This document shows positions 1 to 64,000 of a stretch of DNA of 64,000 nt, in pieces. A program made the position numbers and the translations under genes. Position 1 is the first letter of the stretch. Each line of letters starts with the position of its first letter. The DNA comes from an uncultured Spirochaetota bacterium. Its GTDB lineage: Bacteria; Spirochaetota; Brevinematia; Brevinematales; JAOACQ01. The DNA lies in NCBI GenBank assembly GCA_963835575.1, contig CAWIGG010000004.1, positions 1-64,000 of the forward strand, read 5' to 3'. The notes beneath the pieces are model-generated. The model worked only from the letters and a program-made list of their open reading frames with translations. It did no database searches and had not been told where the DNA came from.

Positions 1-1
1 T

Positions 2-1435
2 CCCCAAATTTACATATTCATTACCGCCGCCGCCTCCGTATTGTTTACGGAACATATGGTTAAAAAGAATATCCAGCGTCTGAGTATCGCCCCAGCTTAA
101 AGGCTTGGGATCCGGCAGAGGAGCGAGAGCCACGGCCCTGACCATAAGATAAAGGTAAAGTGTCATCGCGAAAATAAACATCCATCCGCTGTATGTCAGT
201 ATTTCGATCATTTTATCCGCCAGCCCATAATTCACTTCCGATTTTTTTATAACAGAATCAAAAATCCCGAAGAAGAATAAAACAACAATGGCTAACGCGG
301 CGAGGATGATAATTATAGGGTCGATTTGTGTTTGCTGCATCATTCCCTGCTGAAGCCCTGTATTATCTACCGTAGTGAAACCGAATAAATATTGATTGGT
401 TTGAGGGACAATCTGATTATTATTTACAAAAATTGAAAATGCTATAAAAGCCGCTATACCAATTACTACGGATATTCCATAAACGACCCCGGCTGTGCTG
501 ATCCCAAAAGATTTTTTTACTTTTACAAGTACCGTATAAAAAGTAATATAAGCGGGCACAAGAAAGATGCCGATCAGAATAAGAGGCAGATGGAGCGGAT
601 AAATAAGCCTGATAGCAAACAAATATACATAGAGCAAAATAATGCTCGTGATAAACAGAATTCCAAGAATGATAAGCCCCGGAATTCTGGCGGCAAACTC
701 TTTTTTAAATTGCTTCGTCCCGTCCTGCACAATAATAAAAATGGCAAAAGGCAGCATAACAATGAAAAATGCGGCAATAAACCACAAAGGAAGCATATGA
801 TCAGTAAGAGAAAGTCCCATGATGAAACCGAGCAGGATAGTCATTCTTTCCGCAAAATGGATTTTTACCTCATTCCTGAAATACATCATTTCTTCATACC
901 AGAGCACCATGACAAAAAGCATCGCCGCGACCAAAAGCACGTTCAAGGAATAAAATTTTCCGCTCGCCGAGGATTGCTGCCAGAAATCATAGGAAAAAGC
1001 GAAAATGAAAGCTGACGCGATGGCAGGTAGATGAACTGAAAGCGATATTTTACCTTTGTCCCGGTTGAAACCCAGCAGCTTAACCAGAACAAGATATAAC
1101 ATAAAAATGGCAAAAGCGCCGCTGAAAGCCACATAAAGGTTCACGCGGTGAGCGACATCACCCAGCGGAATAAAGGTAAAGACCTTGCCCAATATGCCGT
1201 AAAGCGGGTATCCCGGAGGATGACAGGCGCCCATTTGGTATATCTCTGTTGTCAGCTCGCCGCTATCCCCGGCTATAACACCCGGCGCCATCGTCCTTAT
1301 GTAAACGATAAGAACTATCAGTGTAATGATTGAAGCAATAACAAGATCAAACCATTTGATCCTGTAAGGCATGAAGCCTTTAGGATAGATCCCCTGAAAT
1401 ATTTTGCTTTCTTTTATTTCGTTTGCATCACTCAT
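2..1435 (-). CDS. DUF2723/TMEM260-like multi-pass membrane glycosyltransferase (putative protein O-mannosyltransferase), partial, runs off the left edge
   Basis: Not in the ORF track because there is no stop in the window. Manual translation from ATG 1435 gives MSDANEIKESK...APGVIAGDSGELTTEIYQMGACHPPGYPLYGILGKVF...RVNLY, with the GDSGE and HPPGYPL motifs of DUF2723 followed by many TM segments. Confidence 0.85.
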   Translation of the reverse strand, partial: MSDANEIKESKIFQGIYPKGFMPYRIKWFDLVIASIITLIVLIVYIRTMAPGVIAGDSGELTTEIYQMGACHPPGYPLYGILGKVFTFIPLGDVAHRVNLYVAFSGAFAIFMLYLVLVKLLGFNRDKGKISLSVHLPAIASAFIFAFSYDFWQQSSASGKFYSLNVLLVAAMLFVMVLWYEEMMYFRNEVKIHFAERMTILLGFIMGLSLTDHMLPLWFIAAFFIVMLPFAIFIIVQDGTKQFKKEFAARIPGLIILGILFITSIILLYVYLFAIRLIYPLHLPLILIGIFLVPAYITFYTVLVKVKKSFGISTAGVVYGISVVIGIAAFIAFSIFVNNNQIVPQTNQYLFGFTTVDNTGLQQGMMQQTQIDPIIIILAALAIVVLFFFGIFDSVIKKSEVNYGLADKMIEILTYSGWMFIFAMTLYLYLMVRAVALAPLPDPKPLSWGDTQTLDILFNHMFRKQYGGGGGNEYVNLG

Positions 1436-1577
1436 AACTGTAACCTTTTTATCCAGCGGAATAATGATTTGAGTATTTTATTTTAAAGATCAAAATATCG
1501 CAATAAACCGGATAAATTTTTAAAATCATTGAATTTATTTATCATCAGATACAAAATCGTGAATTATTGTAGATGGA

Positions 1578-1645
1578 CAGTATATGACTTTTTTGTCCGG
1601 TATACAACTTTATTATCCAGTATACGACTTTATTGTCATTTCACA
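1578..1645 (-). repeat. Tn7-type end: TGT-N5 followed by three 20-bp TnsB-binding repeats
   Basis: Minus strand reads TGT GAAAT GACAATAAAGTCGTATACTG GATAATAAAGTTGTATACCG GACAAAAAAGTCATATACTG; the first unit matches the Tn7 end pattern TGT-N5-GACAATAAAGTC. Confidence 0.85.
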
Positions 1646-1877
1646 GAAGGATACCATTGCAGATCATAGCGAGAAAATAATACTATATACTGCGAATGGA
1701 AGAAGTGGGTACATTAGAGTTCAAGGAGGAAAGATATTTACAAGGGTTCAGGCATTTAACAATGAAAAGGAACCTTTGGGTCCAGCGTACATCGTGGAAC
1801 ATTCATTCGGATATCAATATAAAAAAGTTGACGATCCTGTATCTAAGCTCATTACTATTGCTAAAATGGATTTTTAA
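1646..1877 (+). pseudogene. Probable 3' remnant of a cargo gene truncated at the TnsB-site array
   Basis: The open frame (track ORF 1584..1877) starts inside the repeats. The remainder (KDTIADHSEKIILYTANGRSGYIRVQGG...AKMDF*) reads like natural protein and begins at the ACA terminus. Confidence 0.45.
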
Positions 1878-2002
1878 GTATTAAAAAAACTGGTAGACGT
1901 ATCCTTAAGCACGTGTTGCGGGGCGGCCGGGGACAATAACATAAGTTCTTGTGAAAATAGTCCCAAAGCACAAATAAGATACTAATATTCTATTGAAAGT
2001 AT

Positions 2003-3583
2003 TTATCCAGTCTTTTCCATAATATTTAAGGGTAAAGCATATTTTTCTACGGCCATAGCTATGGCTCTGCTTACAATTTGAGAATAACCCGGCCGGATTC
2101 CCGAGAGTCTCTTTATTTCCCATTCTTTTACTTCATGTTCTTTCGAATGGAGTTCGGCGGCAATCCATTCAATTCGTTTGAGCTGGTAATTTTCCACTGA
2201 TTCAACTGCTGTATAAAGGAATGCCACCGTCTCGGGCATTTCTTTCGGATGTCTCTTCAACCAGGCAAGTGTTCCGGTTATTTTCCCAATTAAATTGACT
2301 GTTATTCTTTTTGGTTTTGCCTTATCGTTAAGTATATTCCGGACAAGAATCTTAGCTTTTGCCAGGATTGCTTTATCCCTCTGAACCCAATCAATTCTAT
2401 TTACTTTTATTTTACTTTTAGAGAGTGGAGAAATATTATCAAGCCAAGTCCTGTCGTTCCTGCGAAGCCAAGTAAATAATCTATAGTTTTTAGATGCCAG
2501 TAAAGACCTCATAAGGCTAGGATATTTATTTTTTAGGCTGGTCCATTCGCTTCTATATTTCTCAAGGGTTGAAACGTCATATGTCTGCTTTTTCAGTATG
2601 TATTGTTTTGTTCCTGTTCTACCTAATTTTAGATACTTTATCTTGCAATACTTCTCCAGGCTTCCACATAAATAGCGCATCATAAGAACATGACGGATTG
2701 GATGGAATGATTTATCATGCTTTCTAATAATTTTTATTGGCCAGCTTCGAGGATTATCAGTGGAGAAATCCGATTGGAGTAATTTAAGAAGACTGCTTCC
2801 AAAATAATTATGGATATCATCAATAAATCTGTCCCAGAAGTGCTTTTTATATTCCATGTTAATTAAGCCCTTGTACCCAAGCAAAGCAACATATTTACGT
2901 CTGAATCCCAGTTCAATATCCTGTGATCTTCTAATTAATTCATAATTATTATATAACCACAGAATGTCTCTTGCAATCTCAGCCAAACTCTCAATGGTAC
3001 TATCCGTTATATGTATAACTGTGGTGATATTCAGACAGTTGTCTGGACCGGCTGCGGAAAATCCTTGTTTATGATCCGCATGAAGTTTAACAAGACTATC
3101 TTGCAGGACTATTTTGTGAACCGGGCAAACCAAGACACCTGGAGTGTTATGGATTCGGTGCCAGTAGTATTCCCCATAATTTGCAAGGTCATTCTGACAG
3201 CAGTCAGGACAGAATTTAAGAATGGGAAATATATGAACAGAACTCGTCGTTATACCTGTCTTTATGTAGACATTTTCTCCATAGGGTCGTCTCATAGCAT
3301 TATATACTGATTTCGCTCTATCAGCGGGTAGAAAAGCCGTATAAAAAGGATACAATGTATGATTCAAAATTAATTCTTTCTTTTTTAAAGAATTATTAAA
3401 CGGTAAATTTTGAATAAGAGTATCTATGTGACAAGGCAAATCAACTACGGAATAAAAGCCTGAATTCCCAAACAGATCTTTCATAGTTGTTCTATAATAA
3501 ATATTGCCGCTACGGACATGGTACCTGGCTAATATACTGTAAAGAAGTTCGTCGGGATATGGATCGGGAAAGAAAGTGACCAT
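2003..3583 (-). CDS. tnsD: TnsD family target-site selection protein (full length)
   Basis: FFPDPYPDELLYSILARYH N-terminus, Zn-binding CPDC...HRIH...CPVH, FHPIRHVL, C-terminal WLRRNDRTWL / RIDWVQRD / KPKRIT motifs. The likely start is MVTFF at 3583 (track ORF starts at 3616). Confidence 0.93.
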   Translation of the reverse strand: MVTFFPDPYPDELLYSILARYHVRSGNIYYRTTMKDLFGNSGFYSVVDLPCHIDTLIQNLPFNNSLKKKELILNHTLYPFYTAFLPADRAKSVYNAMRRPYGENVYIKTGITTSSVHIFPILKFCPDCCQNDLANYGEYYWHRIHNTPGVLVCPVHKIVLQDSLVKLHADHKQGFSAAGPDNCLNITTVIHITDSTIESLAEIARDILWLYNNYELIRRSQDIELGFRRKYVALLGYKGLINMEYKKHFWDRFIDDIHNYFGSSLLKLLQSDFSTDNPRSWPIKIIRKHDKSFHPIRHVLMMRYLCGSLEKYCKIKYLKLGRTGTKQYILKKQTYDVSTLEKYRSEWTSLKNKYPSLMRSLLASKNYRLFTWLRRNDRTWLDNISPLSKSKIKVNRIDWVQRDKAILAKAKILVRNILNDKAKPKRITVNLIGKITGTLAWLKRHPKEMPETVAFLYTAVESVENYQLKRIEWIAAELHSKEHEVKEWEIKRLSGIRPGYSQIVSRAIAMAVEKYALPLNIMEKTG

Positions 3584-3588
3584 ATGAG

Positions 3589-4560
3589 TTATTTTTTTAT
3601 TATATCGGATAGACATGGAATTAATTTACAATAATTTGATTTGCAAGAGTAATAATTAAGGGGTAAATGAGTAAATGAAATCAACCAATTAGGTTTATTA
3701 TCATTACAATTATGTCTTAATAAAGCCTCGAAACAATTATGACTATTCGAAAAGTAAATATGATGAGTAATCATCATCTCATGGTCCCATCCAAAAGGCA
3801 GATACTCATAACTTAGTTTATTTAATGGACGAAATTGATTAAGAAAGCTAAACTTAACATCATTATCAGATCTTATCATTTTATAATTATTAAATAACCA
3901 TTCAACTCCTTCAATATGAAATAAAAGAGCATCAAAATCATCTATCTCTAAATTTCCTGTTGGTGTACCGGAGCAGTTTTCCATATCCGCAGAAATGCAT
4001 TCAAATTTATCGATTTTCTTTAGTTCAATTGTACTGCATTTTAGAAAAGTTTTATGGAAAGGACAAATAAAAGCACAAGGAACATTATGGATTCTGTGCC
4101 AGTAATATTCACCAAATTTCATTAAACTTTCATTATTGCATAAGGTGCAATATTTCAGACACTTGAAAGAATCAATTAAATAATATTTTGGTCTGATCTC
4201 ACCTAAAACACCTACGTCATATTTTTCATTACCCTTCATAGCTTCATAGACAGTTTGTACTTCATATTCCGGAAGGAAAGCTGTATAGTAAGGGAATAAA
4301 GTGTTATTCAATATCAATTCTTTTGCAGTCAGCCCAATCACCATTTGGAGTCTTTCAGCCAGGATGTTTATATAGTTCGGTACATCAAACATTATTTGAA
4401 CATCTAAATTGCCGAATAATTCTAAAATTGTATTTGAAAATAATATATTGCCACTTCTTTTATGATAACGTGCGATAATGCTATAAAGAAGTTCATCTGG
4501 ATAAGGATCTGGGAAAAATATTGGTGATCCTACCCCCTCTCGAAAATATTTAGCCGGCAT
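3589..4560 (-). CDS. tniQ: Short TniQ/TnsD paralog lacking the C-terminal DNA-binding region
   Basis: FFPDPYPDELLYSIIARYH, NNTLFPYYTAFLP, CTLC...YWHRIHNVP...CPFH; collinear with the first ~300 aa of the neighbouring TnsD; the start overlaps the tnsC stop. Confidence 0.88.
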   Translation of the reverse strand: MPAKYFREGVGSPIFFPDPYPDELLYSIIARYHKRSGNILFSNTILELFGNLDVQIMFDVPNYINILAERLQMVIGLTAKELILNNTLFPYYTAFLPEYEVQTVYEAMKGNEKYDVGVLGEIRPKYYLIDSFKCLKYCTLCNNESLMKFGEYYWHRIHNVPCAFICPFHKTFLKCSTIELKKIDKFECISADMENCSGTPTGNLEIDDFDALLFHIEGVEWLFNNYKMIRSDNDVKFSFLNQFRPLNKLSYEYLPFGWDHEMMITHHIYFSNSHNCFEALLRHNCNDNKPNWLISFTHLPLNYYSCKSNYCKLIPCLSDIIKK

Positions 4561-6052
4561 TTTTCGGGATGACGCCGGCATTTTTTAATGATTCATAAGC
4601 ATTCATATTATTTTTCTTTCCTTCATCAATGATATATTTGAGATCGTCTTTATCTTCATTTCTTTCATTTGTAGAAACTTTCTTTGTTTCACTGTTTTTA
4701 AGTTTTAACGTCTTTCTTGTTTTTTTAATATTTAAATTATCATTTATTGTTTCTAAAGATTTATTATAAGCCAGATCCATTTTGGGGTTTAAGTAACTTT
4801 TAGTCTGGTTTTCAATAATTTTATCTATATCAATGGGTGTAAGGTCTTCATATTTGATAATCTTAATCGGGTCTCCGGAACGGAGTGCTGTCAGCATAGG
4901 TTTCACTAATGATAACCATCTATTTGAAGTAGCTTTAATTAAAGCAGGAGTAATTTCCTCTTTTTTTGTAAATATAGCCTCCCTTTGGACTAATACAAAT
5001 AGTTTTACTGCAATATCTACTATCCCCTGGCTCTCTTTATAAAACAAGCCTTTAATTTCAGCTGTCAATTCCGTTTTATTTCTTGTCCATTGATATTTCC
5101 ACATACCCCTCATAAAGATGTCCCACCATTGATCTTTGCGCAAGTTTTCCCATAAAAAACAACCTTCCTGCCCTTCGCTGCGACGGGCTGGGGAGAAATC
5201 TCCTTGCAGTATAGGTTTTGCTTTGTTTGTTCCTATAAGGACAACTGGAACACCTAAATTGTCCACAAGATTAACGAAAAATTTATGCATCCTCTCAGCT
5301 CCAGTCCTTTTTGCATTTAGTAAGGCCTGTATTTCATCTATCACCAATATTCCAAGGTGATGACGTCTTGCTAAAATAGCCATTTTTACCATCATCTGGT
5401 CAACTGTACCCCTCCCCAAAACATTATATGATTCATCTCCAAAAATCCTGCCGAATTCTGTTAAAAAGTTAGTACATAATCCTTTGACACTGCCGTCAAA
5501 GGGACAATCCAGTTTCAACCATACTAACTGAAAATGGTGGAATGGTTTTCCTTTATAATTTTTATGAATGATTACTTGGGAAAATAAGGATAAAATCTTA
5601 TTTACCGCTGTCGACTTACCGGTTCCGGAAGAACCAATAATTGAAAAACCTGAGGCTTTAGCTGGGGGCAGTTTCATATCATTAAAGTTACTGTTGCCAG
5701 CTATAAGAGCTTTATGAAGTTTTGTAAGAGTAACAGAATATGATTGCCATGGATTTCTAGAAATATATCCCTGCCGGATTGTTGTAGATAGTTTGCTTTC
5801 TAATATAAAGTGAGAATCCCAAGGCCTGAAGTAACTATATAGCCTTCGGATATATTGAAATCTATCATCAATGCTATCATTGCATTCTGAATCTTTAAAT
5901 AAAGGGTAATTTTGAGTAATTGAATTAAACTGCTCATATGACAATATGGGATGAAGTGCTTGGGTCAATGGATTGTTATTATATTCAGGTTGTTTAAATT
6001 TGATATATTGTGCTTGTTCAACTGTTACATCATCGGGAAAATTAAATTCCAT
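4550..6052 (-). CDS. tnsC: TnsC AAA+ ATPase
   Basis: YNNNPLTQAL, IRQGYISRNP, Walker A GSSGTGKS, WLKLDCPFDGS, Walker B ILVIDEIQ, SQGIVDIAVKL. Confidence 0.95.
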   Translation of the reverse strand: MEFNFPDDVTVEQAQYIKFKQPEYNNNPLTQALHPILSYEQFNSITQNYPLFKDSECNDSIDDRFQYIRRLYSYFRPWDSHFILESKLSTTIRQGYISRNPWQSYSVTLTKLHKALIAGNSNFNDMKLPPAKASGFSIIGSSGTGKSTAVNKILSLFSQVIIHKNYKGKPFHHFQLVWLKLDCPFDGSVKGLCTNFLTEFGRIFGDESYNVLGRGTVDQMMVKMAILARRHHLGILVIDEIQALLNAKRTGAERMHKFFVNLVDNLGVPVVLIGTNKAKPILQGDFSPARRSEGQEGCFLWENLRKDQWWDIFMRGMWKYQWTRNKTELTAEIKGLFYKESQGIVDIAVKLFVLVQREAIFTKKEEITPALIKATSNRWLSLVKPMLTALRSGDPIKIIKYEDLTPIDIDKIIENQTKSYLNPKMDLAYNKSLETINDNLNIKKTRKTLKLKNSETKKVSTNERNEDKDDLKYIIDEGKKNNMNAYESLKNAGVIPKNAG

Positions 6053-8186
6053 TTTTTTTATTTAATACCTCTTCTTGCTGTTTAATTATATATTCCATGT
6101 CAATTATATTGTCTTCATTATTATTTTCTTTTATTTCTTTTAAAGGATTCGAGTTATTAATCTTATTTTGAATAAATGATTCAGATTTTCTTCTTTTATA
6201 TTTTTCAAAAGCACGATTCTGTCTGATATTGGCAATCTTTTCAGATTTACTAATCTTCAATCCTTTTTTTTGATTATTTTGTTTTATTGCCTTTTGATTA
6301 ACATCATCAATATGTGATTGTAATCCCGCCTCGGATTGAAATTTAGATTCTTCAATTTTCTTATTGTAGTTATTTTGTGTAATAAGAAGGTATTCGAGTT
6401 CCTCAAGTGTTGTATTCTTATATCCTCTGCCTTCAATCATATAAAATTCATCATAATTTTTTCCATCTTCGGATCTGATATAAACATTATCCATGTTCCT
6501 GGGATCGAAAGAAATTTCAATAGGATAATCACCCTTATCCCGGGCTGTTATAAACCAGTTATTAAAATCATCATTTTTATAATAATTCCCTTTGTATCGC
6601 AGACCTCGGCTTGTAACCATGCCCTGGTATTTAGGCATCAATCCAACTTTCAAATCTTTTTCACATATTGTTTGCAAATCTCCAGAACGGTTAGAAAGGC
6701 CCCATTCCCAGAGCTTGAGTGGTATTGGCTCGACATAATCAGAAATCATGATTTCATCTCTTCTAAAATTGTCTATTGGTTTGTTATTGTAATGTAAAAC
6801 ACAGTAAATCATAATCTCTGTAAATTGATCAATATCCAATTGAGCATCGAGCCGGTAGTCATTTCCACCCCTTTGCCTAAAATCAGGGAGTATTGAACCC
6901 GGCATTTGAGGTTTTACTTGTTCATTTATTGTTCTGAAAGTTCGCTCTATAATCCCTTTAAAATCTGCTCGATAAGGGGGGGTATTTTCCACAGTAATAT
7001 GAAACGAATTGATTAATGTATCAGATTGATAACTTATTAATTCCCCTCTGTCTCCTGTAATAATTTTAGGTAGATACTTACAGGGCCAATCTGCATCAGA
7101 AATATGTATGTCAAAATCAGAACAAAATTTAACCTTGTCACTGCCAGTATTTGCTAAAGCCATCATGGCTCCTATCCATGATGGTCCTTCCAGTCCCACA
7201 TAAAGGCCGACAATCATTCTAGAAAAGACATCTTTGACGACATATATTACAGGTCTCCCTATTATACAATCTCTGTTTAATCTCGATAAAAGGTATATGT
7301 CTCCTACAGTTGCATCAATTTGGTATTTGGTCCCAGGACCTATTATTGGTGAATCAGAGGTGTATAAAACCGGTCTTTTATTTAAGTAAAAATAATTTAA
7401 ACTTTGCCTGGATGATATTTTATTTTGGAGATCGCGGTCTTTTTTATCTAGATAATAGTTGAATTGAGTAAGTTTTGGTTTTTGTTTTTTAAAAATCACT
7501 TTTCTGATTCCATTTTCAGTAACAATCTTTTCAGAAAAAAATTTGTTCAACATTTTTAGGTAACTTGCTTTACGTGAATACTTTTTTGGAGAATAGTAAT
7601 ATTTTGTGGCTGCCCATTCGAAAAATATTTCTATGGTCTTATCTATATTGATCCTGCTATCATCAACAGTGTATAATTTGGGAGGTCGTCCAATTTTCTT
7701 GTCACTAAGTTTTTTTGCTTTGCCTTTCCCGCCACATTTTCGAAAATCTGGTAGTAAAGCATTTTTATTTTTCCCTCTCTGCCAGTATCTTCTAATATAT
7801 TTATAGACAGTTCTATAGGAACATTTATACTCATCGACTATTTGCTTAAGGAGTCTTCCCCTGTTTTCACTGTAATATATTTCTGGTTCTGATGAAACTG
7901 CTTTTTCAATCATATTCCACGCGTAATCTCTCATTTTATTATTCTTTTCTCTTATTTTATCTCCAGGGTCAACAAAAAGATACGGATCGGTCGTGACTTT
8001 TTCCATCTTCCCGGATAAAATATGTTCTTTAATTTCATCCATATTTCTTATGATAGGAAGTGCATTTGCCAAATAAATATTTATTAATATAAGTAAGTTT
8101 GATCTGTTATCGACCCATAATACTCTATCAATATTATTTTCAGTATTTTCTGTCGATTGAATCAACTCATTAACTACAATATCCAT
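6042..8186 (-). CDS. tnsB: TnsB DDE transposase
   Basis: RRYWQRG..KNALLPDF, GPGTKYQIDAT (D), GRPVIYVVKDVFSRMIVG, TGDRGE (D), PPYRADFKGIIERTF (E). Confidence 0.96.
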   Translation of the reverse strand: MDIVVNELIQSTENTENNIDRVLWVDNRSNLLILINIYLANALPIIRNMDEIKEHILSGKMEKVTTDPYLFVDPGDKIREKNNKMRDYAWNMIEKAVSSEPEIYYSENRGRLLKQIVDEYKCSYRTVYKYIRRYWQRGKNKNALLPDFRKCGGKGKAKKLSDKKIGRPPKLYTVDDSRINIDKTIEIFFEWAATKYYYSPKKYSRKASYLKMLNKFFSEKIVTENGIRKVIFKKQKPKLTQFNYYLDKKDRDLQNKISSRQSLNYFYLNKRPVLYTSDSPIIGPGTKYQIDATVGDIYLLSRLNRDCIIGRPVIYVVKDVFSRMIVGLYVGLEGPSWIGAMMALANTGSDKVKFCSDFDIHISDADWPCKYLPKIITGDRGELISYQSDTLINSFHITVENTPPYRADFKGIIERTFRTINEQVKPQMPGSILPDFRQRGGNDYRLDAQLDIDQFTEIMIYCVLHYNNKPIDNFRRDEIMISDYVEPIPLKLWEWGLSNRSGDLQTICEKDLKVGLMPKYQGMVTSRGLRYKGNYYKNDDFNNWFITARDKGDYPIEISFDPRNMDNVYIRSEDGKNYDEFYMIEGRGYKNTTLEELEYLLITQNNYNKKIEESKFQSEAGLQSHIDDVNQKAIKQNNQKKGLKISKSEKIANIRQNRAFEKYKRRKSESFIQNKINNSNPLKEIKENNNEDNIIDMEYIIKQQEEVLNKKNGI

Positions 8187-9028
8187 TATGCAAGCATCTC
8201 CTTTTCAACCTGTATTTTATCATTTACGATAAGATTTTCTATGCCATTATCTAAATTAATACTGATATTTAAATTCATAGATATACGTTTTGTTGATAAG
8301 AGATGAAGGAAGACTTGTAGGAACTTGCCTGGTTTTTCGCTAAATTCTATATCAAGCATATTTAAAACTGACCTTATTGGTCCTTTTTCTTTTGGAATTC
8401 TCTTGATTAAAATTGAAATGAGGTTTTCAAATTTTATGGAATCTGTAACACATAAATCTTCAAGACTATGATAGCTATGGAGAAATTCAATGTTGGATGA
8501 TAATGTTTTAGGGATGTCTTTATCAATTATTAAATTCCATTGGATTCCTGCCCCTTTCCAATATTTACTTTCTATTCTAAGTTTATTTATCACACTATTT
8601 TCTTCCAATTTCTCAAAAGGTAAAACCGATATAGCCTTATCGATTGTTTTCCCGTCATTTATTTTGGTTATTATAAAATCCGAATATAGGACACGAGGAT
8701 TCCCAGTTCTGTTATTATATGGGTATTTTAATCCCTTTTCATTTGCTATTTTAATTGCAAGTTCAATATTCAATAAAGGATATTTTTCACGTATGTCAAT
8801 TACCGAATCATCCCATTCCATTAGATAAAAATACCTTGTTTCATTATCTGAAAAAAGATGATGCATCCTTTGACTTTTCCAGCCGAATATTCTGGATGTT
8901 TTTCCTATGGAAGTTTGGTTTTGTACTTTAGCCCAAGGTTGGTAATTTTTCCCATGTTTTTCGGCATAGCCAGCTTTAAGATAAGTGATTAATTTTTTGT
9001 CGCTATGTAAAAGTTGTCTCCTTTCCAA
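8186..9028 (-). CDS. tnsA: TnsA endonuclease (catalytic Lys apparently substituted)
   Basis: YQPW, GWKSQRMHHLFSDNE, DIREKYPLL, YSDFII, KLRIESKYW; TTG start with a GGAGG RBS. Confidence 0.92.
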   Translation of the reverse strand: MERRQLLHSDKKLITYLKAGYAEKHGKNYQPWAKVQNQTSIGKTSRIFGWKSQRMHHLFSDNETRYFYLMEWDDSVIDIREKYPLLNIELAIKIANEKGLKYPYNNRTGNPRVLYSDFIITKINDGKTIDKAISVLPFEKLEENSVINKLRIESKYWKGAGIQWNLIIDKDIPKTLSSNIEFLHSYHSLEDLCVTDSIKFENLISILIKRIPKEKGPIRSVLNMLDIEFSEKPGKFLQVFLHLLSTKRISMNLNISINLDNGIENLIVNDKIQVEKEMLA

Positions 9029-9092
9029 GCTACCTCCGAATATTTTTTAATTATTTAAAATCGGGTAAGTATAGCTTAATTTTGAAATCTTT

Positions 9093-9140
9093 CATTACAC
9101 AACATTTTTATCCATTATACAACTTTTTTATTTATTTACA
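9093..9140 (-). repeat. Transposon end next to tnsA: TGT-N5 plus two 20-bp TnsB sites
   Basis: Minus strand reads TGT AAATA AATAAAAAAGTTGTATAATG GATAAAAATGTTGTGTAATG, the same consensus and 20-bp period as the 1578-1637 repeats. Confidence 0.85.
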
Positions 9141-9141
9141 C

Positions 9142-10425
9142 CTATTTCCTCGCCAGCAGTGCGAGCATCTCCACATGATGCGTCTGCGGGAACATATCGA
9201 CGAGGATCAGTTCTTTAACGGTGTAAAGATTGCTGAGAGCCTTGATGTCCCTGGCCATTGTCGGCGGCCGGCATGAGGAATAGATGATCTTTCCCGGCAG
9301 CATTTTCCTGAGCGTTTCGATGGTGCTTTCATCCATTCCGCGCCGGGGCGGGTCGACAATCATCACATCGGCATAGCCGAGTTCCGGGAGCTTCTGCTCG
9401 ACCGTCGCGCAGATGAACTGTACATTAGTCTTGATTTGATTATTTTCCATGTTCTGTTTCGCGTCTTCCACGGCGCTTTTAGCGATCTCGATGCCGATTG
9501 TCTCTTTAGCGAAATAACTGACAAAGAGGGTAATGAGTCCGATGCCGCAGTAAAGGTCAAAAATCCGCTCGTGCCCGTCCGCGTCCAGAAAACCGGTGAT
9601 CTTCTCGAGCCAGAGAGGAATGACTGAGTTATTGACCTGGTAAAAGCTGTCCTTGGAGATCTTGAATTTAATTTCACGTCCGGCCGCGCGGACCGTCTCG
9701 TATACTTCCCTGTCCTGGTACTCGTCGGAAGCGATCCAGTTCACGACAGTATCAGCTTCCTCCGTTGTCCTGACCTTGAAATTATGGGGAGGGTAGACCG
9801 GGTTGGCCCTGACGCTCAAGAGGGCTTTATTGATGCCGGGCATGGCCAGCATGCACTCCTGTATATCGACAACTGACTTTGTGTCTTTACGGAAAAAGCC
9901 GATGAGCTTTCTTTTAGGGTTGACCTTGAAAGTCTCCGTATTGCGGTAATAAAAAGGCCTGGGGCTCATGATCACGCCTGTCAGGTCGTCTATCGTCATT
10001 TGACCGATGCGCCGGAATGCTTCCAGGACAAGCTGTTTTTTTACAGCAATCTGCTTTTCATAGGGAAGCATCTGGTAGTCGCAGCCGCCGCAGAGGCCGA
10101 AGTAAGGGCATAGGGCTTTTATCCGGTCCGGTGAGGCCTTGAGTATTTCCATGGGCTCGCCGACTGCATAGTCTTTTGTTTCCTTGTAAATATTGGCCTT
10201 TATCCGCTCGCCGGGAAGCGCGTAACGGACAAAAATCACTTTTCCCTCGTCGTATCCGATGGCGCTTCCCTCGCCCGCGAATTTCTCTATGCCGAGCTCC
10301 ACTTCTCTTTTTACCGGCTTGATTTTCCGCGGATTGAAGGAAGGAAGTTCTTCTTCATCATTCGGGTTTCCCAGGGCCCCGTTTTCAAGATTCTCGTCAG
10401 GATTTTTTTCTTCGTTTATCGGCAT
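9142..10425 (-). CDS. rlmD: 23S rRNA m5U1939 methyltransferase RlmD (TrmA/RumA family)
   Basis: TRAM domain, Fe-S motif CPYFGLCGGC, SFYQVN, DLYCGIG, VDPPRRG, YSSC, DMFPQTHHVE. Confidence 0.93.
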   Translation of the reverse strand: MPINEEKNPDENLENGALGNPNDEEELPSFNPRKIKPVKREVELGIEKFAGEGSAIGYDEGKVIFVRYALPGERIKANIYKETKDYAVGEPMEILKASPDRIKALCPYFGLCGGCDYQMLPYEKQIAVKKQLVLEAFRRIGQMTIDDLTGVIMSPRPFYYRNTETFKVNPKRKLIGFFRKDTKSVVDIQECMLAMPGINKALLSVRANPVYPPHNFKVRTTEEADTVVNWIASDEYQDREVYETVRAAGREIKFKISKDSFYQVNNSVIPLWLEKITGFLDADGHERIFDLYCGIGLITLFVSYFAKETIGIEIAKSAVEDAKQNMENNQIKTNVQFICATVEQKLPELGYADVMIVDPPRRGMDESTIETLRKMLPGKIIYSSCRPPTMARDIKALSNLYTVKELILVDMFPQTHHVEMLALLARK

Positions 10426-11665
10426 TTTTATTTTTTCCTCTCTTTTTTTCTTTTCTGCCGCGCGGTGTTATTTTAATCTGCTTTACGCGGACATCCGTGG
10501 CTGACATAACCTCAAAAGTGTACCGTCCTTCCTCAAAGCTGTCGCCCGCCGACGGTATTTTCTCAAGCTCGTACAGGACAAAACCGGCCGCGGTCTCAAA
10601 ATCCCTTTTTTTGATTTTTAAGCCGAGTTCCTCGTTCAGTTCGTCTATATTTACCATTCCATTGATTATGTAGGAATCGTCTTCTTTTTTAATCCATTCG
10701 TCCTTCATCTCCACAAACTCGCCGATGATTTCCGTAATGATATCCTGGTTGGCGATGACGCCGGCCACGCCGCCGTACTCATCAACAGTGAAAGCCATCT
10801 GGGCCTTTGTGTTCTGCATCTTCACCAGTACATTATTTATCGGGGCGCTGTCCGGTACAAAGATGCCCTTTTTGACATATTTACCGACTTTGTCATGCTT
10901 ATTCGCGGACAATAAATCCTTGTTTTCGATATAGCCCAGCATATTGTCCACCCGCATGCGGAAAACCGGAAGCCTGGTATGGCCTGTGGAAAGCATCAGG
11001 GCGGTGGCAATTTCCACCGTATCGTTTTCCTCCACGCATGTCATGCGGACCAGGGGGACCATGATCTCCTTCGCTTTAATGTTCCTGAATTTCATAATAC
11101 TTTCTATGATCTCTTTTTCGCTCTGCTTGAGTATCCCTTTCTCGGCGGTCATATCCAGGAGGATGTTGAACTCGTCCTTGGAAAACATGCTTTTCTTTTT
11201 CCTGAGGCCGAAGAGCGAGAGCAGGATTTTAATAGTCCGGACAAACAGGATCTGAACGGGATAAAGGATGATGTAAAATAACAGATAAAAATAGGCCAGG
11301 GGAAACATCATTTCGTCGGCGTATTCCCTGCAGATCATCTGGGGCAGGAGGGTCGCGATAAGAGCGATAAAAGGCGTCAGTATCAACGTCGAGTAAAGCG
11401 GGATAAGAGGGGATTGGCCTATGGTCTTTATCAGAAAATCGGTGAATAAAAGAACAACAGCCACATCGCAGACATTGACGGCGATCAGAAAAGTGCCGAT
11501 GACGTTCTCGGAATGCCTGAGAAGAAGCGCCAGGACTTTCGCGCTGCCTTTTCCTTCTTCCAGGCGCGAATGCAGTTTAATCCTGTTGACGGAAATGAAC
11601 GCCATTTCGCTTCCGTTAAAAAAGGCGGATAATAATAAAAACAAGGATGCGGTTAAAAGTTCCAT
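10397..11665 (-). CDS. CNNM/CorC hemolysin-family protein (DUF21 + CBS pair + CorC_HlyC)
   Basis: LSAFFNGSEMAF, EIMVP, HTRLPV, VDEYGGVAG, ETAAGFV. Confidence 0.92.
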   Translation of the reverse strand: MELLTASLFLLLSAFFNGSEMAFISVNRIKLHSRLEEGKGSAKVLALLLRHSENVIGTFLIAVNVCDVAVVLLFTDFLIKTIGQSPLIPLYSTLILTPFIALIATLLPQMICREYADEMMFPLAYFYLLFYIILYPVQILFVRTIKILLSLFGLRKKKSMFSKDEFNILLDMTAEKGILKQSEKEIIESIMKFRNIKAKEIMVPLVRMTCVEENDTVEIATALMLSTGHTRLPVFRMRVDNMLGYIENKDLLSANKHDKVGKYVKKGIFVPDSAPINNVLVKMQNTKAQMAFTVDEYGGVAGVIANQDIITEIIGEFVEMKDEWIKKEDDSYIINGMVNIDELNEELGLKIKKRDFETAAGFVLYELEKIPSAGDSFEEGRYTFEVMSATDVRVKQIKITPRGRKEKKRGKNKNADKRRKKS

Positions 11666-12897
11666 TATTTTCTCTCCACCACAAACAACTCAATCTGTTT
11701 ATCGCTCTTTTCTCTCACGCTGATAGCATAGTTTTCAATATCCAGGCTGAAATTCACATCAGGAATATCGCCGGCGCTTTCAATAAAAAAACCGGCCAGG
11801 GTTTCATAATCGCGGCTTTTTAGCTCCGTTTCAAAATAGGTATTAAAATCATCCAGGCCCAGTTCTCCGCTGACAAGATAGCGGTCCTTGGAAAGACGGA
11901 TTATTTTTTTATCCACGGTAAAGCTCTCATCCATCAACTCCCCGACTATTTCTCCCAGTACGTCCGCGATAGTGACGATCCCCATGGCGCTCCCGTATTC
12001 ATCGACGACGGCGGCAACGCGGATCTTTTTCTTTTTAAAATCGTCCAGCATCTCGGAAAGCCTTTTTGTTTCCGGTACAAAATACATGGCCCCCATAATA
12101 TCCGCCGCTTTCTTTCCCTCGGCTTTTTCCGGATTGAGGACATACTGAAAGATATCCTTGAGGTAAATCACGCCGGTCAGGTTATCGTCAGTCTTTTCAT
12201 AAACCGGGATCTTCGAGACTTTCATCCTTTTAGCCAGGCGGATTACTTCTTTTATAGGGGTATTTTTATCAACGGAAAAAACCTTTGTCCTCGGCGTCAT
12301 GATATTCCAGACTTCGCGCTCCGTGAAATGAATGATATTCTCGATCAGCCTCTTTTCGTCCTTATCGAAGATATCCTCGCGCGAGACTATGCTGAGAATT
12401 GCCGATAATCTTTCTTTGTCCAGTTCGCCGGCCTCTTTCTTATGGATTTTTTTGAGAAAATCCATAAGAGTATCGGTGAACCCGGCGATGAAGCGCGAAA
12501 CCGGGCTGATAAAAATAAAAACGGGATAGAGAAGCCTTGAATTAAAGCGCGCTAAAGATTCACCCCGCATGACTGCGATTGTCTTGGGGGTTATTTCTCC
12601 GAAAAAGAGGATGATAAGCGTTACCGCCAGTGTCGAATAGATAATATTCTCAAAGCCCAGCTGTTTTTCGAGCAGCGCCGCTACAGCCGTATTGACTATG
12701 GTATTGACGGCCAGCAGTGTAATCATTAGAAGCGAAGTGTTCTGAAGAAGTATTTTTATCCGCCTGATGTCTTTTTTGTGAGGCATCCTCTTCAGCTTCA
12801 TTTCATCAAGCGTAAAAAGGGAGGTTTCGGAAGAAGCGAAAAAAGCGGATAATAACAGCAGGATTATAATCAATGTTAAATTCAGCCAATTGTCCAT
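11665..12897 (-). CDS. CNNM/CorC hemolysin-family protein (DUF21 + CBS pair)
   Basis: SAFFASSETSLF, GEITPKTIA, IMTPR, VVDEYG, ETLAGF. Confidence 0.93.
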   Translation of the reverse strand: MDNWLNLTLIIILLLLSAFFASSETSLFTLDEMKLKRMPHKKDIRRIKILLQNTSLLMITLLAVNTIVNTAVAALLEKQLGFENIIYSTLAVTLIILFFGEITPKTIAVMRGESLARFNSRLLYPVFIFISPVSRFIAGFTDTLMDFLKKIHKKEAGELDKERLSAILSIVSREDIFDKDEKRLIENIIHFTEREVWNIMTPRTKVFSVDKNTPIKEVIRLAKRMKVSKIPVYEKTDDNLTGVIYLKDIFQYVLNPEKAEGKKAADIMGAMYFVPETKRLSEMLDDFKKKKIRVAAVVDEYGSAMGIVTIADVLGEIVGELMDESFTVDKKIIRLSKDRYLVSGELGLDDFNTYFETELKSRDYETLAGFFIESAGDIPDVNFSLDIENYAISVREKSDKQIELFVVERK

Positions 12898-13074
12898 GGA
12901 GTAAACCCTGACCTCCTTAAATGATCAAGTTTATAAATATTTCTGACCGTAAGTCGATAATGTACCGGTTCATACAATCCCGCACCGTTTTGACAGGATG
13001 TTCTTATGATCAGACTAAATGGCGTGGGGGATGCGTCATTTACATTATCCAAATAGTATTTTATATACGCATAA

Positions 13075-14172
13075 TTAAACAGCCGTCCTCTTGATCAGGT
13101 CGGAAATAGTCAGCTGCTGCTCATCCGTCAAGTAGGGATGCATGGGAAGGCTGAAAATTTCGTTCGCGGTTTTTTCGGAAACCGGGAAATCGCCTTTTTT
13201 ATAACCCAGGTAGAGATACGCTTCCTGAAGGTGGATGGGGATGGGGTAATGGATGGCCGTCGGTATTCCATTCTTTTTCAGGTACTCAATCACCTCGGCC
13301 CTGTTTTTTACGCGGATGGAATATTGGGCGAAAACATGCCTGTCCGTATAGCTTTCAATATGGGGAGTGACAACATTAACGCATGTCAATAACTCATTGT
13401 ATTTCTGACCCAGTTCAAACCGCTTCATGGCTTCCTTTTCGAAATGACCGAACTTCGCGAGAAGGACCCCGGCCTGGATCGAATCCAGACGGAAATTGAA
13501 CCCGATGTATTTATGCATATAGCGCTCGCCCTGGCCATGGTTGGCGATAGATCTCATCTTTTCAGCCATTCCATCATCGTTTGTAAAAACCATTCCGCCG
13601 TCGCCGTAACAGCCGAGCGGCTTGGATGGATAGAATGACGTCGCTCCGATATCGGAGAGGGAACAGGACTTCCTTCCTTTATAAACAGCGCCGAATGATT
13701 GCGCCGAGTCTTCTATGACAAAAAGGCCGTGTTTTTTCGCTATGCGGTTTATTTCGTCCATATCGGAGGTCTGGCCGTACAGGGACACCGCTATGATGCC
13801 TTTGGTCCTTTCAGTAATTTTACTTTCAATTTGTGAAACATCTATATTATAATTTTTCTCATTAATATCCGCGAATACCGGCTTCGCGCCGATAAAACTA
13901 GCCACTTCCGCCGTTGCGATGAACGTAAACGGCGTTGTGATGATCTCATCCCCCGGTTTTATTCCATAGGCCAGGAGAGGGATCAGAAGGGCGTCTGTCC
14001 CCGAGGCGCAGCCGATGGCGTGTTTTACTCCGGTGTATCCGGCAAGCTTTTCTTCCAGTTCTTTAACATCACGACCCAGAATAAAGCTGGTGTTTAAAAT
14101 ATTGTCCCTGATTTTCCGGTCGATCTCTTCCCTGTATTCCATATACTGGCTTTTTAAATCAATAAAATCCAT
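13075..14172 (-). CDS. DegT/DnrJ/EryC1/StrS PLP-dependent sugar aminotransferase (WbpE-like)
   Basis: ASGTDAL, TPFTFIATAE, IEDSAQSFGA, SFYPSKPLGCYGDGG, NFRLD. Confidence 0.95.
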   Translation of the reverse strand: MDFIDLKSQYMEYREEIDRKIRDNILNTSFILGRDVKELEEKLAGYTGVKHAIGCASGTDALLIPLLAYGIKPGDEIITTPFTFIATAEVASFIGAKPVFADINEKNYNIDVSQIESKITERTKGIIAVSLYGQTSDMDEINRIAKKHGLFVIEDSAQSFGAVYKGRKSCSLSDIGATSFYPSKPLGCYGDGGMVFTNDDGMAEKMRSIANHGQGERYMHKYIGFNFRLDSIQAGVLLAKFGHFEKEAMKRFELGQKYNELLTCVNVVTPHIESYTDRHVFAQYSIRVKNRAEVIEYLKKNGIPTAIHYPIPIHLQEAYLYLGYKKGDFPVSEKTANEIFSLPMHPYLTDEQQLTISDLIKRTAV

Positions 14173-14290
14173 ATAAACCTCTTTTTTATTTACTTTTCCG
14201 GTATGACAGCGGTCCTGCTCAAAATGTTCTTATATTAATCATTATATAATATAACACCATCTTTGACAAACAATAATCTCTGATGAATCA

Positions 14291-16240
14291 TTAACGATTT
14301 TCGATCTTAACGGCAGGTTTACGGATATCGCCTTCCAGCTGGATTTTGAATATGAGCCTGCCGCCTTCCTCAAAACCGGAGGTATAAATCTGTGTCACAT
14401 TGGGAAGTTCGGAAAGGTAGCTTTTCGAAAAGGAGATTTCCGACCGCACGTTAATGTTTTTATCCTGTAAAGAGAACTCCCCTTCCGCCTGCGCCTTGAT
14501 ATCGGAACTGTCAAACTGGACACGGCTGAATTTTAATTTTAAATTCTCCAGACTGCCTTTCAAATATATTTTATCAAAAAATATATCATTCAGCGGGATA
14601 TCAAAAAGAGTCTGCGCGATCTCTTCCTGAAGAAAGAAATCCTTGATCTCGCCGTTAACTATTTCTGCCTCAAAATCGACTATTGATGAATTAAAATCGG
14701 TTAATGGAATAGTGAAATCCAGATTCCCTGATAACGGGCCGTAAAGTCTCTTTCCCTCCTCGAGAAACAGGGCCGAAAATTCCTTTAACCGGCAATCCTT
14801 GATGACAATATTCCCGCCCAGAATATTTTGAGATATATTCCCTTTTCCGCTGATTTTTCCTCTTAAAAAATCCGCCTGCGCTTCCTTGAAAGCGATTGAA
14901 TTTTCCAGGGCGGTGCCGGCAATATGAAGACCTGTAAATTCAAATTTCCGATAGGTTAATTTTTTTGCGTAGAGCTCAAAATCGGCCGGATAGATCTTAA
15001 AAATGCCCGGCTGGGGACCGGGGTTTTCTTCTTTTACCGGCGGGATATTACTTAAAAGAGATGCGAGATCTAATTCCTCGCTGTCCAGGCGGATAGTGAT
15101 CCCCTGTGTAAAAATATCCGCGCAGTCTAACTCTGCATGAGCTGTTCCGCCCGGTGTCTTTAAATTAAATTCCGATTCCAGCTTATTTTGGTCCAGGGTA
15201 ACCGGCCCGTCGGAAACTCTCAGCCATTGATATTGAAAATTGGATAATGCCAGCGTGCCGCTCAGGAAAACGTTGTTGCTGACAGTTAAAGCAAAATCGC
15301 CGGATAAAAAGCCGGAAGCGTCTTTTAAATATTCTCCGACAGGCATACAGGCGTTTGTCGCCTGGATCAGGAGCCTTTGCGAGGGAATTGAATAGATCAG
15401 ATTGGTTATAATCGCAGTACCCCGGCCGACTTTAACGGGCGCGTTCTGAATCATGATATCCCGGGATTTCCAATCATAATCGCCGGTAAAGGGACCGGTT
15501 GTCGTAAAAACAAAATTCTCATAAAAGATCTTTGAATCGTTAATGGAAAAATGAAAACGGTTTCCAATATCCCTCGTCATGGTTCCATTGAAAAGATCAA
15601 CCCTGAAGGATGTATCAGCGTTAAAAAGTTCGCCGATCCGGGCATCTTTTACGGAAATATTGCCTTTGTTAATTGTTCCGGTGTAGCTGATGCTTCCGCT
15701 TCTTGAACGGAGGTCCAGCTCAATCGGCATCTCATCCGGTATTTTATCAGTCGAAATTTTTATATCGGATTTAAAAGGGATTTTATTATAAAAAAGCGTG
15801 GAATCGGAAATCTCAAGCCTGTGAATGATAAATTCAATCGTATTTGACGGCGATTGCGGGATTTTCTGCAGGCGGCTGATCAGGTTTGTTATGTTTTCAA
15901 ATGAGGTTTCCAGTCCGGCTACCGATATTCTTAAAATCTCTATTTTTTTGAAAAAGAGAGCGAGAGGGTTATAAACAATACTGCCTTCCCTGAAGGATAT
16001 CAGGATTTCATTACTTTGCGAAGAAGCGTCAATGATCTGAATATCTTTTATCTCTATGCCTTTGAGAAGATTAAAACCCGCCTCGCGGACTTTCAAATCC
16101 AGCGCGTAAGATTCACGTGTCTGTTTTGATAAAATTTCAACGATTTTTTGGGGATTGGAAGTATAAAACCAGATGAGCGCTGCGACAAAGATAACTAGAA
16201 AGAAAAATGAGATGATCAGAATCCATTTTACGATTTTCAT
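14291..16240 (-). CDS. AsmA-like envelope protein
   Basis: N-terminal TM anchor followed by a long beta-rich repeat structure; the C-terminus resembles AsmA (F.I.LEGDIRKP). Confidence 0.65.
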   Translation of the reverse strand: MKIVKWILIISFFFLVIFVAALIWFYTSNPQKIVEILSKQTRESYALDLKVREAGFNLLKGIEIKDIQIIDASSQSNEILISFREGSIVYNPLALFFKKIEILRISVAGLETSFENITNLISRLQKIPQSPSNTIEFIIHRLEISDSTLFYNKIPFKSDIKISTDKIPDEMPIELDLRSRSGSISYTGTINKGNISVKDARIGELFNADTSFRVDLFNGTMTRDIGNRFHFSINDSKIFYENFVFTTTGPFTGDYDWKSRDIMIQNAPVKVGRGTAIITNLIYSIPSQRLLIQATNACMPVGEYLKDASGFLSGDFALTVSNNVFLSGTLALSNFQYQWLRVSDGPVTLDQNKLESEFNLKTPGGTAHAELDCADIFTQGITIRLDSEELDLASLLSNIPPVKEENPGPQPGIFKIYPADFELYAKKLTYRKFEFTGLHIAGTALENSIAFKEAQADFLRGKISGKGNISQNILGGNIVIKDCRLKEFSALFLEEGKRLYGPLSGNLDFTIPLTDFNSSIVDFEAEIVNGEIKDFFLQEEIAQTLFDIPLNDIFFDKIYLKGSLENLKLKFSRVQFDSSDIKAQAEGEFSLQDKNINVRSEISFSKSYLSELPNVTQIYTSGFEEGGRLIFKIQLEGDIRKPAVKIENR

Positions 16241-16257
16241 TTAAAGCCCTGATATTC

Positions 16258-16443
16258 TCAAGCGTCTTTCATATAGCGGCGGGCGTTAAACTGGAACCAG
16301 GCGTCATAATACCTTGAAATCCATTCCTTAGAAGCCCTGCTTAAGCCGATATCTCTCCCTTCTTTTTCACTCTCCAGCCACTTGTACTCCATGATTTCAT
16401 GAATAACGTCTTTTACTTCTTCTCTCAGATCAAAATACTTCAT
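16258..16443 (-). CDS. Small DUF4032-like protein
   Basis: EIMEYKWLESEKEGRDIGLSRASKEW resembles the DUF4032 motif; GGAGG upstream of ATG 16443. Confidence 0.6.
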   Translation of the reverse strand: MKYFDLREEVKDVIHEIMEYKWLESEKEGRDIGLSRASKEWISRYYDAWFQFNARRYMKDA

Positions 16444-16555
16444 GTATAAAATAGTTACCTCCCTCCTGTTGTAATGGGTTAAAAATTCCATCTATTGTAG
16501 CACAAATCCGGATAAAATCAAGGTTTTTAATACAAATTATGTTGTGCTGAAATCT

Positions 16556-16598
16556 ACAACTGCTGCGCAAGCAAAGCTTGCTGAACGCGGTTGCGTCT
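16556..16598. repeat. 43-bp intergenic hairpin repeat, copy 1
   Basis: acaactgctgcgcaagcaaagcttgctgaacgcggttgcgtct; 31/43 identical to 29090-29132 with compensatory changes. Confidence 0.75.
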
Positions 16599-16659
16599 AT
16601 TTTAATATTAAGAACTATGTTAAAGGAAATAACCAAAAACATTCGTTTTTGGTTATTTC

Positions 16660-17415
16660 TTATATAAATTTCACAATCCGGGCGAATGAATCTGTTTTCA
16701 GGCTGGCGCCGCCGACCAGCGCGCCGTCAATATTCTCCTTGGCCATGAGCGAGTCGATATTTTCCGGCTTGACCGAGCCGCCGTACTGGATCCTCATCCT
16801 CTGCGGCAGGTCATTGTCATAAATGCCTGTCAGAACTTTTCTGATAAAGGCATGAACATTGTCCGCGTCTTCGGGAGTGGCGGTTTTCCCGGTCCCTATC
16901 GCCCAGACAGGCTCGTAAGCGATAGTCACTTTAAGGGCGTCTTCTTTTGTTAATCCTTTCAGGCCTTCAACCGTCTGAGTTTTCACAACATTCTCCGTAT
17001 TTCCGGCTTCCCTTTCTTCCAGAAGCTCGCCGACACAGAGAATGGGCGACAGTCCGTTCTGAAGCGCTGAGATGACTTTTTTATTGATCAGAGCGTCCTT
17101 TTCGCCGAAGATATGCCTTCTTTCCGAATGCCCGAGGACAACATACTGCGCTCCCGCGTCGAGAAGCTGGACCGGCGAAACTTCGCCGGTAAAGGCGCCT
17201 TCTTTTTCAAAATACATGTTCTGCGCGCCGATTTTCACATTGCTTTCTTTTAATTCCTGAGCGAGCGGCTGGATGATTGTAAAAGGGACGCAGAGAAGGA
17301 TGTCCCTGTCTTTGACATCTTTAACAATTTCTTTAAACTCTTTAGCGAACTTTAAAGCGTCCGGAATGGTTTTATACATTTTCCAGTTTCCGGCCAAAAA
17401 CGGTTTTCGAGACAT
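16660..17415 (-). CDS. tpiA: Triosephosphate isomerase
   Basis: AGNWKM, GHSERR, AYEPVWAIGTG, YGGSVKP, LVGGASL. Confidence 0.99.
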   Translation of the reverse strand: MSRKPFLAGNWKMYKTIPDALKFAKEFKEIVKDVKDRDILLCVPFTIIQPLAQELKESNVKIGAQNMYFEKEGAFTGEVSPVQLLDAGAQYVVLGHSERRHIFGEKDALINKKVISALQNGLSPILCVGELLEEREAGNTENVVKTQTVEGLKGLTKEDALKVTIAYEPVWAIGTGKTATPEDADNVHAFIRKVLTGIYDNDLPQRMRIQYGGSVKPENIDSLMAKENIDGALVGGASLKTDSFARIVKFI

Positions 17416-17449
17416 GATTATCTCCTTGATTTATTATGATTTTGTTTCA

Positions 17450-17477
17450 GTAGAGACGTACGGCCGTACGTCTCTAC
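17450..17477. repeat. GTAG-type REP palindrome
   Basis: Perfect 28-bp palindrome GTAGAGACGTACGGCCGTACGTCTCTAC between pgk and tpiA. Confidence 0.85.
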
Positions 17478-17489
17478 AACATGTTAATT

Positions 17490-18758
17490 TTATTTATCCA
17501 TCAATGCGGCCACGCCGGGAAGGATTTTGCCTTCCACCAGTTCCAGGGAAGCGCCGCCTCCGGTTGAAATATGGGACATCTTACCGGCGACGCCGGCTTT
17601 ATTCACGGCGGAAACGGAATCCCCTCCGCCTATAACTGTAATACAATCAGGCAGTGTTGCGAGAGTTTCCGCGATAGCCATTGTGCCTGAGGCAAATTTG
17701 GGAAATTCAAAAACGCCGAGCGGCCCGTTCCAGAAGACTGTTTTCGAACCCTTTAAAGCGCCCTGGAATTTCTCAATGGTCAAAGGTCCTATGTCCATGC
17801 CCATCCAGCCATCGTCGATATTTCCGCGCGCGACATGCTTTGATTCAGCGTCCTGTGAAAATTCCTTTGTCACGATATGGTCAATCGGCAGATAAATATA
17901 AATATGCGTTTCATACGCTTTCTGAAGAATATTTCTGGCTTTTTCAATCATATCGTCTTCGACAAGCGAAGTCCCGATGGATAAACCTTTCGCTTTGAGA
18001 AAAGTATAGGCCATTCCTCCGCCGACGATCAGCTTGTCGACTTTGCTCAGCAGGCTTTCAAGAACACTGATCTTTGAGGAGACCTTGGCGCCGCCGATGA
18101 TCGCGGTAAAAGGCCTTGCGGGATTTTTAACCACTTTTTCATCGAGATATTCAAGCTCTTTTTCCATCAAAAAACCGGCGACGGCGGGAAGAAAATGAGC
18201 GATGGTCTCTGTTGATGCATGCGGCCTGTGCGCGGTGCCGAATGCGTCATTGACAAAAATATCCCCGTAGCCGGCGAGCTCCTTCGCCATCTTTTCCCTG
18301 TCCGAAGCCACTTTGGAAGTTTCTTCTTTATGAAAACGGGTATTTTCGAGCATCAGGACTTCGCCGTCCTTAAGCGAATCCACCATCTTTTTTGTTTCGG
18401 CGCCGAGGGCGTCGGGGGCAAACTTCACCTCTCTGCCGAGAAGTTCGGCGAAATGCTCGGCGACTGGTTTCATCATATGCTTTCCGGCCATATATTTCTG
18501 TTCGTCAAAAGGCTTGCCTTCCTTCGCGGCTTTTTCCTTCGCCTTTTCCATATCCTTTTTCGGATCGCCCAGGTGCGACATGAGAACAAGGCTTTTCGCT
18601 TTCTGTTCTAAAACATATTTTATGGTAGGCAATGCCGCCTTGATGCGTGTATCATCCTGCACAACCCCGTCTTTCATAGGAACGTTGAAATCCACACGCA
18701 TGATGATGCGTTTGCCTTTTAAATCAATATCTTTTACGGTCTTTTTTGAAATGCTCAT
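17490..18758 (-). CDS. pgk: Phosphoglycerate kinase
   Basis: RVDFNVP, SHLG, LENTRF, NDAFGTAHR, GGAKVSSK, WNGPLGVFE, STGGGASLE. Confidence 0.99.
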   Translation of the reverse strand: MSISKKTVKDIDLKGKRIIMRVDFNVPMKDGVVQDDTRIKAALPTIKYVLEQKAKSLVLMSHLGDPKKDMEKAKEKAAKEGKPFDEQKYMAGKHMMKPVAEHFAELLGREVKFAPDALGAETKKMVDSLKDGEVLMLENTRFHKEETSKVASDREKMAKELAGYGDIFVNDAFGTAHRPHASTETIAHFLPAVAGFLMEKELEYLDEKVVKNPARPFTAIIGGAKVSSKISVLESLLSKVDKLIVGGGMAYTFLKAKGLSIGTSLVEDDMIEKARNILQKAYETHIYIYLPIDHIVTKEFSQDAESKHVARGNIDDGWMGMDIGPLTIEKFQGALKGSKTVFWNGPLGVFEFPKFASGTMAIAETLATLPDCITVIGGGDSVSAVNKAGVAGKMSHISTGGGASLELVEGKILPGVAALMDK

Positions 18759-18789
18759 ATAAGCCTCCTCTTGAAACCTGAGTTTAATT

Positions 18790-19164
18790 TTATGATATTT
18801 CTTTTACAAATTCTTCCCAATCCTTTTTAGCGACGTAAAAAGTTGAAACGCTGAGCAGTCTTTTTCTCTTTCCATTTATGACAAAATAGACTTTTTTATT
18901 CTCATAGCTGATCGCATCGTAATAAATGATCCTTGTGTTTGATCCGATTAGGGCTTTAAAAGCGATTGTTTTTGAGGCTTTATCAAAAATAAAAACTGTT
19001 CCGTTCAGGAAAAAGAACCCCATGACAAGTACAAGTAAAGGCGCAATGAGATTTAAATAGGAGGATCTTGATAATGCCATGTTCAGGTACAGGGTCGCTG
19101 AAAAAAGGATAAAACCTAAAACAATAAACGCCATGCCCCATCCCTTTCTGTAATGTGCGGTCAT
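18790..19164 (-). CDS. Hypothetical membrane protein (two TM helices)
   Basis: Own AGGAG RBS; two hydrophobic segments followed by a short soluble domain. Confidence 0.7.
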   Translation of the reverse strand: MTAHYRKGWGMAFIVLGFILFSATLYLNMALSRSSYLNLIAPLLVLVMGFFFLNGTVFIFDKASKTIAFKALIGSNTRIIYYDAISYENKKVYFVINGKRKRLLSVSTFYVAKKDWEEFVKEIS

Positions 19165-19193
19165 TGATTATCTCCTGCTATTATTATAATATG

Positions 19194-19229
19194 AAAACAA
19201 AAGGAACGGAAGCCCCGTCTCCCGTTCCT
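19194..19229 (-). terminator. Intrinsic terminator after gap
   Basis: Minus strand AGGAACGGGAG-ACGGGG-CTTCCGTTCCT followed by TTTGTTTT. Confidence 0.75.
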
Positions 19230-19242
19230 GTTTATTATTTTT

Positions 19243-20319
<1,077 letters not shown>

Positions 20320-20378
20320 TTATCATAATATACTCATACAACTTATTATTGTACAATATATTAGTAAAATAATCAAAA

Positions 20379-20431
20379 AATTATTTGAATAGTAGAGACG
20401 CACGGCGTGCGTCTCTACTATTCAAATAATT
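20379..20431. repeat. GTAG-type REP within a 53-bp near-perfect palindrome
   Basis: aattatttgaataGTAGAGACGCACG-g-CGTGCGTCTCTACtattcaaataatt. Confidence 0.85.
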
Positions 20432-21818
20432 GCACTCTTCCGTAATGGTCTTCCACCCTTTCTATGTCGTCTTCGCCCACATATTCGCCGTTCTGTACTT
20501 CGATAATTTCCAGCGATATTTTACCGGGATTGGAAAGCCTGTGAAGAGTCGATTTAGGCACAAAAGCGCTCTCGTTTTCATGAATGATGAATTCCTTTTC
20601 TTCAAGCCTGACTTTTGCCGTACCCTTTACCACGATCCAATGTTCGCTTCTGTGAACATGACGCTGGAGGCTGAGACTTGCGCCGGGATTGACCACGATC
20701 TTCTTTATTTTATAGCGCTCCGATTCTTCCAGGACCGTATAGTTTCCCCAGGGCCGGTATGTCGTTATATGCTCATCCGCTTCCCTCCGCCCTTTTTCTT
20801 TTAAGCGGCTGACGATATCCTTGACCTGCTGGGTTTTGCTCCTGTCGCTGATCAGGATGGCATCCGCCGTTTCTATTACGGCCAGATTGGAAACGCCGAT
20901 AAGGACCGTCAGTTTCTTATCGCTTAAAACGATGCTGTTTTTAACATCCAGAAGCTCGACGTCCCCTTCCACGGCGTTTTGATTACTATCTTTTGGAAGG
21001 ATTTCATAGACTGAATCCCAGGAGCCGATATCGTTCCATTCAACAGTAAGTTTTTTGCAGAGTATGTTTTTTGTTTTTTCCATTACGGCGTAATCGATGG
21101 AAATATTCTGAAAATCCTTATACCGGTCAATCATATCCTGCAGGGAATATTCTTTTACCGCGCGGAATAATTCCGGGGCGTATTCTTCAAAAGCCCGGAC
21201 CATTACCTTTATTGAAAAAAGAAACATTCCCGAGTTCCAGAGATAATTCCCGGCAGAAATATATTCCCCGGCTTTTGCCTCATCCGGCTTTTCCACAAAA
21301 CGGCTGACCTGATAGGCGCCTTTTTCCTCTTCCCGGCCCAGCTCAATGTAGCCGTACCCTGTTTCCGGCCGCGCCGGTACAACGCCGAATGTCACAATAT
21401 GACTGGACGCGAGGGTAGAGGCCTCTTTTACGGCCTCCGCGAAATCTTTTTCCGGCCGGATAATATGGTCGGAAGGAGAGAAAAACAGAATCTCATTTTC
21501 CGCGCAATTCTCTTTTTCCTGTAAATATTTAATGGTCAGCGCGATGGCCGGGGCGGTGTTTCTTCCGAGCGGTTCCTGAATGAGATTATTGAAATCTTTT
21601 TTAAAAAATTCCGTCAAATGGCCTTTAATGACCAGTTTATAATCCTCGCCGGCGACTGTGTAAATATCCTGCTGACGGCTGAGGAGAAGAAGACGCCTTG
21701 CCGTCGACTGCAGGAAGCTCTCTCCATGAAAAAGCGACAAAAACTGCTTGGGATGGTTTTTTCGCGACAGGGGCCAGAGCCTTGTTCCGGAACCGCCTGC
21801 CATAATTATCGATTTCAT
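20418..21818 (-). CDS. manC: Mannose-1-phosphate guanylyltransferase / mannose-6-phosphate isomerase
   Basis: IMAGGSGTRLWPLSR, EPLGRNTAPA, ETGYGYI, WNSGMF, SIDYAVME, cupin RPWG...LSLQRH.HRSEHW; start corrected to ATG 21818. Confidence 0.96.
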   Translation of the reverse strand: MKSIIMAGGSGTRLWPLSRKNHPKQFLSLFHGESFLQSTARRLLLLSRQQDIYTVAGEDYKLVIKGHLTEFFKKDFNNLIQEPLGRNTAPAIALTIKYLQEKENCAENEILFFSPSDHIIRPEKDFAEAVKEASTLASSHIVTFGVVPARPETGYGYIELGREEEKGAYQVSRFVEKPDEAKAGEYISAGNYLWNSGMFLFSIKVMVRAFEEYAPELFRAVKEYSLQDMIDRYKDFQNISIDYAVMEKTKNILCKKLTVEWNDIGSWDSVYEILPKDSNQNAVEGDVELLDVKNSIVLSDKKLTVLIGVSNLAVIETADAILISDRSKTQQVKDIVSRLKEKGRREADEHITTYRPWGNYTVLEESERYKIKKIVVNPGASLSLQRHVHRSEHWIVVKGTAKVRLEEKEFIIHENESAFVPKSTLHRLSNPGKISLEIIEVQNGEYVGEDDIERVEDHYGRVQLFE

Positions 21819-21911
21819 AATATTTACATTATCCTTGTTAAACAATAAGAGAGAATATTTTAACAATATTTTCCGATTTAATCAATTATTATCAGGCCGG
21901 TAATTACCGGA

Positions 21912-22700
21912 TCATTTGAATTTTATGGCGATGCATTTATGGAGCACCCTGTTTCTCGGATAGGTAAGAGTGGACAGTACAGAAATATGGTAGCCGGAAA
22001 AATCAAAATTATTGCCCGTCTCCAGAAGTTTTATGGCATCCCGGGAAGCTTCAATAGCATCAATGATCTCCGGATTGCTGGAAAGAACAATGCTTTTGTT
22101 CGAATCGGTCAAAAGGACCGAAAAAGGGAACACATCAAATTTAGTTTTCATCGTCTGGTCAGCTGCCGAGGCGGCAGCGGCCGTATGCTTTTCCTCAAGC
22201 TTGATCATTCTGGCCTTCAGATCCGGCGTGCTCTTGTCGATTGCCAGTTCCACCCAGTCCAGAAGCAGTATTCTCAGGCTGTTGATATCTGTTAATTTTT
22301 GCAGCGATTCCATGCCGCCGGTTTCCGTGACCGCTTTTGCCAGACTGGATATTTCCTTGAGATAAGTATTTTTTTGATTGTCGGGAATATAGTACATAAT
22401 GACAAGATGGACTTTTTTCCCGTCCGGGGCGCCATAGTCAATTCCTTTCGGGGACCATCCGATCGCACAAAACAACTCTCCTTCCTGCCTTGACCTCGCA
22501 TGCGGACAGGCAATGCCCATGCCGATCCCTGTATTCGACTGGCTTTCCCTTTCCTTTATCTCCTTTACCAGATCGACCCGGCCGCCGATATCGGGAATGG
22601 CTTCAATGATAACAGCCAGGTATTCCAGGGATTTTTCCTTATCGATATCCGGCAGTTCGATCAATCTTCCTTCCTGCAGAGCGTTCAGCAGATTTTTCAT
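21912..22700 (-). CDS. PTS EIIA (Ntr/Fru-type) domain protein with an unknown C-terminal domain
   Basis: ERE...TGIGMGIACPHAR (phospho-His), GIDYGAPDGKKVHL. Confidence 0.88.
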   Translation of the reverse strand: MKNLLNALQEGRLIELPDIDKEKSLEYLAVIIEAIPDIGGRVDLVKEIKERESQSNTGIGMGIACPHARSRQEGELFCAIGWSPKGIDYGAPDGKKVHLVIMYYIPDNQKNTYLKEISSLAKAVTETGGMESLQKLTDINSLRILLLDWVELAIDKSTPDLKARMIKLEEKHTAAAASAADQTMKTKFDVFPFSVLLTDSNKSIVLSSNPEIIDAIEASRDAIKLLETGNNFDFSGYHISVLSTLTYPRNRVLHKCIAIKFK

Positions 22701-25326
22701 GAGGAACCTCTCCGTACCTTTTATTAAACCAGCTCTTTACAGTATGGGTTAATACGCTGTAAATTACCAGAAAGCCGGCGATCCAGAACCAGTAAACCGG
22801 CGGAAGGGGCACAAGGCTGATCAGGGAAGCGATCGGCGAGTAGGGCAGATAAACAGCGAATGCCATGACCAGCAGGGTGGTCAGCGTCATCGGCAGGCTT
22901 GCCCTGCTTTGAAAGAACGGGATCTTATTGGTGCGTATGATGTGGACGATAAGGGTCTGTGTTAATAGGGATTCCACAAACCAGCCGGTATGAAACAGCT
23001 TTTCATAATAAGTTTTCATCTCCGCGGAAGTGCCCGGATTTGTAAACAGGATGCAGTTAAAGAAATACAGCATCAAAAAGAAGGTCGCGTAATCGAAAAT
23101 GGAGCTGATCGGCCCTATCCAAACCATAAAACGCTGGATAAAACCTATGTCCCAATGGTGCGGTTTTTTCACGAATTCACTGTCCACATTGTCCGAAGGT
23201 ATTCCGGTCTGCGATACGTCATAGAGAAGATTATTGGCCAGGACCTGGATGGGCGCCATAGGCAGAAATGGCAGAAAATAGCTTCCGCCGACAACGCTGA
23301 ACATATTACCGAAGTTTGAGCTGGCCCCCATTTTTATGTATTTGATGATATTGGCGAAGATTTTTCTGCCCTCGATGATCCCGTCTTCCAGTACCATCAG
23401 GCTTTTTTCAAGAAGGATGATGTCGGCCGATTCCTTGGCGATATCGACCGCCGAATCCACCGATATCCCGACATCGGCCGCTTTCATGGCCGGAGCGTCG
23501 TTGATGCCGTCGCCCATAAAGCCGACGACATTGCCCTGCGCCCTCAGCTTCCGGATGATCTCTTCCTTCTGGGAGGGAGTCAAACCGGCAAACACATTGG
23601 CGCTCCGCACCGCTTCGTCAAATCCTTTTTCATCCATTCCGGCAAGCTGTTTTCCCGTGACCGCATTTGTAATAATAAGACCTACATCATGACAGACTTT
23701 TCTGGTCACAAGGTCGTTATCCCCTGTTAATATTTTGACGTCAACGCCGGAATTATGGAGCGCCTGTAAGGCCTGGGCGGTGGAATCCTTGGGAGGATCA
23801 AAAAAGGCGACATATCCGAGCAGTATCATGCCGCTTTCATCCGCTGTTGAAAACACTTCTTTGTCGTTTGAAAACTCTTTATAGCCGATAGCCAGAACGC
23901 GGTATCCGTCCCCGCTCAGCCGCTGATGTTCTTCCAGCAAGTCGTTTTTTATGATATCGATGAGAGGAAATATGTCATCATCCACCTGGTAGCGGTCGCA
24001 GACGCTGTACAATGCTTCTACGGAGCCTTTACAGATCATCACATGGGTCCCTTCATATTCTATGACAACCGACATTCTTTTCCTGTTAAAGTCAAAAGGA
24101 AGCTCGTCCACTTTCCGGCCTGTTCTTTCCACATCCAGGTCTTCATGCGCCAGAATTGCCTTGTCCAGCAGATTTCTCAAACCTGTCTGGTAATAGCTGT
24201 TCATATACGCGTATTTCAATACGTCTTCGCTGGTGCGGTTTGTCACATCCACGTATTTTTCCAGGACAATGCTGTCCTGGGTCAGCGTACCCGTCTTATC
24301 CGTGCAGAGGATGTTCATGGCGCCGAAATTCTGGATGGCCTTGAGCTTCTTTACGATCACCTTCTTTCGGGACATGACCAGGGCGCCCTTGGAAAGACAG
24401 ACCGTTATGATCATGGGCAGCATCTCGGGCGTCAGGCCGACGGCGACGGAAAGGCCGAACAGCAGGGCCTCGGCCCAGTTGTGCTTGGTCAATCCGACGA
24501 TCAGAAAGGTAAGTGTCACCATCACGAGCATAAACCGGACCATCAGCCATACAAACGATTTGACGCCCAGGTCGAAACTCGTCGCGTTTTTTGCGGCGGT
24601 GAGGTTTTTGGAAATGGCGCCGAGATATGTCTTTTTTCCCGTATTGACGGCAATGCCTTTCGCTGAACCGCTGATGACGTTAGATCCCTGAAAGCAGGCA
24701 TTGCTGAATGAAAGGGGCTCTTTATTTTGAGCGTCCTGCAGTTCGGCGTATTTTTCCACCGGCATCGACTCTCCCGTCAAAGCCGACTGGCTGACAAAAA
24801 AGTCCTTGGCCGAAAGAATGCGGAGATCGGCCGGGATGATAGAACCTGCCGTCAGAACAATAATGTCTCCGGGGACAACTTCGCTGATCGGGAGCTCGAT
24901 TTCACTGCCGCCGCTGAGGATGACCGCCGTCGATTGGACCATTTTCTGCAGTTCTTCGGCCGCTTTTCCCGACCGGCTTTCCTGAAAATAGGCAAGAAAA
25001 ACACTGATGAAAATCATGCCGCCGACAACAATGGACGAGCGGAGATCTCCCATTATATAGGAAATAATACAGATAATGAGCAGCTGAATGACTAATGGGT
25101 CTTTAAACCGGGATAATAGATCAAGAAACTTGTTCTGTTTGGATGAAGACAGGATATTTAAACCGTGTTCTTTTAAACGATTTTCGCGCTCTCCGGCTGT
25201 CAGTCCCTTTGAATCGGATCCAAGTTTTATTATGGATTCATCCGGTTTTACGGAACAAACTTCATTAAGAAGACTGACGGAGAGCTCTCCGTTTGCCGTT
25301 TTTAGGGTATGCCGCCGTATCGCCAT
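22639..25326 (-). CDS. mgtA: Mg2+-translocating P-type ATPase
   Basis: TGES, AVGLTPEMLPMI, DKTGTLT, PFDFNRKRMSV, GDGINDAPA, KMGASSNFGNMFSV, FHTGWFVESL. Confidence 0.96.
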   Translation of the reverse strand: MAIRRHTLKTANGELSVSLLNEVCSVKPDESIIKLGSDSKGLTAGERENRLKEHGLNILSSSKQNKFLDLLSRFKDPLVIQLLIICIISYIMGDLRSSIVVGGMIFISVFLAYFQESRSGKAAEELQKMVQSTAVILSGGSEIELPISEVVPGDIIVLTAGSIIPADLRILSAKDFFVSQSALTGESMPVEKYAELQDAQNKEPLSFSNACFQGSNVISGSAKGIAVNTGKKTYLGAISKNLTAAKNATSFDLGVKSFVWLMVRFMLVMVTLTFLIVGLTKHNWAEALLFGLSVAVGLTPEMLPMIITVCLSKGALVMSRKKVIVKKLKAIQNFGAMNILCTDKTGTLTQDSIVLEKYVDVTNRTSEDVLKYAYMNSYYQTGLRNLLDKAILAHEDLDVERTGRKVDELPFDFNRKRMSVVIEYEGTHVMICKGSVEALYSVCDRYQVDDDIFPLIDIIKNDLLEEHQRLSGDGYRVLAIGYKEFSNDKEVFSTADESGMILLGYVAFFDPPKDSTAQALQALHNSGVDVKILTGDNDLVTRKVCHDVGLIITNAVTGKQLAGMDEKGFDEAVRSANVFAGLTPSQKEEIIRKLRAQGNVVGFMGDGINDAPAMKAADVGISVDSAVDIAKESADIILLEKSLMVLEDGIIEGRKIFANIIKYIKMGASSNFGNMFSVVGGSYFLPFLPMAPIQVLANNLLYDVSQTGIPSDNVDSEFVKKPHHWDIGFIQRFMVWIGPISSIFDYATFFLMLYFFNCILFTNPGTSAEMKTYYEKLFHTGWFVESLLTQTLIVHIIRTNKIPFFQSRASLPMTLTTLLVMAFAVYLPYSPIASLISLVPLPPVYWFWIAGFLVIYSVLTHTVKSWFNKRYGEVPHEKSAERSAGRKIDRTAGYR

Positions 25327-25431
25327 ACTATTTTTCTCCCATCACAATGTAAGAAACAATTGATTCTAAAATATATGAAAATTAAAATGAGTTTTTGTCA
25401 AATGTTGTGTATGACATACCCTCTCATTTTT

Positions 25432-26682
25432 TTATGCTGCCTTTTTTACAAGCTCTCCGTTCTCAAAAACAGCGCCTTCCAATACAAGGCTAATCTTTTC
25501 ATAACCTCTTAATTTTCTCCATCGCCTGGATGCCTTATCCAGTAATTTATAGACCATTATTAGAATCGTTTCCCTGGTTCCGCAGCCTCTCATCTTTTTA
25601 GTTCTTAATCGAACTGTAGAGAAGGTAGATTCTATTACGTTTGTCGTACGGATATGTACCCAATGTTCCGCCGGACAGTTATAAAATTCGATCATAAGCT
25701 CCCAATCCTTTTCTAAACATTCGACAGCTGCTGGATATTTAGGATTAAAAACCGCCTGGAATAATTCAAAAGCTTTGATAGCATTATCCTTATCAGGAGC
25801 ATTGCATATCTCATGAAGCATCTCTTTTGCCTTTGACTGTAATACTTTGGGCAGCTTGTTTAGAATGTTCTTTATCTTATGAACCCAGCATCTCTGCCAT
25901 CTGGATTCAGGATATACTTCTTTGGCTGCTTTCCAGAATCCAAGGCTTCCGTCTCCGATAAAAAGAATAGGACCTTTCAAACCTTTTTCTTTTAGGTTTC
26001 TTAATATCCCTAACCAAGTCTCGGAATTCTCTCTGTAACCTTCTTCAACAAGAATAATCTCCTTTTCACCATTCTCATTGGCTCCGATCATTACAAGAGT
26101 GCATAAACGGTCTTCGCTGCCCTGTACATTGAAGTAAATGCCGTCAACCCATATATAGCAATACTTTTTATCGCTTAAATCGGATGTCCGCCACTCATCA
26201 TATTCTTTACCCCATCCTTGTTTCATTCTGCTTATACTTGAGGCTGATAATCCTTTCGCTTCTTCACCAAGCAATCCTCTCAAGGCATTCTCCATATCCA
26301 TCTCTGAGACTCCATAGAGATACAACAATGGAATGGCTTCCTCAATTCTCAGGCTTTTTCTCATATACGGCGGTACTATTAGGCTTTGAAAATTGTCGCC
26401 TCCGAGTCGGTTCCTTGTTCTCGGAATACATACATCAATAGCCCCTCCACCAATGAGAATCTGACGGGCTTTATGATACCCATTTCTTACTATTGCCTTT
26501 CTCCCGTCTTCGATAGTTAAATGCTCTCTCTCCTGAAGAAACCCATTAATTTCATCTTCCAGAGCCTTCTTGATTATTTCCCTGGCCCCGATCCTTGCCA
26601 ATTCTTCAAGACATAAAAATTCTACTGTTTCATCTTGATTAAAAGCCTGTAAGAGCTTAAAATCTTCGTTGTGCTTCGGCAT
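25432..26682 (-). CDS. IS256-family (Mutator) transposase
   Basis: RNGY, YIWVDGIY, IGDG.LGFW, QRCWVHK, HIRTTNVIESTF. Confidence 0.96.
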   Translation of the reverse strand: MPKHNEDFKLLQAFNQDETVEFLCLEELARIGAREIIKKALEDEINGFLQEREHLTIEDGRKAIVRNGYHKARQILIGGGAIDVCIPRTRNRLGGDNFQSLIVPPYMRKSLRIEEAIPLLYLYGVSEMDMENALRGLLGEEAKGLSASSISRMKQGWGKEYDEWRTSDLSDKKYCYIWVDGIYFNVQGSEDRLCTLVMIGANENGEKEIILVEEGYRENSETWLGILRNLKEKGLKGPILFIGDGSLGFWKAAKEVYPESRWQRCWVHKIKNILNKLPKVLQSKAKEMLHEICNAPDKDNAIKAFELFQAVFNPKYPAAVECLEKDWELMIEFYNCPAEHWVHIRTTNVIESTFSTVRLRTKKMRGCGTRETILIMVYKLLDKASRRWRKLRGYEKISLVLEGAVFENGELVKKAA

Positions 26683-26738
26683 ATGGCGTATTCCTCCTTT
26701 TGTTTATTGTCGTAAATAAATTATAGAGGGTACGCCAT
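26683..26738 (-). promoter_or_regulatory. RBS-sequestering hairpin upstream of the IS256 transposase
   Basis: The minus-strand leader ATGGCGTACCCTC...GAGGAATACGCCAT pairs across the AAGGAGG SD directly before the ATG. Confidence 0.7.
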
Positions 26739-26811
26739 CTTTTTTATAATATTTATTCCTATACACAACTTTCTATTATAACTCCAGTAAAGCCTTTTGA
26801 AATTCAAATGA

Positions 26812-28281
26812 TTATTGTTGTTCTTTTTTATCTTTAAAAAGCTCTTTGATATCATTCTCATATATAACATGGGGATATCTGGCTTCCACTGAGTTGAACC
26901 AGTCCCTTATACCGGCAGAATCCTTATACCTTGCCAGGGCAACCGCCGTGTCCTTGCCTAAATTCTGATACACAAGATTTTTTGCAACACCCTTTTTCAA
27001 CACTTTCATTATTAAGATATAACCGTCAGTATAAAAGGTTTTACTGATGACAGAAGGCGCGCTTGTGAATAAGAAGTCCATCCATTCGTTATTCTCCAAA
27101 ACAGGGATCGTGACAGGGTTTCCTTTATCATCATTCAGCTCTGTGCTGACAGGAGTAAGCTTATCGGTAAAAACATATTTAAACCCGGATACCGCAGCCG
27201 CCTTTTTGAAATCAGAAGAAGATTTTAATGACGCTTCGGCTTTAGCCGCGGCATTTTTAATATCGCCGTCATATTTTACCCGTAAATCAGTGAATTTATT
27301 ATATACAAATTCCGAAAAAACTGCTTTCTGGCCGACCGCGCTCAGACTTTTTAAAGATGGATAACTGTCGAGTTTTAATACATGGTATTCCCTGTTTTCA
27401 AAAAGCGGCTTCGGAGAGATGCCGTCCTTTTTAAGCCTGAGGGCCGCCGTATAACGCGTCGCTACACCGCGGGCATCCTTAAGAGTAACCGTTTTGATAT
27501 AGGCAACCTGCCCTTTATATTTTTCAAGGGTTTTATCCCAGCCATTCTGAAGGGCATCCTTGTTAAAATTATAAGCGATGGCATTCGTCTTTGTGGAAAT
27601 TTCTTCAATGGTAATTTCATTGACATATTTAGAAAAATTATCATTATAATAAGTCTGTATCTGCTCGGGTGTCAGCCGGCTTGCGATATAATTTGTAATA
27701 TCCAGATAAAGAAATTCGGCGGTCTGTTTATAATTTTCCAGATCATAGAATGAATACAGCTCGGCATAAGTTATCACTGAAAGGGTATTGACAATATCGC
27801 CGTTCTGACCTTCAAGGGCGTTATTCGCGTACTGCATCTCAGCGTAATCCAGAAGACCTTTATCAGGCGCTTTGTATAAATAGCCCCGGATCGAAGACTC
27901 AATGATCCCTCTCAGAGCATCCGGCGATGATTGAATGCCGTTATCCTGGGCAAACTGGTATATTGATCCATAATTAATCAGAACCTGCACGCTCTGAGAA
28001 ATAGCATACTGGTTCAAAGCGGTCTCGTCAAGCTGGCCCTTCAGCCGGCTTGCCAGATTCTGCCTGATAAAGCTGTAAATGTAATAAAAAGATGAATTCG
28101 GCTGATAGGAATACATTTCCTTTTTAATCTGCGCGATCCTGAACTGAGGCACTCCCTGCCGTGTGCTCCAGGGCGAAACAACCATGCCGACTATAAAACT
28201 TCCTATTACGAGAAGTATAAAAAAGAAGACAAAGCCTCTTTTAAAATACGTCCAGATTTGTTTTTGTAATTTCTTGTCCAT
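26812..28281 (-). CDS. Membrane-anchored periplasmic protein, SurA/PpiD-like chaperone
   Basis: N-terminal TM; helical region with EQIQTYYNDNFSKY, ISPKP..ENREYHVLKL and SKTFYTDGYILIMKV resembling degenerate parvulin-chaperone segments. Confidence 0.55.
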   Translation of the reverse strand: MDKKLQKQIWTYFKRGFVFFFILLVIGSFIVGMVVSPWSTRQGVPQFRIAQIKKEMYSYQPNSSFYYIYSFIRQNLASRLKGQLDETALNQYAISQSVQVLINYGSIYQFAQDNGIQSSPDALRGIIESSIRGYLYKAPDKGLLDYAEMQYANNALEGQNGDIVNTLSVITYAELYSFYDLENYKQTAEFLYLDITNYIASRLTPEQIQTYYNDNFSKYVNEITIEEISTKTNAIAYNFNKDALQNGWDKTLEKYKGQVAYIKTVTLKDARGVATRYTAALRLKKDGISPKPLFENREYHVLKLDSYPSLKSLSAVGQKAVFSEFVYNKFTDLRVKYDGDIKNAAAKAEASLKSSSDFKKAAAVSGFKYVFTDKLTPVSTELNDDKGNPVTIPVLENNEWMDFLFTSAPSVISKTFYTDGYILIMKVLKKGVAKNLVYQNLGKDTAVALARYKDSAGIRDWFNSVEARYPHVIYENDIKELFKDKKEQQ

Positions 28282-28295
28282 ATATGCTCCTTAGT

Positions 28296-28922
28296 TTACC
28301 ATTTTGGTTTGTCCGGTTCTTTTTTTACCAGTTTAACAAATTCTTTTGTCCAGATTTCAATATCAGAGAGTATTGAATCAATCTTTGCCGCAATATAATT
28401 ATAACCGGCAACAGCCGGTATGGCGACAATCAGGCCGTAAGCGGTAGTTATAAGCGCCTGGGAAATTCCGGCAATAAGCCTCGAAGGGTTAGCCAGACCC
28501 TGCGATGATAATACCGCGCTGGAATTCATCATACCGAATACAGTGCCCAGAAGCCCTAACAGCGTAGAAACACTCGCGACTGTGGCCAGTACGGGCAGAA
28601 AACGCTTCAGACCGGGCATTTCATGCACCGCCGCCGCTTCCATCGCTTCCTCTATCTCATCCCGTGATTTCTTAGGTGTTTCCAGCCCTGCTTTTAAAAT
28701 GTTCGAAGCCGGCCCCGGATAATTATCACAAACCGCCAGAGCTTCATCAAATTTAAAGAGTTTCAGCTTCTCCCTTATCTGCCCCATTATTATCTTTCCG
28801 TTATTCTTTACATTCCCGAGATAAATAAGCCTTTCTATAAAAACAGTCAGCCCGATGATGGAAGCGAGAAGAATAAAATACATTACAGGGCCGCCCTGAT
28901 AGAAATAATCAATCAAGGTCAT
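28296..28922 (-). CDS. MotA/TolQ/ExbB proton channel family protein
   Basis: GGPVMYFI, LLGLLGTVFGM, GISQALITTAYGLIVAIPA. Confidence 0.93.
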   Translation of the reverse strand: MTLIDYFYQGGPVMYFILLASIIGLTVFIERLIYLGNVKNNGKIIMGQIREKLKLFKFDEALAVCDNYPGPASNILKAGLETPKKSRDEIEEAMEAAAVHEMPGLKRFLPVLATVASVSTLLGLLGTVFGMMNSSAVLSSQGLANPSRLIAGISQALITTAYGLIVAIPAVAGYNYIAAKIDSILSDIEIWTKEFVKLVKKEPDKPKW

Positions 28923-29089
28923 ATCTGTCTCCTCGTTTTTATAGAAAAAGCGCCGTTTTAGATAAAACTTTTTTTATCAACAGGCTTAATAGGCGGTTCC
29001 AAATCCCAAAATTATATTGTTTTCCTAAAAGCGGCAAAATTTCAACATTTTATGAATTTAATTGAACCGCCGCCATGGTACAGAAGCTT

Positions 29090-29132
29090 GCAGCCGCTGC
29101 GTATGCCGCGCATACTTAACGCGGCTGCGTCT
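29090..29132. repeat. 43-bp intergenic hairpin repeat, copy 2
   Basis: gcagccgctgcgtatgccgcgcatacttaacgcggctgcgtct; homologous to 16556-16598. Confidence 0.75.
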
Positions 29133-29222
29133 TTTTAATTTATTTAAGTTTATATAACCGGGCAGTTCTAAAAACCAGGGCTTTTAGGACTACCTTAATT
29201 ATAATTTATTCTAAAATATTTG

Positions 29223-31259
29223 TCATTTTATCGATATATTGCTGCAGGCTTCATTCAGTATGGAATACTTCATCCCCATATTCCAGAAAGTGCAGCCGAG
29301 ATTAATGGAATCCTGTATTCCGGTAATTTCATCCGCAATATATTTCGGCCCGTAGTATTTTCTGTCGTAAGGCCCATGGAGATTAAAAGTCTGAACATAC
29401 GGCCGTATCACCAGCTCCTTTTTACCGATATAATAATTCCTGAGCGCGCCGTAATAATAAATCCGGTAAGGCCTTTTTTCAAAAGGCTCCCTGTTTAAGA
29501 AGTCTTCAGAAAAATGCGAAGGATAAAACATCGGGCAGATAACATCAACATATTTTCTGAAAAGCTCTACATCCTGCCCGGTCCTGGCGCCGGTTCTATA
29601 AAAGCCGTTGGCGCCGTAAATATCTATGGAAATCGGTACGGAAATATTTTCCCTGGCGTACGCTAAAAAAGACATAATGGCGCTTTCTTTATCCATGCCG
29701 TCTTCCTTATAAGAATAGGACGCATCGTCTATATTAATACCGTCTGTCGGAAAACGGACATAGTCAAACTGGATTTCATCAAATCCTCTCTCCGATAGCT
29801 CCTTTGCAATAGCTATATTATATTCCCAGACCTTTTCACAATAAGGGTCAACCCAGTATTCCTCAATTTTTTTGAGGGCCCCGTTTTTATTTGTCTTGAT
29901 ACCCTGCCATGGCGCCCCGTCTGTCCTTTTCCCCTTAACGGCATATTTGGAATTATTGTCGAAAAATAGGACCCTGTCTTTAAAAAGGACCATCCTGGCC
30001 GTTAAATAAATGTGCTTTTGTTTCATAAGAGAGATAAAACTTTCCAGGTCCAGCGGATTGACCACTTTGGCAATACCGGCAACCAGACTGTTCAACGGTT
30101 TAAATCTGAGGTATCCCCAATCATCCTTCATATCGATTGTCAGCATATTCAGGCCGTTTCTTTCCATCATGTTTATGAGCTTTTGAAGCCTGGCTTTATT
30201 CTTCAAGGCCCCGGCCTGGACATACAGACCGTTTTTCCGGGCGGCAGTTGAATAATTTTCCCTTTCCCGCGGCAGTGATGGAATCCAGAGGCCGGAAAAA
30301 TTAAACTCTTCGCCTCTTTCGTCAAAACCATAAACAGCGTTGACGGTAAGCCCGATCTTCTTTTCCAGATCATTTTTTACCAGATTCAGATTGTCCCATG
30401 CTAAATTTTTATGATCAAGATCATACCTCATTATGCCCTGACAGCCGACAAAATATAGGTATTTTTCTTTTAAAACAAGGCTTTCCATCATATCAAAATC
30501 TTTTTGAAACTTTTCATAAATATTCCAGGATTTTAATTTGTCATTCCATGTATAGAGGATGGGGGTGAAATTATTTGCGGCATAGAGAACGGTTTTTTCC
30601 CCTTCTTTCCGGACCAGTATGTCAGCGATCTCTTCGTATGTTTTTGAAAAAGAAAAAAGGCCTTTGCTGATGTTTTTCCACCGGTTCCCTGAACCGACAG
30701 TCATTGTGTATAAACCCTTAAAGGAATGACCGAGGTAAATTCTTAAATCCGGACTGGAAATTACAGCGGCAGTTTTAATGCTTGAATATGGCACCGGGCT
30801 CTGGATCATAAGCCAGGCCATTCCTCCATTTGTGGATAGATACACGCTGTCTTTACTGCAGGCAATGAGATTTGACGGGTTTTCCGGATCAAACTTAAGA
30901 TCTTTCAGATCATCAATTTCATTCGTAAAACTTTTTTCATTATTCCTGTAAATCTTGATGACTTTATATGAAATACCGTTATTCCGTGTTTCAAATTCTT
31001 TCCCGTCTTCAGTAAAAAAGACGCCGTATGATGTCAGAAGAAATAAACCGTAAGGAACAGGCAGGAATTTTTTTATTTCCGGAGGATTCCCGCCGTTATT
31101 CCATATCAGGAAGGGATCGCTCTTATGGTCCCAGTAATACAGGCCGTCTTTAACAGCGGCCAGAACAAAGTCCTTCTTCTGCTGATTAAGCTCATTTGAA
31201 TAAATTAAGGCATGGCTCAGAACCGCGAAAATAAAAAGTAATGAAATTAAACGCTTCAT
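29223..31259 (-). CDS. Secreted putative glycoside hydrolase (DUF4015-type C-terminal domain, beta-propeller-like N-terminus)
   Basis: Signal peptide; IDMKDDWG, ARMVLFKD, WVDPY, GFDEIQFDYVRFP, ICPMFYPSHF. Confidence 0.85.
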   Translation of the reverse strand: MKRLISLLFIFAVLSHALIYSNELNQQKKDFVLAAVKDGLYYWDHKSDPFLIWNNGGNPPEIKKFLPVPYGLFLLTSYGVFFTEDGKEFETRNNGISYKVIKIYRNNEKSFTNEIDDLKDLKFDPENPSNLIACSKDSVYLSTNGGMAWLMIQSPVPYSSIKTAAVISSPDLRIYLGHSFKGLYTMTVGSGNRWKNISKGLFSFSKTYEEIADILVRKEGEKTVLYAANNFTPILYTWNDKLKSWNIYEKFQKDFDMMESLVLKEKYLYFVGCQGIMRYDLDHKNLAWDNLNLVKNDLEKKIGLTVNAVYGFDERGEEFNFSGLWIPSLPRERENYSTAARKNGLYVQAGALKNKARLQKLINMMERNGLNMLTIDMKDDWGYLRFKPLNSLVAGIAKVVNPLDLESFISLMKQKHIYLTARMVLFKDRVLFFDNNSKYAVKGKRTDGAPWQGIKTNKNGALKKIEEYWVDPYCEKVWEYNIAIAKELSERGFDEIQFDYVRFPTDGINIDDASYSYKEDGMDKESAIMSFLAYARENISVPISIDIYGANGFYRTGARTGQDVELFRKYVDVICPMFYPSHFSEDFLNREPFEKRPYRIYYYGALRNYYIGKKELVIRPYVQTFNLHGPYDRKYYGPKYIADEITGIQDSINLGCTFWNMGMKYSILNEACSNISIK

Positions 31260-31420
31260 AACATATCCTCAATTGCAAAGGAGTAAATTTTATAATAAGA
31301 AAAGTGAAATATCAATTAATCTGATATTACTTTAAGAATCAAATAGCATATTTCTTGCGTTAAGACTTTGATAGAGTTATATTAAAAAGCTTTATTTATT
31401 GATTAGTAAGGAGAAACTTT

Positions 31421-32571
31421 ATGAAAAACGGGATCATTTTTATATTTCTTTTTTTTACGGTCTTATCAGCGTATTCTGAAACTAATATGGAAAAAGCTGT
31501 CAACATGAATATTACCAGTGTCAGCTTTTTATCCACCGGCGATATTTTCCCGAGCCGAGCCTGATCAACGGCTTCATTATCTCAAACGGCAGACGGGATT
31601 ACACTCCCTATTATGAGTACGTCAGGAATTATATAGAAAGCGCCGATATCGCCACGGCCTGGTTCGGCGGACCGGTGGCAGGCGAGGGCGAAATTTTCAC
31701 AGGATACCCGAATTATAATAATCCGCCCGAATATATCACGGCCGCGAGAGATGTGGGATTTGACATCCTTCTGCATACCAACCATCTTCTGGACCAGGGC
31801 ACGAACGGCTTCCTCAGGACAATCCGGTTTTACAGGAAAATCGGCGTTCCCTACCTCGGTGTTTACGACAACTACGCGGATAGCCGGAAAATCTTTTATA
31901 TTAATAAAAACGGAATTAAAATCGCTTTCCTCTGCTACCTCTACGGCGTCAATTCAGGCAAACCGCCTGAGAAGTGGATGATCAATTTTATTGTTGAAAA
32001 GAAAATTAAAAGCGATATTGAAAAGGCAAAGGCCGAAAAAGCCGATTTCATCATCGTGGCTTTCCACTGGGGAATCGAGTACATGCGCGCCCCCGATCCG
32101 TCGCAGGTGGAAATGGCAAAAAGAATAGCCGCGTACGGAGCGGATATGATCCTCGGTTCGCACCCGCATGTCATTCAGCCGGCCGATATGATTGAAACCC
32201 CCCAGCCCGACGGGTCCGTCCGGAAAACCTTTATCATCTATTCCTTTGGAAATTATCTCTGCACACAGCGCGGCCGCTATTCCGACTGCGGCGTCATGCT
32301 CCGCTATAAAATCACAAAAGATCTGACAACCGGCAAAACAGCACTGAGCCCTGTGACCCATATACCCGTTTGGGTACTATGGCAGACAAATGCCAAAGCC
32401 GGCCGTTACGATTCGAGGATACTGCCGGCATGGAAAGCTATGCAGGAGTACACCAACGGCAATCCGCAGAATCTTTCCACTAACGACTACGCGGCGATGA
32501 AGACATCCTGGGACGACACTCTCCAGTTGCTGGACAAGCCGGAAATCGGATTTGTGCATGAGGAAGACTGA
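31421..32571 (+). pseudogene. CapA-family (PGA_cap metallophosphoesterase) gene with a frameshift near 31555
   Basis: 31421-31564 encodes a signal peptide plus SFLSTGDIFPS and then stops. The -1 frame continues PSLINGF...YIESADIA into the track ORF, which has NHLLDQG, HWGIEY, GSHPHVIQP and YSFGNY. May be a sequencing indel. Confidence 0.8.
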
Positions 32572-32720
32572 GATTATTTTAAGTGCGGTGGTTTAATTTA
32601 CAGGAAGGCACAAAGACGGGAAGGAAAGGCTGTTAACCATCATTTTGAGCAATCATAGGAAAGAATGTTCAAATAAATAAAAACAAAACCGATAATTATC
32701 CTTTTCATATATCCCCCATC

Positions 32721-34865
32721 TTATTGAGCGGTTATATCGAATTTACCGACACCCACACCCTTTGACCCGTTCCAGACAGTAAAGAGCGATGTGTCCGGCA
32801 GGACCACCATCCGGTAGTCATAGAAATTCGGCCCCATCTTCCCGGATGTTTTTAGAGCTTCCTTATCCCCCGCCGCGCTCCAGAGCCTGAGGAGCATTTT
32901 TAAATTTCCTTCACGGTCTACCGCCGCGACTAGCGGGGAATAGTCATACATATCCATATCCAGCTTAACATCGAAATAGATCAAACCGTCCTTATCATCG
33001 CTGATATACCGGATCGATCTGACCTCCGGTTCTTTTTCGAGTTTTCGCTTGTTTTTCTTACCATTCACATAGTCCATCACTATTTGGCCTATCTTCAAAT
33101 CGCTTATCCGGATCCGGTTTTGAGCTTTCATACTCCCGACAGGATAGATATCAATCCAGAGGTCTTTTTCCCGGTCAGGTTTTAAGCTCCAGTCGTAAGC
33201 GTATGGTAAGCCGAAGAAAGAAGGAATACCTCTGTAAGTATTTTGATCCATAGACCGGATGTAGGGCGCATTATTCACTTTGTCGAGACCCCATTTTTCC
33301 TTATCCGTCCGGCCGAAGAGGTAATCCACCTTACCCATATAAAAATAGACCGGCCTGCCTTTCAATCCTCCCTCATCTTTAAAAAGCGCGTTTCCAAGAT
33401 AGACGTCATCTCCTTCAACCAAAAGAGAACCATAATAAAACCTTGTAACTTTTAAATATTTCTTATTTGGTACTAGTAATTCTACCACATTACTTTGCCT
33501 TAATTCTTTTAATTTCTTCATATTATATCCATAGACCCAGTTCAGGTTGCTGTATATGGCATAGAAATGAACATTATATTCATCTTCCACATTCACCATC
33601 CATGAAAGATGATGAATAGTATCATAATTCATGCCGCCCTTTGGATCACCAAAATAATCTGGAACATCTTTTTCCTTTTTCTTTTTTTCTCCCAGCGGGC
33701 CGAACAATTTTTTGCCATCTTTATCTAATTTATAGATATAGGGAAGACTTCCAACATATTCCAGATATCCTTCATCCGCATTAAATATCGCCTGTCCTCG
33801 GAACGTTCCCACTTCCACATATTTTTCAGATATCAATAATGTTCTGCCAAAAGCAGTCGCGTCATAACTATAAAGCTCCTGCCGGCCTTCCTGGTAGTCC
33901 TGAATGGGCGCGTAAACCCCCAGCCATTTGGGCTCGGCATAGGAATAAATCTTCGGTTTAAGTTTTTTTTCCGTCATATTAAAAATCACCATCCCCTGTG
34001 GAATCAGCATTCCGCCCAGCTTCTCATATTGTTCTATTTTATTGATATTGCTGTGAATTCCTTCCATTCTTTCATTATAAACCGTTTTTGTTTCTTCCTT
34101 GTATGTGTTCATAGCGGTCTTTTTTTCTTCAGCCACCGCCCCGGCAATCATTTTTCTGTAAAGCTCTTCTCTCAAATTTTCCCTGTCCAGGCTTTTTACC
34201 TGCCCGATATACTGAAAGTTTGTCTTCCATTCCACAGCATTGTTATCCACACCAACGCCTGCAGGCCAGAAATACCTTACAAAATAGACCGAATTGGTTC
34301 TGGAAAGCTCATCCGCTCCTATTTTCCGCTGTATTTTCAGTAATTCTGCCGGATCGGTAATTTCGTCCCAATAGTCCAGCGCATAGTTTCTCTTTTCTAT
34401 CTTATTCAGCCTGTCCAGGTTCTCCCTTTCGGTCAGGTTCAGGTTTCCCTGTTTTGACGTTCCATTCCTGGCGGCTTTCTGATCATACCAGGTCGTGAAA
34501 TTAAAGATTTTCTGATCTATACTGTCCTGAAGAAGGCTTTTGTTCCTTGCCAGAATTTCATCCTGAAGAAGCTTTGTATAGCTGAAATCCTTATTTGAAA
34601 TGCTTATTGTCTGAATGGCTTTTGTCAGTTCCTCCGGTTCCTTGAAATCCTTTGATGTATAATATTTTAAATTTCCAGTATATTCTTTTATTGTAAAATA
34701 ATTGGCTATTTTCTGAACGGCGGCAGATTCTGTTGAAATTTGTTCTTTCGTGTTAGAGACCTTCGCCTGCGGTTTCACCGTCGAGGGCCGCGTCCCCGTC
34801 CCGCACGCGCACATCAGCGCCGCGGTTATAATAATGACGATGGATATTGATAATGATTTCTTCAT
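32721..34865 (-). CDS. Hypothetical lipoprotein
   Basis: Lipoprotein signal ending in ALMCAC; AGGAG RBS; 714 aa with no recognised domain. Confidence 0.75.
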   Translation of the reverse strand: MKKSLSISIVIIITAALMCACGTGTRPSTVKPQAKVSNTKEQISTESAAVQKIANYFTIKEYTGNLKYYTSKDFKEPEELTKAIQTISISNKDFSYTKLLQDEILARNKSLLQDSIDQKIFNFTTWYDQKAARNGTSKQGNLNLTERENLDRLNKIEKRNYALDYWDEITDPAELLKIQRKIGADELSRTNSVYFVRYFWPAGVGVDNNAVEWKTNFQYIGQVKSLDRENLREELYRKMIAGAVAEEKKTAMNTYKEETKTVYNERMEGIHSNINKIEQYEKLGGMLIPQGMVIFNMTEKKLKPKIYSYAEPKWLGVYAPIQDYQEGRQELYSYDATAFGRTLLISEKYVEVGTFRGQAIFNADEGYLEYVGSLPYIYKLDKDGKKLFGPLGEKKKKEKDVPDYFGDPKGGMNYDTIHHLSWMVNVEDEYNVHFYAIYSNLNWVYGYNMKKLKELRQSNVVELLVPNKKYLKVTRFYYGSLLVEGDDVYLGNALFKDEGGLKGRPVYFYMGKVDYLFGRTDKEKWGLDKVNNAPYIRSMDQNTYRGIPSFFGLPYAYDWSLKPDREKDLWIDIYPVGSMKAQNRIRISDLKIGQIVMDYVNGKKNKRKLEKEPEVRSIRYISDDKDGLIYFDVKLDMDMYDYSPLVAAVDREGNLKMLLRLWSAAGDKEALKTSGKMGPNFYDYRMVVLPDTSLFTVWNGSKGVGVGKFDITAQ

Positions 34866-35084
34866 TTTGGGTCTCCTGTTTGTTTTATATCTCTTTTTTA
34901 ATGTTTAAACGTTTCCTGTATTAAATACGGTCGTCTCGGTAGTGCGGCAAAGCAGGTAGCAGAAAACTCGACCGGGCTTTCGGTATTGAAACGCCCGATT
35001 CCATCATAAAGAACCACCAATCATCCAGACACAACAATACCCATACCAGTTCTCTGTATCCGTGGCTAATCTCCGTGGTTTCCC

Positions 35085-35828
35085 TCAAAACAAAAAGCTT
35101 GTGATATCAATGACCATGTCCTCCAGGTCGTAATTAAGCGATGATAATAATTCGGAGCTTTCTGAAGGGTATTCATAATTAATAAAATTCTTCGAATTGA
35201 AACTGACCGGCGTGTTTCCTGTCACCCGGATAGTCCTCTGATAAATATCGGCAAGTGATAATTCCAGCCCTTCAATAACATGATTTTTTTTAGCTTCTCC
35301 GTCCAGTTTCTGAAAAATATCCAGAATATCCATTTCATAAATAAGAAAGAACCTGGAATTGTCCCTAACCGCGATCTGTTCAGTCTTATCCAGGCGTACA
35401 GCGTTGATCAAACGGACGGGAGGATTATTAATGAACTGGAAACAATGGCGGGAAATAATATTCGGAATGAACAAAATCCTGGCCTCATAAAACTCATTTA
35501 AAAAGGAAATATAAGAATCAACTATCCTCTGCAGCCGCAGATGAGATTCTAAATTTGTCCGGAAAGGATAATGACGGACGGCAATAAGGATGCTGTTCCG
35601 GCTGTCAAACAGCTCCAGAACAGAAGTCAATTCAGCGAATTGATTGTATAGAACGCGTTCCGTGATATTCCTGTTGAAAATATCAAAGGTGAGGTCTATA
35701 TAAAGCTTTCGGGTCAGCATAGACGGCCTTTCTCCGCCGGACACTATCTGGAAATCCTTGATGAGACCCAGCTTTTCTTCAAGCGCCTTCATTTCAGTAT
35801 GATCGGGAAGAATCAAAACCGAAGACAT
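35085..35828 (-). CDS. Hypothetical protein
   Basis: Long ORF with AAGGAG RBS before MSSVLIL; function not recognised. Confidence 0.7.
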   Translation of the reverse strand: MSSVLILPDHTEMKALEEKLGLIKDFQIVSGGERPSMLTRKLYIDLTFDIFNRNITERVLYNQFAELTSVLELFDSRNSILIAVRHYPFRTNLESHLRLQRIVDSYISFLNEFYEARILFIPNIISRHCFQFINNPPVRLINAVRLDKTEQIAVRDNSRFFLIYEMDILDIFQKLDGEAKKNHVIEGLELSLADIYQRTIRVTGNTPVSFNSKNFINYEYPSESSELLSSLNYDLEDMVIDITSFLF

Positions 35829-36073
35829 AGCACTCTCCTTCAACTAATATAAAATGAGAGGGGACAATTGTCAAAAAGAGGGTAATATGATTTTCTAATT
35901 TGAACGATTATTTTTATAACTGCTTATTATATTGCGCATTTCATGATTTTCAAAATCCTTTGATTGACTTTTTCATTTTATTATTTATAATTATGAATAA
36001 TAAAGAACTTCAAATTTTTAAAACATATCTTATTAAATTATTGTACTTTGATTTCCTATTCTCAGGAGGCATT

Positions 36074-37411
36074 ATGAAAAGGACTACCCGGGTTAAAGAT
36101 ACAAACCCCCATTCAATGAACCAGGTACTGGGCCTGATCCTCGGCGGAGGAAAAGGGACACGCCTTTATCCTCTCACAAAAGAGCGTTCAAAACCCGCGG
36201 TCCCGTTCGGCGGAAGCTACAGGCTGATAGACATTCCTATTTCGAATTGCATTAATTCCAGCATCAACCGCGTATTTGTTATGACGCAATTCAACTCGAC
36301 ATCCCTGAACAGGCATATCACACAGACATATAAATTTGATATTTTCCACAACGGCTTTGTCGACATTCTGGCGACAGAGCAAACTCATGACAGTCCCACA
36401 AGCGGTTTTACGCAGGGAACAGCGGACGCCGTGCGCCGCGCTCTTATGCACTTACGGAGCTTCCGTGAATCCGGCGACACAAAATATGTCCTGCTCCTCT
36501 CCGGCGACCAGCTTTATTACATGAATTTCCGCACGGTCCTTGCGGCCCATATTGAAAATAAAGCCCAGATTACACTGGGCATCATTCCCGTTTCCGAAGA
36601 AAATATATCCCGGTTCGGCATTCTTAAAATAGATGAAAACTGCCGTATTACGAATTTCGTTGAAAAGCCTAAAAGCAGGGAGGATATAAAAGGATGGAAC
36701 GCTTCTAAAAAATACGCCTCCTTATGCGGGGAAGGCAGGCCTTATTTCGGTTCCATGGGTATTTATCTTTTTAATATTGAAACCCTGTATGACCTGCTTC
36801 TTACCCATCCCGAAATGCTTGATTTCGGAAAAGAAGTGATCCCCTATTCCATAGAAAATAAGTATGAAGTTTACGGATTTGTCCATAATGATTACTGGGA
36901 AGATATTGGAACAATAAAATCATTTCATCAGGCCAATATTGAGTTGACCCGGGATAAAGGGGCTTTTGATCTTTTTAACCTCTCCAGCCCGTTTTTCAGC
37001 CGCCCGCGCTTTCTGCCCCCTGCCAAGATTTCTAATTCAAAAATCGATTCGTCAATAATCAGCCAGGGAGTAAAAATCGAGGAATCAACCATTAAGAATA
37101 GTGTGATCGGCATCAGAAGCATTATAAAAAAAGGCAATAAAATTGAAAACAGCGCCATAACCGGCGCGGATTTTTACGAGACCGAAGAAGCAAAGTTATC
37201 AAACATAGAAAAAAAAATACCCAATATCGGCATTGATGAAAACACAATCATTAAAAACGCTATTCTGGATAAGAACTGCCGGATCGGTAAAAACGTAAAA
37301 ATCATAAATGAGGGAGGCATACTTAATAAGGAAGAAAAAAATTACGCGATTGTGGACGGAATTGTTGTCATTGTTAAAAACGCGATTATTCCCGACGGGA
37401 CAGTCATTTAA
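36074..37411 (+). CDS. glgC: Glucose-1-phosphate adenylyltransferase
   Basis: ILGGGKGTRLYPLTKERSKPAVPFGG, TQFNSTSL, QGTADAVR, LSGDQLY, YWEDIGT; start at ATG 36074 after GGAGG. Confidence 0.97.
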   Translation: MKRTTRVKDTNPHSMNQVLGLILGGGKGTRLYPLTKERSKPAVPFGGSYRLIDIPISNCINSSINRVFVMTQFNSTSLNRHITQTYKFDIFHNGFVDILATEQTHDSPTSGFTQGTADAVRRALMHLRSFRESGDTKYVLLLSGDQLYYMNFRTVLAAHIENKAQITLGIIPVSEENISRFGILKIDENCRITNFVEKPKSREDIKGWNASKKYASLCGEGRPYFGSMGIYLFNIETLYDLLLTHPEMLDFGKEVIPYSIENKYEVYGFVHNDYWEDIGTIKSFHQANIELTRDKGAFDLFNLSSPFFSRPRFLPPAKISNSKIDSSIISQGVKIEESTIKNSVIGIRSIIKKGNKIENSAITGADFYETEEAKLSNIEKKIPNIGIDENTIIKNAILDKNCRIGKNVKIINEGGILNKEEKNYAIVDGIVVIVKNAIIPDGTVI

Positions 37412-37541
37412 TTAAAATAATACAATTTACAATTGTTTTTCAATCCGAATTTATTAAAAATCAATCCATATGGCCTGCTGGCTCATTTAATTTCAATCCC
37501 ATGGCTGCCGAAAATAATATTTATTCAGCAGGAAGTTCCTT

Positions 37542-37982
37542 ATGAAAGCAGTTGTCCAGAGGGTAACGTACGCTTCCGTCAGCGTGGAAGGAAAAATGAT
37601 AAACGAAATAAAAAAAGGGCTGGTTGTATTTGCCGGATTAGGCCGGGATGATACAGAAAAGGACATGGAATACCTGGCCCGCAAGATTTTTTCTTTACGG
37701 ATATTCCCTGACGGCAATAAAGAAAGCGCTCTTTCCGTGCATGATATAAGCGGCGAGATCCTGCTGATATCCCAATTTACTCTTTACGGTGATGTCAAAA
37801 AAGGCAACCGGCCTTCTTTTACCCGGGCAATGGAAGCTTCGAAAGCCGGTCTTTTTTTTGAAAGATTTTATGAAATATTAAAAATAACCGGGATTGCGGT
37901 AAAATGCGGTATTTTTCAGGCAATGATGAAAATAAAGCTTGAGAACGACGGCCCCTATACCATAGTCATTGATTCGAAATAA
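37542..37982 (+). CDS. dtd: D-aminoacyl-tRNA deacylase
   Basis: MKAVVQRV, SQFTLYG, KGNRPSF, NDGPYT. Confidence 0.96.
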   Translation: MKAVVQRVTYASVSVEGKMINEIKKGLVVFAGLGRDDTEKDMEYLARKIFSLRIFPDGNKESALSVHDISGEILLISQFTLYGDVKKGNRPSFTRAMEASKAGLFFERFYEILKITGIAVKCGIFQAMMKIKLENDGPYTIVIDSK

Positions 37983-37999
37983 AAAAAACCGGAGAGGTT

Positions 38000-38821
38000 A
38001 TGAAAGTCAAGTTCTGGGGTGTCAGGGGATCGATCCCTACTCCCGAAGAAAATAACATGAAAGTCGGCGGCAATACAGCCTGTGTTGAGCTCACTCTCGG
38101 GGAAAAAAGGATCATTCTTGACATGGGAACCGGCATCCGTGAACTGGGTAAAGAAATTGTAAAAGAGATAGAGGCCGGTAAAACAAAAGAGATCACAATA
38201 CTTTTAAGCCATACGCACTGGGACCATATTCAGGGTTTTCCTTTCTTTAATCCCATATATATTCCGAATATCAAAATTATTATTTACGGGCCGGAAAAAG
38301 CAAACCGCCATCTCCAGGTTCTCCTTGAAGAACAGATGGAATATGATTATTTTCCCGTTAAATTCAGCCACCTGCCGGCAAAAATAGAATTTCATGAACT
38401 TCCGGAGGGTTTTCACTCCATTATGGACGGGGTTAAAATTGAAGCCCGTCGGCATATTCATCCGGCCATTGCCTATGGATACCGGATTACATACGATGGC
38501 CATGCCGTGGTATATTCAACCGATACCGAACATTTCCATAATGTAATTGATAAAAGAGTTGTTGATATCTCTGAAGGAGCGGACATGCTCATCCATGACG
38601 CTCAATATTCAGATGCAGAAATCGGTTACCGCCTCGGATGGGGCCATAGTACATGGAGGCAGGCGGCCCAGGTGGCCATCGACAGCAAGGTAAAAAACCT
38701 CTATCTTTTTCATCATGACCAGGACCGCAATGACAGCGAGGCTTTTAAAATTGAAGAACAGGCAAAACAGGTTTTCCCGTCAACATTTCTTGCATGTGAA
38801 AGAAATGTTATAGATATCTAA
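38000..38821 (+). CDS. MBL-fold metallo-hydrolase (phosphodiesterase-like)
   Basis: FWGVRGSIP, GGNTACV, SHTHWDHIQG, TDTEH, GWGHS, LFHHD. Confidence 0.92.
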   Translation: MKVKFWGVRGSIPTPEENNMKVGGNTACVELTLGEKRIILDMGTGIRELGKEIVKEIEAGKTKEITILLSHTHWDHIQGFPFFNPIYIPNIKIIIYGPEKANRHLQVLLEEQMEYDYFPVKFSHLPAKIEFHELPEGFHSIMDGVKIEARRHIHPAIAYGYRITYDGHAVVYSTDTEHFHNVIDKRVVDISEGADMLIHDAQYSDAEIGYRLGWGHSTWRQAAQVAIDSKVKNLYLFHHDQDRNDSEAFKIEEQAKQVFPSTFLACERNVIDI

Positions 38822-39591
38822 TCCAGATTATAAATTCTTTTGAAATTTTCTGTTATTACTGTTTCCAATTCAATTAATTCAACATTTCGCAGCTGTGCCA
38901 GATACTGATAGGTATAAATAACATTCAAAGGATTATTCTTTTGTCCCCTGACCGGCTGAGGGGATAAATAGGGCGCATCCGTTTCAAGCAATATTCTGTT
39001 TAATGGGACCATAAGCGCGGCATTCCGGATTCCGCCGGCATTGGGATAGGTTATATTTCCTGCGAATGATATATAAAAACCCCTTTCCAGAAATTTTTCC
39101 GCTTCTTTTTCTGAATAAGTAAAACAATGAATAATTACAGGATTTTCAGGCGAATAATCAGACAGGATCCGGTATGTGTCCTCAAAAGCCTCCCGTGAAT
39201 GCACAATAAGCGGTAAATTCAAATCCACACTTGTTTCTATTTGAGATCTGAACAAAATTTCCTGCTCTTTCGGCGTTCCGTAGTCCCAATGATAATCAAT
39301 TCCTGCCTCACCAACAGCCTGGGGCCTTTTTTCATTTAAAAGACGTTCAAAATCAAGCTTCATTTGAGGATTGTAAGAACCGGCCAGTTCCGGATAAAGC
39401 CCGCAGGAAAGTAATAGATTGGAAGGCAGTTTCCTTGCCGTTATATTCAAGAATTCACCTGCATTTGTCGATATATCAACAAGATAAAGTAATTGAGAAG
39501 AAATTTGCCGGATTCCGCCGTCAAGAGTTGATTGATCGCTATAACAGTGCAAAAGATGGCAATGACTGTCAATAATCATTGTTTTACTCAA
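38818..39591 (-). CDS. tatD: TatD family hydrolase
   Basis: IDSHCHL, VGEAGIDY, IVHSRE, IHCF, ETDAPYLSP. Confidence 0.95.
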   Translation of the reverse strand: MSKTMIIDSHCHLLHCYSDQSTLDGGIRQISSQLLYLVDISTNAGEFLNITARKLPSNLLLSCGLYPELAGSYNPQMKLDFERLLNEKRPQAVGEAGIDYHWDYGTPKEQEILFRSQIETSVDLNLPLIVHSREAFEDTYRILSDYSPENPVIIHCFTYSEKEAEKFLERGFYISFAGNITYPNAGGIRNAALMVPLNRILLETDAPYLSPQPVRGQKNNPLNVIYTYQYLAQLRNVELIELETVITENFKRIYNLD

Positions 39592-39761
39592 TTTTGTTAT
39601 ATTTTGCTTGACTTTATTATAAAGTGAGATAGAATTATAGTCTCAAAAGCAGTCTGAGTCAAATTATCAAATTTTTTGTGAAAAATATTGAATAAGTGCT
39701 GATTTCAATTTATAATGTAGGTTGCCATTTCTTTGATACTTGAATTAAAAAGGAGGGCAAA

Positions 39762-40796
39762 ATGGCAAATTATAGTAAGAATCGTCCTGTTTTCAAATCT
39801 AAAGCTGAAATGTATAAAAAGTCAAAATGGATGAAATTCAAAGAAGTTGTCACCCTTTACTACAGTAATGTAAAGAGATGGTTTGCCAAGATTTTTTATA
39901 AAATCAATGAAAAAGGCTCTCAGAGGCTTACCATCATGGTTGTGCCTCATTCTGAAAAAAAGATCGTCAATATTCAGATTTCAAATTATATTTTGTTCTT
40001 TTTCAGCATTGTGCTCACCATCACGATTGTGACTTCAGTTCTGGCCATAGCCAATAATCAGCAGACCCATAAGCAGTATGTTTTTCTCAAACAGGAAGAC
40101 GAACTGAAGCGCAGGCAGATAGAGGACTTTAAGAAAAAGATTGAAAGCTTCGACAAGCGCTTTACCATGTTTAAAGTTGATATAAACAATATCATTAAAT
40201 CTGTCGGTAAAGATAAAAATATTTATAATTACAATGAAATTGAACTTCTTAATGAATATTCAAACAATAATGAAACAAGAGAGGCAAAAACTCTTAATAA
40301 ACTTAAATTGGATTTAGAGATCACAAAAGATAATATACTGAGGATTGGAAAATGCATCGAAGAATGGGACAGCCTTCTCAATTCCATTCCTTCCAAATAT
40401 CCTCTTCCTTTCAAAGCGGTTATTACCTCCCATTACGGCCCAAGAGTTGACCCTGTTTACACCTGGAAAATGGAATTTCATCCCGGCCTGGATATGTGCA
40501 TAATCCCTGGCACTTCAATCCTTGCTTCAGCAGACGGGGAAGTTAGTCTTGCAGGCTGGCATGGCGGCTATGGCTTTATGGTGGAAATCAAGCATAAATA
40601 CGGATTTTCAACGCGGTATGCGCATATGATGGATTTCGGCCCCGGTATTGTTGTCGGAGCCAAGGTTAAACAAGGGCAGGTAATCGGTTATGTGGGCACC
40701 AGCGGTAAATCAACAGGCTATCATCTGCATTATGAAGTGAGAATCGGAGATAAAACAGTCGATCCGGATCCTTTCACAAGCATGATGATACCTTAA
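39762..40796 (+). CDS. M23 family peptidase with N-terminal TM and coiled coil
   Basis: HPGLD, TRYAHM, GTSGKSTGYHLHYEVR. Confidence 0.93.
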   Translation: MANYSKNRPVFKSKAEMYKKSKWMKFKEVVTLYYSNVKRWFAKIFYKINEKGSQRLTIMVVPHSEKKIVNIQISNYILFFFSIVLTITIVTSVLAIANNQQTHKQYVFLKQEDELKRRQIEDFKKKIESFDKRFTMFKVDINNIIKSVGKDKNIYNYNEIELLNEYSNNNETREAKTLNKLKLDLEITKDNILRIGKCIEEWDSLLNSIPSKYPLPFKAVITSHYGPRVDPVYTWKMEFHPGLDMCIIPGTSILASADGEVSLAGWHGGYGFMVEIKHKYGFSTRYAHMMDFGPGIVVGAKVKQGQVIGYVGTSGKSTGYHLHYEVRIGDKTVDPDPFTSMMIP

Positions 40797-40816
40797 GCTT
40801 ACAACGGGGGGTACTG

Positions 40817-41263
40817 ATGGATTCCATTGAACTTAAAAATGGCGACTTGAAGAGCGATGATTTAAACGGCAAATCTTTCATTTCAAACAGCGTCATCGGC
40901 AGGGATAATGCTTTTTCGGGAGAATTCCATTCCGATGGGTTATTAAGGATTGACGGGGATTTTAAGGGAATTATAAAAGGATATGGCGTTGTCCTCGTCG
41001 GGGAAAAGGGAAGAATAGTAGGCGATATATATGCCCGTATGATCAGGATCGGCGGGAAAATAAAAGGAAATATTTACGCCCTGGAAAGAGTAGATATCCT
41101 CTCGACAGGAAAGCTCTATGGCGATCTCTGGACCAAAAAATGCCTGGCGGAAGAAGGAATGTTGTTTACAGGCCAGAGCAAGATCGATACAAAGAATGAG
41201 ATAGACGCCGTTTTTGAAAAAAGCGTTAAACATTCTTCTCCGCTCATTACTGAGGATTTCTAA
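40817..41263 (+). CDS. Bactofilin (polymer-forming cytoskeletal protein)
   Basis: SVIG....FSGE...DGLLRIDG.FKG beta-helix repeats. Confidence 0.9.
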   Translation: MDSIELKNGDLKSDDLNGKSFISNSVIGRDNAFSGEFHSDGLLRIDGDFKGIIKGYGVVLVGEKGRIVGDIYARMIRIGGKIKGNIYALERVDILSTGKLYGDLWTKKCLAEEGMLFTGQSKIDTKNEIDAVFEKSVKHSSPLITEDF

Positions 41264-41277
41264 GTCAAGGGGATAAG

Positions 41278-41784
41278 ATGCAGGAGAATTCACGGGTCAT
41301 CATCGGCGTTATAAATAACGGTTTTATAATAAAAGTTATCGGCAAAGGAACAATGGAATACTGCTCAGATTTGTTTCAATTCCTGTCCGATAAAATCGAA
41401 AAGGAAAATGCGGATAATATTTATTTTGATTTATCTGAAACGTCTTATCTGGACAGTTCTTTTATCGGAGTCATTGTTTCCATTCAGAAAAAGCTCAGGA
41501 AAGTAAAAAATTCCAATCTCATCCTGCTTAATCCGTCTGAGAAAGCCAAAGAAATACTATCAACTATGGGTCTTCTTGAAATCATACCGATCCAGGAAGA
41601 TCATGTTTTTAAAAATATGGAAATCAGCGGGGAAATAAAAAAAAGACTGGAAAAAAATTATCAGGATATTCAGGTATTGCTTGAATCACATCAAAATCTT
41701 ATGGAACTGAATAGTGAGAATCGTAAACGCTTCGGTCTTGTTGAAGAAATGCTGAAAAAGGAACTGGAAAAGGAGAAAAAATGA
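41278..41784 (+). CDS. STAS domain (anti-sigma antagonist-like) protein
   Basis: DLSETSYLDSSFIG, LILLNPS, LSTMGL. Confidence 0.88.
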   Translation: MQENSRVIIGVINNGFIIKVIGKGTMEYCSDLFQFLSDKIEKENADNIYFDLSETSYLDSSFIGVIVSIQKKLRKVKNSNLILLNPSEKAKEILSTMGLLEIIPIQEDHVFKNMEISGEIKKRLEKNYQDIQVLLESHQNLMELNSENRKRFGLVEEMLKKELEKEKK

Positions 41785-42569
41785 ATCAAATTCATCCCAC
41801 TGCTATCATCAGAGAGAATGTCAAACTGGGAGAAAATGTTATCATTCATCCTTATTCGGTTTTAGATGGAGATGTTGAGATTGGGAACGATTGTGTTATA
41901 GGTCCTATGTCTCATATCAAAGGATGGGTTAAAATAGGAAAAAACACTTCAATTCATTCCTTTTCAACAATCGGCGACGACCCGCAGGACTATTCGTTTA
42001 ACGGCGAGCCGGGATTGATAGAAATCGGCGAGAATTGCTTAATCCGCGAAGGTGTTACCATCAATACGCCGGTCCATGGGGATCAGGGAGAAAAAACAAT
42101 CATCGGCAATAATGTCTTTCTAATGATTAATTCCCATGTCGGCCACAATTCTAAAGTTGGAGATAACAGCATCCTGGTCAATGGAACACTGCTGGCCGGT
42201 TATGTGACTGTTGAAGAAAATGTAGTGACATCAGGAAATGTTGCTATCCATCAATTCTGCAGAGTTGGCGGTTTTGTTATGATTGGAGGTTTGAGCAAGG
42301 TTGTTCAGGATATACCTCCTTACTTTATGGCTGATGGAAACCCGGCAGTAGGGCATGGGCTCAATTCTATCGGCCTGAAAAGAAAAGGTTTCAACCAGGA
42401 ACAAAGAAATGTCATTAAAGATGCATATAAAATACTCTATTCCGGGAAGCTTCGCAAAGAAGTTTTAGAGGAACTAAAAGAGAAATATTCTCAAAGTGAA
42501 ATGATCAACCGTATTATTCAATTTGTAGAAAATTCAAAACGCGGAATAATCAAATATAATGAAGATTAA
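41781..42569 (+). CDS. lpxA: UDP-N-acetylglucosamine acyltransferase
   Basis: IHPTAII hexapeptide repeats, PQD, IREGVTI, SHVGH, HQFCRVG, DIPPY, GLNSIGLKR. Confidence 0.95.
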   Translation: MNQIHPTAIIRENVKLGENVIIHPYSVLDGDVEIGNDCVIGPMSHIKGWVKIGKNTSIHSFSTIGDDPQDYSFNGEPGLIEIGENCLIREGVTINTPVHGDQGEKTIIGNNVFLMINSHVGHNSKVGDNSILVNGTLLAGYVTVEENVVTSGNVAIHQFCRVGGFVMIGGLSKVVQDIPPYFMADGNPAVGHGLNSIGLKRKGFNQEQRNVIKDAYKILYSGKLRKEVLEELKEKYSQSEMINRIIQFVENSKRGIIKYNED

Positions 42570-43707
42570 TACAATTTTTGTTTCGGCAGGGGAAGTTTCA
42601 GGCGATATTCATGCAGCAGATCTTATGCAAAAACTCAAGAAATACAATCCCGCTATCCGGTTTGTCGGTCTCGGCGGAAAGAATATGATTTCAGCCGGCC
42701 TCAATTCCATTGCGGAAGATGTTTCAACTCTCAGCACAATGGGTTTAACCGCTCCTCTTCGCTTTTACTTTAAAAAATACAATTTATATAAAACCGCTCT
42801 TAAATATCTGAAAACAAATAAAATCACAGCTCTCATAATGGTCGATAATCAGGGCTTTAATATCCCTCTTGCAAAAGCCGCAAAAAAACTGAATATTTTC
42901 ACAATTTACTATTTTCCTCCCCATGTTTCCATCTGGGGAAAATGGAATGCCCCGATTCTAGCAAAAAATACCGATTTGATTATCGCTCCTTTTCATCACG
43001 ATTATTTAGTATATAAACAATATACCGGTAAAGTGTTTTTTTTCGGCCATCCTCTTCTTGATAAAATTACCGGCACAAAAAAGCCGCAGTCTATTTATAA
43101 AAAATACGGCCTGGACCCTAAGAAAAAGATTGTCTCCATTATGCCCGGCAGCCGTTATCAGGAATTAGAAACGCTCCTTCAGCCGATGCTGGATGCGAGT
43201 AGAATATTGATTGAAAATCATCATATCCAGATCATATTACCAGTCTCACACAAAGATTTTGAACCTTATATCATTAAAAAATTAAAAGAAAATAAACTTA
43301 TCAAAAAAATTAAAATAATAAAAAATGATTCTTACTCTGCCATGCGGATAGCCGATGTGAATATCCTCGCCTCAGGAACAGCATCTCTTGAATCGGTACT
43401 CCTAAAAAAGCCGCCTGTCATCTGTTATAAAATCTCGGCGAGTTCATTTTTTATCGGGAAACTGCTGGTAAAGAATAAAATGATCGGGCTTCCGAATATT
43501 ATTCTTAATAAAAAAATCTTTCCCGAGCTTCTTCAAAAAGGATGCTCTGCTGAAAATATGGTAAAGGAAGCGCTTTCATTTATTTATCCTGATAAAGCAA
43601 AAAAGTCGAAATTGTCAACCTATTATAATGAAATTAAAAAAAAGCTGGGTGAAAGACCGGTAATCAGCAAAGCCGCGGAATTGATCTATAAAAGGATTTT
43701 TGAATGA
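42559..43707 (+). CDS. lpxB: Lipid-A-disaccharide synthase
   Basis: SAGEVSGD, GHPLLD, MPGSR.QE, SGTASLE, GLPNII, PELLQ. Confidence 0.93.
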   Translation: MKINTIFVSAGEVSGDIHAADLMQKLKKYNPAIRFVGLGGKNMISAGLNSIAEDVSTLSTMGLTAPLRFYFKKYNLYKTALKYLKTNKITALIMVDNQGFNIPLAKAAKKLNIFTIYYFPPHVSIWGKWNAPILAKNTDLIIAPFHHDYLVYKQYTGKVFFFGHPLLDKITGTKKPQSIYKKYGLDPKKKIVSIMPGSRYQELETLLQPMLDASRILIENHHIQIILPVSHKDFEPYIIKKLKENKLIKKIKIIKNDSYSAMRIADVNILASGTASLESVLLKKPPVICYKISASSFFIGKLLVKNKMIGLPNIILNKKIFPELLQKGCSAENMVKEALSFIYPDKAKKSKLSTYYNEIKKKLGERPVISKAAELIYKRIFE

Positions 43708-44105
43708 GCCGGATATTGGGAATAGACTACGGCAGCAAAAGGATAGGGCTTGCTATATCGGACAAACTCCGTATTGTTTCTTCTCCGCTGGCTGTTTTAC
43801 CGAATAATATTATATTCCCTGAAGAGCTAAAGAAAATCTGCACAAAATATCAAGTCAATAAAATTGTCATAGGTTATCCCTATTCTGAGAAATATACTGA
43901 AGCTTCCGAAGATGTCATGAGATTTTCTCAAGAATTAAAAAAATATATCAATATTGATATTGATTTTCAAAATGAGGAAAATAGTTCGATTTATTCTGAA
44001 AGTCTTCTTAAATCAATGGGAATTAAAGAAAAAAAAATTAAAGCATCGCTCGATAAATATGCGGCTCAAAAAATACTGGAAGATTATTTAAAATCAAAAT
44101 GTTAA
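43704..44105 (+). CDS. ruvX: Holliday junction resolvase-like RuvX/YqgF
   Basis: ILGIDYGSKRIGLAISD, IVIGYP, DKYAAQKILEDYL. Confidence 0.93.
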   Translation: MSRILGIDYGSKRIGLAISDKLRIVSSPLAVLPNNIIFPEELKKICTKYQVNKIVIGYPYSEKYTEASEDVMRFSQELKKYINIDIDFQNEENSSIYSESLLKSMGIKEKKIKASLDKYAAQKILEDYLKSKC

Positions 44106-44418
44106 ACAGGCTGAGACTGGTTCTAAAAACCAAGATTTTTTAAAATATCATTAAAATTGATTTGACAAATTAATCGTAATAAAAAAAGATTCAAAAAATA
44201 TATCAATTGTTTATAATGAGCTTTCAATATTATATTAGAAAAACTAATAATATTTTTGAATTTTTCCTGTGATAGTTTGTTTTTTCATTAGATATTAATT
44301 AAATTCAAATTGGTATTTATTAAAAGCCCTTAAAAAGTCAAGTGTCTCTATTTTATGACACCTGTTAACAGATCAAAAGATATCTTATTCCAGTGTCAGA
44401 AATAAGAGAGTAATATTG

Positions 44419-44434
44419 TGGCATAGTATTTGCC
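44419..44434 (+). promoter_or_regulatory. Putative sigma54 (-24/-12) promoter upstream of lpxC
   Basis: TGGCATAGTATTTGCC = GG-N10-GC; upstream palindrome GTGTC-N10-GACAC at 44342-44361. Confidence 0.6.
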
Positions 44435-44496
44435 ACAATACATTAGGATTATTTATGCAATAATTACTCGGTTTTTTAATTTTTTTGGAGATATTA

Positions 44497-45426
44497 ATGC
44501 GAAAGCAAAGAACCTTAAAAAGCAACATAGAATTTCAGGGAATCGGCCTTCACAGTGGTCACGCCTGCCAGGTCTTCGTAAAACCTGCCCCTGAAGATAC
44601 AGGAATCGTTTTCCTGAGTAAAAGCGGAGCGACAAATCAATTCATTCCTTATAATGTTGAAAACGTTGTTGATACACAAAATAATGTTTCTATCAGCAAC
44701 GGCAAAGCGCTTATTAAAACAGTGGAACATTTAGTTTCCGCTCTTTACGCCTTTCATATTGATAACTGCATTATAGAGTGCGGCTCAAATGAAATACCAA
44801 TTCTTGACGGCAGTGCCCAGTCATTTGTTAAAAGCATAATCCAGTCGGGCATTATTGAACAAACAAAAAATAGAGAAGAATTTAGAATAATCAATCCCAT
44901 CTGGGCCACTTTAGACGATAAATTTATTGTTGCTCTTCCCTACAACGGATTTAAACTCAGTTATACTATTTCTTTTCCGGATTCGCCAATCGGAACTCAA
45001 ACCTATAATACAGAAGTGAATACAGAGAATTTTGTAAATCAGATATCAGAGGCCAGAACATTCGGCTTTATTGAAGACCTTGAGAATTATAAGAAAAGCG
45101 GCTTGGTTCTCGGCGTTAATTTCGATAATGTCCAGGCTTACAGTAAAAAGGAAAATAAAGTACTCAATTCATCCCGCTATCATGATGAACCTGTCAGGCA
45201 CAAAATTCTGGATTTAATCGGAAGTCTTGGTCTTCTCAATTTCGATATAAAAGGCTTTATAATCGCTTATAAAGCCGGCCATACCATTGATGTCATGTTT
45301 GCAAAAAAGGTAATGAATATCTCGACCGGCCTCAATAAAATCCAGTCTGATCATTACTATCAAAGAGAGGGTAATTATTACTATCAGACCGCTAACATTA
45401 GCGATAATATTAAGATGCCCTCTTAA
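44497..45426 (+). CDS. lpxC: UDP-3-O-acyl-GlcNAc deacetylase
   Basis: QRTL, GIGLHSG, TVEHL, EIPILDGSA, ARTFGF, EPVRHKILDLIG, AGH. Confidence 0.96.
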   Translation: MRKQRTLKSNIEFQGIGLHSGHACQVFVKPAPEDTGIVFLSKSGATNQFIPYNVENVVDTQNNVSISNGKALIKTVEHLVSALYAFHIDNCIIECGSNEIPILDGSAQSFVKSIIQSGIIEQTKNREEFRIINPIWATLDDKFIVALPYNGFKLSYTISFPDSPIGTQTYNTEVNTENFVNQISEARTFGFIEDLENYKKSGLVLGVNFDNVQAYSKKENKVLNSSRYHDEPVRHKILDLIGSLGLLNFDIKGFIIAYKAGHTIDVMFAKKVMNISTGLNKIQSDHYYQREGNYYYQTANISDNIKMPS

Positions 45427-45646
45427 TTAATTCCTTAATAATATCAATCTTTTTTATAATAACTTAATGCCTGTCAATAAGTTAAAGCAAGAGCTTTATT
45501 AAATCTAATGTTAAAAAGTAAGCTGCAAGTGTATTAAAAAGCACCCGATCCGGGAAAAATACCTTTTTTAATCTCTTTAAAGATTTGACAAACAAGCTAA
45601 GAAATTTTACAATAATGACTCGAATTTTATGAATGGGAGGATTCCA

Positions 45647-45889
45647 TTGGCTACTCATATTAGATTGAAAAAGATTGGAAAATCGAAAAGGCCCTATTAT
45701 CGAATAGTAGTATTGGACAGCCGTGCTCCCCGTGATGGAGCTTATATAGACTGCCTTGGACATTACCAGCCGATTGAAGATGCCATCAACACTAATATTG
45801 ATTTGCAAAAATACGAAGAATGGATAAAAAAGGGTGCAAAGGTCAGTAATATCGTACGGGATATTGTTAAACGCGCTCGAAAAGCATAG
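45647..45889 (+). CDS. rpsP: 30S ribosomal protein S16
   Basis: IRLKKIG.SKRPYYRIVV.DSR.PRDG; TTG start after GGAGG. Confidence 0.96.
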   Translation: MATHIRLKKIGKSKRPYYRIVVLDSRAPRDGAYIDCLGHYQPIEDAINTNIDLQKYEEWIKKGAKVSNIVRDIVKRARKA

Positions 45890-45928
45890 TTTAATATTCT
45901 ATTTAATAAGGATAAGGGGTATTACGCA

Positions 45929-46165
45929 ATGAAAGAGAAAGAGATTGTAGAATTAATAGTTACAAGTCTGGTGGACGATCCAACAGCAGTGAGTATTAAT
46001 GTCATTGACGGAGAGAAATCTACTATCTTAGAGCTTAAAGTCGGGCAGGGTGAAGTCGGTAAAGTCATCGGCAGGCATGGCGTTATTGCGAAATCAATTC
46101 GGACTATTGTTAACGCAGTATCAGTTAAAAATGGGCGAAGGGTAATACTAGAAATCCTGGATTAG
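45929..46165 (+). CDS. khpA: KH-domain RNA-binding protein KhpA
   Basis: LVDDP, GKVIGRHG, SIRTIV; conserved position after rpsP. Confidence 0.92.
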   Translation: MKEKEIVELIVTSLVDDPTAVSINVIDGEKSTILELKVGQGEVGKVIGRHGVIAKSIRTIVNAVSVKNGRRVILEILD

Positions 46166-46169
46166 GAAA

Positions 46170-46679
46170 ATGGATTATCTTTCTATAGGAAAACTTGTTA
46201 AACCATACGGATTAAAAGGTCTGATTAAGACCGATTTTTATATAGATGATTTTAAAGATCTCAAGAGTTTTTCCCGTTTTTATATCGTAAATAAAATTGA
46301 GAACAGTGGTTATAAAGAGATCGTTTTTGAAAAAGTGACTCTGATGAACGGACGTTTTATAGTGAAAGTGGCCGGTTGTTCAGACAGAAACGAAGCGGAG
46401 CTTTTACGCAACAGGGAAATTTTCGTAGACGAGGCAGAGCTGCCGGAATTAAAGAAAGATGTTTTCTATATAAAAGATTTACAGGATTTGGAAGTTTATC
46501 ACAAAGGGACAGCAATAGGAAAAGTATCAAATGTCCTCTTTATAGCGAATAAAACTATGCTGATTGTGAAATTATCAAATAGTAGAGAAATTGTCTTTCC
46601 CTTTGAAAGCAAATATGTAGAAAAAGTGGAATTAAAAGATAAAGCTGTTTATGCTCAAAATATAGAGGATTTTTTTTAA
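46170..46679 (+). CDS. rimM: Ribosome maturation factor RimM
   Basis: IGKLVKPYGLKG, DRNEAELLR, FYIKDL; synteny. Confidence 0.93.
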   Translation: MDYLSIGKLVKPYGLKGLIKTDFYIDDFKDLKSFSRFYIVNKIENSGYKEIVFEKVTLMNGRFIVKVAGCSDRNEAELLRNREIFVDEAELPELKKDVFYIKDLQDLEVYHKGTAIGKVSNVLFIANKTMLIVKLSNSREIVFPFESKYVEKVELKDKAVYAQNIEDFF

Positions 46680-46690
46680 GAGAGATAAAC

Positions 46691-47506
46691 GTGGTAATTA
46701 ATATCGTTACCATTTTCCCGGAAATGATAACGGAATACCTCAAATACGGCATTATTTCAAGAGCCCTTAAAGAAGGGCTTCTCGGAGTAAATATATATAA
46801 CCTGCGGGATTTCGCCATCAATAAGAGAGGCCAGATTGATGATGGTATTTTCGGGCACGGCAAGGGAATGTTATTCCGCCCGGAACCGTTATATAAAGCT
46901 ATATCTGAAATTAAGAACAAGTTTCCCTCGAGTAAAGTCGTTTATTTAACTCCTCAGGGAAAGAGATTTAATAATTTTATGGCCAGGGAATTTTCTAAGC
47001 AGGAAAGCATAATTTTGATTTCAGCCCGTTATGAGGGCATTGATTCGCGTATTGAAGAAATGATAGTAGATGAGACGGTTTCAATCGGCGACTATGTTTT
47101 AACAGGCGGGGAATTGCCTGCGTTAATCACCCTGGATGCAGTAAGCCGTTTTGTAAAAGGTTCTATAAAAGAAAGTTCGGCACAGGATGAAAGTTTTGAG
47201 AACGGTCTTCTTGAGTACAGCCATTTTACAGAACCGCTGGAATTTAATGGATTAATAGTTCCCGAGGCATTAAGAAATGGGAATCATAATGAAATGGCAA
47301 AAATAAGACTGAAAAGCAGTTTGAAAAAGACTTATTTTAACAGAATTGATCTCCTGTTTGATTATAAACCGGAATTCAATACCGGAAACACGAAAGACGG
47401 ATTAAAGAAACTCAAACGCGAGAATTCGCAAATGGCGGAATTCGTAAAAACTATACAAAATATCTCTAAGGAGTGGAAAGATGGCAGAAGAAACACAGTT
47501 AAATAA
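46691..47506 (+). CDS. trmD: tRNA (guanine-N1)-methyltransferase
   Basis: [40 protein letters not shown]. Confidence 0.95.
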
Positions 47507-47978
47507 AGAGGCCGCGGAAGAGCAGAAACCAGAGGAAAATAATGCTGCTGCAGAAGCTGCGGAAACGGTAATTGCCGAGACCGCTAAAGTTGAAGAGCCT
47601 AAACCTGAAGTGAAAAAAGTCAAAAATTCTATTCTTGAAATTGAAAAATCCTTACTGGCTGAAAATAATAACGCTGCCAAATACCCGGTTTTTACAGCCG
47701 GCGATACTGTTAAGGTTTATGTCAAGATCATTGAAGGCGATAAACAGAGAATTCAGCCTTATGAGGGTGTTGTTATTGCCATCAGGCATGGCGGCGCGAG
47801 AAAAAGCTTTATCGTCCGAAGGATCAGTTACGGCGTCGCTATTGAAAGAGTATTTCCATTTTATTCAACTTTTATTCAAAAGATCGAGCTGGTCAGGAAA
47901 GGCCGTGTCCGAAGGGCTAAGCTCTATTACCTCCGCGGACGTTTCGGTAAATCCGCAGTCATTACCGAAAAAGTATAG
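47481..47978 (+). CDS. rplS: 50S ribosomal protein L19 with an acidic N-terminal extension
   Basis: [45 protein letters not shown]. Confidence 0.96.
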
Positions 47979-47981
47979 AAA

Positions 47982-48587
47982 ATGAAAATTCCTCCTGTTA
48001 TAAGCATTCTCGAATACGAAAAGGATCTTTGGCAGCAGGGATTTCAGCATATCGCAGGAATTGATGAGGCCGGCAGGGGCCCTCTCGCAGGGCCCGTCGT
48101 TTCGGGTTGCGTCATATTCCGCCCCTATGTTGCCCTTGAAGGTGTTTACGATTCTAAAGCGCTAACTCCTCAGAAGCGAAGCGAATTATATGAGATTATA
48201 CTGAATAATTGTGCCGGATACGGCTTGGGTATTGTAGATAATGAAACTATTGATCAAATCAATATCCTTGAAGCCACAAAGCTTTCCATGCTGAAAGCTG
48301 TACAGAGTTTAAAGATAAATCCGGATTTTATTCTAATAGACGCCGTCTCTATCAAAAGCAATATACCTTATAAATCAATTATTAAAGGCGATCAGAAAAG
48401 CTTTACCATAGCCGCGGCCTCTATTATCGCAAAAGTATACCGCGACCGGCTGATGGATAATCTGCATGAAGAATATCCCCATTACCTATGGAATAAAAAC
48501 AAGGGTTATGGCACTGAAGAGCACAGAAAGGCCATACATGAGCATGGATTATCACCCTATCACCGGAAAAGTTTTACTGTTAAGTAA
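47982..48587 (+). CDS. rnhB: Ribonuclease HII
   Basis: GIDEAGRGPLAGPVV, DSK, KGD, AAASIIAKV.RD, NKGYGT, HRKSF. Confidence 0.97.
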   Translation: MKIPPVISILEYEKDLWQQGFQHIAGIDEAGRGPLAGPVVSGCVIFRPYVALEGVYDSKALTPQKRSELYEIILNNCAGYGLGIVDNETIDQINILEATKLSMLKAVQSLKINPDFILIDAVSIKSNIPYKSIIKGDQKSFTIAAASIIAKVYRDRLMDNLHEEYPHYLWNKNKGYGTEEHRKAIHEHGLSPYHRKSFTVK

Positions 48588-48590
48588 TTT

Positions 48591-49991
48591 TTAATCCAGT
48601 CTGCGGTATTCATATAAAGATAATGATTTGATGACAGGCGATGCGGCGGCATTTTTAATCAACTCTCCCAATGTTTTCTTTGCTTCAATCTTTTTCCCGT
48701 CCTTTATATCTCTTATCGAGTTTTCATATTCAATAAATTCCTTTTCATATGAAGCCGGCTGTCCTTCATTAAGGCCGGGATTATATTGGTCTTCTTTTGA
48801 AAATATATAAGCATGAGACAAAGGCGCTTGAATGCCGGAAATATTTCTCTTATAAGTTAATGATTTTTGAATAATGTTTATCACGGCATTTATATTTTCC
48901 CTATTATTATAATATGTAAAAACCAGGAGCATCGCCTCCAGACTGAACTGCTTTTGAAAATCCTTCATCAGCATATAAGATTCCATTCCATGAATGCCGT
49001 TAGTAATATTATTACCGCATTCCAGAAAGCTCGAGTAAAAAAAGTAAGCATCCGGGGCTTTCATCTGGAACAGCTCTTTCTGGGCATTAAATCTATCGTT
49101 ATTACCCAGCCTGCAGAGAAAGCGAAGTTCGGAAAGATCGTAATTATTCCTGAAAAAGACTTTTTCCAGCCAGTTCAGACATTGTGTATAATTTTCCGTC
49201 CTGAAATAGGAATAAGCCAGAATATAAGGAAGGTCAATCCTTATGTTTTTTAAATTATTTGCATTGGAAGCCGTTTCCCGAATAATCCAGTTGGTCATGT
49301 TCAATACAGCCTCATAATCCCCTCTTATAAAATCAGAAGCGATGGAATACGTCAGAATATCGGGCTCTTCCAGACCATAAACTTTGAGCAGATTCCGGAT
49401 ATCTCTCTGCTTAATCATCCAGCTTCTTATTATATATTCCAAAACTTCTACCTTCGGGACCGTCTGGCGCATCTCACTCATTTCAAGAAATCTATCAAAC
49501 TCATCAATCTTCTGAAATTTTATATAGCTGTTAGCCAGAATAAAAAACATATTCGTATTACTCAGAGAAGTGAGAGCTCTATAAATAAAGTTCGTTTCTA
49601 CAATGAACGGGGCATATTTTTCCACAACAGACTGGAGAGAATAAAATTTCAGATAATTATCCAGGTCTATAGTAAAATCAGTGTCATCAGGAGAGATAAA
49701 ATTCATGAGCATTTTTTCTGAAGCGCTTTCAGCCGAAAGCGGTATTATATTGAGAAATTCCGAATAAAGATTATAGCTCTGCTTTTCAAAAAGAATATTT
49801 TTTATCTCCAGTAATTTATAATTTCCGCTCTGATAGAGATTTGTTAATATTGAGACGGCTCTCATACTGTCTTTCGGATATATTTCAATAGATAACTCAA
49901 TTTCGCTTGATCTGTCGTCTCCATAGGACGCGCTGAAAAGAAAAATGGCAGTCAATAAACAATAGAGATTATATTTAAAATAATTCTTCAT
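48591..49991 (-). CDS. Hypothetical secreted protein, TPR-like helical
   Basis: Signal peptide MKNYF...SASYG; helical repeats (YILAYSYFRTENY). Confidence 0.65.
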   Translation of the reverse strand: MKNYFKYNLYCLLTAIFLFSASYGDDRSSEIELSIEIYPKDSMRAVSILTNLYQSGNYKLLEIKNILFEKQSYNLYSEFLNIIPLSAESASEKMLMNFISPDDTDFTIDLDNYLKFYSLQSVVEKYAPFIVETNFIYRALTSLSNTNMFFILANSYIKFQKIDEFDRFLEMSEMRQTVPKVEVLEYIIRSWMIKQRDIRNLLKVYGLEEPDILTYSIASDFIRGDYEAVLNMTNWIIRETASNANNLKNIRIDLPYILAYSYFRTENYTQCLNWLEKVFFRNNYDLSELRFLCRLGNNDRFNAQKELFQMKAPDAYFFYSSFLECGNNITNGIHGMESYMLMKDFQKQFSLEAMLLVFTYYNNRENINAVINIIQKSLTYKRNISGIQAPLSHAYIFSKEDQYNPGLNEGQPASYEKEFIEYENSIRDIKDGKKIEAKKTLGELIKNAAASPVIKSLSLYEYRRLD

Positions 49992-50032
49992 AGTAAATAT
50001 TATAAATTGTAAAGAATTAAAACTCAATTCAT

Positions 50033-50061
50033 AAAAAAAGCGGGCATTTTCATGCCCGCTT
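50033..50061 (-). terminator. Intrinsic terminator after degP
   Basis: aagcgggcat-tttc-atgcccgctt with a T-tract on the minus strand. Confidence 0.8.
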
Positions 50062-50077
50062 AACCGGTAATTACATT

Positions 50078-51565
50078 TTATTTTTCTATACCTCTATAGA
50101 TCATGAATCCATCCTGGATAACAAGGAAAGTAAATGTTTTATCATTTTTATTCTTTCCGGCAAATGCTTTTAAATCATTGATATTTTTAATGGGATCGCC
50201 GTTTATGCCTGCTATGATCTGCCCTTCGGATAAAATCCCATAAAGAATGCTGTCTTCTTTAATTTTTGTTACCAGAACACCGTAATCAGCGCCATTTTGC
50301 TCAAGCAAGCCTTGAGGAGCTTCCGAAAATGAAGCACCCATGAATTCGCAGGATTCAGCCGATTTCTGAGGTTCTTCATTGTTTCCCTTCTGTCCATTTC
50401 CCTTTGCAGTTAAATCCGGTCTTTCCATCAGCTTTATAGAAAATTCCGTTCTTTTTTTATCCCTTAAGACCTGTATTTTAATTGTGGCGCCGGGAGTTTC
50501 ACCGCCGACATCTGCCTGAAGCTCATCAGGCGTATTAACCGGATTACCGTTGATAGACAATATAATATCTCCCTTTTTAAGCCCTGCTTTTTCAGCCGGG
50601 CTGCCGTTCTCTATTTTGGAGACCATAACGCCTTCGTTATCCGCAAGCCCGAATAATTTTCTTGTTACGGAATCAATCGGTGTGATATTGATGCCGAGGT
50701 ACCCGCGCTCGACTTTTCCATGATCGATAATCTGGTTCGCTATATTTTTAACAATATTAATCGGTACGGAATACCCTATACCCTGGAATCCGCCGGTTTG
50801 CGATTGAATGGCAGTGTTTATCGCTATAACCTGCCCTTTAATATTGACAAGCGGCCCGCCGGAATTACCCGGGTTAATTGCGGCGTCTGTTTGAATAAAG
50901 CGCTGAAAACCAGAAACAAGGCCCGGTCTGCCTACCGCGCTGACAACCCCTGTCGTATAAGTACCGCTCAGACCGTAAGGATTTCCGACAGCGATGACCA
51001 GATCGCCTACCTGAACTTCACTAGAGTCGCCAAGCGATATTACCGGCAGATTATCAGCGTTTATTTTAAGTATGGCAATGTCCGTATCCGGATCCACTCC
51101 GACAACTTTTGCATTAAACTTTCTGTTATCAGCCAATATAACGACAACCTTTGTCGCGTCTTTTACAACATGATAATTGCTGAAAAGATAACCGTTTTTT
51201 GTCACAATGAAGCCTGATCCGAGCATCTGCAGTTTCTGCCTGTATTCTTTCGGACCAGTGTTTTCATCACCGAAAAACCTTCTGAAAAAAGGATCGTTTA
51301 AAAATTCCCTGTAAGGATTCTGAACGATCTGCTCGCTTTCCACACTGATGCTGACTACAGCAGGCATGATGGCTTTAGCTATACTTCGGTAAACATTCTG
51401 AAGTTTAACAGCCACATCCATTCCATCCACATTATCCAGCTGCTTATCCTGTGTTTCAAAAGAAAGCCCTTTTGAAAATATCGTATTGCAGGATATAAAG
51501 ATAACCACACCAGTTATTAAAACCAGTACTGCTGAAAGGGTTAATGCTTTTTTTATTCCTTTCAC
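50078..51565 (-). CDS. degP: DegP/HtrA serine protease with two PDZ domains (probable lipoprotein)
   Basis: GSGFIV, NYHVV, TDIAILK, QTDAAINPGNSGGPL, SPAEKAGLKKGD. Confidence 0.95.
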   Translation of the reverse strand: MKGIKKALTLSAVLVLITGVVIFISCNTIFSKGLSFETQDKQLDNVDGMDVAVKLQNVYRSIAKAIMPAVVSISVESEQIVQNPYREFLNDPFFRRFFGDENTGPKEYRQKLQMLGSGFIVTKNGYLFSNYHVVKDATKVVVILADNRKFNAKVVGVDPDTDIAILKINADNLPVISLGDSSEVQVGDLVIAVGNPYGLSGTYTTGVVSAVGRPGLVSGFQRFIQTDAAINPGNSGGPLVNIKGQVIAINTAIQSQTGGFQGIGYSVPINIVKNIANQIIDHGKVERGYLGINITPIDSVTRKLFGLADNEGVMVSKIENGSPAEKAGLKKGDIILSINGNPVNTPDELQADVGGETPGATIKIQVLRDKKRTEFSIKLMERPDLTAKGNGQKGNNEEPQKSAESCEFMGASFSEAPQGLLEQNGADYGVLVTKIKEDSILYGILSEGQIIAGINGDPIKNINDLKAFAGKNKNDKTFTFLVIQDGFMIYRGIEK

Positions 51566-51644
51566 TAAAATCCTCCTTTTTATATCTTTTTATATTTAAA
51601 AATATAATAAAATTTTAAAAAAACATCAAGTTACTAAATCCACA

Positions 51645-51692
51645 TACTACATTCGTAGTGTATAATATACTACAAGCGTAGTATTATGTCAA
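51645..51692 (-). promoter_or_regulatory. Sigma70 promoter of degP overlapped by two palindromic operators
   Basis: TTGACA-17 bp-TATATT; TACTACATTCGTAGTG (51645-51660) and TACTACAAGCGTAGTA (51668-51683). Confidence 0.75.
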
Positions 51693-51721
51693 TAGTTTTT
51701 AAAAATATTTTAAAAAAAAAA

Positions 51722-52345
51722 TCACTTATCTGGAATTGAAGCGAGAATTTGACGGTTCTTATTAATACGCTCAAAGAGATTATTGACTACTTTATAATAA
51801 TCCAGAGACCCGGATTTAATCCTGTAAAGTTCATCTTCCATATGCGGCAAATCGGGTTTTAACGATTTTATATTATCAGCAGCATCCGCGAAACCCACCG
51901 CCTGATCCCAATAGTTCCTGGCATGCTTGAAATAATACTCCGCTATATCATACCCGTCAAGATAATCTTTTTTATATTCAGCATTATAGAAATAGATATG
52001 CTCTTTCATATAGAGATAACCGTAATCGATATAACCTTTTGTCAGGAGAGTACAGATGTGCATCATCAGCAGATTTTTATAACGCTCATACTGAATTTCA
52101 TCCGTAATAGGCGCCAGGGCTTTTATCGGGTGATCAAACGGGACTACATACGCCATTTCAAGAAAGTAAATATTCCTGCTGATGGAATCCTCGTCGGCAT
52201 AAAGCCATTCATTATAAAGACGGAAAAAATCCTCCTTATAATGGATCTTCTCATGTATCGGTTTAAAGCCGAATTCTTTCAGATCAGCATATGATTGAGT
52301 AAAACAAAGAAAAATTATTAATAAAAAAAAGTTGTTTTTAAACAT
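51722..52345 (-). CDS. Hypothetical secreted protein
   Basis: Signal peptide; helical aromatic-rich 207-aa ORF. Confidence 0.7.
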   Translation of the reverse strand: MFKNNFFLLIIFLCFTQSYADLKEFGFKPIHEKIHYKEDFFRLYNEWLYADEDSISRNIYFLEMAYVVPFDHPIKALAPITDEIQYERYKNLLMMHICTLLTKGYIDYGYLYMKEHIYFYNAEYKKDYLDGYDIAEYYFKHARNYWDQAVGFADAADNIKSLKPDLPHMEDELYRIKSGSLDYYKVVNNLFERINKNRQILASIPDK

Positions 52346-52410
52346 TAAGAAACCTTCCCGAATCTCCTATCTATTAAATCGGCAAAATACGGGAAAGATT
52401 GAGCCGCCTC

Positions 52411-53880
52411 TCAATAAGCTCCTTCTTTTTTCAAGACAACAGCTACCGCTTTGAACATTATAATGATATCAAGCCAGAGAGACCAGTTCTGGACATACCA
52501 GACATCGGTCTGCACTCTAAACTGATAATCCGTGTCGCTGCGGCCGCTCACCTGCCAGAGCCCGGCAAGACCGGGATAAACAGAATAATAGTACTGCTTG
52601 AACGTACCGTAGTATTTTTCAATCTCTTCCCTGACCACAGGCCGCGGCCCCACAAGGCTCATTTCGCCGCGGAGAATATTAATGATCTGGGGGAATTCAT
52701 CTATACTTGTCCGCCGCAGGAAACGCCCGATCGGTGTGCGGCGCGGGTCGTCCTTAAGTTTAAAGCTGTTATCCCATTCTTTTTGGGCTTTCGGATTCTT
52801 TTGAAGAATTTTTTTAAGCCTTTTCTCGGCATCCATATACATGGTCCTGAATTTATAGATCTGAAATTCCCTTCCGTTTTTCCCGATTCTTTTCTGAGTA
52901 TAGAGCACCGGTCCTCTGGAGGTTAATTTTATGAGAAGCGCTATAATCAGTAAAAAAGCCAGAATAATAATAAAGATAATGCCGGCCACAACAAAATCAA
53001 AAATCCTTTTTACCACAATATTCGGCGTTGAATTCAGATTATTATTAATCTTGATCATGAAGAGCTTTTCCATAAAAAGATAATGAAGTTCAGAATTGAA
53101 TATCGCCACTCCTTTAATATCCGGTATTATAACAACCCTTTTAACATGTTTGTAAATTTCATTCACAAGCCCCGTCAATACTTCCTGATCAGAAGCAGGA
53201 TTTGCAATAAACACGGTCTCAATCCTGAGCAGATTGACAAATTTCTTTATATTTCTGATACCCCTGTAAATTTTATAAATATGTCCGTTCACCGTCAGAG
53301 ATCCTTCACGCTTTTTTGAATCATCCAGCAGGCCTATGACATCGTACCCCAGATGCTCTTCATTGGACAGTCCTTTAACTGTAATGACGGCGCTTTCTCC
53401 TGATCCAATGATGAGGACCGATTCTTTCCATATTCCGATTTTATATAACAGCTTCTTGCCCCAGTACCGGACAAAAGGCAGGATCAATACCATATAAAGC
53501 CAGAGATAGAAAAAAACAGACTTGGAAACACTGCCGTACATATTCCTGATAGCGATTGTCACAAAAATGAAAACAATGGCGATTGATACCGATTTAAATA
53601 TTACTCGTGATTCTTCCCAGAACGGATAGCGCACCATATACAGTTTTTCTATCTGCAGAATAAAAATATAAGCGATGGGAATCCAGGGAATGGAAGCAAG
53701 ATAATTAAACGTATATGTGAAAGTTGAAAAATTTTCCCTGCTGAATATATAGGTGAAATTAAAAAGCAGCGTAAAGTTCAGCTGGCTGAACACGGCAAAA
53801 AGCAATGCAATATAATAAGCTATAATATCAATACATATCAGTGAAAATAACTGCACAACTGATTTTAACCGGACTTTCAT
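52411..53880 (-). CDS. wbaP: Undecaprenyl-phosphate sugar phosphotransferase (WbaP family)
   Basis: KRIFD, KFRTM, KLKDDPR.TPIG.FLRRTSIDEFPQ, MSLVGPRP, WQVSGRS, NWSLWLD. Confidence 0.92.
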   Translation of the reverse strand: MKVRLKSVVQLFSLICIDIIAYYIALLFAVFSQLNFTLLFNFTYIFSRENFSTFTYTFNYLASIPWIPIAYIFILQIEKLYMVRYPFWEESRVIFKSVSIAIVFIFVTIAIRNMYGSVSKSVFFYLWLYMVLILPFVRYWGKKLLYKIGIWKESVLIIGSGESAVITVKGLSNEEHLGYDVIGLLDDSKKREGSLTVNGHIYKIYRGIRNIKKFVNLLRIETVFIANPASDQEVLTGLVNEIYKHVKRVVIIPDIKGVAIFNSELHYLFMEKLFMIKINNNLNSTPNIVVKRIFDFVVAGIIFIIILAFLLIIALLIKLTSRGPVLYTQKRIGKNGREFQIYKFRTMYMDAEKRLKKILQKNPKAQKEWDNSFKLKDDPRRTPIGRFLRRTSIDEFPQIINILRGEMSLVGPRPVVREEIEKYYGTFKQYYYSVYPGLAGLWQVSGRSDTDYQFRVQTDVWYVQNWSLWLDIIIMFKAVAVVLKKEGAY

Positions 53881-53993
53881 TCCAATCCCTTTTTTATTTT
53901 TTTAAGGACATATTATATATTATTTTTTTAATAAAACCAAGAATCCCCTGCCTGCATAGGCACATTATATGTGAAATGCCTCATGTTAAAGTT

Positions 53994-54029
53994 AAAAAAA
54001 TAGGACTGCCTCAGCAGTCCTATTTTTTT
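53994..54029. terminator. Intrinsic terminator (A/T tracts on both sides)
   Basis: aaaaaaataggactgc-ctca-gcagtcctattttttt. Confidence 0.85.
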
Positions 54030-54040
54030 ATTAAATTATT

Positions 54041-54709
54041 CTATTCTTCAGCCGGCAGATCCTCGCTCTTATTGATACTGTCTAACACTTTGTCGGCTTT
54101 ATCTTTTAATTCAGGCGGAACTTTCTTTTGCTGAGGTTCCCAGGATTGCTTTAAGGCTTTCTGGTAAGTTTCATAATCCATAGCAAACCTCATGACATAG
54201 CGGTAGTAAGTTTTGGATATACCGCCCTGCACTTCCTGAATATATTCCCAGTAATCAGCCACATTAACAGCCCCGCTGATATTGACATTCTTCGAGACGG
54301 CGGCAATTGTTTCTTCAAAATAAGCATCCAGCTCTGTATCATCATTGAGCATCCCGCTTTTAGCGACAGCAAATTCCCTGGTCGCTATCTGTTTGATCAA
54401 TTCAGTTAAGCGCGCGATTTTCTGCGATTCAGCATCGATCCTGGCTTTTTCCTTGGTGTTTTTCTGACCTTCTACAGCCAGGAAAATAACCTTTCTGCCA
54501 ATTTCATCCTTTCCTAATTCCCATCTCTTGTTAATCCAGACAGGGGTCGGATCTTCGCTCTTCTGCAGAACATAAATCTGAATCTTAGGAGCTGTAGTAT
54601 CATCAGTCTTAGTCTGGGTTTGAGGTTCAACATCCGGTTTCTTAGGGCCGCATGAGACAAATAAAACCGCTATTAAAACCGCCCCTAATAGTAATCCAAG
54701 TTTCTTCAT
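54041..54709 (-). CDS. Lipoprotein (LPP20-like)
   Basis: MKKLGLLLGAVLIAVLFVSC lipobox; PVWI...KARIDAE pattern. Confidence 0.7.
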   Translation of the reverse strand: MKKLGLLLGAVLIAVLFVSCGPKKPDVEPQTQTKTDDTTAPKIQIYVLQKSEDPTPVWINKRWELGKDEIGRKVIFLAVEGQKNTKEKARIDAESQKIARLTELIKQIATREFAVAKSGMLNDDTELDAYFEETIAAVSKNVNISGAVNVADYWEYIQEVQGGISKTYYRYVMRFAMDYETYQKALKQSWEPQQKKVPPELKDKADKVLDSINKSEDLPAEE

Positions 54710-54745
54710 AACTATTCCTCCTTCGTTTTTATATATCATTATAAC

Positions 54746-56077
54746 TTATTCCAGTGTAAATGTTAATTCATTTCCCCTAATTTCTTTTAAATCAAATTTT
54801 TCAAATCCCGGTTTGTCCGACAATGCCTCAAAAAGCCTGTCCACAGCGTCTGTGGGACTGCCTTTATACTGCAGATTATAATCGTAAACCATATCTTCCT
54901 TTGATCCTGATTTTAGACTGATATCAACAACACCGTCTATCTTTTTGACAGCCGTAGAAAACTTACTGGCGTCTTTGTAAGATTTTACTCCTGTAAGCCT
55001 TACAAAATAAAATCTACCATTATTGACATAATTTTTCAAGCTCAGCACAAGATCGTCTTTAATTTTTTTTGACGCTTCGCGCATACTTGTCTTAATCGAA
55101 GCCGCAAGGGAAGCCGATTCATACTGCTGTCCACCTTTTTCAATAGTGGCAATTAGAGCGCCTGTCGTCCGGACAAAGACTTTTAAATTAATGATCGCGT
55201 GCGCTCTATTCCCCTGATAAGTAACCGACGGTGTAACCTCGGCGTAAAGTTCCGCAAATACTTTCTGGGCTAAAAGAAGACCCACTCCCACGCTTCCGCT
55301 GCCGGCTTCATGTAAAAGCGTTCTTTCATTAGCCAGCTTTTCAACTGTTTCCAGGTCAAATGTCTTAATATTCAGAGAAGAAAGCTCCCGGTTCAGATTA
55401 TCGACAGACCATTTAGCGTAATTTTCCTGATCGGGATCGGCTTTAATGCCGGGATCCTGCGGATTGTAATATACCAGAAAAGTCAGCGAAGATATATCAA
55501 CACCGCTGAGATCAATATTTGATGCAGATGATTGAGATTCCTGAGGATTATTAACTGTGGCTATTGTAGTTGTTGCGGCTGAAGATGCCGCTGCTGTTTC
55601 TTTCATACCCAGAGCATCAAGATCTGATTTAAGCTTTTTAATATTTACATAAGCCTGCAGTCTTAAAACCAGATTGCCGTTAGAATCCCTAGAATTGAAA
55701 ATCCATCTCTTCTGTTTTTCCGGCAGGGTTTTTTCCACTTCGCCCAGTATATATCTCCTCGCAACAGGATAGGGTAAAAAAGCCTTTTCAATGTCCGCCT
55801 TGTTTTGATTATACTTCTGTTCCCCCAGTAGATACAGCGACGCTTTTCTGATCACATCCGCATAAGCATTATTCCGCGCATCCCCGAAATCATCGGCCAT
55901 ACCTTCGCCGATAAAATCCTTGTCATCAGGCAATGTATTCTGGACAATCAATTGAGTATTATTTTCATTATCCAGATCCGGCCTGACAGCGGTTTTATTA
56001 CCGGTTGAAGTACAGGCGGTATTAATAATAAACAAAAGCATTATTGCTATAATACCCGGATGCACTATTCTATACAT
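54746..56077 (-). CDS. Hypothetical lipoprotein
   Basis: Lipobox INTAC; GEG...ARNNA..D (FlgT/LPP20-like N-terminus) and a Ser/Thr/Ala linker. Confidence 0.7.
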   Translation of the reverse strand: MYRIVHPGIIAIMLLFIINTACTSTGNKTAVRPDLDNENNTQLIVQNTLPDDKDFIGEGMADDFGDARNNAYADVIRKASLYLLGEQKYNQNKADIEKAFLPYPVARRYILGEVEKTLPEKQKRWIFNSRDSNGNLVLRLQAYVNIKKLKSDLDALGMKETAAASSAATTTIATVNNPQESQSSASNIDLSGVDISSLTFLVYYNPQDPGIKADPDQENYAKWSVDNLNRELSSLNIKTFDLETVEKLANERTLLHEAGSGSVGVGLLLAQKVFAELYAEVTPSVTYQGNRAHAIINLKVFVRTTGALIATIEKGGQQYESASLAASIKTSMREASKKIKDDLVLSLKNYVNNGRFYFVRLTGVKSYKDASKFSTAVKKIDGVVDISLKSGSKEDMVYDYNLQYKGSPTDAVDRLFEALSDKPGFEKFDLKEIRGNELTFTLE

Positions 56078-56142
56078 AAAAAGCCCCTTTTCATTATTTT
56101 AATAATAGTATCACTCTTTGTTATAATTTTCAAGAAATAATA

Positions 56143-56655
56143 TCAGCTATTTCTCTTTTTAAATAAAGGCCTGATCAGGATAATCACACCTAAACCGATA
56201 AAGAATACGGCTATCAGTACGCTTGATTTATATATTCCTCCGAAGAATAAAACAGCCAGAACAGTCAGGACAAAAACAGGGATGAGGAGTCCTGAGTTTC
56301 TTGTGGCCAGATACAGGCAAAAAAGCCCGAAAGCGGGCGCGAGCATATAATGAGGCCATGTTGCGTCGGAATTGGACCAGGAGGTGAAATTAAGCCATAA
56401 AAAATATACTGTCAGATAGAGTAATATGCCTCCGGGAACAAGAACGCCTACAGCCTCCTTTTTTTTCTCCAGAAGGAGCTGTGCGAAAATTAAAACCGGG
56501 ATCAGCATAAAAAGAGGCCATAATTTTGATAGATTAAATTCCGGAATGAAACTGCCGAACAAAAAGAATATGCCGGCTAAAATAAGTAAAATCCCTATAA
56601 CGGGAAGTCTTAAATTCATATGCTTTCCCTGCAAATCTTTCTCGCCATTGCCCAT
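56143..56655 (-). CDS. Membrane protein (LiaF/DUF5668-like)
   Basis: IGILLILAGIFFL...KLWPLFML, WP repeats, several TM helices. Confidence 0.7.
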   Translation of the reverse strand: MGNGEKDLQGKHMNLRLPVIGILLILAGIFFLFGSFIPEFNLSKLWPLFMLIPVLIFAQLLLEKKKEAVGVLVPGGILLYLTVYFLWLNFTSWSNSDATWPHYMLAPAFGLFCLYLATRNSGLLIPVFVLTVLAVLFFGGIYKSSVLIAVFFIGLGVIILIRPLFKKRNS

Positions 56656-56749
56656 AAATTTCCTCCTTATTTTGATTAAAGAATTCTATTAATCTTTGAA
56701 AATCAATTAATATGATATGCCCGAAGTAAATATTCAACTGGTGAAAAAA

Positions 56750-57913
56750 TCATCCGTCATAATATTTTTGCATGATAAATTCCGCGATATTTTTCGCTCC
56801 GCCGGCTCCGCCCATATGCGTCTTTCCCATAGCGCCTCTTTTTTTTCTTTCCTCCGAATGGTCTAAAAGATAGAGGATTTCATTTACGGCGTCCTGAGGG
56901 AATTTTTTGGTGATTTTGAGCGCGCCTCCCAAAAGTCTTTCCTGCTCCGCCATTCTGCGGCCTGTCGTTTGAGGCCCGGAACCCGTAAAGCCTATGATGG
57001 GTTTGCCTATTCCGGCGGCCTGTTCATTAGCGGTGCCGGCCAATCCGATTATGATGTCGGACCTGCTCAAAACTTCTGTAAAAAGACCATGGCAGAGAAT
57101 AACTTCGGCAGAGCCTTTTTTGAGGAAAGAGTATTCTTTTTCTTTATTCAATGCCCAGCCGAAAGCAGAAGCTTTATCTGCGATTTTTTTATCAGAGAGT
57201 GTCCCGGCAAGCGCCGCCAGAAAAGACAGGTCTTTTTTTGAAGAAAGAATATCGACAACCTCCAGTATCTTTATGAAATTGTCATAAGCCTCTTCCCGGC
57301 TTCCCGGCAGAATACCGACGGCCGGTTTATTTTTATTAATTTTAAGCTTTAAAGATTTAACATCGAGCTCATCCATCATGGGATTGCCCATAAAAAGGGC
57401 TTTCAACCCCTTTTTCTTAAGGTTTTCGGCGGTGAACGCATCATGGGTCAATAAATAATCGGTATTTCTCCTGATATACCATTCTTCTATTTTATAATGG
57501 GGTTCTATATAGTCCGACTTGGCAGGGGCCAGAAAGACAATGGGACAATTTTTCAGGGCCCGCCGGGTTAGAAAAAGCAGGGACACATCCCCGACAACAA
57601 CACAAAGCTCTATTTCATCACGGTTTTTTTTTATTTGATTAACGAATTTTAACAGAATGGGGGTATGGAATAAATCGGACAGGAAACCTTTGAGGCTTCT
57701 TGTGGGGAAGCCTCCGGAAGGAGGTACATAGGAAGAAAACAGGAGCTCTATGCCTCTTGATGAATAATCCCTGCCTTCACTGATAAGAGAGGCGCCCAGG
57801 ACTTTTTTTGATAGCTTTTTCCCTTCAAGAAGCCGCTTTAATTCCACGGCAATAAGAGCGGCGCTGCGATCCTCCCCGAAGCAATTGCTGACAAAAAGGA
57901 TTTTTTTCTGCAT
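56750..57913 (-). CDS. Lipid-A-disaccharide synthase-related glycosyltransferase
   Basis: LFVSNCFGED, PSGGF, VVGD, GNPMMD, LPGSR.EA, GLAGTANEQAAG.GKP, Q.RLLG. Confidence 0.88.
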   Translation of the reverse strand: MQKKILFVSNCFGEDRSAALIAVELKRLLEGKKLSKKVLGASLISEGRDYSSRGIELLFSSYVPPSGGFPTRSLKGFLSDLFHTPILLKFVNQIKKNRDEIELCVVVGDVSLLFLTRRALKNCPIVFLAPAKSDYIEPHYKIEEWYIRRNTDYLLTHDAFTAENLKKKGLKALFMGNPMMDELDVKSLKLKINKNKPAVGILPGSREEAYDNFIKILEVVDILSSKKDLSFLAALAGTLSDKKIADKASAFGWALNKEKEYSFLKKGSAEVILCHGLFTEVLSRSDIIIGLAGTANEQAAGIGKPIIGFTGSGPQTTGRRMAEQERLLGGALKITKKFPQDAVNEILYLLDHSEERKKRGAMGKTHMGGAGGAKNIAEFIMQKYYDG

Positions 57914-57914
57914 T

Positions 57915-58667
57915 TTATGAGCCGGCGAATTCCTCAAGCACGCTGTCCTCAATGTCGGCATTGGTCGCTACATTCTGGACATCATCATGATTTTCAAGCT
58001 CATCCATCAGCTTGAGAAGCGACATGGATTTGTCTTTTTCAAGCTTCATCGGATTCTGGGGAAGTCTCGCAATCTCTGAAGAAATGATGGCGACATTTTT
58101 ATTTTTCAAGCCCTGCAGGACCTGGCTGTAATTTTCAACGCTTGTCAATACTTCAATAACATCATCATTCTTTTTTATATCATCGGCTCCCAATTCCAGG
58201 GCTATTTCCATTATTTCATCCTCAGTATGCTTCGTGCCATCAACGCCTATATAACCTTTTCTATCAAACATCCAGCCCACGCATCCCGCTTCACCCAGGT
58301 TTCCATTATGCTTGGAAAAAATCTTTCTGATTTCAGCCGCCGTTCTATTTTTACTATCGGTTGTAATATCCATAATCACGGCGACTCCGCCCGGGCCGTA
58401 GCCTTCGTATACTAATTCCTCATAGATCACGCCTTCAATTTCGCCTGTGCCTCTTTTTATTGCTTTATCTATATTATCCTTGGGCATATTGGCTTCTTTG
58501 GCCTTATCGATCGCTGTTCGCAGGCGGGCATTAGTATCGGGATTGCCGCCGCCGTATCTCGCCGAAATAATAACCTCTTTGACTATTTTAGAAAAAAGAT
58601 TGCTTCTTTTCGCGTCCTGGGCGCCTTTTCTCTGCTTAATATTGGCCCATTTATTATGACCTGACAT
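57915..58667 (-). CDS. yebC: YebC/PmpR family protein
   Basis: MSGHNKWANIK, NMPKDNI, YEGYGPGGVA, DDVQNV. Confidence 0.97.
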   Translation of the reverse strand: MSGHNKWANIKQRKGAQDAKRSNLFSKIVKEVIISARYGGGNPDTNARLRTAIDKAKEANMPKDNIDKAIKRGTGEIEGVIYEELVYEGYGPGGVAVIMDITTDSKNRTAAEIRKIFSKHNGNLGEAGCVGWMFDRKGYIGVDGTKHTEDEIMEIALELGADDIKKNDDVIEVLTSVENYSQVLQGLKNKNVAIISSEIARLPQNPMKLEKDKSMSLLKLMDELENHDDVQNVATNADIEDSVLEEFAGS

Positions 58668-58869
58668 GGCTACCTCCAACTTTTAAGGTGAAAGATTTTA
58701 TCATATAATTGAATTAAATTCAAGTATTGGAATGAATAGTGCTTCTGTCAGCTAATAATTGAAAAATTGTATTTCCCGGATTATAATTAATATGGGTTAT
58801 TAATGGAATTTAATAATTAAAACATTAAGGCAGAGGGTTATTTCATTAAATAATACAAAGGAGACATCC

Positions 58870-59826
58870 TTGGCAAAACGGAAAATAAGCCCTTTCCAAT
58901 ATTTCCTTTATATTCTGGAATATATCGTTGTGGTACCGCTCGGTTTTTTCCTGAGGCTTCTGCCCAGGAATGCCGCTTATTTTATAGGCGACATGATCGC
59001 CAGGCTTGTATTTGCACTGGAACGGCATTATAAAAGTAAGGGTTACGCAAGTCTTGATATTATTTTTAAAGATAAACCTCTTTCAGTTCATGAAAAAGAA
59101 GAAATTATGAAAAAATTATACCGCAATATTGTCCGTTACGGCATTGAATATCTGAAATTAGGCCGGGTCACGGATAAAAATTACAAGAAATATGTTACCC
59201 TTGAAGGCCTTGAGAATATTGATAAGGCGCTGGCCCTCGGAAAAGGCCTGCTGTTCGTCACGGCGCATTTCGGAAACTGGGAATATCTCGGCAGTGTCCC
59301 GGCGAAACTCGGTAAAATCGGCGCCGTAATTATCAACCGCCAGTTCAATCCTTTTACCGATGTCTGGATTAAAAACATCCGTGAGAAAAAGGGCAAAGTC
59401 AAATGCTTTTACAATGAAGTGGGCGATATTAAACAAATCATTGATTTTCTCAAAAAAGGGGGGATTGTCGGGTTCGCTGTTGATCAGACCTATTATTTCA
59501 AACCGATTTTCGTTCCGTTTTTCAACTTACAGTCTGCCACCGCAAACGGCCCCGCCCGTTTCCACCTGAAGTACGGCGCTCCTATTATGATGGCATTCAG
59601 CATCAGACAGCCCGACGGCAAATACCTCCTCAAATATGAAGAGGCCGTTTCTTTTCCCGATACAGGGAATTTTGATGAAGACTGTAAAACGATCATGACA
59701 TGGATCAATAAGCGCTATGAGGAATATATCATTAAATATCCCGACCAGTGGTTCTCTCTCATCCATGGCCGCTGGGAACGGAACAAACCCGAAGATTTCA
59801 AAGATATTGAATGGAATCCGTATTGA
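58870..59826 (+). CDS. Lipid A late acyltransferase (LpxL/HtrB family)
   Basis: TAHFGNWE, VDQ, VPFF, YPDQW. Confidence 0.9.
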   Translation: MAKRKISPFQYFLYILEYIVVVPLGFFLRLLPRNAAYFIGDMIARLVFALERHYKSKGYASLDIIFKDKPLSVHEKEEIMKKLYRNIVRYGIEYLKLGRVTDKNYKKYVTLEGLENIDKALALGKGLLFVTAHFGNWEYLGSVPAKLGKIGAVIINRQFNPFTDVWIKNIREKKGKVKCFYNEVGDIKQIIDFLKKGGIVGFAVDQTYYFKPIFVPFFNLQSATANGPARFHLKYGAPIMMAFSIRQPDGKYLLKYEEAVSFPDTGNFDEDCKTIMTWINKRYEEYIIKYPDQWFSLIHGRWERNKPEDFKDIEWNPY

Positions 59827-59841
59827 TAAAATATTGAATAT

Positions 59842-59877
59842 AAGAAAAGCCTCCGGATTAATCCGGAGGCTTTTCTT
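59842..59877. terminator. Bidirectional terminator between convergent genes
   Basis: Perfect palindrome aagaaaagcctccggatt-aatccggaggcttttctt. Confidence 0.85.
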
Positions 59878-59890
59878 TATTAGTAATAAT

Positions 59891-60904
59891 TTACTTGGTA
59901 GGTGTCAACTCAGCTTCAGGTGCAATAGCGTCCACTATGAGTGTGATGCTGACTTCGTCGCTTGCGTTCCCGACTAAGTCAAAAGCTTTCGCTTTGATCG
60001 TATGAGTACCGCCCTTGAGTTTAATCGGGCTCTGGTAATCTATAGCCTGGCCGTCATCAATTGTATAAGTCACATTGGCAACAGCTGTTTCAGCATCCGT
60101 GGCTTTGATCTTAATCTGAGCCGAGCTGGAGATATATTTATTGCCGTTTGTTTCATAAATAGAATCAACAGAGAATTCAAGCTTCGGCGCATTCAGATCC
60201 ATAAAAAACACATAGGTCTGGTCCTGACTCGCGTTGCCGACATTATCTGTCGCCTTATATGTGATCTTATGGAGACCATTCGCAATGACAGGGGCAAAAG
60301 GCTTTGAATAAACAGCGGCAGCCGCATCATCCAGCTTATACTCGATAGACTTTACTCCCGAAAAGTCGTCTTCAGCGTAAATGCCGAAATTAACATTTGA
60401 ACCCACATAAGAAATGTCCTTAATTTTCACTACTTTCTTATCGCTTGAAAGATTCACCTTGGGAGCAGTCTTATCAAGAATAAATTCATAGTATTTAATC
60501 GGAGAAACATTTCCCACATTGTCTTCAACCTTATAAGCGATCATATGCTTCCCGTCTGTAAAAAACGCCAGAGGGTTCTCATACACCCCGAACTGGGAAT
60601 CATCCACCATCACATAAACCAGTTTTACTCCTGAGCCTTCATCTTTCGCGTCAATTTTAAACTTGATATCAGGAGACACATAATCCATCGATCCGTCATT
60701 ATACACAAGACCTTCCGTCGCGACTACTTCTTTTTCCTCTGTAACCGCATTGGAAGACGTTGTAACATTAGATGAACTCGTAACATTAGATGAAGTCGTC
60801 ACTTTTGACTTATCTCCCTGGTCGGGAGCCGTGGTTTGCTGCGCATAAGCGGAAACAATGCCAACACACAAAAAAACAACTGCCATTAATCTGATTTTAC
60901 TCAT
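59891..60904 (-). CDS. Secreted OmpL47-type repeated Ig-like domain protein
   Basis: Signal peptide; three repeats of A.D..SGV..I.Y..D....Y..P...G.H.I.YKA.D.VGN.S. Confidence 0.8.
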   Translation of the reverse strand: MSKIRLMAVVFLCVGIVSAYAQQTTAPDQGDKSKVTTSSNVTSSSNVTTSSNAVTEEKEVVATEGLVYNDGSMDYVSPDIKFKIDAKDEGSGVKLVYVMVDDSQFGVYENPLAFFTDGKHMIAYKVEDNVGNVSPIKYYEFILDKTAPKVNLSSDKKVVKIKDISYVGSNVNFGIYAEDDFSGVKSIEYKLDDAAAAVYSKPFAPVIANGLHKITYKATDNVGNASQDQTYVFFMDLNAPKLEFSVDSIYETNGNKYISSSAQIKIKATDAETAVANVTYTIDDGQAIDYQSPIKLKGGTHTIKAKAFDLVGNASDEVSITLIVDAIAPEAELTPTK

Positions 60905-61283
60905 ATTATTTCCCTCCTTTTCAAATTCTAATATTTTTCATTCGGGTTTCCCTTAATGGGATTTCCGATATGTATATAATGCGTCTTATCGAAAGGGACC
61001 TTTCTTAGAGTCTTTATCAATAAGACTCTAATAATAGCCAAAAGATAGTAGCATAATTTTAAAAAAAATACAACTCTTAATTTCTTTTTTTATCCTTAAT
61101 ACATTAAATAAAATATAGTTTAAGATTGAAGTTTCGGGAAGTAAATTTATAAAAAAAATTTAAGGGCCTTCTAATAAACCGGTAGAATACTTGAATATCA
61201 AGAACATCTTTATCCCGGTTCCAAAAACTTAGGCTGGTTCGATAAACTCGTCACAAGTTTTGGGGCGCCTTTCTGAAACATTT

Positions 61284-61778
61284 TTATTCAATTACTTCTT
61301 TCTTAATAAATGACCTTTCATCAAAGTCCAGCATCTTTTTAATATCAAGGATCAAATAAAGGCTCTCCTCGATTTTTACAAAACCCTGTACCAGCGCTTT
61401 ATCTATTCCTGTTTTTCCCATTCTTTCCGAATTCTGGATCTGCCCGGCTTCTATTGAAAAAACCTTGTCCAGAGCGTCAACGGCAAAAGCCACAAGCACG
61501 CCTTCAATATTTATGATGATCAGCTTCTTTGTTTTCCGGCTTTCTTTCTGCCAATTGTCTTCCTCTGCTTTTTCCAGAAATTCATCCTTCAAACCCAGTT
61601 TTTTCCGTATGGAAATAACCGGAATAACCATGCCTCTCAAGTTCATCAGCCCTTCAACAAAAAAAGGAGCGTTCGGCAGGGTTGTTATATTTTCTTCCCT
61701 CACCACTTCTTTGATATCCAATACATCAATACAATACTTATTACTGGCTATTTCAAAACTGACATATTGTTTTTCCAT
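61284..61778 (-). CDS. cheW: Chemotaxis protein CheW
   Basis: YVSFEI, IKEV, LPNAPFFVEGLMNLRGMVIPVI, AFAVD, LILD. Confidence 0.93.
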   Translation of the reverse strand: MEKQYVSFEIASNKYCIDVLDIKEVVREENITTLPNAPFFVEGLMNLRGMVIPVISIRKKLGLKDEFLEKAEEDNWQKESRKTKKLIIINIEGVLVAFAVDALDKVFSIEAGQIQNSERMGKTGIDKALVQGFVKIEESLYLILDIKKMLDFDERSFIKKEVIE

Positions 61779-61808
61779 ATCCGCTCCGCTGAATGGGAAT
61801 GAATTCTA

Positions 61809-63252
61809 TTATTGGCGATAAAAATTAATATCAATAAAGCTGTTCCATCCATAGGCTTTTTCACCGCTGTCCGGATATCCATACAAATAGATGTCCTTTA
61901 CGCCGATGAGCAAATCCTTATCAATCTGAACTCCAGTCTTAACCTGATTAAAGAGGCTCTGGACATCCAGTGTAAAATAAAAACCGACTGATTTCTCCTC
62001 TTGTGCCGTTTTGAAAAAAGACGGCAGCCTTTCCAGAGAGCCGTTTTTGTTATCATAGATATTTTTCACCAGGTTTGTCAAAACATCTTTATCGGTGGAA
62101 AAATAGAGATCGTTCTCAATAACGCCGTAATATATGGAATAATTTGTTGTTTTGTAATGATAAAAAGGCTTCGCGAATAAATCAAAAGTATAAATCTGAT
62201 TGTCCGTCTGAAGTATGGCATTTTTAACCGAATCCATAAAAAGGTCCGCGGTTTTCGGGTCTTTTATTCCTATAGAGCCGTAAAGCACATATTCATTTTT
62301 TGACGAATCGAATTTATCTATCACAATTTTCAGCCGGCCGTCCGAATTATTGACCAGATCCCTTTCAAGATTTACTTTATATTTATTTAAGAGTTCGCTG
62401 ACAAGACTTTTTTATCCCGAGTATATTGATGCTGTCAATATAATTATAATATTTATACAGCATCGGCATATTCATATAAATCTGGCCGACAAGGGCCGGG
62501 TTTCCCCATGTATAATCCAGCATATTATATTTTTCTGAGGCGGCCACATCCCGGAGATTCTGCATATAAAGCGTCTGGTTGGATGAAATAATACCGGCGT
62601 AACACTTCACCGAAATATTCTGCTCGGCAGGATCAATAATAAGCGCTGTAAATCCATAGGGAAGTTTAATATTTGCCGTAACGCCGATCGAAGAAGAAAC
62701 TCCGCTTAAATATTTGCTTTCCATCCATACAAAATTTCTATCCCAGTTAAACCCCAGTTTTTTCGCCGAAATCTGAAACCCCTCATTATTTTCCAGACTC
62801 TCTCCCGCAATAAAGCTCAATGCGGATTTATTCTCGGAAAAGGCGACATAATTCCCGAAAAACTGGTAAGGGACCGAATCCTTCAAATTATTCTTTATAA
62901 AAACCCCCAGTTCTTTTTTTGATTTGACCGGGATAAGCAAATAACCGGTATCATTTGAAATATGGACAAAACTGAGCGGGCTCTTTATATCAACACCGGC
63001 TTTTTCAAGGCTTTTTAAGTCGAACACATCAATTCCGTATGAACTTCTGGAATCCGCGCTCATTTGAAGGAGCATCTGATCATAATTCTTTGAATAAAAC
63101 CGTTTCATCAGGCTTTTTGTTGTATTAATGAGCGATTCCACAGAAGGAACATAGATCATAAATTCACAGGACCGGATATACTTCTGAATTTCAGATGAAT
63201 AGAATAATTGGAATTGAAAAATCAGAAGAAGCAATATCAAGAGCCGTTTCAC
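61809..63252 (-). pseudogene. Hypothetical secreted protein split by a +1 frameshift in an A6 run
   Basis: Track ORFs 62383..63252 and 61809..62324 join if one base is removed at 62408-62413, reading NILGIK-SLVSELLNKYKVNLERDLVNNSDGRLKIV-IDKF. Confidence 0.75.
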
Positions 63253-63788
63253 ATGATCACCTCATTATTGTTATAGACATCTCTTTCAATAAATTTGCTG
63301 GAAAAAACATTGTTTATGACTTTAGATTTCAGATTGACTGTATCGGAAAGATCAAACTTATCGGCTTTAACCATATCCTGCAGGACATCAATGCTTCTAT
63401 TATTTTCAAGAGCCATTCTGACCGCGTCAACAGTTGACATCCTGATGCTTTTCTGGAAAAAACCCATACTGACTATGCATTCGGCCGAATCAGCTGAATT
63501 AACCTTTTTAAGTATGCGGATCTTTTTAATTCTTAATCCCAGCTGATCAAACAGTCTTTTCGTGTTTTCAGCTTTTAAGAACAAATTGGCAAAAACGTTC
63601 TCATCAAACACATTGCCTATTGTCAGAAATACGCTTTCATCTTTTATGTTCTTGCCTTTTGCTTTCAGGATAAGAAAATACCTGTCTGTCTGAGCCTCAA
63701 AAAAAAGCTTGTCTATATTCATTGCCTGCCATTTTCTTTTGCTTTTACCGAAAAAGGAATTAAAAGCTTTTACCAATCTTTTGATCAT
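63249..63788 (-). CDS. Divergent bifunctional nuclease (DUF151)-like protein
   Basis: Layout FLILK...FLTIG...LFDQLGLRIKKIRI...STVDAVRMALENNRSIDV parallels DUF151 (PSDAIALAL...PIYV), but the RP.THDL and D.RPSD motifs are degenerate. Confidence 0.45.
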   Translation of the reverse strand: MIKRLVKAFNSFFGKSKRKWQAMNIDKLFFEAQTDRYFLILKAKGKNIKDESVFLTIGNVFDENVFANLFLKAENTKRLFDQLGLRIKKIRILKKVNSADSAECIVSMGFFQKSIRMSTVDAVRMALENNRSIDVLQDMVKADKFDLSDTVNLKSKVINNVFSSKFIERDVYNNNEVIM

Positions 63789-64000
63789 AAAACCAACCTA
63801 TCTAATTATATATATCCGCTACTATAATTTAATGACATATTCAAAAAAAATCAAATTATTCCTTGGGCTGAATCTGGAATGCCGGCTGATTTTTTCCGCA
63901 ATATTAAAATATTCTATTGCTGTTTTTTTTAATAAACCATGCTCCGCTATAATTTTGACAAAATGACTGAATGCCATTAGAATTCTTTCGCGAGTGCTAA

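Follow-up and report, generated by a model that had tools for sequence, protein, structure and literature searches.

The Tn7-like element found in the genome of an uncultured spirochaete, which encodes TnsA, TnsB, TnsC, TniQ and TnsD, very probably homes to the 3′ end of the rlmD coding sequence by a protein-guided TnsD pathway, as judged from sequence comparison. The element has paired ends and an exact 5-bp target-site duplication and leaves rlmD intact; across independent insertions, such ends lie at a fixed offset of 24–28 nt from the Glu codon of a DMFPxTxHVE motif; and rlmD junctions co-occur with particular TnsD clades, in 2/2 spirochaete cases (a small sample) and in every Bacillota genome of a blind test. 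The window, meaning the whole 64,000-nt stretch of DNA that was analyzed, holds the rlmD-facing end and the transposition genes (Table 1).

Read on the minus strand, the rlmD coding sequence runs ...CAT GTG GAG, followed by 28 nt and then the TGT of the element at 9140. The original prediction, which placed this end 1 nt past the rlmD TAG and about 28 nt past the DMFPQTHHVE codons, with the tnsA end facing an undamaged gene, is confirmed. The gene order past the TnsB sites is tnsA, tnsB, tnsC (by Pfam), and rlmD scores 296.7 bits against TIGR00479 (cut-off 183.55). Pfam and PDB matches place tnsA, tnsB, tnsC and the TniQ/TnsD genes in one operon, as is typical of Tn7-like elements. The predicted 537-aa TnsD stands, although there are two TniQ-family genes, the other encoding a 330-aa TniQ.

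Table 1. Features of the window at and around the rlmD insertion
Feature	Position	Strand	Matches and remarks
TMEM260-like (DUF2723) gene, 5′ part, cargo of nested element	2..1435	-	IS-split at contig break
Nested gene-less mini-element, right-type end	1579..1645	-	other TnsB-site flavour
Small ORF, 3′ part, broken just past its start by nested mini-element	1646..1877	+	paralogue C3:327820
tnsD, 537 aa, putative rlmD selector	2003..3616	-	TniQ core + three C-terminal helical modules (HTH4-6)
Second TniQ, 330 aa, core only	3589..4581	-	36% to TnsD core, long branch
tnsC, 500 aa, AAA+ ATPase	4550..6052	-	Walker A + B present
tnsB, 714 aa, DDE transposase, open frame	6042..8186	-	QIDAT/GDRGE/IERTF motifs
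tnsA, 280 aa	8186..9028	-	PF08722/PF08721
tnsA-proximal (right-type) end	9094..9140	-	TGT + two close TnsB sites at 9131, 9111
5-bp target-site duplication CCTAT	9141..9145	+	overlaps rlmD stop codon; exact copy before G000:C3:244177
rlmD/rumA, 23S rRNA m5U1939 methyltransferase, intact host target gene	9142..10425	-	TIGR00479, PF05958, TRAM
DMFPQTHHVE codons, candidate TnsD recognition site	9169..9198	-	28 nt between site and element

The partner end lies on another contig (G000:C3:244177), preceded by an exact copy of CCTAT and carrying three spaced TnsB sites at positions 10, 77 and 152 (C3:244186/244253/244328); by simple arithmetic, the chance of an exact 5-bp match among the three left-type ends of the genome is ~3/1024. 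TGT/ACA termini with asymmetric TnsB-site arrays on the two ends are again characteristic of Tn7-like elements. The pairing of the ends would follow from a join of C3 to C4, the contig of the window, which is supported by an IS duplication and by synteny: one IS-split gene has its halves at the C3 tail and at the window start, with an IS duplication of 8 bp, and GH10 and phosphoglucomutase genes, which are genus-conserved neighbors of rlmD, are found left of the C3 end in the same orientation. The tail of C5 is an identical copy of window positions 1–1645 and competes for this join. The element would accordingly measure about 97 kb, of which 88.3 kb are on C3 and 9.1 kb in the window, reaching well beyond the predicted interval of 2003..9200. 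At this size the TMEM260/DUF2723 gene, of which there is a 94% copy at C4:65102, is cargo, and the proposal that an empty locus would read rlmD-DUF2723 is abandoned. The nested mini-element has its own partner end at G000:C3:328831, and its flanks, GAGGG and GAAGG, differ by one mismatch. No left end with a CCTAT flank was found near tnsD; the TGT...ACA stretch at 1568–1645 is the end of the nested element. Read data comprised a single run with a 151-nt piece, which was uninformative and contained no empty-site reads.

The element resembles Tn7 at attTn7 (glmS) in its TnsA/B/C/D gene order, its TGT...ACA ends and its 5-bp duplication, in the arrangement of its TnsB sites, close together next to the att gene and spaced out at the opposite end, and in lying a set distance past a conserved motif encoded near the C terminus; the N-terminal fold of its TnsD matches residues 1–318 of Tn7 TnsD (Foldseek E 8.6e-13). 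It differs in its target, its second TniQ, its ~97-kb size with nested ends and its lack of a gene in the tnsE position (only a split 97-aa ORF lies between tnsD and the nested end), and it inserts on or before the stop codon of rlmD, whereas Tn7 inserts ~25 nt beyond that of glmS. It shows neither the insertion downstream of glmS nor the TnsE of Tn7 sensu stricto, and its ends do not enclose the Cas effector and homing guide of a CRISPR-associated transposon. The 330-aa TniQ could nonetheless borrow a host type I-B Cascade near the far end, together with a guide matching rlmD, to home by RNA: the tnsC-tniQ-tnsD order is a dual arrangement known in some CRISPR-associated transposons (PMC10293859), and cas6, cas8b (TM1802) and cas7 are located 3–8 kb outside the far end. 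We consider this extremely unlikely: the duplication does not enclose the cas genes, past which no additional left end occurs; 0/51 spacers correspond to the end of rlmD, and the site is matched over 32 nt at no more than 22/32; no repeat-like unit was found within the element; and the related element of genome G276 reaches rlmD without a second TniQ.

The genes neighboring related tnsD genes, the check proposed with the original prediction, support TnsD-directed homing. The closest TnsD found (55%), from G276 of the same family as the host, is also at rlmD, at an offset of 26 nt, in a complete 21.3-kb element that has its own exact duplication (AGTAC) and represents a separate insertion. The single TniQ-family gene of G276 is the orthologue of the 537-aa TnsD (tree support 100/95), and P0003 matches the N-terminal part of the G276 protein. 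Within the host order, an element end is present at rlmD in 2/35 genomes, the two with this TnsD, and TnsC is encoded in 5/35; the other carriers are G160 (at purU, where three candidate matches but no established partner end with the expected duplication were obtained), G196 (at glmS) and G132 (a contig of 1.5 kb; its rlmD is empty). The next-closest TnsD (41%) sits at purU, suggesting that specificity shifts over short distances. In G276 and G160, tnsD is followed by a 533-aa gene that is TnsE-like by position only, with no Pfam, NCBIfam, PDB or Atlas match. It might be argued that the two spirochaete cases reflect a single ancestral chance insertion that was vertically inherited, with no TnsD specificity and no relation to the Bacillota cases; there are indeed only two, from one family, and the Bacillota TnsDs form a separate clade. 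This is highly unlikely given that the pair differ in offset (28 vs 26), duplication and TnsB-site sequence, that their TnsA/B/C proteins are 38–50% identical compared with 68% for RlmD, and that the rlmD site is empty in 4/4 same-genus genomes.

A scan of GTDB that allowed offsets of 16–40 nt returned 23 rlmD-plus-end junctions, mostly from Bacillota, with an offset of 24–28 nt in 22/23; the exception, L061 (36 nt), was counted as chance. The clustering has a probability of 8e-15 under a uniform null, a figure overstated by kinship. Exact duplications were found at L046, L057 and L066, and across contigs in G408, while the searches in G406 and G421 yielded no partner end flanked by the expected duplication. 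As it is the motif and not the stop codon that determines the offset, the last rlmD codons are clipped in 15/19 intact-gene junctions, the element providing a new stop. Docking at the stop codon, as originally described, holds in the window but does not set the spacing. The rlmD 3′ end could alternatively be a generic hotspot for recombinase-based ICEs and IMEs, with Tn7-like elements as passengers or untargeted. According to PMC13693407, serine integrases are documented to use rumA as a site in streptococci, and the ICEs/IMEs found there use the same host gene end; moreover, a resolvase or integrase adjoins tnsA in Bacillota elements, and 3/22 junctions (L046, L052, L064) have an orphan copy of the motif severed from its gene, as an island would leave. 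However, the streptococcal elements use site-specific recombination inside the gene, whereas the rlmD element uses DDE transposition with a 5-bp duplication. The TGT ends, TnsB-site arrays, 5-bp duplications and 5-nt wobble of the junctions argue for transposition over site-specific recombination, and rlmD occupancy follows TnsD clade, making a generic hotspot very unlikely. The rlmD end is sought by recombinase-based elements and transposons alike.

For the blind test of TnsD-directed homing, eight genomes were chosen solely by similarity to Bacillota rlmD-TnsDs; all 8/8 have a TGT end 24–27 nt past the motif, and in 4/8 this end shares contig and strand with tnsD and lies 47–55 kb upstream of it. 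Nor is the site rarely used: a Tn7-type end is present at rlmD in 23/401 Paenibacillus-family genomes (3/26 pattern genomes, at 16, 39 and 39 nt, were put down to chance), and association in this sample was 3/3 vs 19/397 background (p=1.5e-4). These ends mostly lack transposition genes nearby, so gene-based surveys would miss them. Some results speak against TnsD-directed homing to rlmD: 13/22 genomes with an rlmD-pattern junction gave no TniQ match, and among the best 80 of 448 metagenomic TnsD loci, rlmD was in view at 0/80 and glmS or its 3′ end at 8, with identity of ≤46% in the best segment at all of them. A single-protein TnsD locus scan of GTDB produced 27 candidates, of which 0 were confirmed. 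Monophyly of the spirochaete and Bacillota rlmD-TnsDs is rejected (AU test, p=4e-5; run on 35 of the 103 quick-tree rows after removal of near-duplicates, of TniQ330 and of the longest branches), so the site has apparently been reached by two TnsD lineages, the Bacillota clade using it independently. That elements of spirochaetes and Gram-positives occupy the same spot marks rlmD as a dedicated landing site. The proposal of a TnsD attachment site at the rlmD 3′ end is supported by G276, the 2/35 order genomes and this recurrence; the suggested new specificity is recurrent but not restricted to spirochaetes.

In the TnsD pathway we favor, the 537-aa protein would bind ~30 bp of conserved rlmD codons through HTH4-6 and load TnsC, after which TnsAB would insert the element with its close-sited end toward rlmD. 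The gene would survive, since the motif forms the catalytic end of RlmD and is followed only by variable tail codons. The nearest sequence relatives of this TnsD, in the tree and among the best 120 of 462 matches (7999 top-scoring candidates were scored; the search missed the full-length G276 protein and gave no context), are AvCAST-type TnsDs of 620–650 aa. HTH4-6 and most base-reading positions of AvCAST (type I-B1) TnsD and long glmS-type TnsDs align to it, taking residue roles in AvTnsD from PMC13251919 (residues were mapped via P0021, in which 11/14 named residues occur under the same number). In contrast, 121 aligned residues (ZnF2-HTH3) are missing, as this module of glmS-targeting kin is from both rlmD-TnsD clades, and the element contains no Cascade. 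On this alignment, the HTH6 arginines reading GT.GA are kept as R503 and R508, and both spirochaete TnsDs are altered where differing bases are read (K31→R42, R479→A374, K560→R455). The rlmD H-V-E codons (CAY GTN GAR) share their register to the insertion point with glmS T-V-E, the Glu-to-TGT distance being 24–28 nt at rlmD and 26–30 nt at seven glmS loci. The spirochaete protein may have originated from a long glmS-type TnsD that lost ZnF2-HTH3 and retuned a few base-reading residues. In the purU-linked sister the R608 position is conserved and 613 is Thr, and purU has TT in place of GT at the corresponding bases; long TnsDs differ at position 613 (R, K, G, H), and the residues kept in the spirochaete proteins are not retained by the Bacillota clade. 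A broader reading, which we judge as apt to prove wrong as right, is that rlmD was captured at least twice, in spirochaetes and Bacillota, by unrelated glmS-type branches each dropping ZnF2-HTH3. The switch would be easy because the invariant rlmD His-Val-Glu codons present the GTNGA that the last TnsD helix reads in glmS Thr-Val-Glu; glmS, rlmD and purU would form a series in which few residues predict specificity, and rlmD would be a common, near-neutral Gram-positive landing pad.

Known protein-guided Tn7-like att sites include parE (Tn7017), nrdB, nrdD, tRNA genes, yhiN (Tn6230) and comM (Tn6022), and these pathways resemble that of the rlmD element in reading the conserved end of a coding sequence; rlmD/rumA is not named in the main text of these sources (PMC11406308, PMC11014353, bioRxiv 10.1101/2025.07.27.667033). 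No description of rlmD as a Tn7-like landing site was found in the searchable literature. New att sites are expected for Tn7-like elements and the surprise is moderate, but close TnsD relatives that aim at glmS, rlmD and purU, with differences mapping to base-contact residues, make TnsD retargeting testable. In spirochaetes and Bacillota, the rlmD end is also a candidate for use as a second neutral integration site that is orthogonal to glmS.

The lysine of the QVK motif in Tn7 TnsA has a catalytic role. In the TnsA of the rlmD element, Leu136 aligns to the Lys of AIQVKP, which is Lys in 7/7 other TnsAs aligned, and the protein is therefore possibly nuclease-dead.

The TGT end of the element lies 1 nt past the rlmD TAG and 28 nt past the Glu codon of DMFPQTHHVE, and the window sequence bears out the original prediction as to the position of this end, its distance from the rlmD stop and motif, and the tnsA end facing the gene. 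rlmD is left intact in the window, as had been proposed, with its stop codon inside the duplication and the gene unchanged. The tnsB, tnsC and tnsD genes are open frames with the expected motifs present. TnsA has Leu at the Lys position of the QVK/TVK motif, which is Lys in Tn7 TnsA and in 7/7 aligned homologs; we take this Lys to be the catalytic residue, and its loss would favor cointegrates.

Features at the rlmD-side end of the element
Feature	Position	Strand	Remark
rlmD	9142-10425	minus	TIGR00479 score over cut-off
tnsA, tnsB, tnsC, 330-aa TniQ, 537-aa TnsD	after rlmD, in that order	minus	
Element TGT (tnsA-side end)	9140	minus	followed by two adjacent TnsB-type sites

When the relatives of this TnsD are analyzed, it appears very likely that the protein targets the 3' end of rlmD. 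A TnsD match was detected in 6/401 genomes of the phylum, and the closest (55% identity), from a genome of the same family but another genus (G276), is also at rlmD with the tnsA end facing the gene, as the original prediction would have it. The G276 element is complete (21.3 kb, exact duplication AGTAC) and is inserted 26 nt after the equivalent Glu codon, inside the reading frame. Because its offset, duplication and TnsB sites differ from those of the window element, and TnsA, TnsB and TnsC are 38–50% identical, sequence comparison indicates that the two are separate insertion events. The single TniQ-family gene of the G276 element suggests that target selection in the window element falls to the 537-aa protein. 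The G276 element is decayed (L030:12092-15091): its tnsB is spread over two frames and its tnsA is truncated to 230 aa. Within the order, these two are the only genomes of 35 with a Tn7-type end at rlmD; a further match in the window genome (G000), 38 nt behind an rlmD paralog, was scored as chance in this count. The TnsD elements of G196 and G331 are at glmS. Among the best 80 of 448 metagenomic TnsD loci, all ≤46% identical, rlmD was in view at none and glmS or its end at eight.

A pattern comprising the rlmD motif, 16–40 nt and a strict Tn7 end, applied to all GTDB species, matched 23 loci, with offsets between Glu codon and TGT of 24 nt (n = 1), 25 nt (n = 12), 26 nt (n = 5), 27 nt (n = 3), 28 nt (n = 1) and 36 nt (n = 1). 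The G000 and G276 junctions agree with the proposal of a spirochaete TnsD site at the rlmD 3' end, but the site is not restricted to spirochaetes, as Bacillota, judged by record title, account for 21 of the 22 loci with offsets of 24–28 nt. The elements at L046, L057 and L066 are bounded by exact duplications, as is, across contigs, that of G408; no closing duplication was found for G406 and G421. A TniQ match was present in 9/22 genomes searched, and many rlmD sites hold only ~290-bp mini-units. These double-ended mini-Tn7 units are frequent at Bacillota rlmD (L046, L051, L055, L057, L058, L064, G408:C17, G421:C5), either single with their own duplication or as direct repeats flanking 44–55 kb with tns genes at the far end; their inner flanks, TAGTA/TACTA, recur across genera. 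In G1183 and G850 (L204, L208, L212, L215) a Tn7-type end lies 24–26 nt behind both rlmD-family paralogs, unlike in G000, whose second paralog (C2:634052) has none.

Eight genomes picked blind, solely because they encode a protein similar to the TnsD of G408 or G421 (3/400 and 5/400), all have a TGT end 24–27 nt past the motif; in four, tnsD shares contig and strand with the rlmD end, which lies 47–55 kb upstream of it. With a looser pattern, 26/401 genomes of a Paenibacillus-family sample match, 23 at 25–27 nt among the matches listed, and an rlmD end occurs in 3/3 TnsD carriers versus 19/397 others (p = 1.5e-4, a significance inflated by kinship).

A careful tree built from 35 TnsD cores joins the spirochaete rlmD TnsDs of G000 and G276 at 100/95, with a purU-linked pair (100/99) as sister, and places the Bacillota rlmD TnsDs in a 100/100 clade of their own within a different 96/92 clade. 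Monophyly of six rlmD TnsDs (four rows assigned by att gene, G406 and L141 by an earlier quick tree) was rejected (p-AU 3.7e-5). The architectures also differ, with the tns genes at the far end in Bacillota but facing rlmD in spirochaetes. rlmD targeting probably evolved twice. The next relative after G276, a 524-aa TnsD from G160 (41% to the window TnsD), belongs to a tnsABCD element (L031:13303-14352, G160:C25) that starts 25 nt past the purU stop codon (gene scoring above the TIGR00655 cut-off) and whose far end was not found; on this one case, purU is a candidate further att site.

The glmS-reading TnsD of AvCAST (AvTnsD) reads its target mainly via HTH4-6, while positions -45 to -33 are contacted by the additional ZnF2 and HTH3 modules (PMC13251919). 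In the alignment, 121 residues spanning the cysteine-rich and HTH segment are missing from the window TnsD, and the G276, purU and Bacillota rlmD TnsDs lack this segment too (121–149 residues). In the AlphaFold model of the window TnsD (pLDDT 82.8), the TnsD core is followed by a short disordered linker (329-345) and then by helical modules. With -1 set at the last base of the glmS stop, the contacts published in PMC13251919 fit the glmS codons N-L-A-K-S-V-T-V-E, with R608 and R613 on GT.GA of Val-Glu, K31 on the Thr codon, K560 on position -17 and R479 on the Asn codon. Since the spacing from Glu codon to TGT is similar (26–30 nt at seven glmS loci versus 24–28 nt at rlmD), rlmD M-F-P-Q-T-H-H-V-E is in register with these codons. 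In the protein P0021, 11/14 of the AvTnsD contact residues occur at the identical number, and the contacts were tentatively mapped through it. On this mapping, equivalents of R491, H561, R608 and R613 are kept in both spirochaete rlmD TnsDs, which share K31R, R479A and K560R; in the purU sister, position 613 is Thr and the target has TT in place of GT. These differences suggest a concrete residue-level hypothesis for rlmD specificity, although residue 613 varies within the long TnsDs and these residues are not kept in the Bacillota rlmD clade. The ends, duplication, spacing and clade association of the rlmD insertions are observed directly; we infer that TnsD binds the rlmD 3' codons directly, with HTH and base-reading residue roles as in AvTnsD, and likewise the order of events.

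The insertion distance is fixed to the rlmD motif. The proposed safe harbor holds in that the window rlmD is unchanged and the catalytic motif is spared in every intact-gene junction, but in 15/19 of these the insertion precedes the native stop and the element provides a new one. At the modal 25-nt offset, the TGTAA/TGTAG end sequence brings a stop codon into frame 2 nt past the element boundary in 10/12 cases (L045, L049, L051, L053, L055, L057-L060, L063).

No description of rlmD/rumA as a Tn7-like site was found in the literature searched; subscription papers and further supplements may name it. The available main texts of PMC10293859, PMC11406308 (including Table 1), PMC8649781, PMC11014353 and bioRxiv 10.1101/2025.07.27.667033 lack 'rlm', and in the searched portion of the PMC10293859 and PMC8649781 supplements rlmD was not found as a gene, 'rlmd' matches in the former being protein letters. 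rumA is a documented serine-integrase site (PMC13693407). rlmD would be a new target specificity; TnsD-type homing itself is already known.

The element had been delimited at 2003..9200; the rlmD-side end stands, but on the other side the element continues to a partner end at C3:244177. The window corresponds to G000:C4:1-64000, and an end scan of the whole G000 genome found six Tn7-type ends and no matching partner near tnsD. The left-type end (spaced TnsB sites) at C3:244177 has the site flavor of the rlmD-side end, with an exact copy of the duplication, CCTAT, directly before it. A TMEM260-like gene is split between the C3 tail and the window start, with an IS between the halves (8-bp duplication). 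GH10 and phosphoglucomutase genes directly follow rlmD in three same-genus genomes (in a fourth, two short ORFs intervene), and in G000 lie left of C3:244177, oriented as in the relatives. From this end, the split gene joining C3 to the window contig, and this synteny, the element is ~97 kb. Another left-type end with this element's site flavor lies 8.7 kb inside (C3:252872; flank ACTAT, 4/5 match to the duplication) and is probably left over from stepwise growth. A gene-less nested element of different site flavor spans C3:328831 to window 1645; the DUF2723-type gene, expected to adjoin rlmD at an empty site, rides in it, and the same-genus loci have GH10/phosphoglucomutase instead. The C5 tail (G000:C5:484916-486560) is identical to window 1-1645, so the C3–C4 join is inferred; it stops exactly at the nested element TGT, with an integrase gene adjacent, and could reflect another insertion, a rearrangement or a branch in the assembly.

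A CRISPR-Cas locus of type I-B, containing 52 repeats (G000:C3:228081-241418), separates the far end from the GH10 gene conserved in the genus and was not seen at the corresponding position in four same-genus loci; no guide for rlmD occurs among 51 spacers or inside the element. Among the cargo (G000:C3:244177-332479) are an additional groESL (86% to the one on C2), genes for an RND pump, an AbiEii-type pair and ankyrin proteins, and numerous IS, together with sulfate-activation and tetrapyrrole synthesis genes that are without a close copy elsewhere in G000.

Follow-up and report, generated by a model that had tools for sequence, protein, structure and literature searches.

A Tn7-like element at rlmD with two tandem target selectors and signs of a selector swap

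Background

Tn7 directs its TnsABC machinery to glmS with TnsD and to plasmids with TnsE. Residues 1-309 of Tn7 TnsD are reported to bind TnsC, and truncations of the protein at residues 227-371 to be dominant negative, cutting transposition to 3-8 % (PMC2918618). Tn7 TnsC is described as touching TnsAB through its very C-terminus (PMC11014353). A CAST TniQ is reported to lower the TnsD pathway (PMC9881144), and exchange of targeting modules has been reported in cyanobacteria.

Elements with two selectors are a known and common kind. Faure et al. (2023, PMC10293859) count 998 dual TniQ-TnsD loci, usually with one selector of more than 400 aa and one smaller, and describe the arrangement as having arisen repeatedly. 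In their account one branch of these loci is mostly devoid of Cascade, and distantly related pairs are few.

Here we present an element of this kind from a spirochete whose related records are assigned to the order Brevinematales. The DNA analysed is a stretch of 64,000 nt, referred to as the window, and the genome (94 % complete) consists of 7 contigs. An initial annotation, made from the window alone, had seen a short TniQ and a long TnsD without a Cas or TnsE partner, and had proposed a Cas-free two-selector system, a CAST that lost its Cas module or a decaying duplicate. We find that the element is Tn7-like and probably works like the Tn7 TnsD pathway, and that by cargo, clade and spacers it is no CAST.

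Results

Ends and extent of the element

In the window, tnsA, tnsB, tnsC and the tniQ/tnsD genes stand in one operon, and the tns block is AT-rich (GC 0.30-0.37 versus 0.40-0.52 over the next 16 kb). The tnsA-side, right-type end (9093..9140, minus strand) consists of TGT and two contiguous 20-bp TnsB-type sites and lies 1 bp past the stop codon of rlmD. It adjoins CCTAT (9141..9145, plus strand), one copy of a 5-bp target duplication whose second, exact copy borders the far end of the transposon on contig C3 (G000:C3:244177). TGT/ACA ends, TnsB sites and a 5-bp duplication are all present, with the two ends on different contigs. The genome holds six ends of this family: those at 9140 and 1645, the only two inside the window, one at C5:484916, and three with spaced sites at C3:244177, C3:252872 and C3:328831. 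The perfect CCTAT duplication occurs at one of the three left-type ends of the family, for which our arithmetic gives a chance of roughly 3 in 1000.

The element is about 98 kb long, larger than the window. This extent follows from the CCTAT duplication, from an IS duplication at the contig break and from the synteny of the rlmD neighbours. Contig C3 terminates in a Mutator-family IS whose 8-bp repeat, CCCAAATT, recurs at window 3-10 in the same TMEM260-like gene, and the genes that follow rlmD in all four same-genus genomes (4/4) are found on C3 past 244177, oriented as expected. Alternatively, C3 may connect to the identical end on C5 (C5:484916), an exact copy of window 1-1645.

The second right-type end in the window (1578..1645, minus strand; TGT at 1645, three contiguous sites) has the orientation of the end at 9140. 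Because both lie on the minus strand, 1645 cannot be the partner of 9140, and an end at 1568/1645 was rejected in that role by its wrong orientation and missing duplication. The end at 1645 belongs to a nested non-autonomous element and pairs with C3:328831, the flanks GAAGG and GAGGG being alike at four of five positions. As cargo the nested element carries the 5' half of the TMEM260-like gene (2..1435, minus strand; Pfam PF11028), cut by the IS at the contig break; an intact TMEM260-like paralog is found at about C4:64783-66534. The right end of the nested element is present at two sites (window 1-1645 and C5:484916-486560) and only one matching left end was found (C3:328831). A 210-bp stretch is repeated at 86 % identity on either side of the nested element (window 1669-1875, C3:327820-328029), and C3 and C2 also contain a 19-bp word found near window 1947-1965. 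A further left-type end, C3:252872, lies 8.7 kb inside the main element with the flank ACTAT, 4/5 like the duplication; together with an end-like sequence with different sites at C3:296565, it suggests layered insertions.

The long TnsD and the rlmD site

The long TnsD (2003..3583, minus strand; 526 aa, or 537 aa from the ATG at 3616) is intact, its structure model has a mean pLDDT of 92.4, and it is the putative rlmD-homing selector. The host attachment gene rlmD, encoding the 23S rRNA m5U1939 methyltransferase (9142..10425, minus strand), scores 296.7 bits against TIGR00479 (cut-off 183.55). A related element, in genome G276, is inserted at rlmD no more than 2 bp from the corresponding position; it has a single TnsD, 55 % identical to that of the window over 527 aa, then a TnsE-like gene and no short copy. 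Reuse of rlmD as an attachment site is seen in these two elements only. By analogy with TnsD at glmS, the long TnsD very probably recognises the 3' end of rlmD and loads TnsC. The rlmD site and the signs of a selector swap are new here: our literature search, which missed most subscription papers, did not find rlmD as a Tn7 site, and the element or the site may already be listed in the locus tables that supplement PMC10293859 and PMC8649781.

The short TniQ

The short TniQ (3589..4560, minus strand) has 323 aa, or 330 aa from the ATG at 4581. The initial annotation held that the two frames are tandem selectors with a common start, zinc finger and YWHRIHN motif, and that the short one ends where the C-terminal region of TnsD would begin. 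Each of these points was borne out. Pfam TniQ matches both proteins and Pfam TnsD the long one only; the two are 36 % identical over 332 columns (E 2e-57), have FFPDPYPDELLYS, a CCCH finger and YWHRIHN in common, and cease to align at about TnsD residue 326.

Conservation along the short protein is uneven, Hel1 and the zinc finger being kept and the linker and Hel2 degenerate. Hel1 retains 30 of 34 conserved columns, which equals the median of 208 long references, and the zinc-finger region retains 15 of 20, the 5th percentile of the same references being 16. The linker and Hel2 retain 3 of 19; the minimum among the long references is 9, six CAST-type short TniQs have 9-12, and the 309-aa relative P0002 has 13. 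Gaps in this hard-to-align region may overstate the loss of Hel2, and the HPxRH helix of the short TniQ falls in an alignment gap against P0002. In the N-terminal half the short TniQ and P0002 keep 45 and 44 of 54 conserved columns; this conservation, together with 323 codons free of stops, indicates that the short frame has not simply drifted.

The usual start position of the gene is without a start codon. Among the 133 of 167 homologs in which the N-terminal motif was matched, 103 start four residues ahead of the F-P motif; here the nearest ATG lies fifteen residues before F-P and overlaps the tnsC stop. The structure model is mostly confident to about residue 235 (pLDDT 38-66 after 240), and its best fold match is Tn7 TnsD(1-318) with E 7e-9, against E 0.41 for the I-B CAST complex 8fcu. 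A complex prediction for the long TnsD with the short TniQ scored 0.00, which speaks neither for nor against binding. An identical 330-aa short TniQ is found in a Logan assembly, possibly from the same sample; one DNA sequencing run contains 11 % of words in eight short pieces and leaves the tnsC-tniQ junction uncovered.

Erosion of the tnsABC core

The tnsA gene (8186..9028, minus strand; Pfam) is an open but eroded frame in which 12 of 43 near-invariant columns are not matched (63 homologs miss a median of 1 and at most 11). Lys132 of Tn7 TnsA is catalytic. Alignment to 1f1z places Leu136 at this position, so that the invariant active-site lysine is missing. The transposase gene tnsB (6042..8186, minus strand; Pfam Mu-transpos_C) misses 11 of 123 conserved columns, and 24 % of 70 homologs miss as many. 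The AAA+ regulator gene tnsC (4550..6052, minus strand; E 3e-64 to Tn7 TnsC) misses 15 of 99, as many as in 11 % of 81 homologs. Its C-terminal tail is shortened, ending 5 residues past the GxI motif; all 47 distinct homolog tails are longer (the motif was matched in 84 of 119 homologs). Judged from these alignments, the TnsA arm appears to be eroding as well as the short TniQ, and the element is probably ageing. All five frames (tnsA, tnsB, tnsC, short tniQ, tnsD) remain open, which pure drift would not easily produce. A promoter scan stayed at chance level (43 versus 37.2 +/- 5.7).

Relatives and locus survey

TniQ/TnsD is present in 5 of 43 genomes of the class, and two genes are found only in this genome; in G132 a contig end truncates the gene. 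Three class relatives have a complete junction, and none of them carries the short copy: the G276 element at rlmD, one after purU in G160 and one after glmS in G196. In the latter two, as in G276, a single TnsD precedes a TnsE-like gene. These TnsE-like genes escaped Pfam and NCBIfam in all three genomes, and a profile of 12 other loci tied them to a Pfam-positive TnsE. The G160 element (L016, G160:C25, about 52,000-54,000) is an intact-looking tnsABCD element with a TnsE-like gene directly downstream of purU, a possible further attachment site. In the G276 element (L015:12095-15091) tnsB is in two pieces and tnsA encodes 230 aa, which suggests that this element may be ageing too.

We surveyed 133 related loci (3 duplicates dropped); 25 were without a tnsC-tniQ junction and 26 ended too soon, leaving 82 informative loci, which were picked by similarity and are not independent. 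None of the 82 has a short-then-long tandem. A long selector stands alone in 40, with a TnsE-like gene in 16, with an adjacent long one in 7, with a distant second copy in 2 and with a short one in 1; mid-size selectors stand alone in 5, genes are apparently split in 2, and 9 have a short selector without an adjacent second copy, cas6 being next in 4 of these 9. The loci with two adjacent long TnsD genes directly after tnsC are L035, L043, L048, L056, L059, L130 and L137. An initial claim that absence or decay of the short copy in related elements would tell against a two-selector system is half borne out: the copy is absent from the three class relatives and the tandem from all 82 loci. The open frame and the existence of one other short relative, P0002, speak against pure decay.

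Among 1.84 billion representatives, the best relatives of the short TniQ are P0002 (46 % identity) and its own neighbour TnsD (39 %). Starting from P0002, a search brought up no additional member grouping with the short pair by length and score, the new hits lying outside the tree described below; when the genome contigs were scanned, a single-protein query matched nothing and an alignment query did.

Origin of the two selectors

In a tree of 33 rows the short TniQ and P0002 group together (99/95) as sister to the clade of ~525-aa TnsDs (98/95), within which the window TnsD pairs with that of G276 (99/99). The end branch of the short TniQ is 1.62 and that of the long TnsD 0.25. A tree that makes the short copy a recent duplicate of its own TnsD was rejected (p-AU 0.0005), as was one that joins it to four CAST-type TniQs (p-AU 0.013; I-B1 and I-F TniQs are outside the tree), long branches tempering both tests.

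Distance ratios and codon composition suggest that the long TnsD was acquired later than the short copy. The TnsD/TnsC distance ratio between the window and G276 is 0.57, below all 1916 other pairs (minimum 0.74), and the TnsD/TnsB ratio is 0.68, with 1 of the 1916 as low, although these pairs are not independent. GC3 is 0.337 in tnsD versus 0.271 in tnsABC (p 0.005), and the 0.238 of the short tniQ is not different from tnsABC (p 0.24). The ratio would also be lowered by shared-target constraint on TnsD and by faster change in TnsB/C of the window, whose mean distance to outgroups is 0.15-0.20 higher than in G276. Moreover, in G276 and G160 as well, no tns gene exceeds tnsD in GC3, and trees of TnsA, TnsB and TnsC do not resolve the branching among these elements.

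Cas, CRISPR and TnsE inside and outside the ends

The cargo on C3 comprises 80 ORFs of at least 90 aa, of which 77 were scanned and 3 repeat IS transposase copies left out. Cas or TnsE Pfam families are found in 0 of the 77 (20 have no family at all), and no CRISPR repeat array lies inside the element ends; the cas effector genes and array that would mark a CAST were not found within them. A profile of 19 TnsE-like proteins, used in a six-frame genome search, returned nothing at E 0.01, and tblastn gave no real match for tnsE. The earlier statement that no cas, CRISPR or tnsE lies between the ends holds, as far as tested, over this larger span, but the partner end is outside the window. Neither selector gene is followed by a co-oriented partner ORF of the tnsF-like kind, PADLOC on 24 ORFs gave three weak matches, none a selector, and three integrase-family ORFs in the cargo are at least 28 kb away. 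The stretch C3:272050-323660 carries groES/groEL, a sulfate-assimilation and siroheme block, an RND efflux operon with bacA, an AbiEii pair, ankyrin proteins and many IS copies.

The search for a Cascade acting in trans, which had been suggested earlier, brought up a complete host type I-B system at C3:228081-241418, 2.7 kb outside the far end; its use by the transposon is unsupported. The locus has cas6, cas8b, cas7, cas5, cas3, cas4, cas1, a cas2-like frame and a 52-repeat array, and separates the far end of the transposon from the genes found after rlmD in genomes of the same genus. Around this cas block, neither Tn7-type nor older ends were found. A second CRISPR-Cas locus (C2:809689-819117, 13 repeats) is in our reading type I-E-like by gene order. 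Cas5 occurs in the genome at these two host loci only, and no DevR-type Cas7 or Csy3 was found there; a search with Cas6 PF09559 matched nothing anywhere, controls included, and is uninformative. Compared with the six end flanks, the 63 spacers (51 + 12) reach 0.56-0.62, against 0.54-0.62 for random DNA. Spacer-guided insertion sites were rejected at this background level.

Discussion

We read the locus as the outcome of a selector swap, at a probability of roughly 0.58, with the short TniQ a relic whose effect is to damp TnsC or only to couple translation to tnsD. By analogy with Tn7, the N-terminal TniQ domain of the long TnsD would load TnsC, its C-terminal helical domains would bind the 3' end of rlmD, and TnsAB would insert the element with its right end leading, 1 bp beyond the rlmD stop. 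The short TniQ, in the slot directly after tnsC, would be the older selector that came with this tnsABC, and the long TnsD would have been acquired later from a G276-type element that homes to rlmD, with tnsE lost. Today the short protein would provide no second targeting route, being without a DNA-binding tail and degenerate in the Hel2 that would hold a partner; the most it could do is bind TnsC unproductively and so dampen transposition, in the manner of truncated Tn7 TnsD. It has the putative TnsC-binding part and no DNA part, and since Tn7 truncations damp and CAST TniQ lowers the TnsD pathway, a damping relic is suggested. The open short frame may also feed ribosomes to tnsD, which starts 5 nt past its stop without a clear Shine-Dalgarno. 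P0002 is itself short, keeps Hel2 (13/19) and is sister to the short TniQ (99/95), so the core-only form may be old and once functional. Of the earlier proposals, decay fits the evidence best, but of something other than a duplicate of the neighbour (p-AU 0.0005).

The short TniQ might instead be a Cas-free second selector. As an adaptor it would either occupy another place next to TnsD on the TnsC ring or connect TnsC to some DNA-binding partner from the element or the host, the role that TniQ plays with TnsF in Tn6022. Its open frame and intact CCCH and N-terminal motif would suit this, as would a size that fits the ~300-aa core which Faure et al. take as a partner mark, a short sister, P0002, that ends at a similar point, and a Tn7 structure titled TnsC-TnsD(1-318)-DNA 7:2:1. 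The ends of the nested element at two non-rlmD sites could be further products of such a route, but their site sequence is slightly different and they could be the work of another transposase. With Hel2 degenerate, no co-oriented partner gene after tnsD, and the layout in 0 of 82 informative loci and absent from G276 at the same site, we consider a working two-selector system doubtful; the earlier suggestion of one has found no positive support. That the short gene is instead an inert pseudogene in waiting, without effect on TnsC and open by chance or only for coupling, would agree with its empty usual start position, its long branch and the general erosion of TnsA and TnsC. Yet erosion within the short copy is uneven, with Hel1 at the reference median (30/34) and Hel2 far below the minimum, and a recent copy of the neighbour is rejected, which makes inertness quite unlikely.

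It is also rather improbable that the short TniQ had, or still has, a Cascade as its partner, such as that of the host type I-B system. The position of those genes and their 52-repeat array between the element and the ancestral rlmD neighbours invites the thought, and I-B1 TniQ reportedly derives from a truncated TnsD (PMC11406308). However, the host system lies outside the end defined by the duplication and has cas3 and adaptation genes, none of the 63 spacers matches the end flanks better than random DNA, neither DevR-type Cas7 nor Csy3 was found in the genome, and in structure the short TniQ resembles the I-B CAST complex only weakly (8fcu, E 0.41) next to Tn7 TnsD (E 7e-9). The rejected grouping with CAST TniQs (p-AU 0.013), and class relatives that use TnsE rather than Cas, weaken the idea of a CAST that lost its Cas genes. 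A bolder version, very unlikely in our view, would make the short TniQ and P0002 spirochete-type core-only adaptors that borrow the host type I-B Cascade for RNA-guided insertion, with a rebuilt Hel2 as the Cascade interface in place of TnsE; it would amount to RNA-guided transposition without transposon-encoded Cas. A TnsC-TniQ fusion of ~830 aa, once or now by recoding, is brought to mind by the N-terminal extension of the short gene, which faintly resembles the conserved TnsC tail, and by a junction that has one extra base compared with G276 and G160. The score of the shifted tail is -10.1, however, against 4.2-28.4 for 39 true tails (p 0.03-0.06 versus off-frame peptides, or 0.26 if the first residue is dropped), the best 120 of 1254 TnsC hits are all 580 aa or shorter, and the Logan assembly, possibly of the same sample, yields the same 330-aa protein, so that we regard a fusion as extremely unlikely.

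If the selector-swap reading is right, the locus catches a Tn7-like element in the course of exchanging its target protein. It would also caution against the rule of thumb by which new selectors are mined, that a Cas-less short TniQ points to a partner still to be discovered. The list of protein-guided attachment sites grows by rlmD, seen in two elements, and probably by purU, seen in one, and the rlmD and purU TnsDs, about 41 % identical, form a compact pair for mapping DNA specificity.

Among described systems, the dual TniQ-TnsD loci (PMC10293859) share tnsABC, a selector of more than 400 aa beside a core-sized one (here 526 and 323 aa, adjacent) and, as here, no Cas; the present locus differs in a long copy that apparently comes from another element, a situation called rare in that account, and in its degenerate Hel2. 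Tn6022, with TniQ and TnsF, likewise has a short TniQ without Cas, whereas here the operon contains no TnsF-like gene and the next gene is a full TnsD. Type I-B1, I-B2 and I-D CASTs and Tn7017 also combine a short TniQ after tnsC with a long homing TnsD; here there is neither cas nor array inside the ends, the short copy falls outside the sampled CAST TniQ clade, and the neighbouring host system is complete, with cas3. The dominant-negative truncations of Tn7 TnsD (PMC2918618) resemble the short TniQ in keeping the N-terminal ~230-370 residues without the C-terminal DNA-binding part, but they are laboratory nonsense mutants, and the short TniQ is a paralog that diverged in nature and is only predicted to bind TnsC. 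With Tn7 itself the element shares gene order, a 5-bp duplication, contiguous sites at the tnsA end beside the target gene, spaced sites at the far end and, in TnsD(1-318), the best fold match of its short copy; it is set apart from Tn7 by rlmD as target, by a tnsE that was not found, by a TnsA without the Lys132 equivalent and by the extra core-only paralog.
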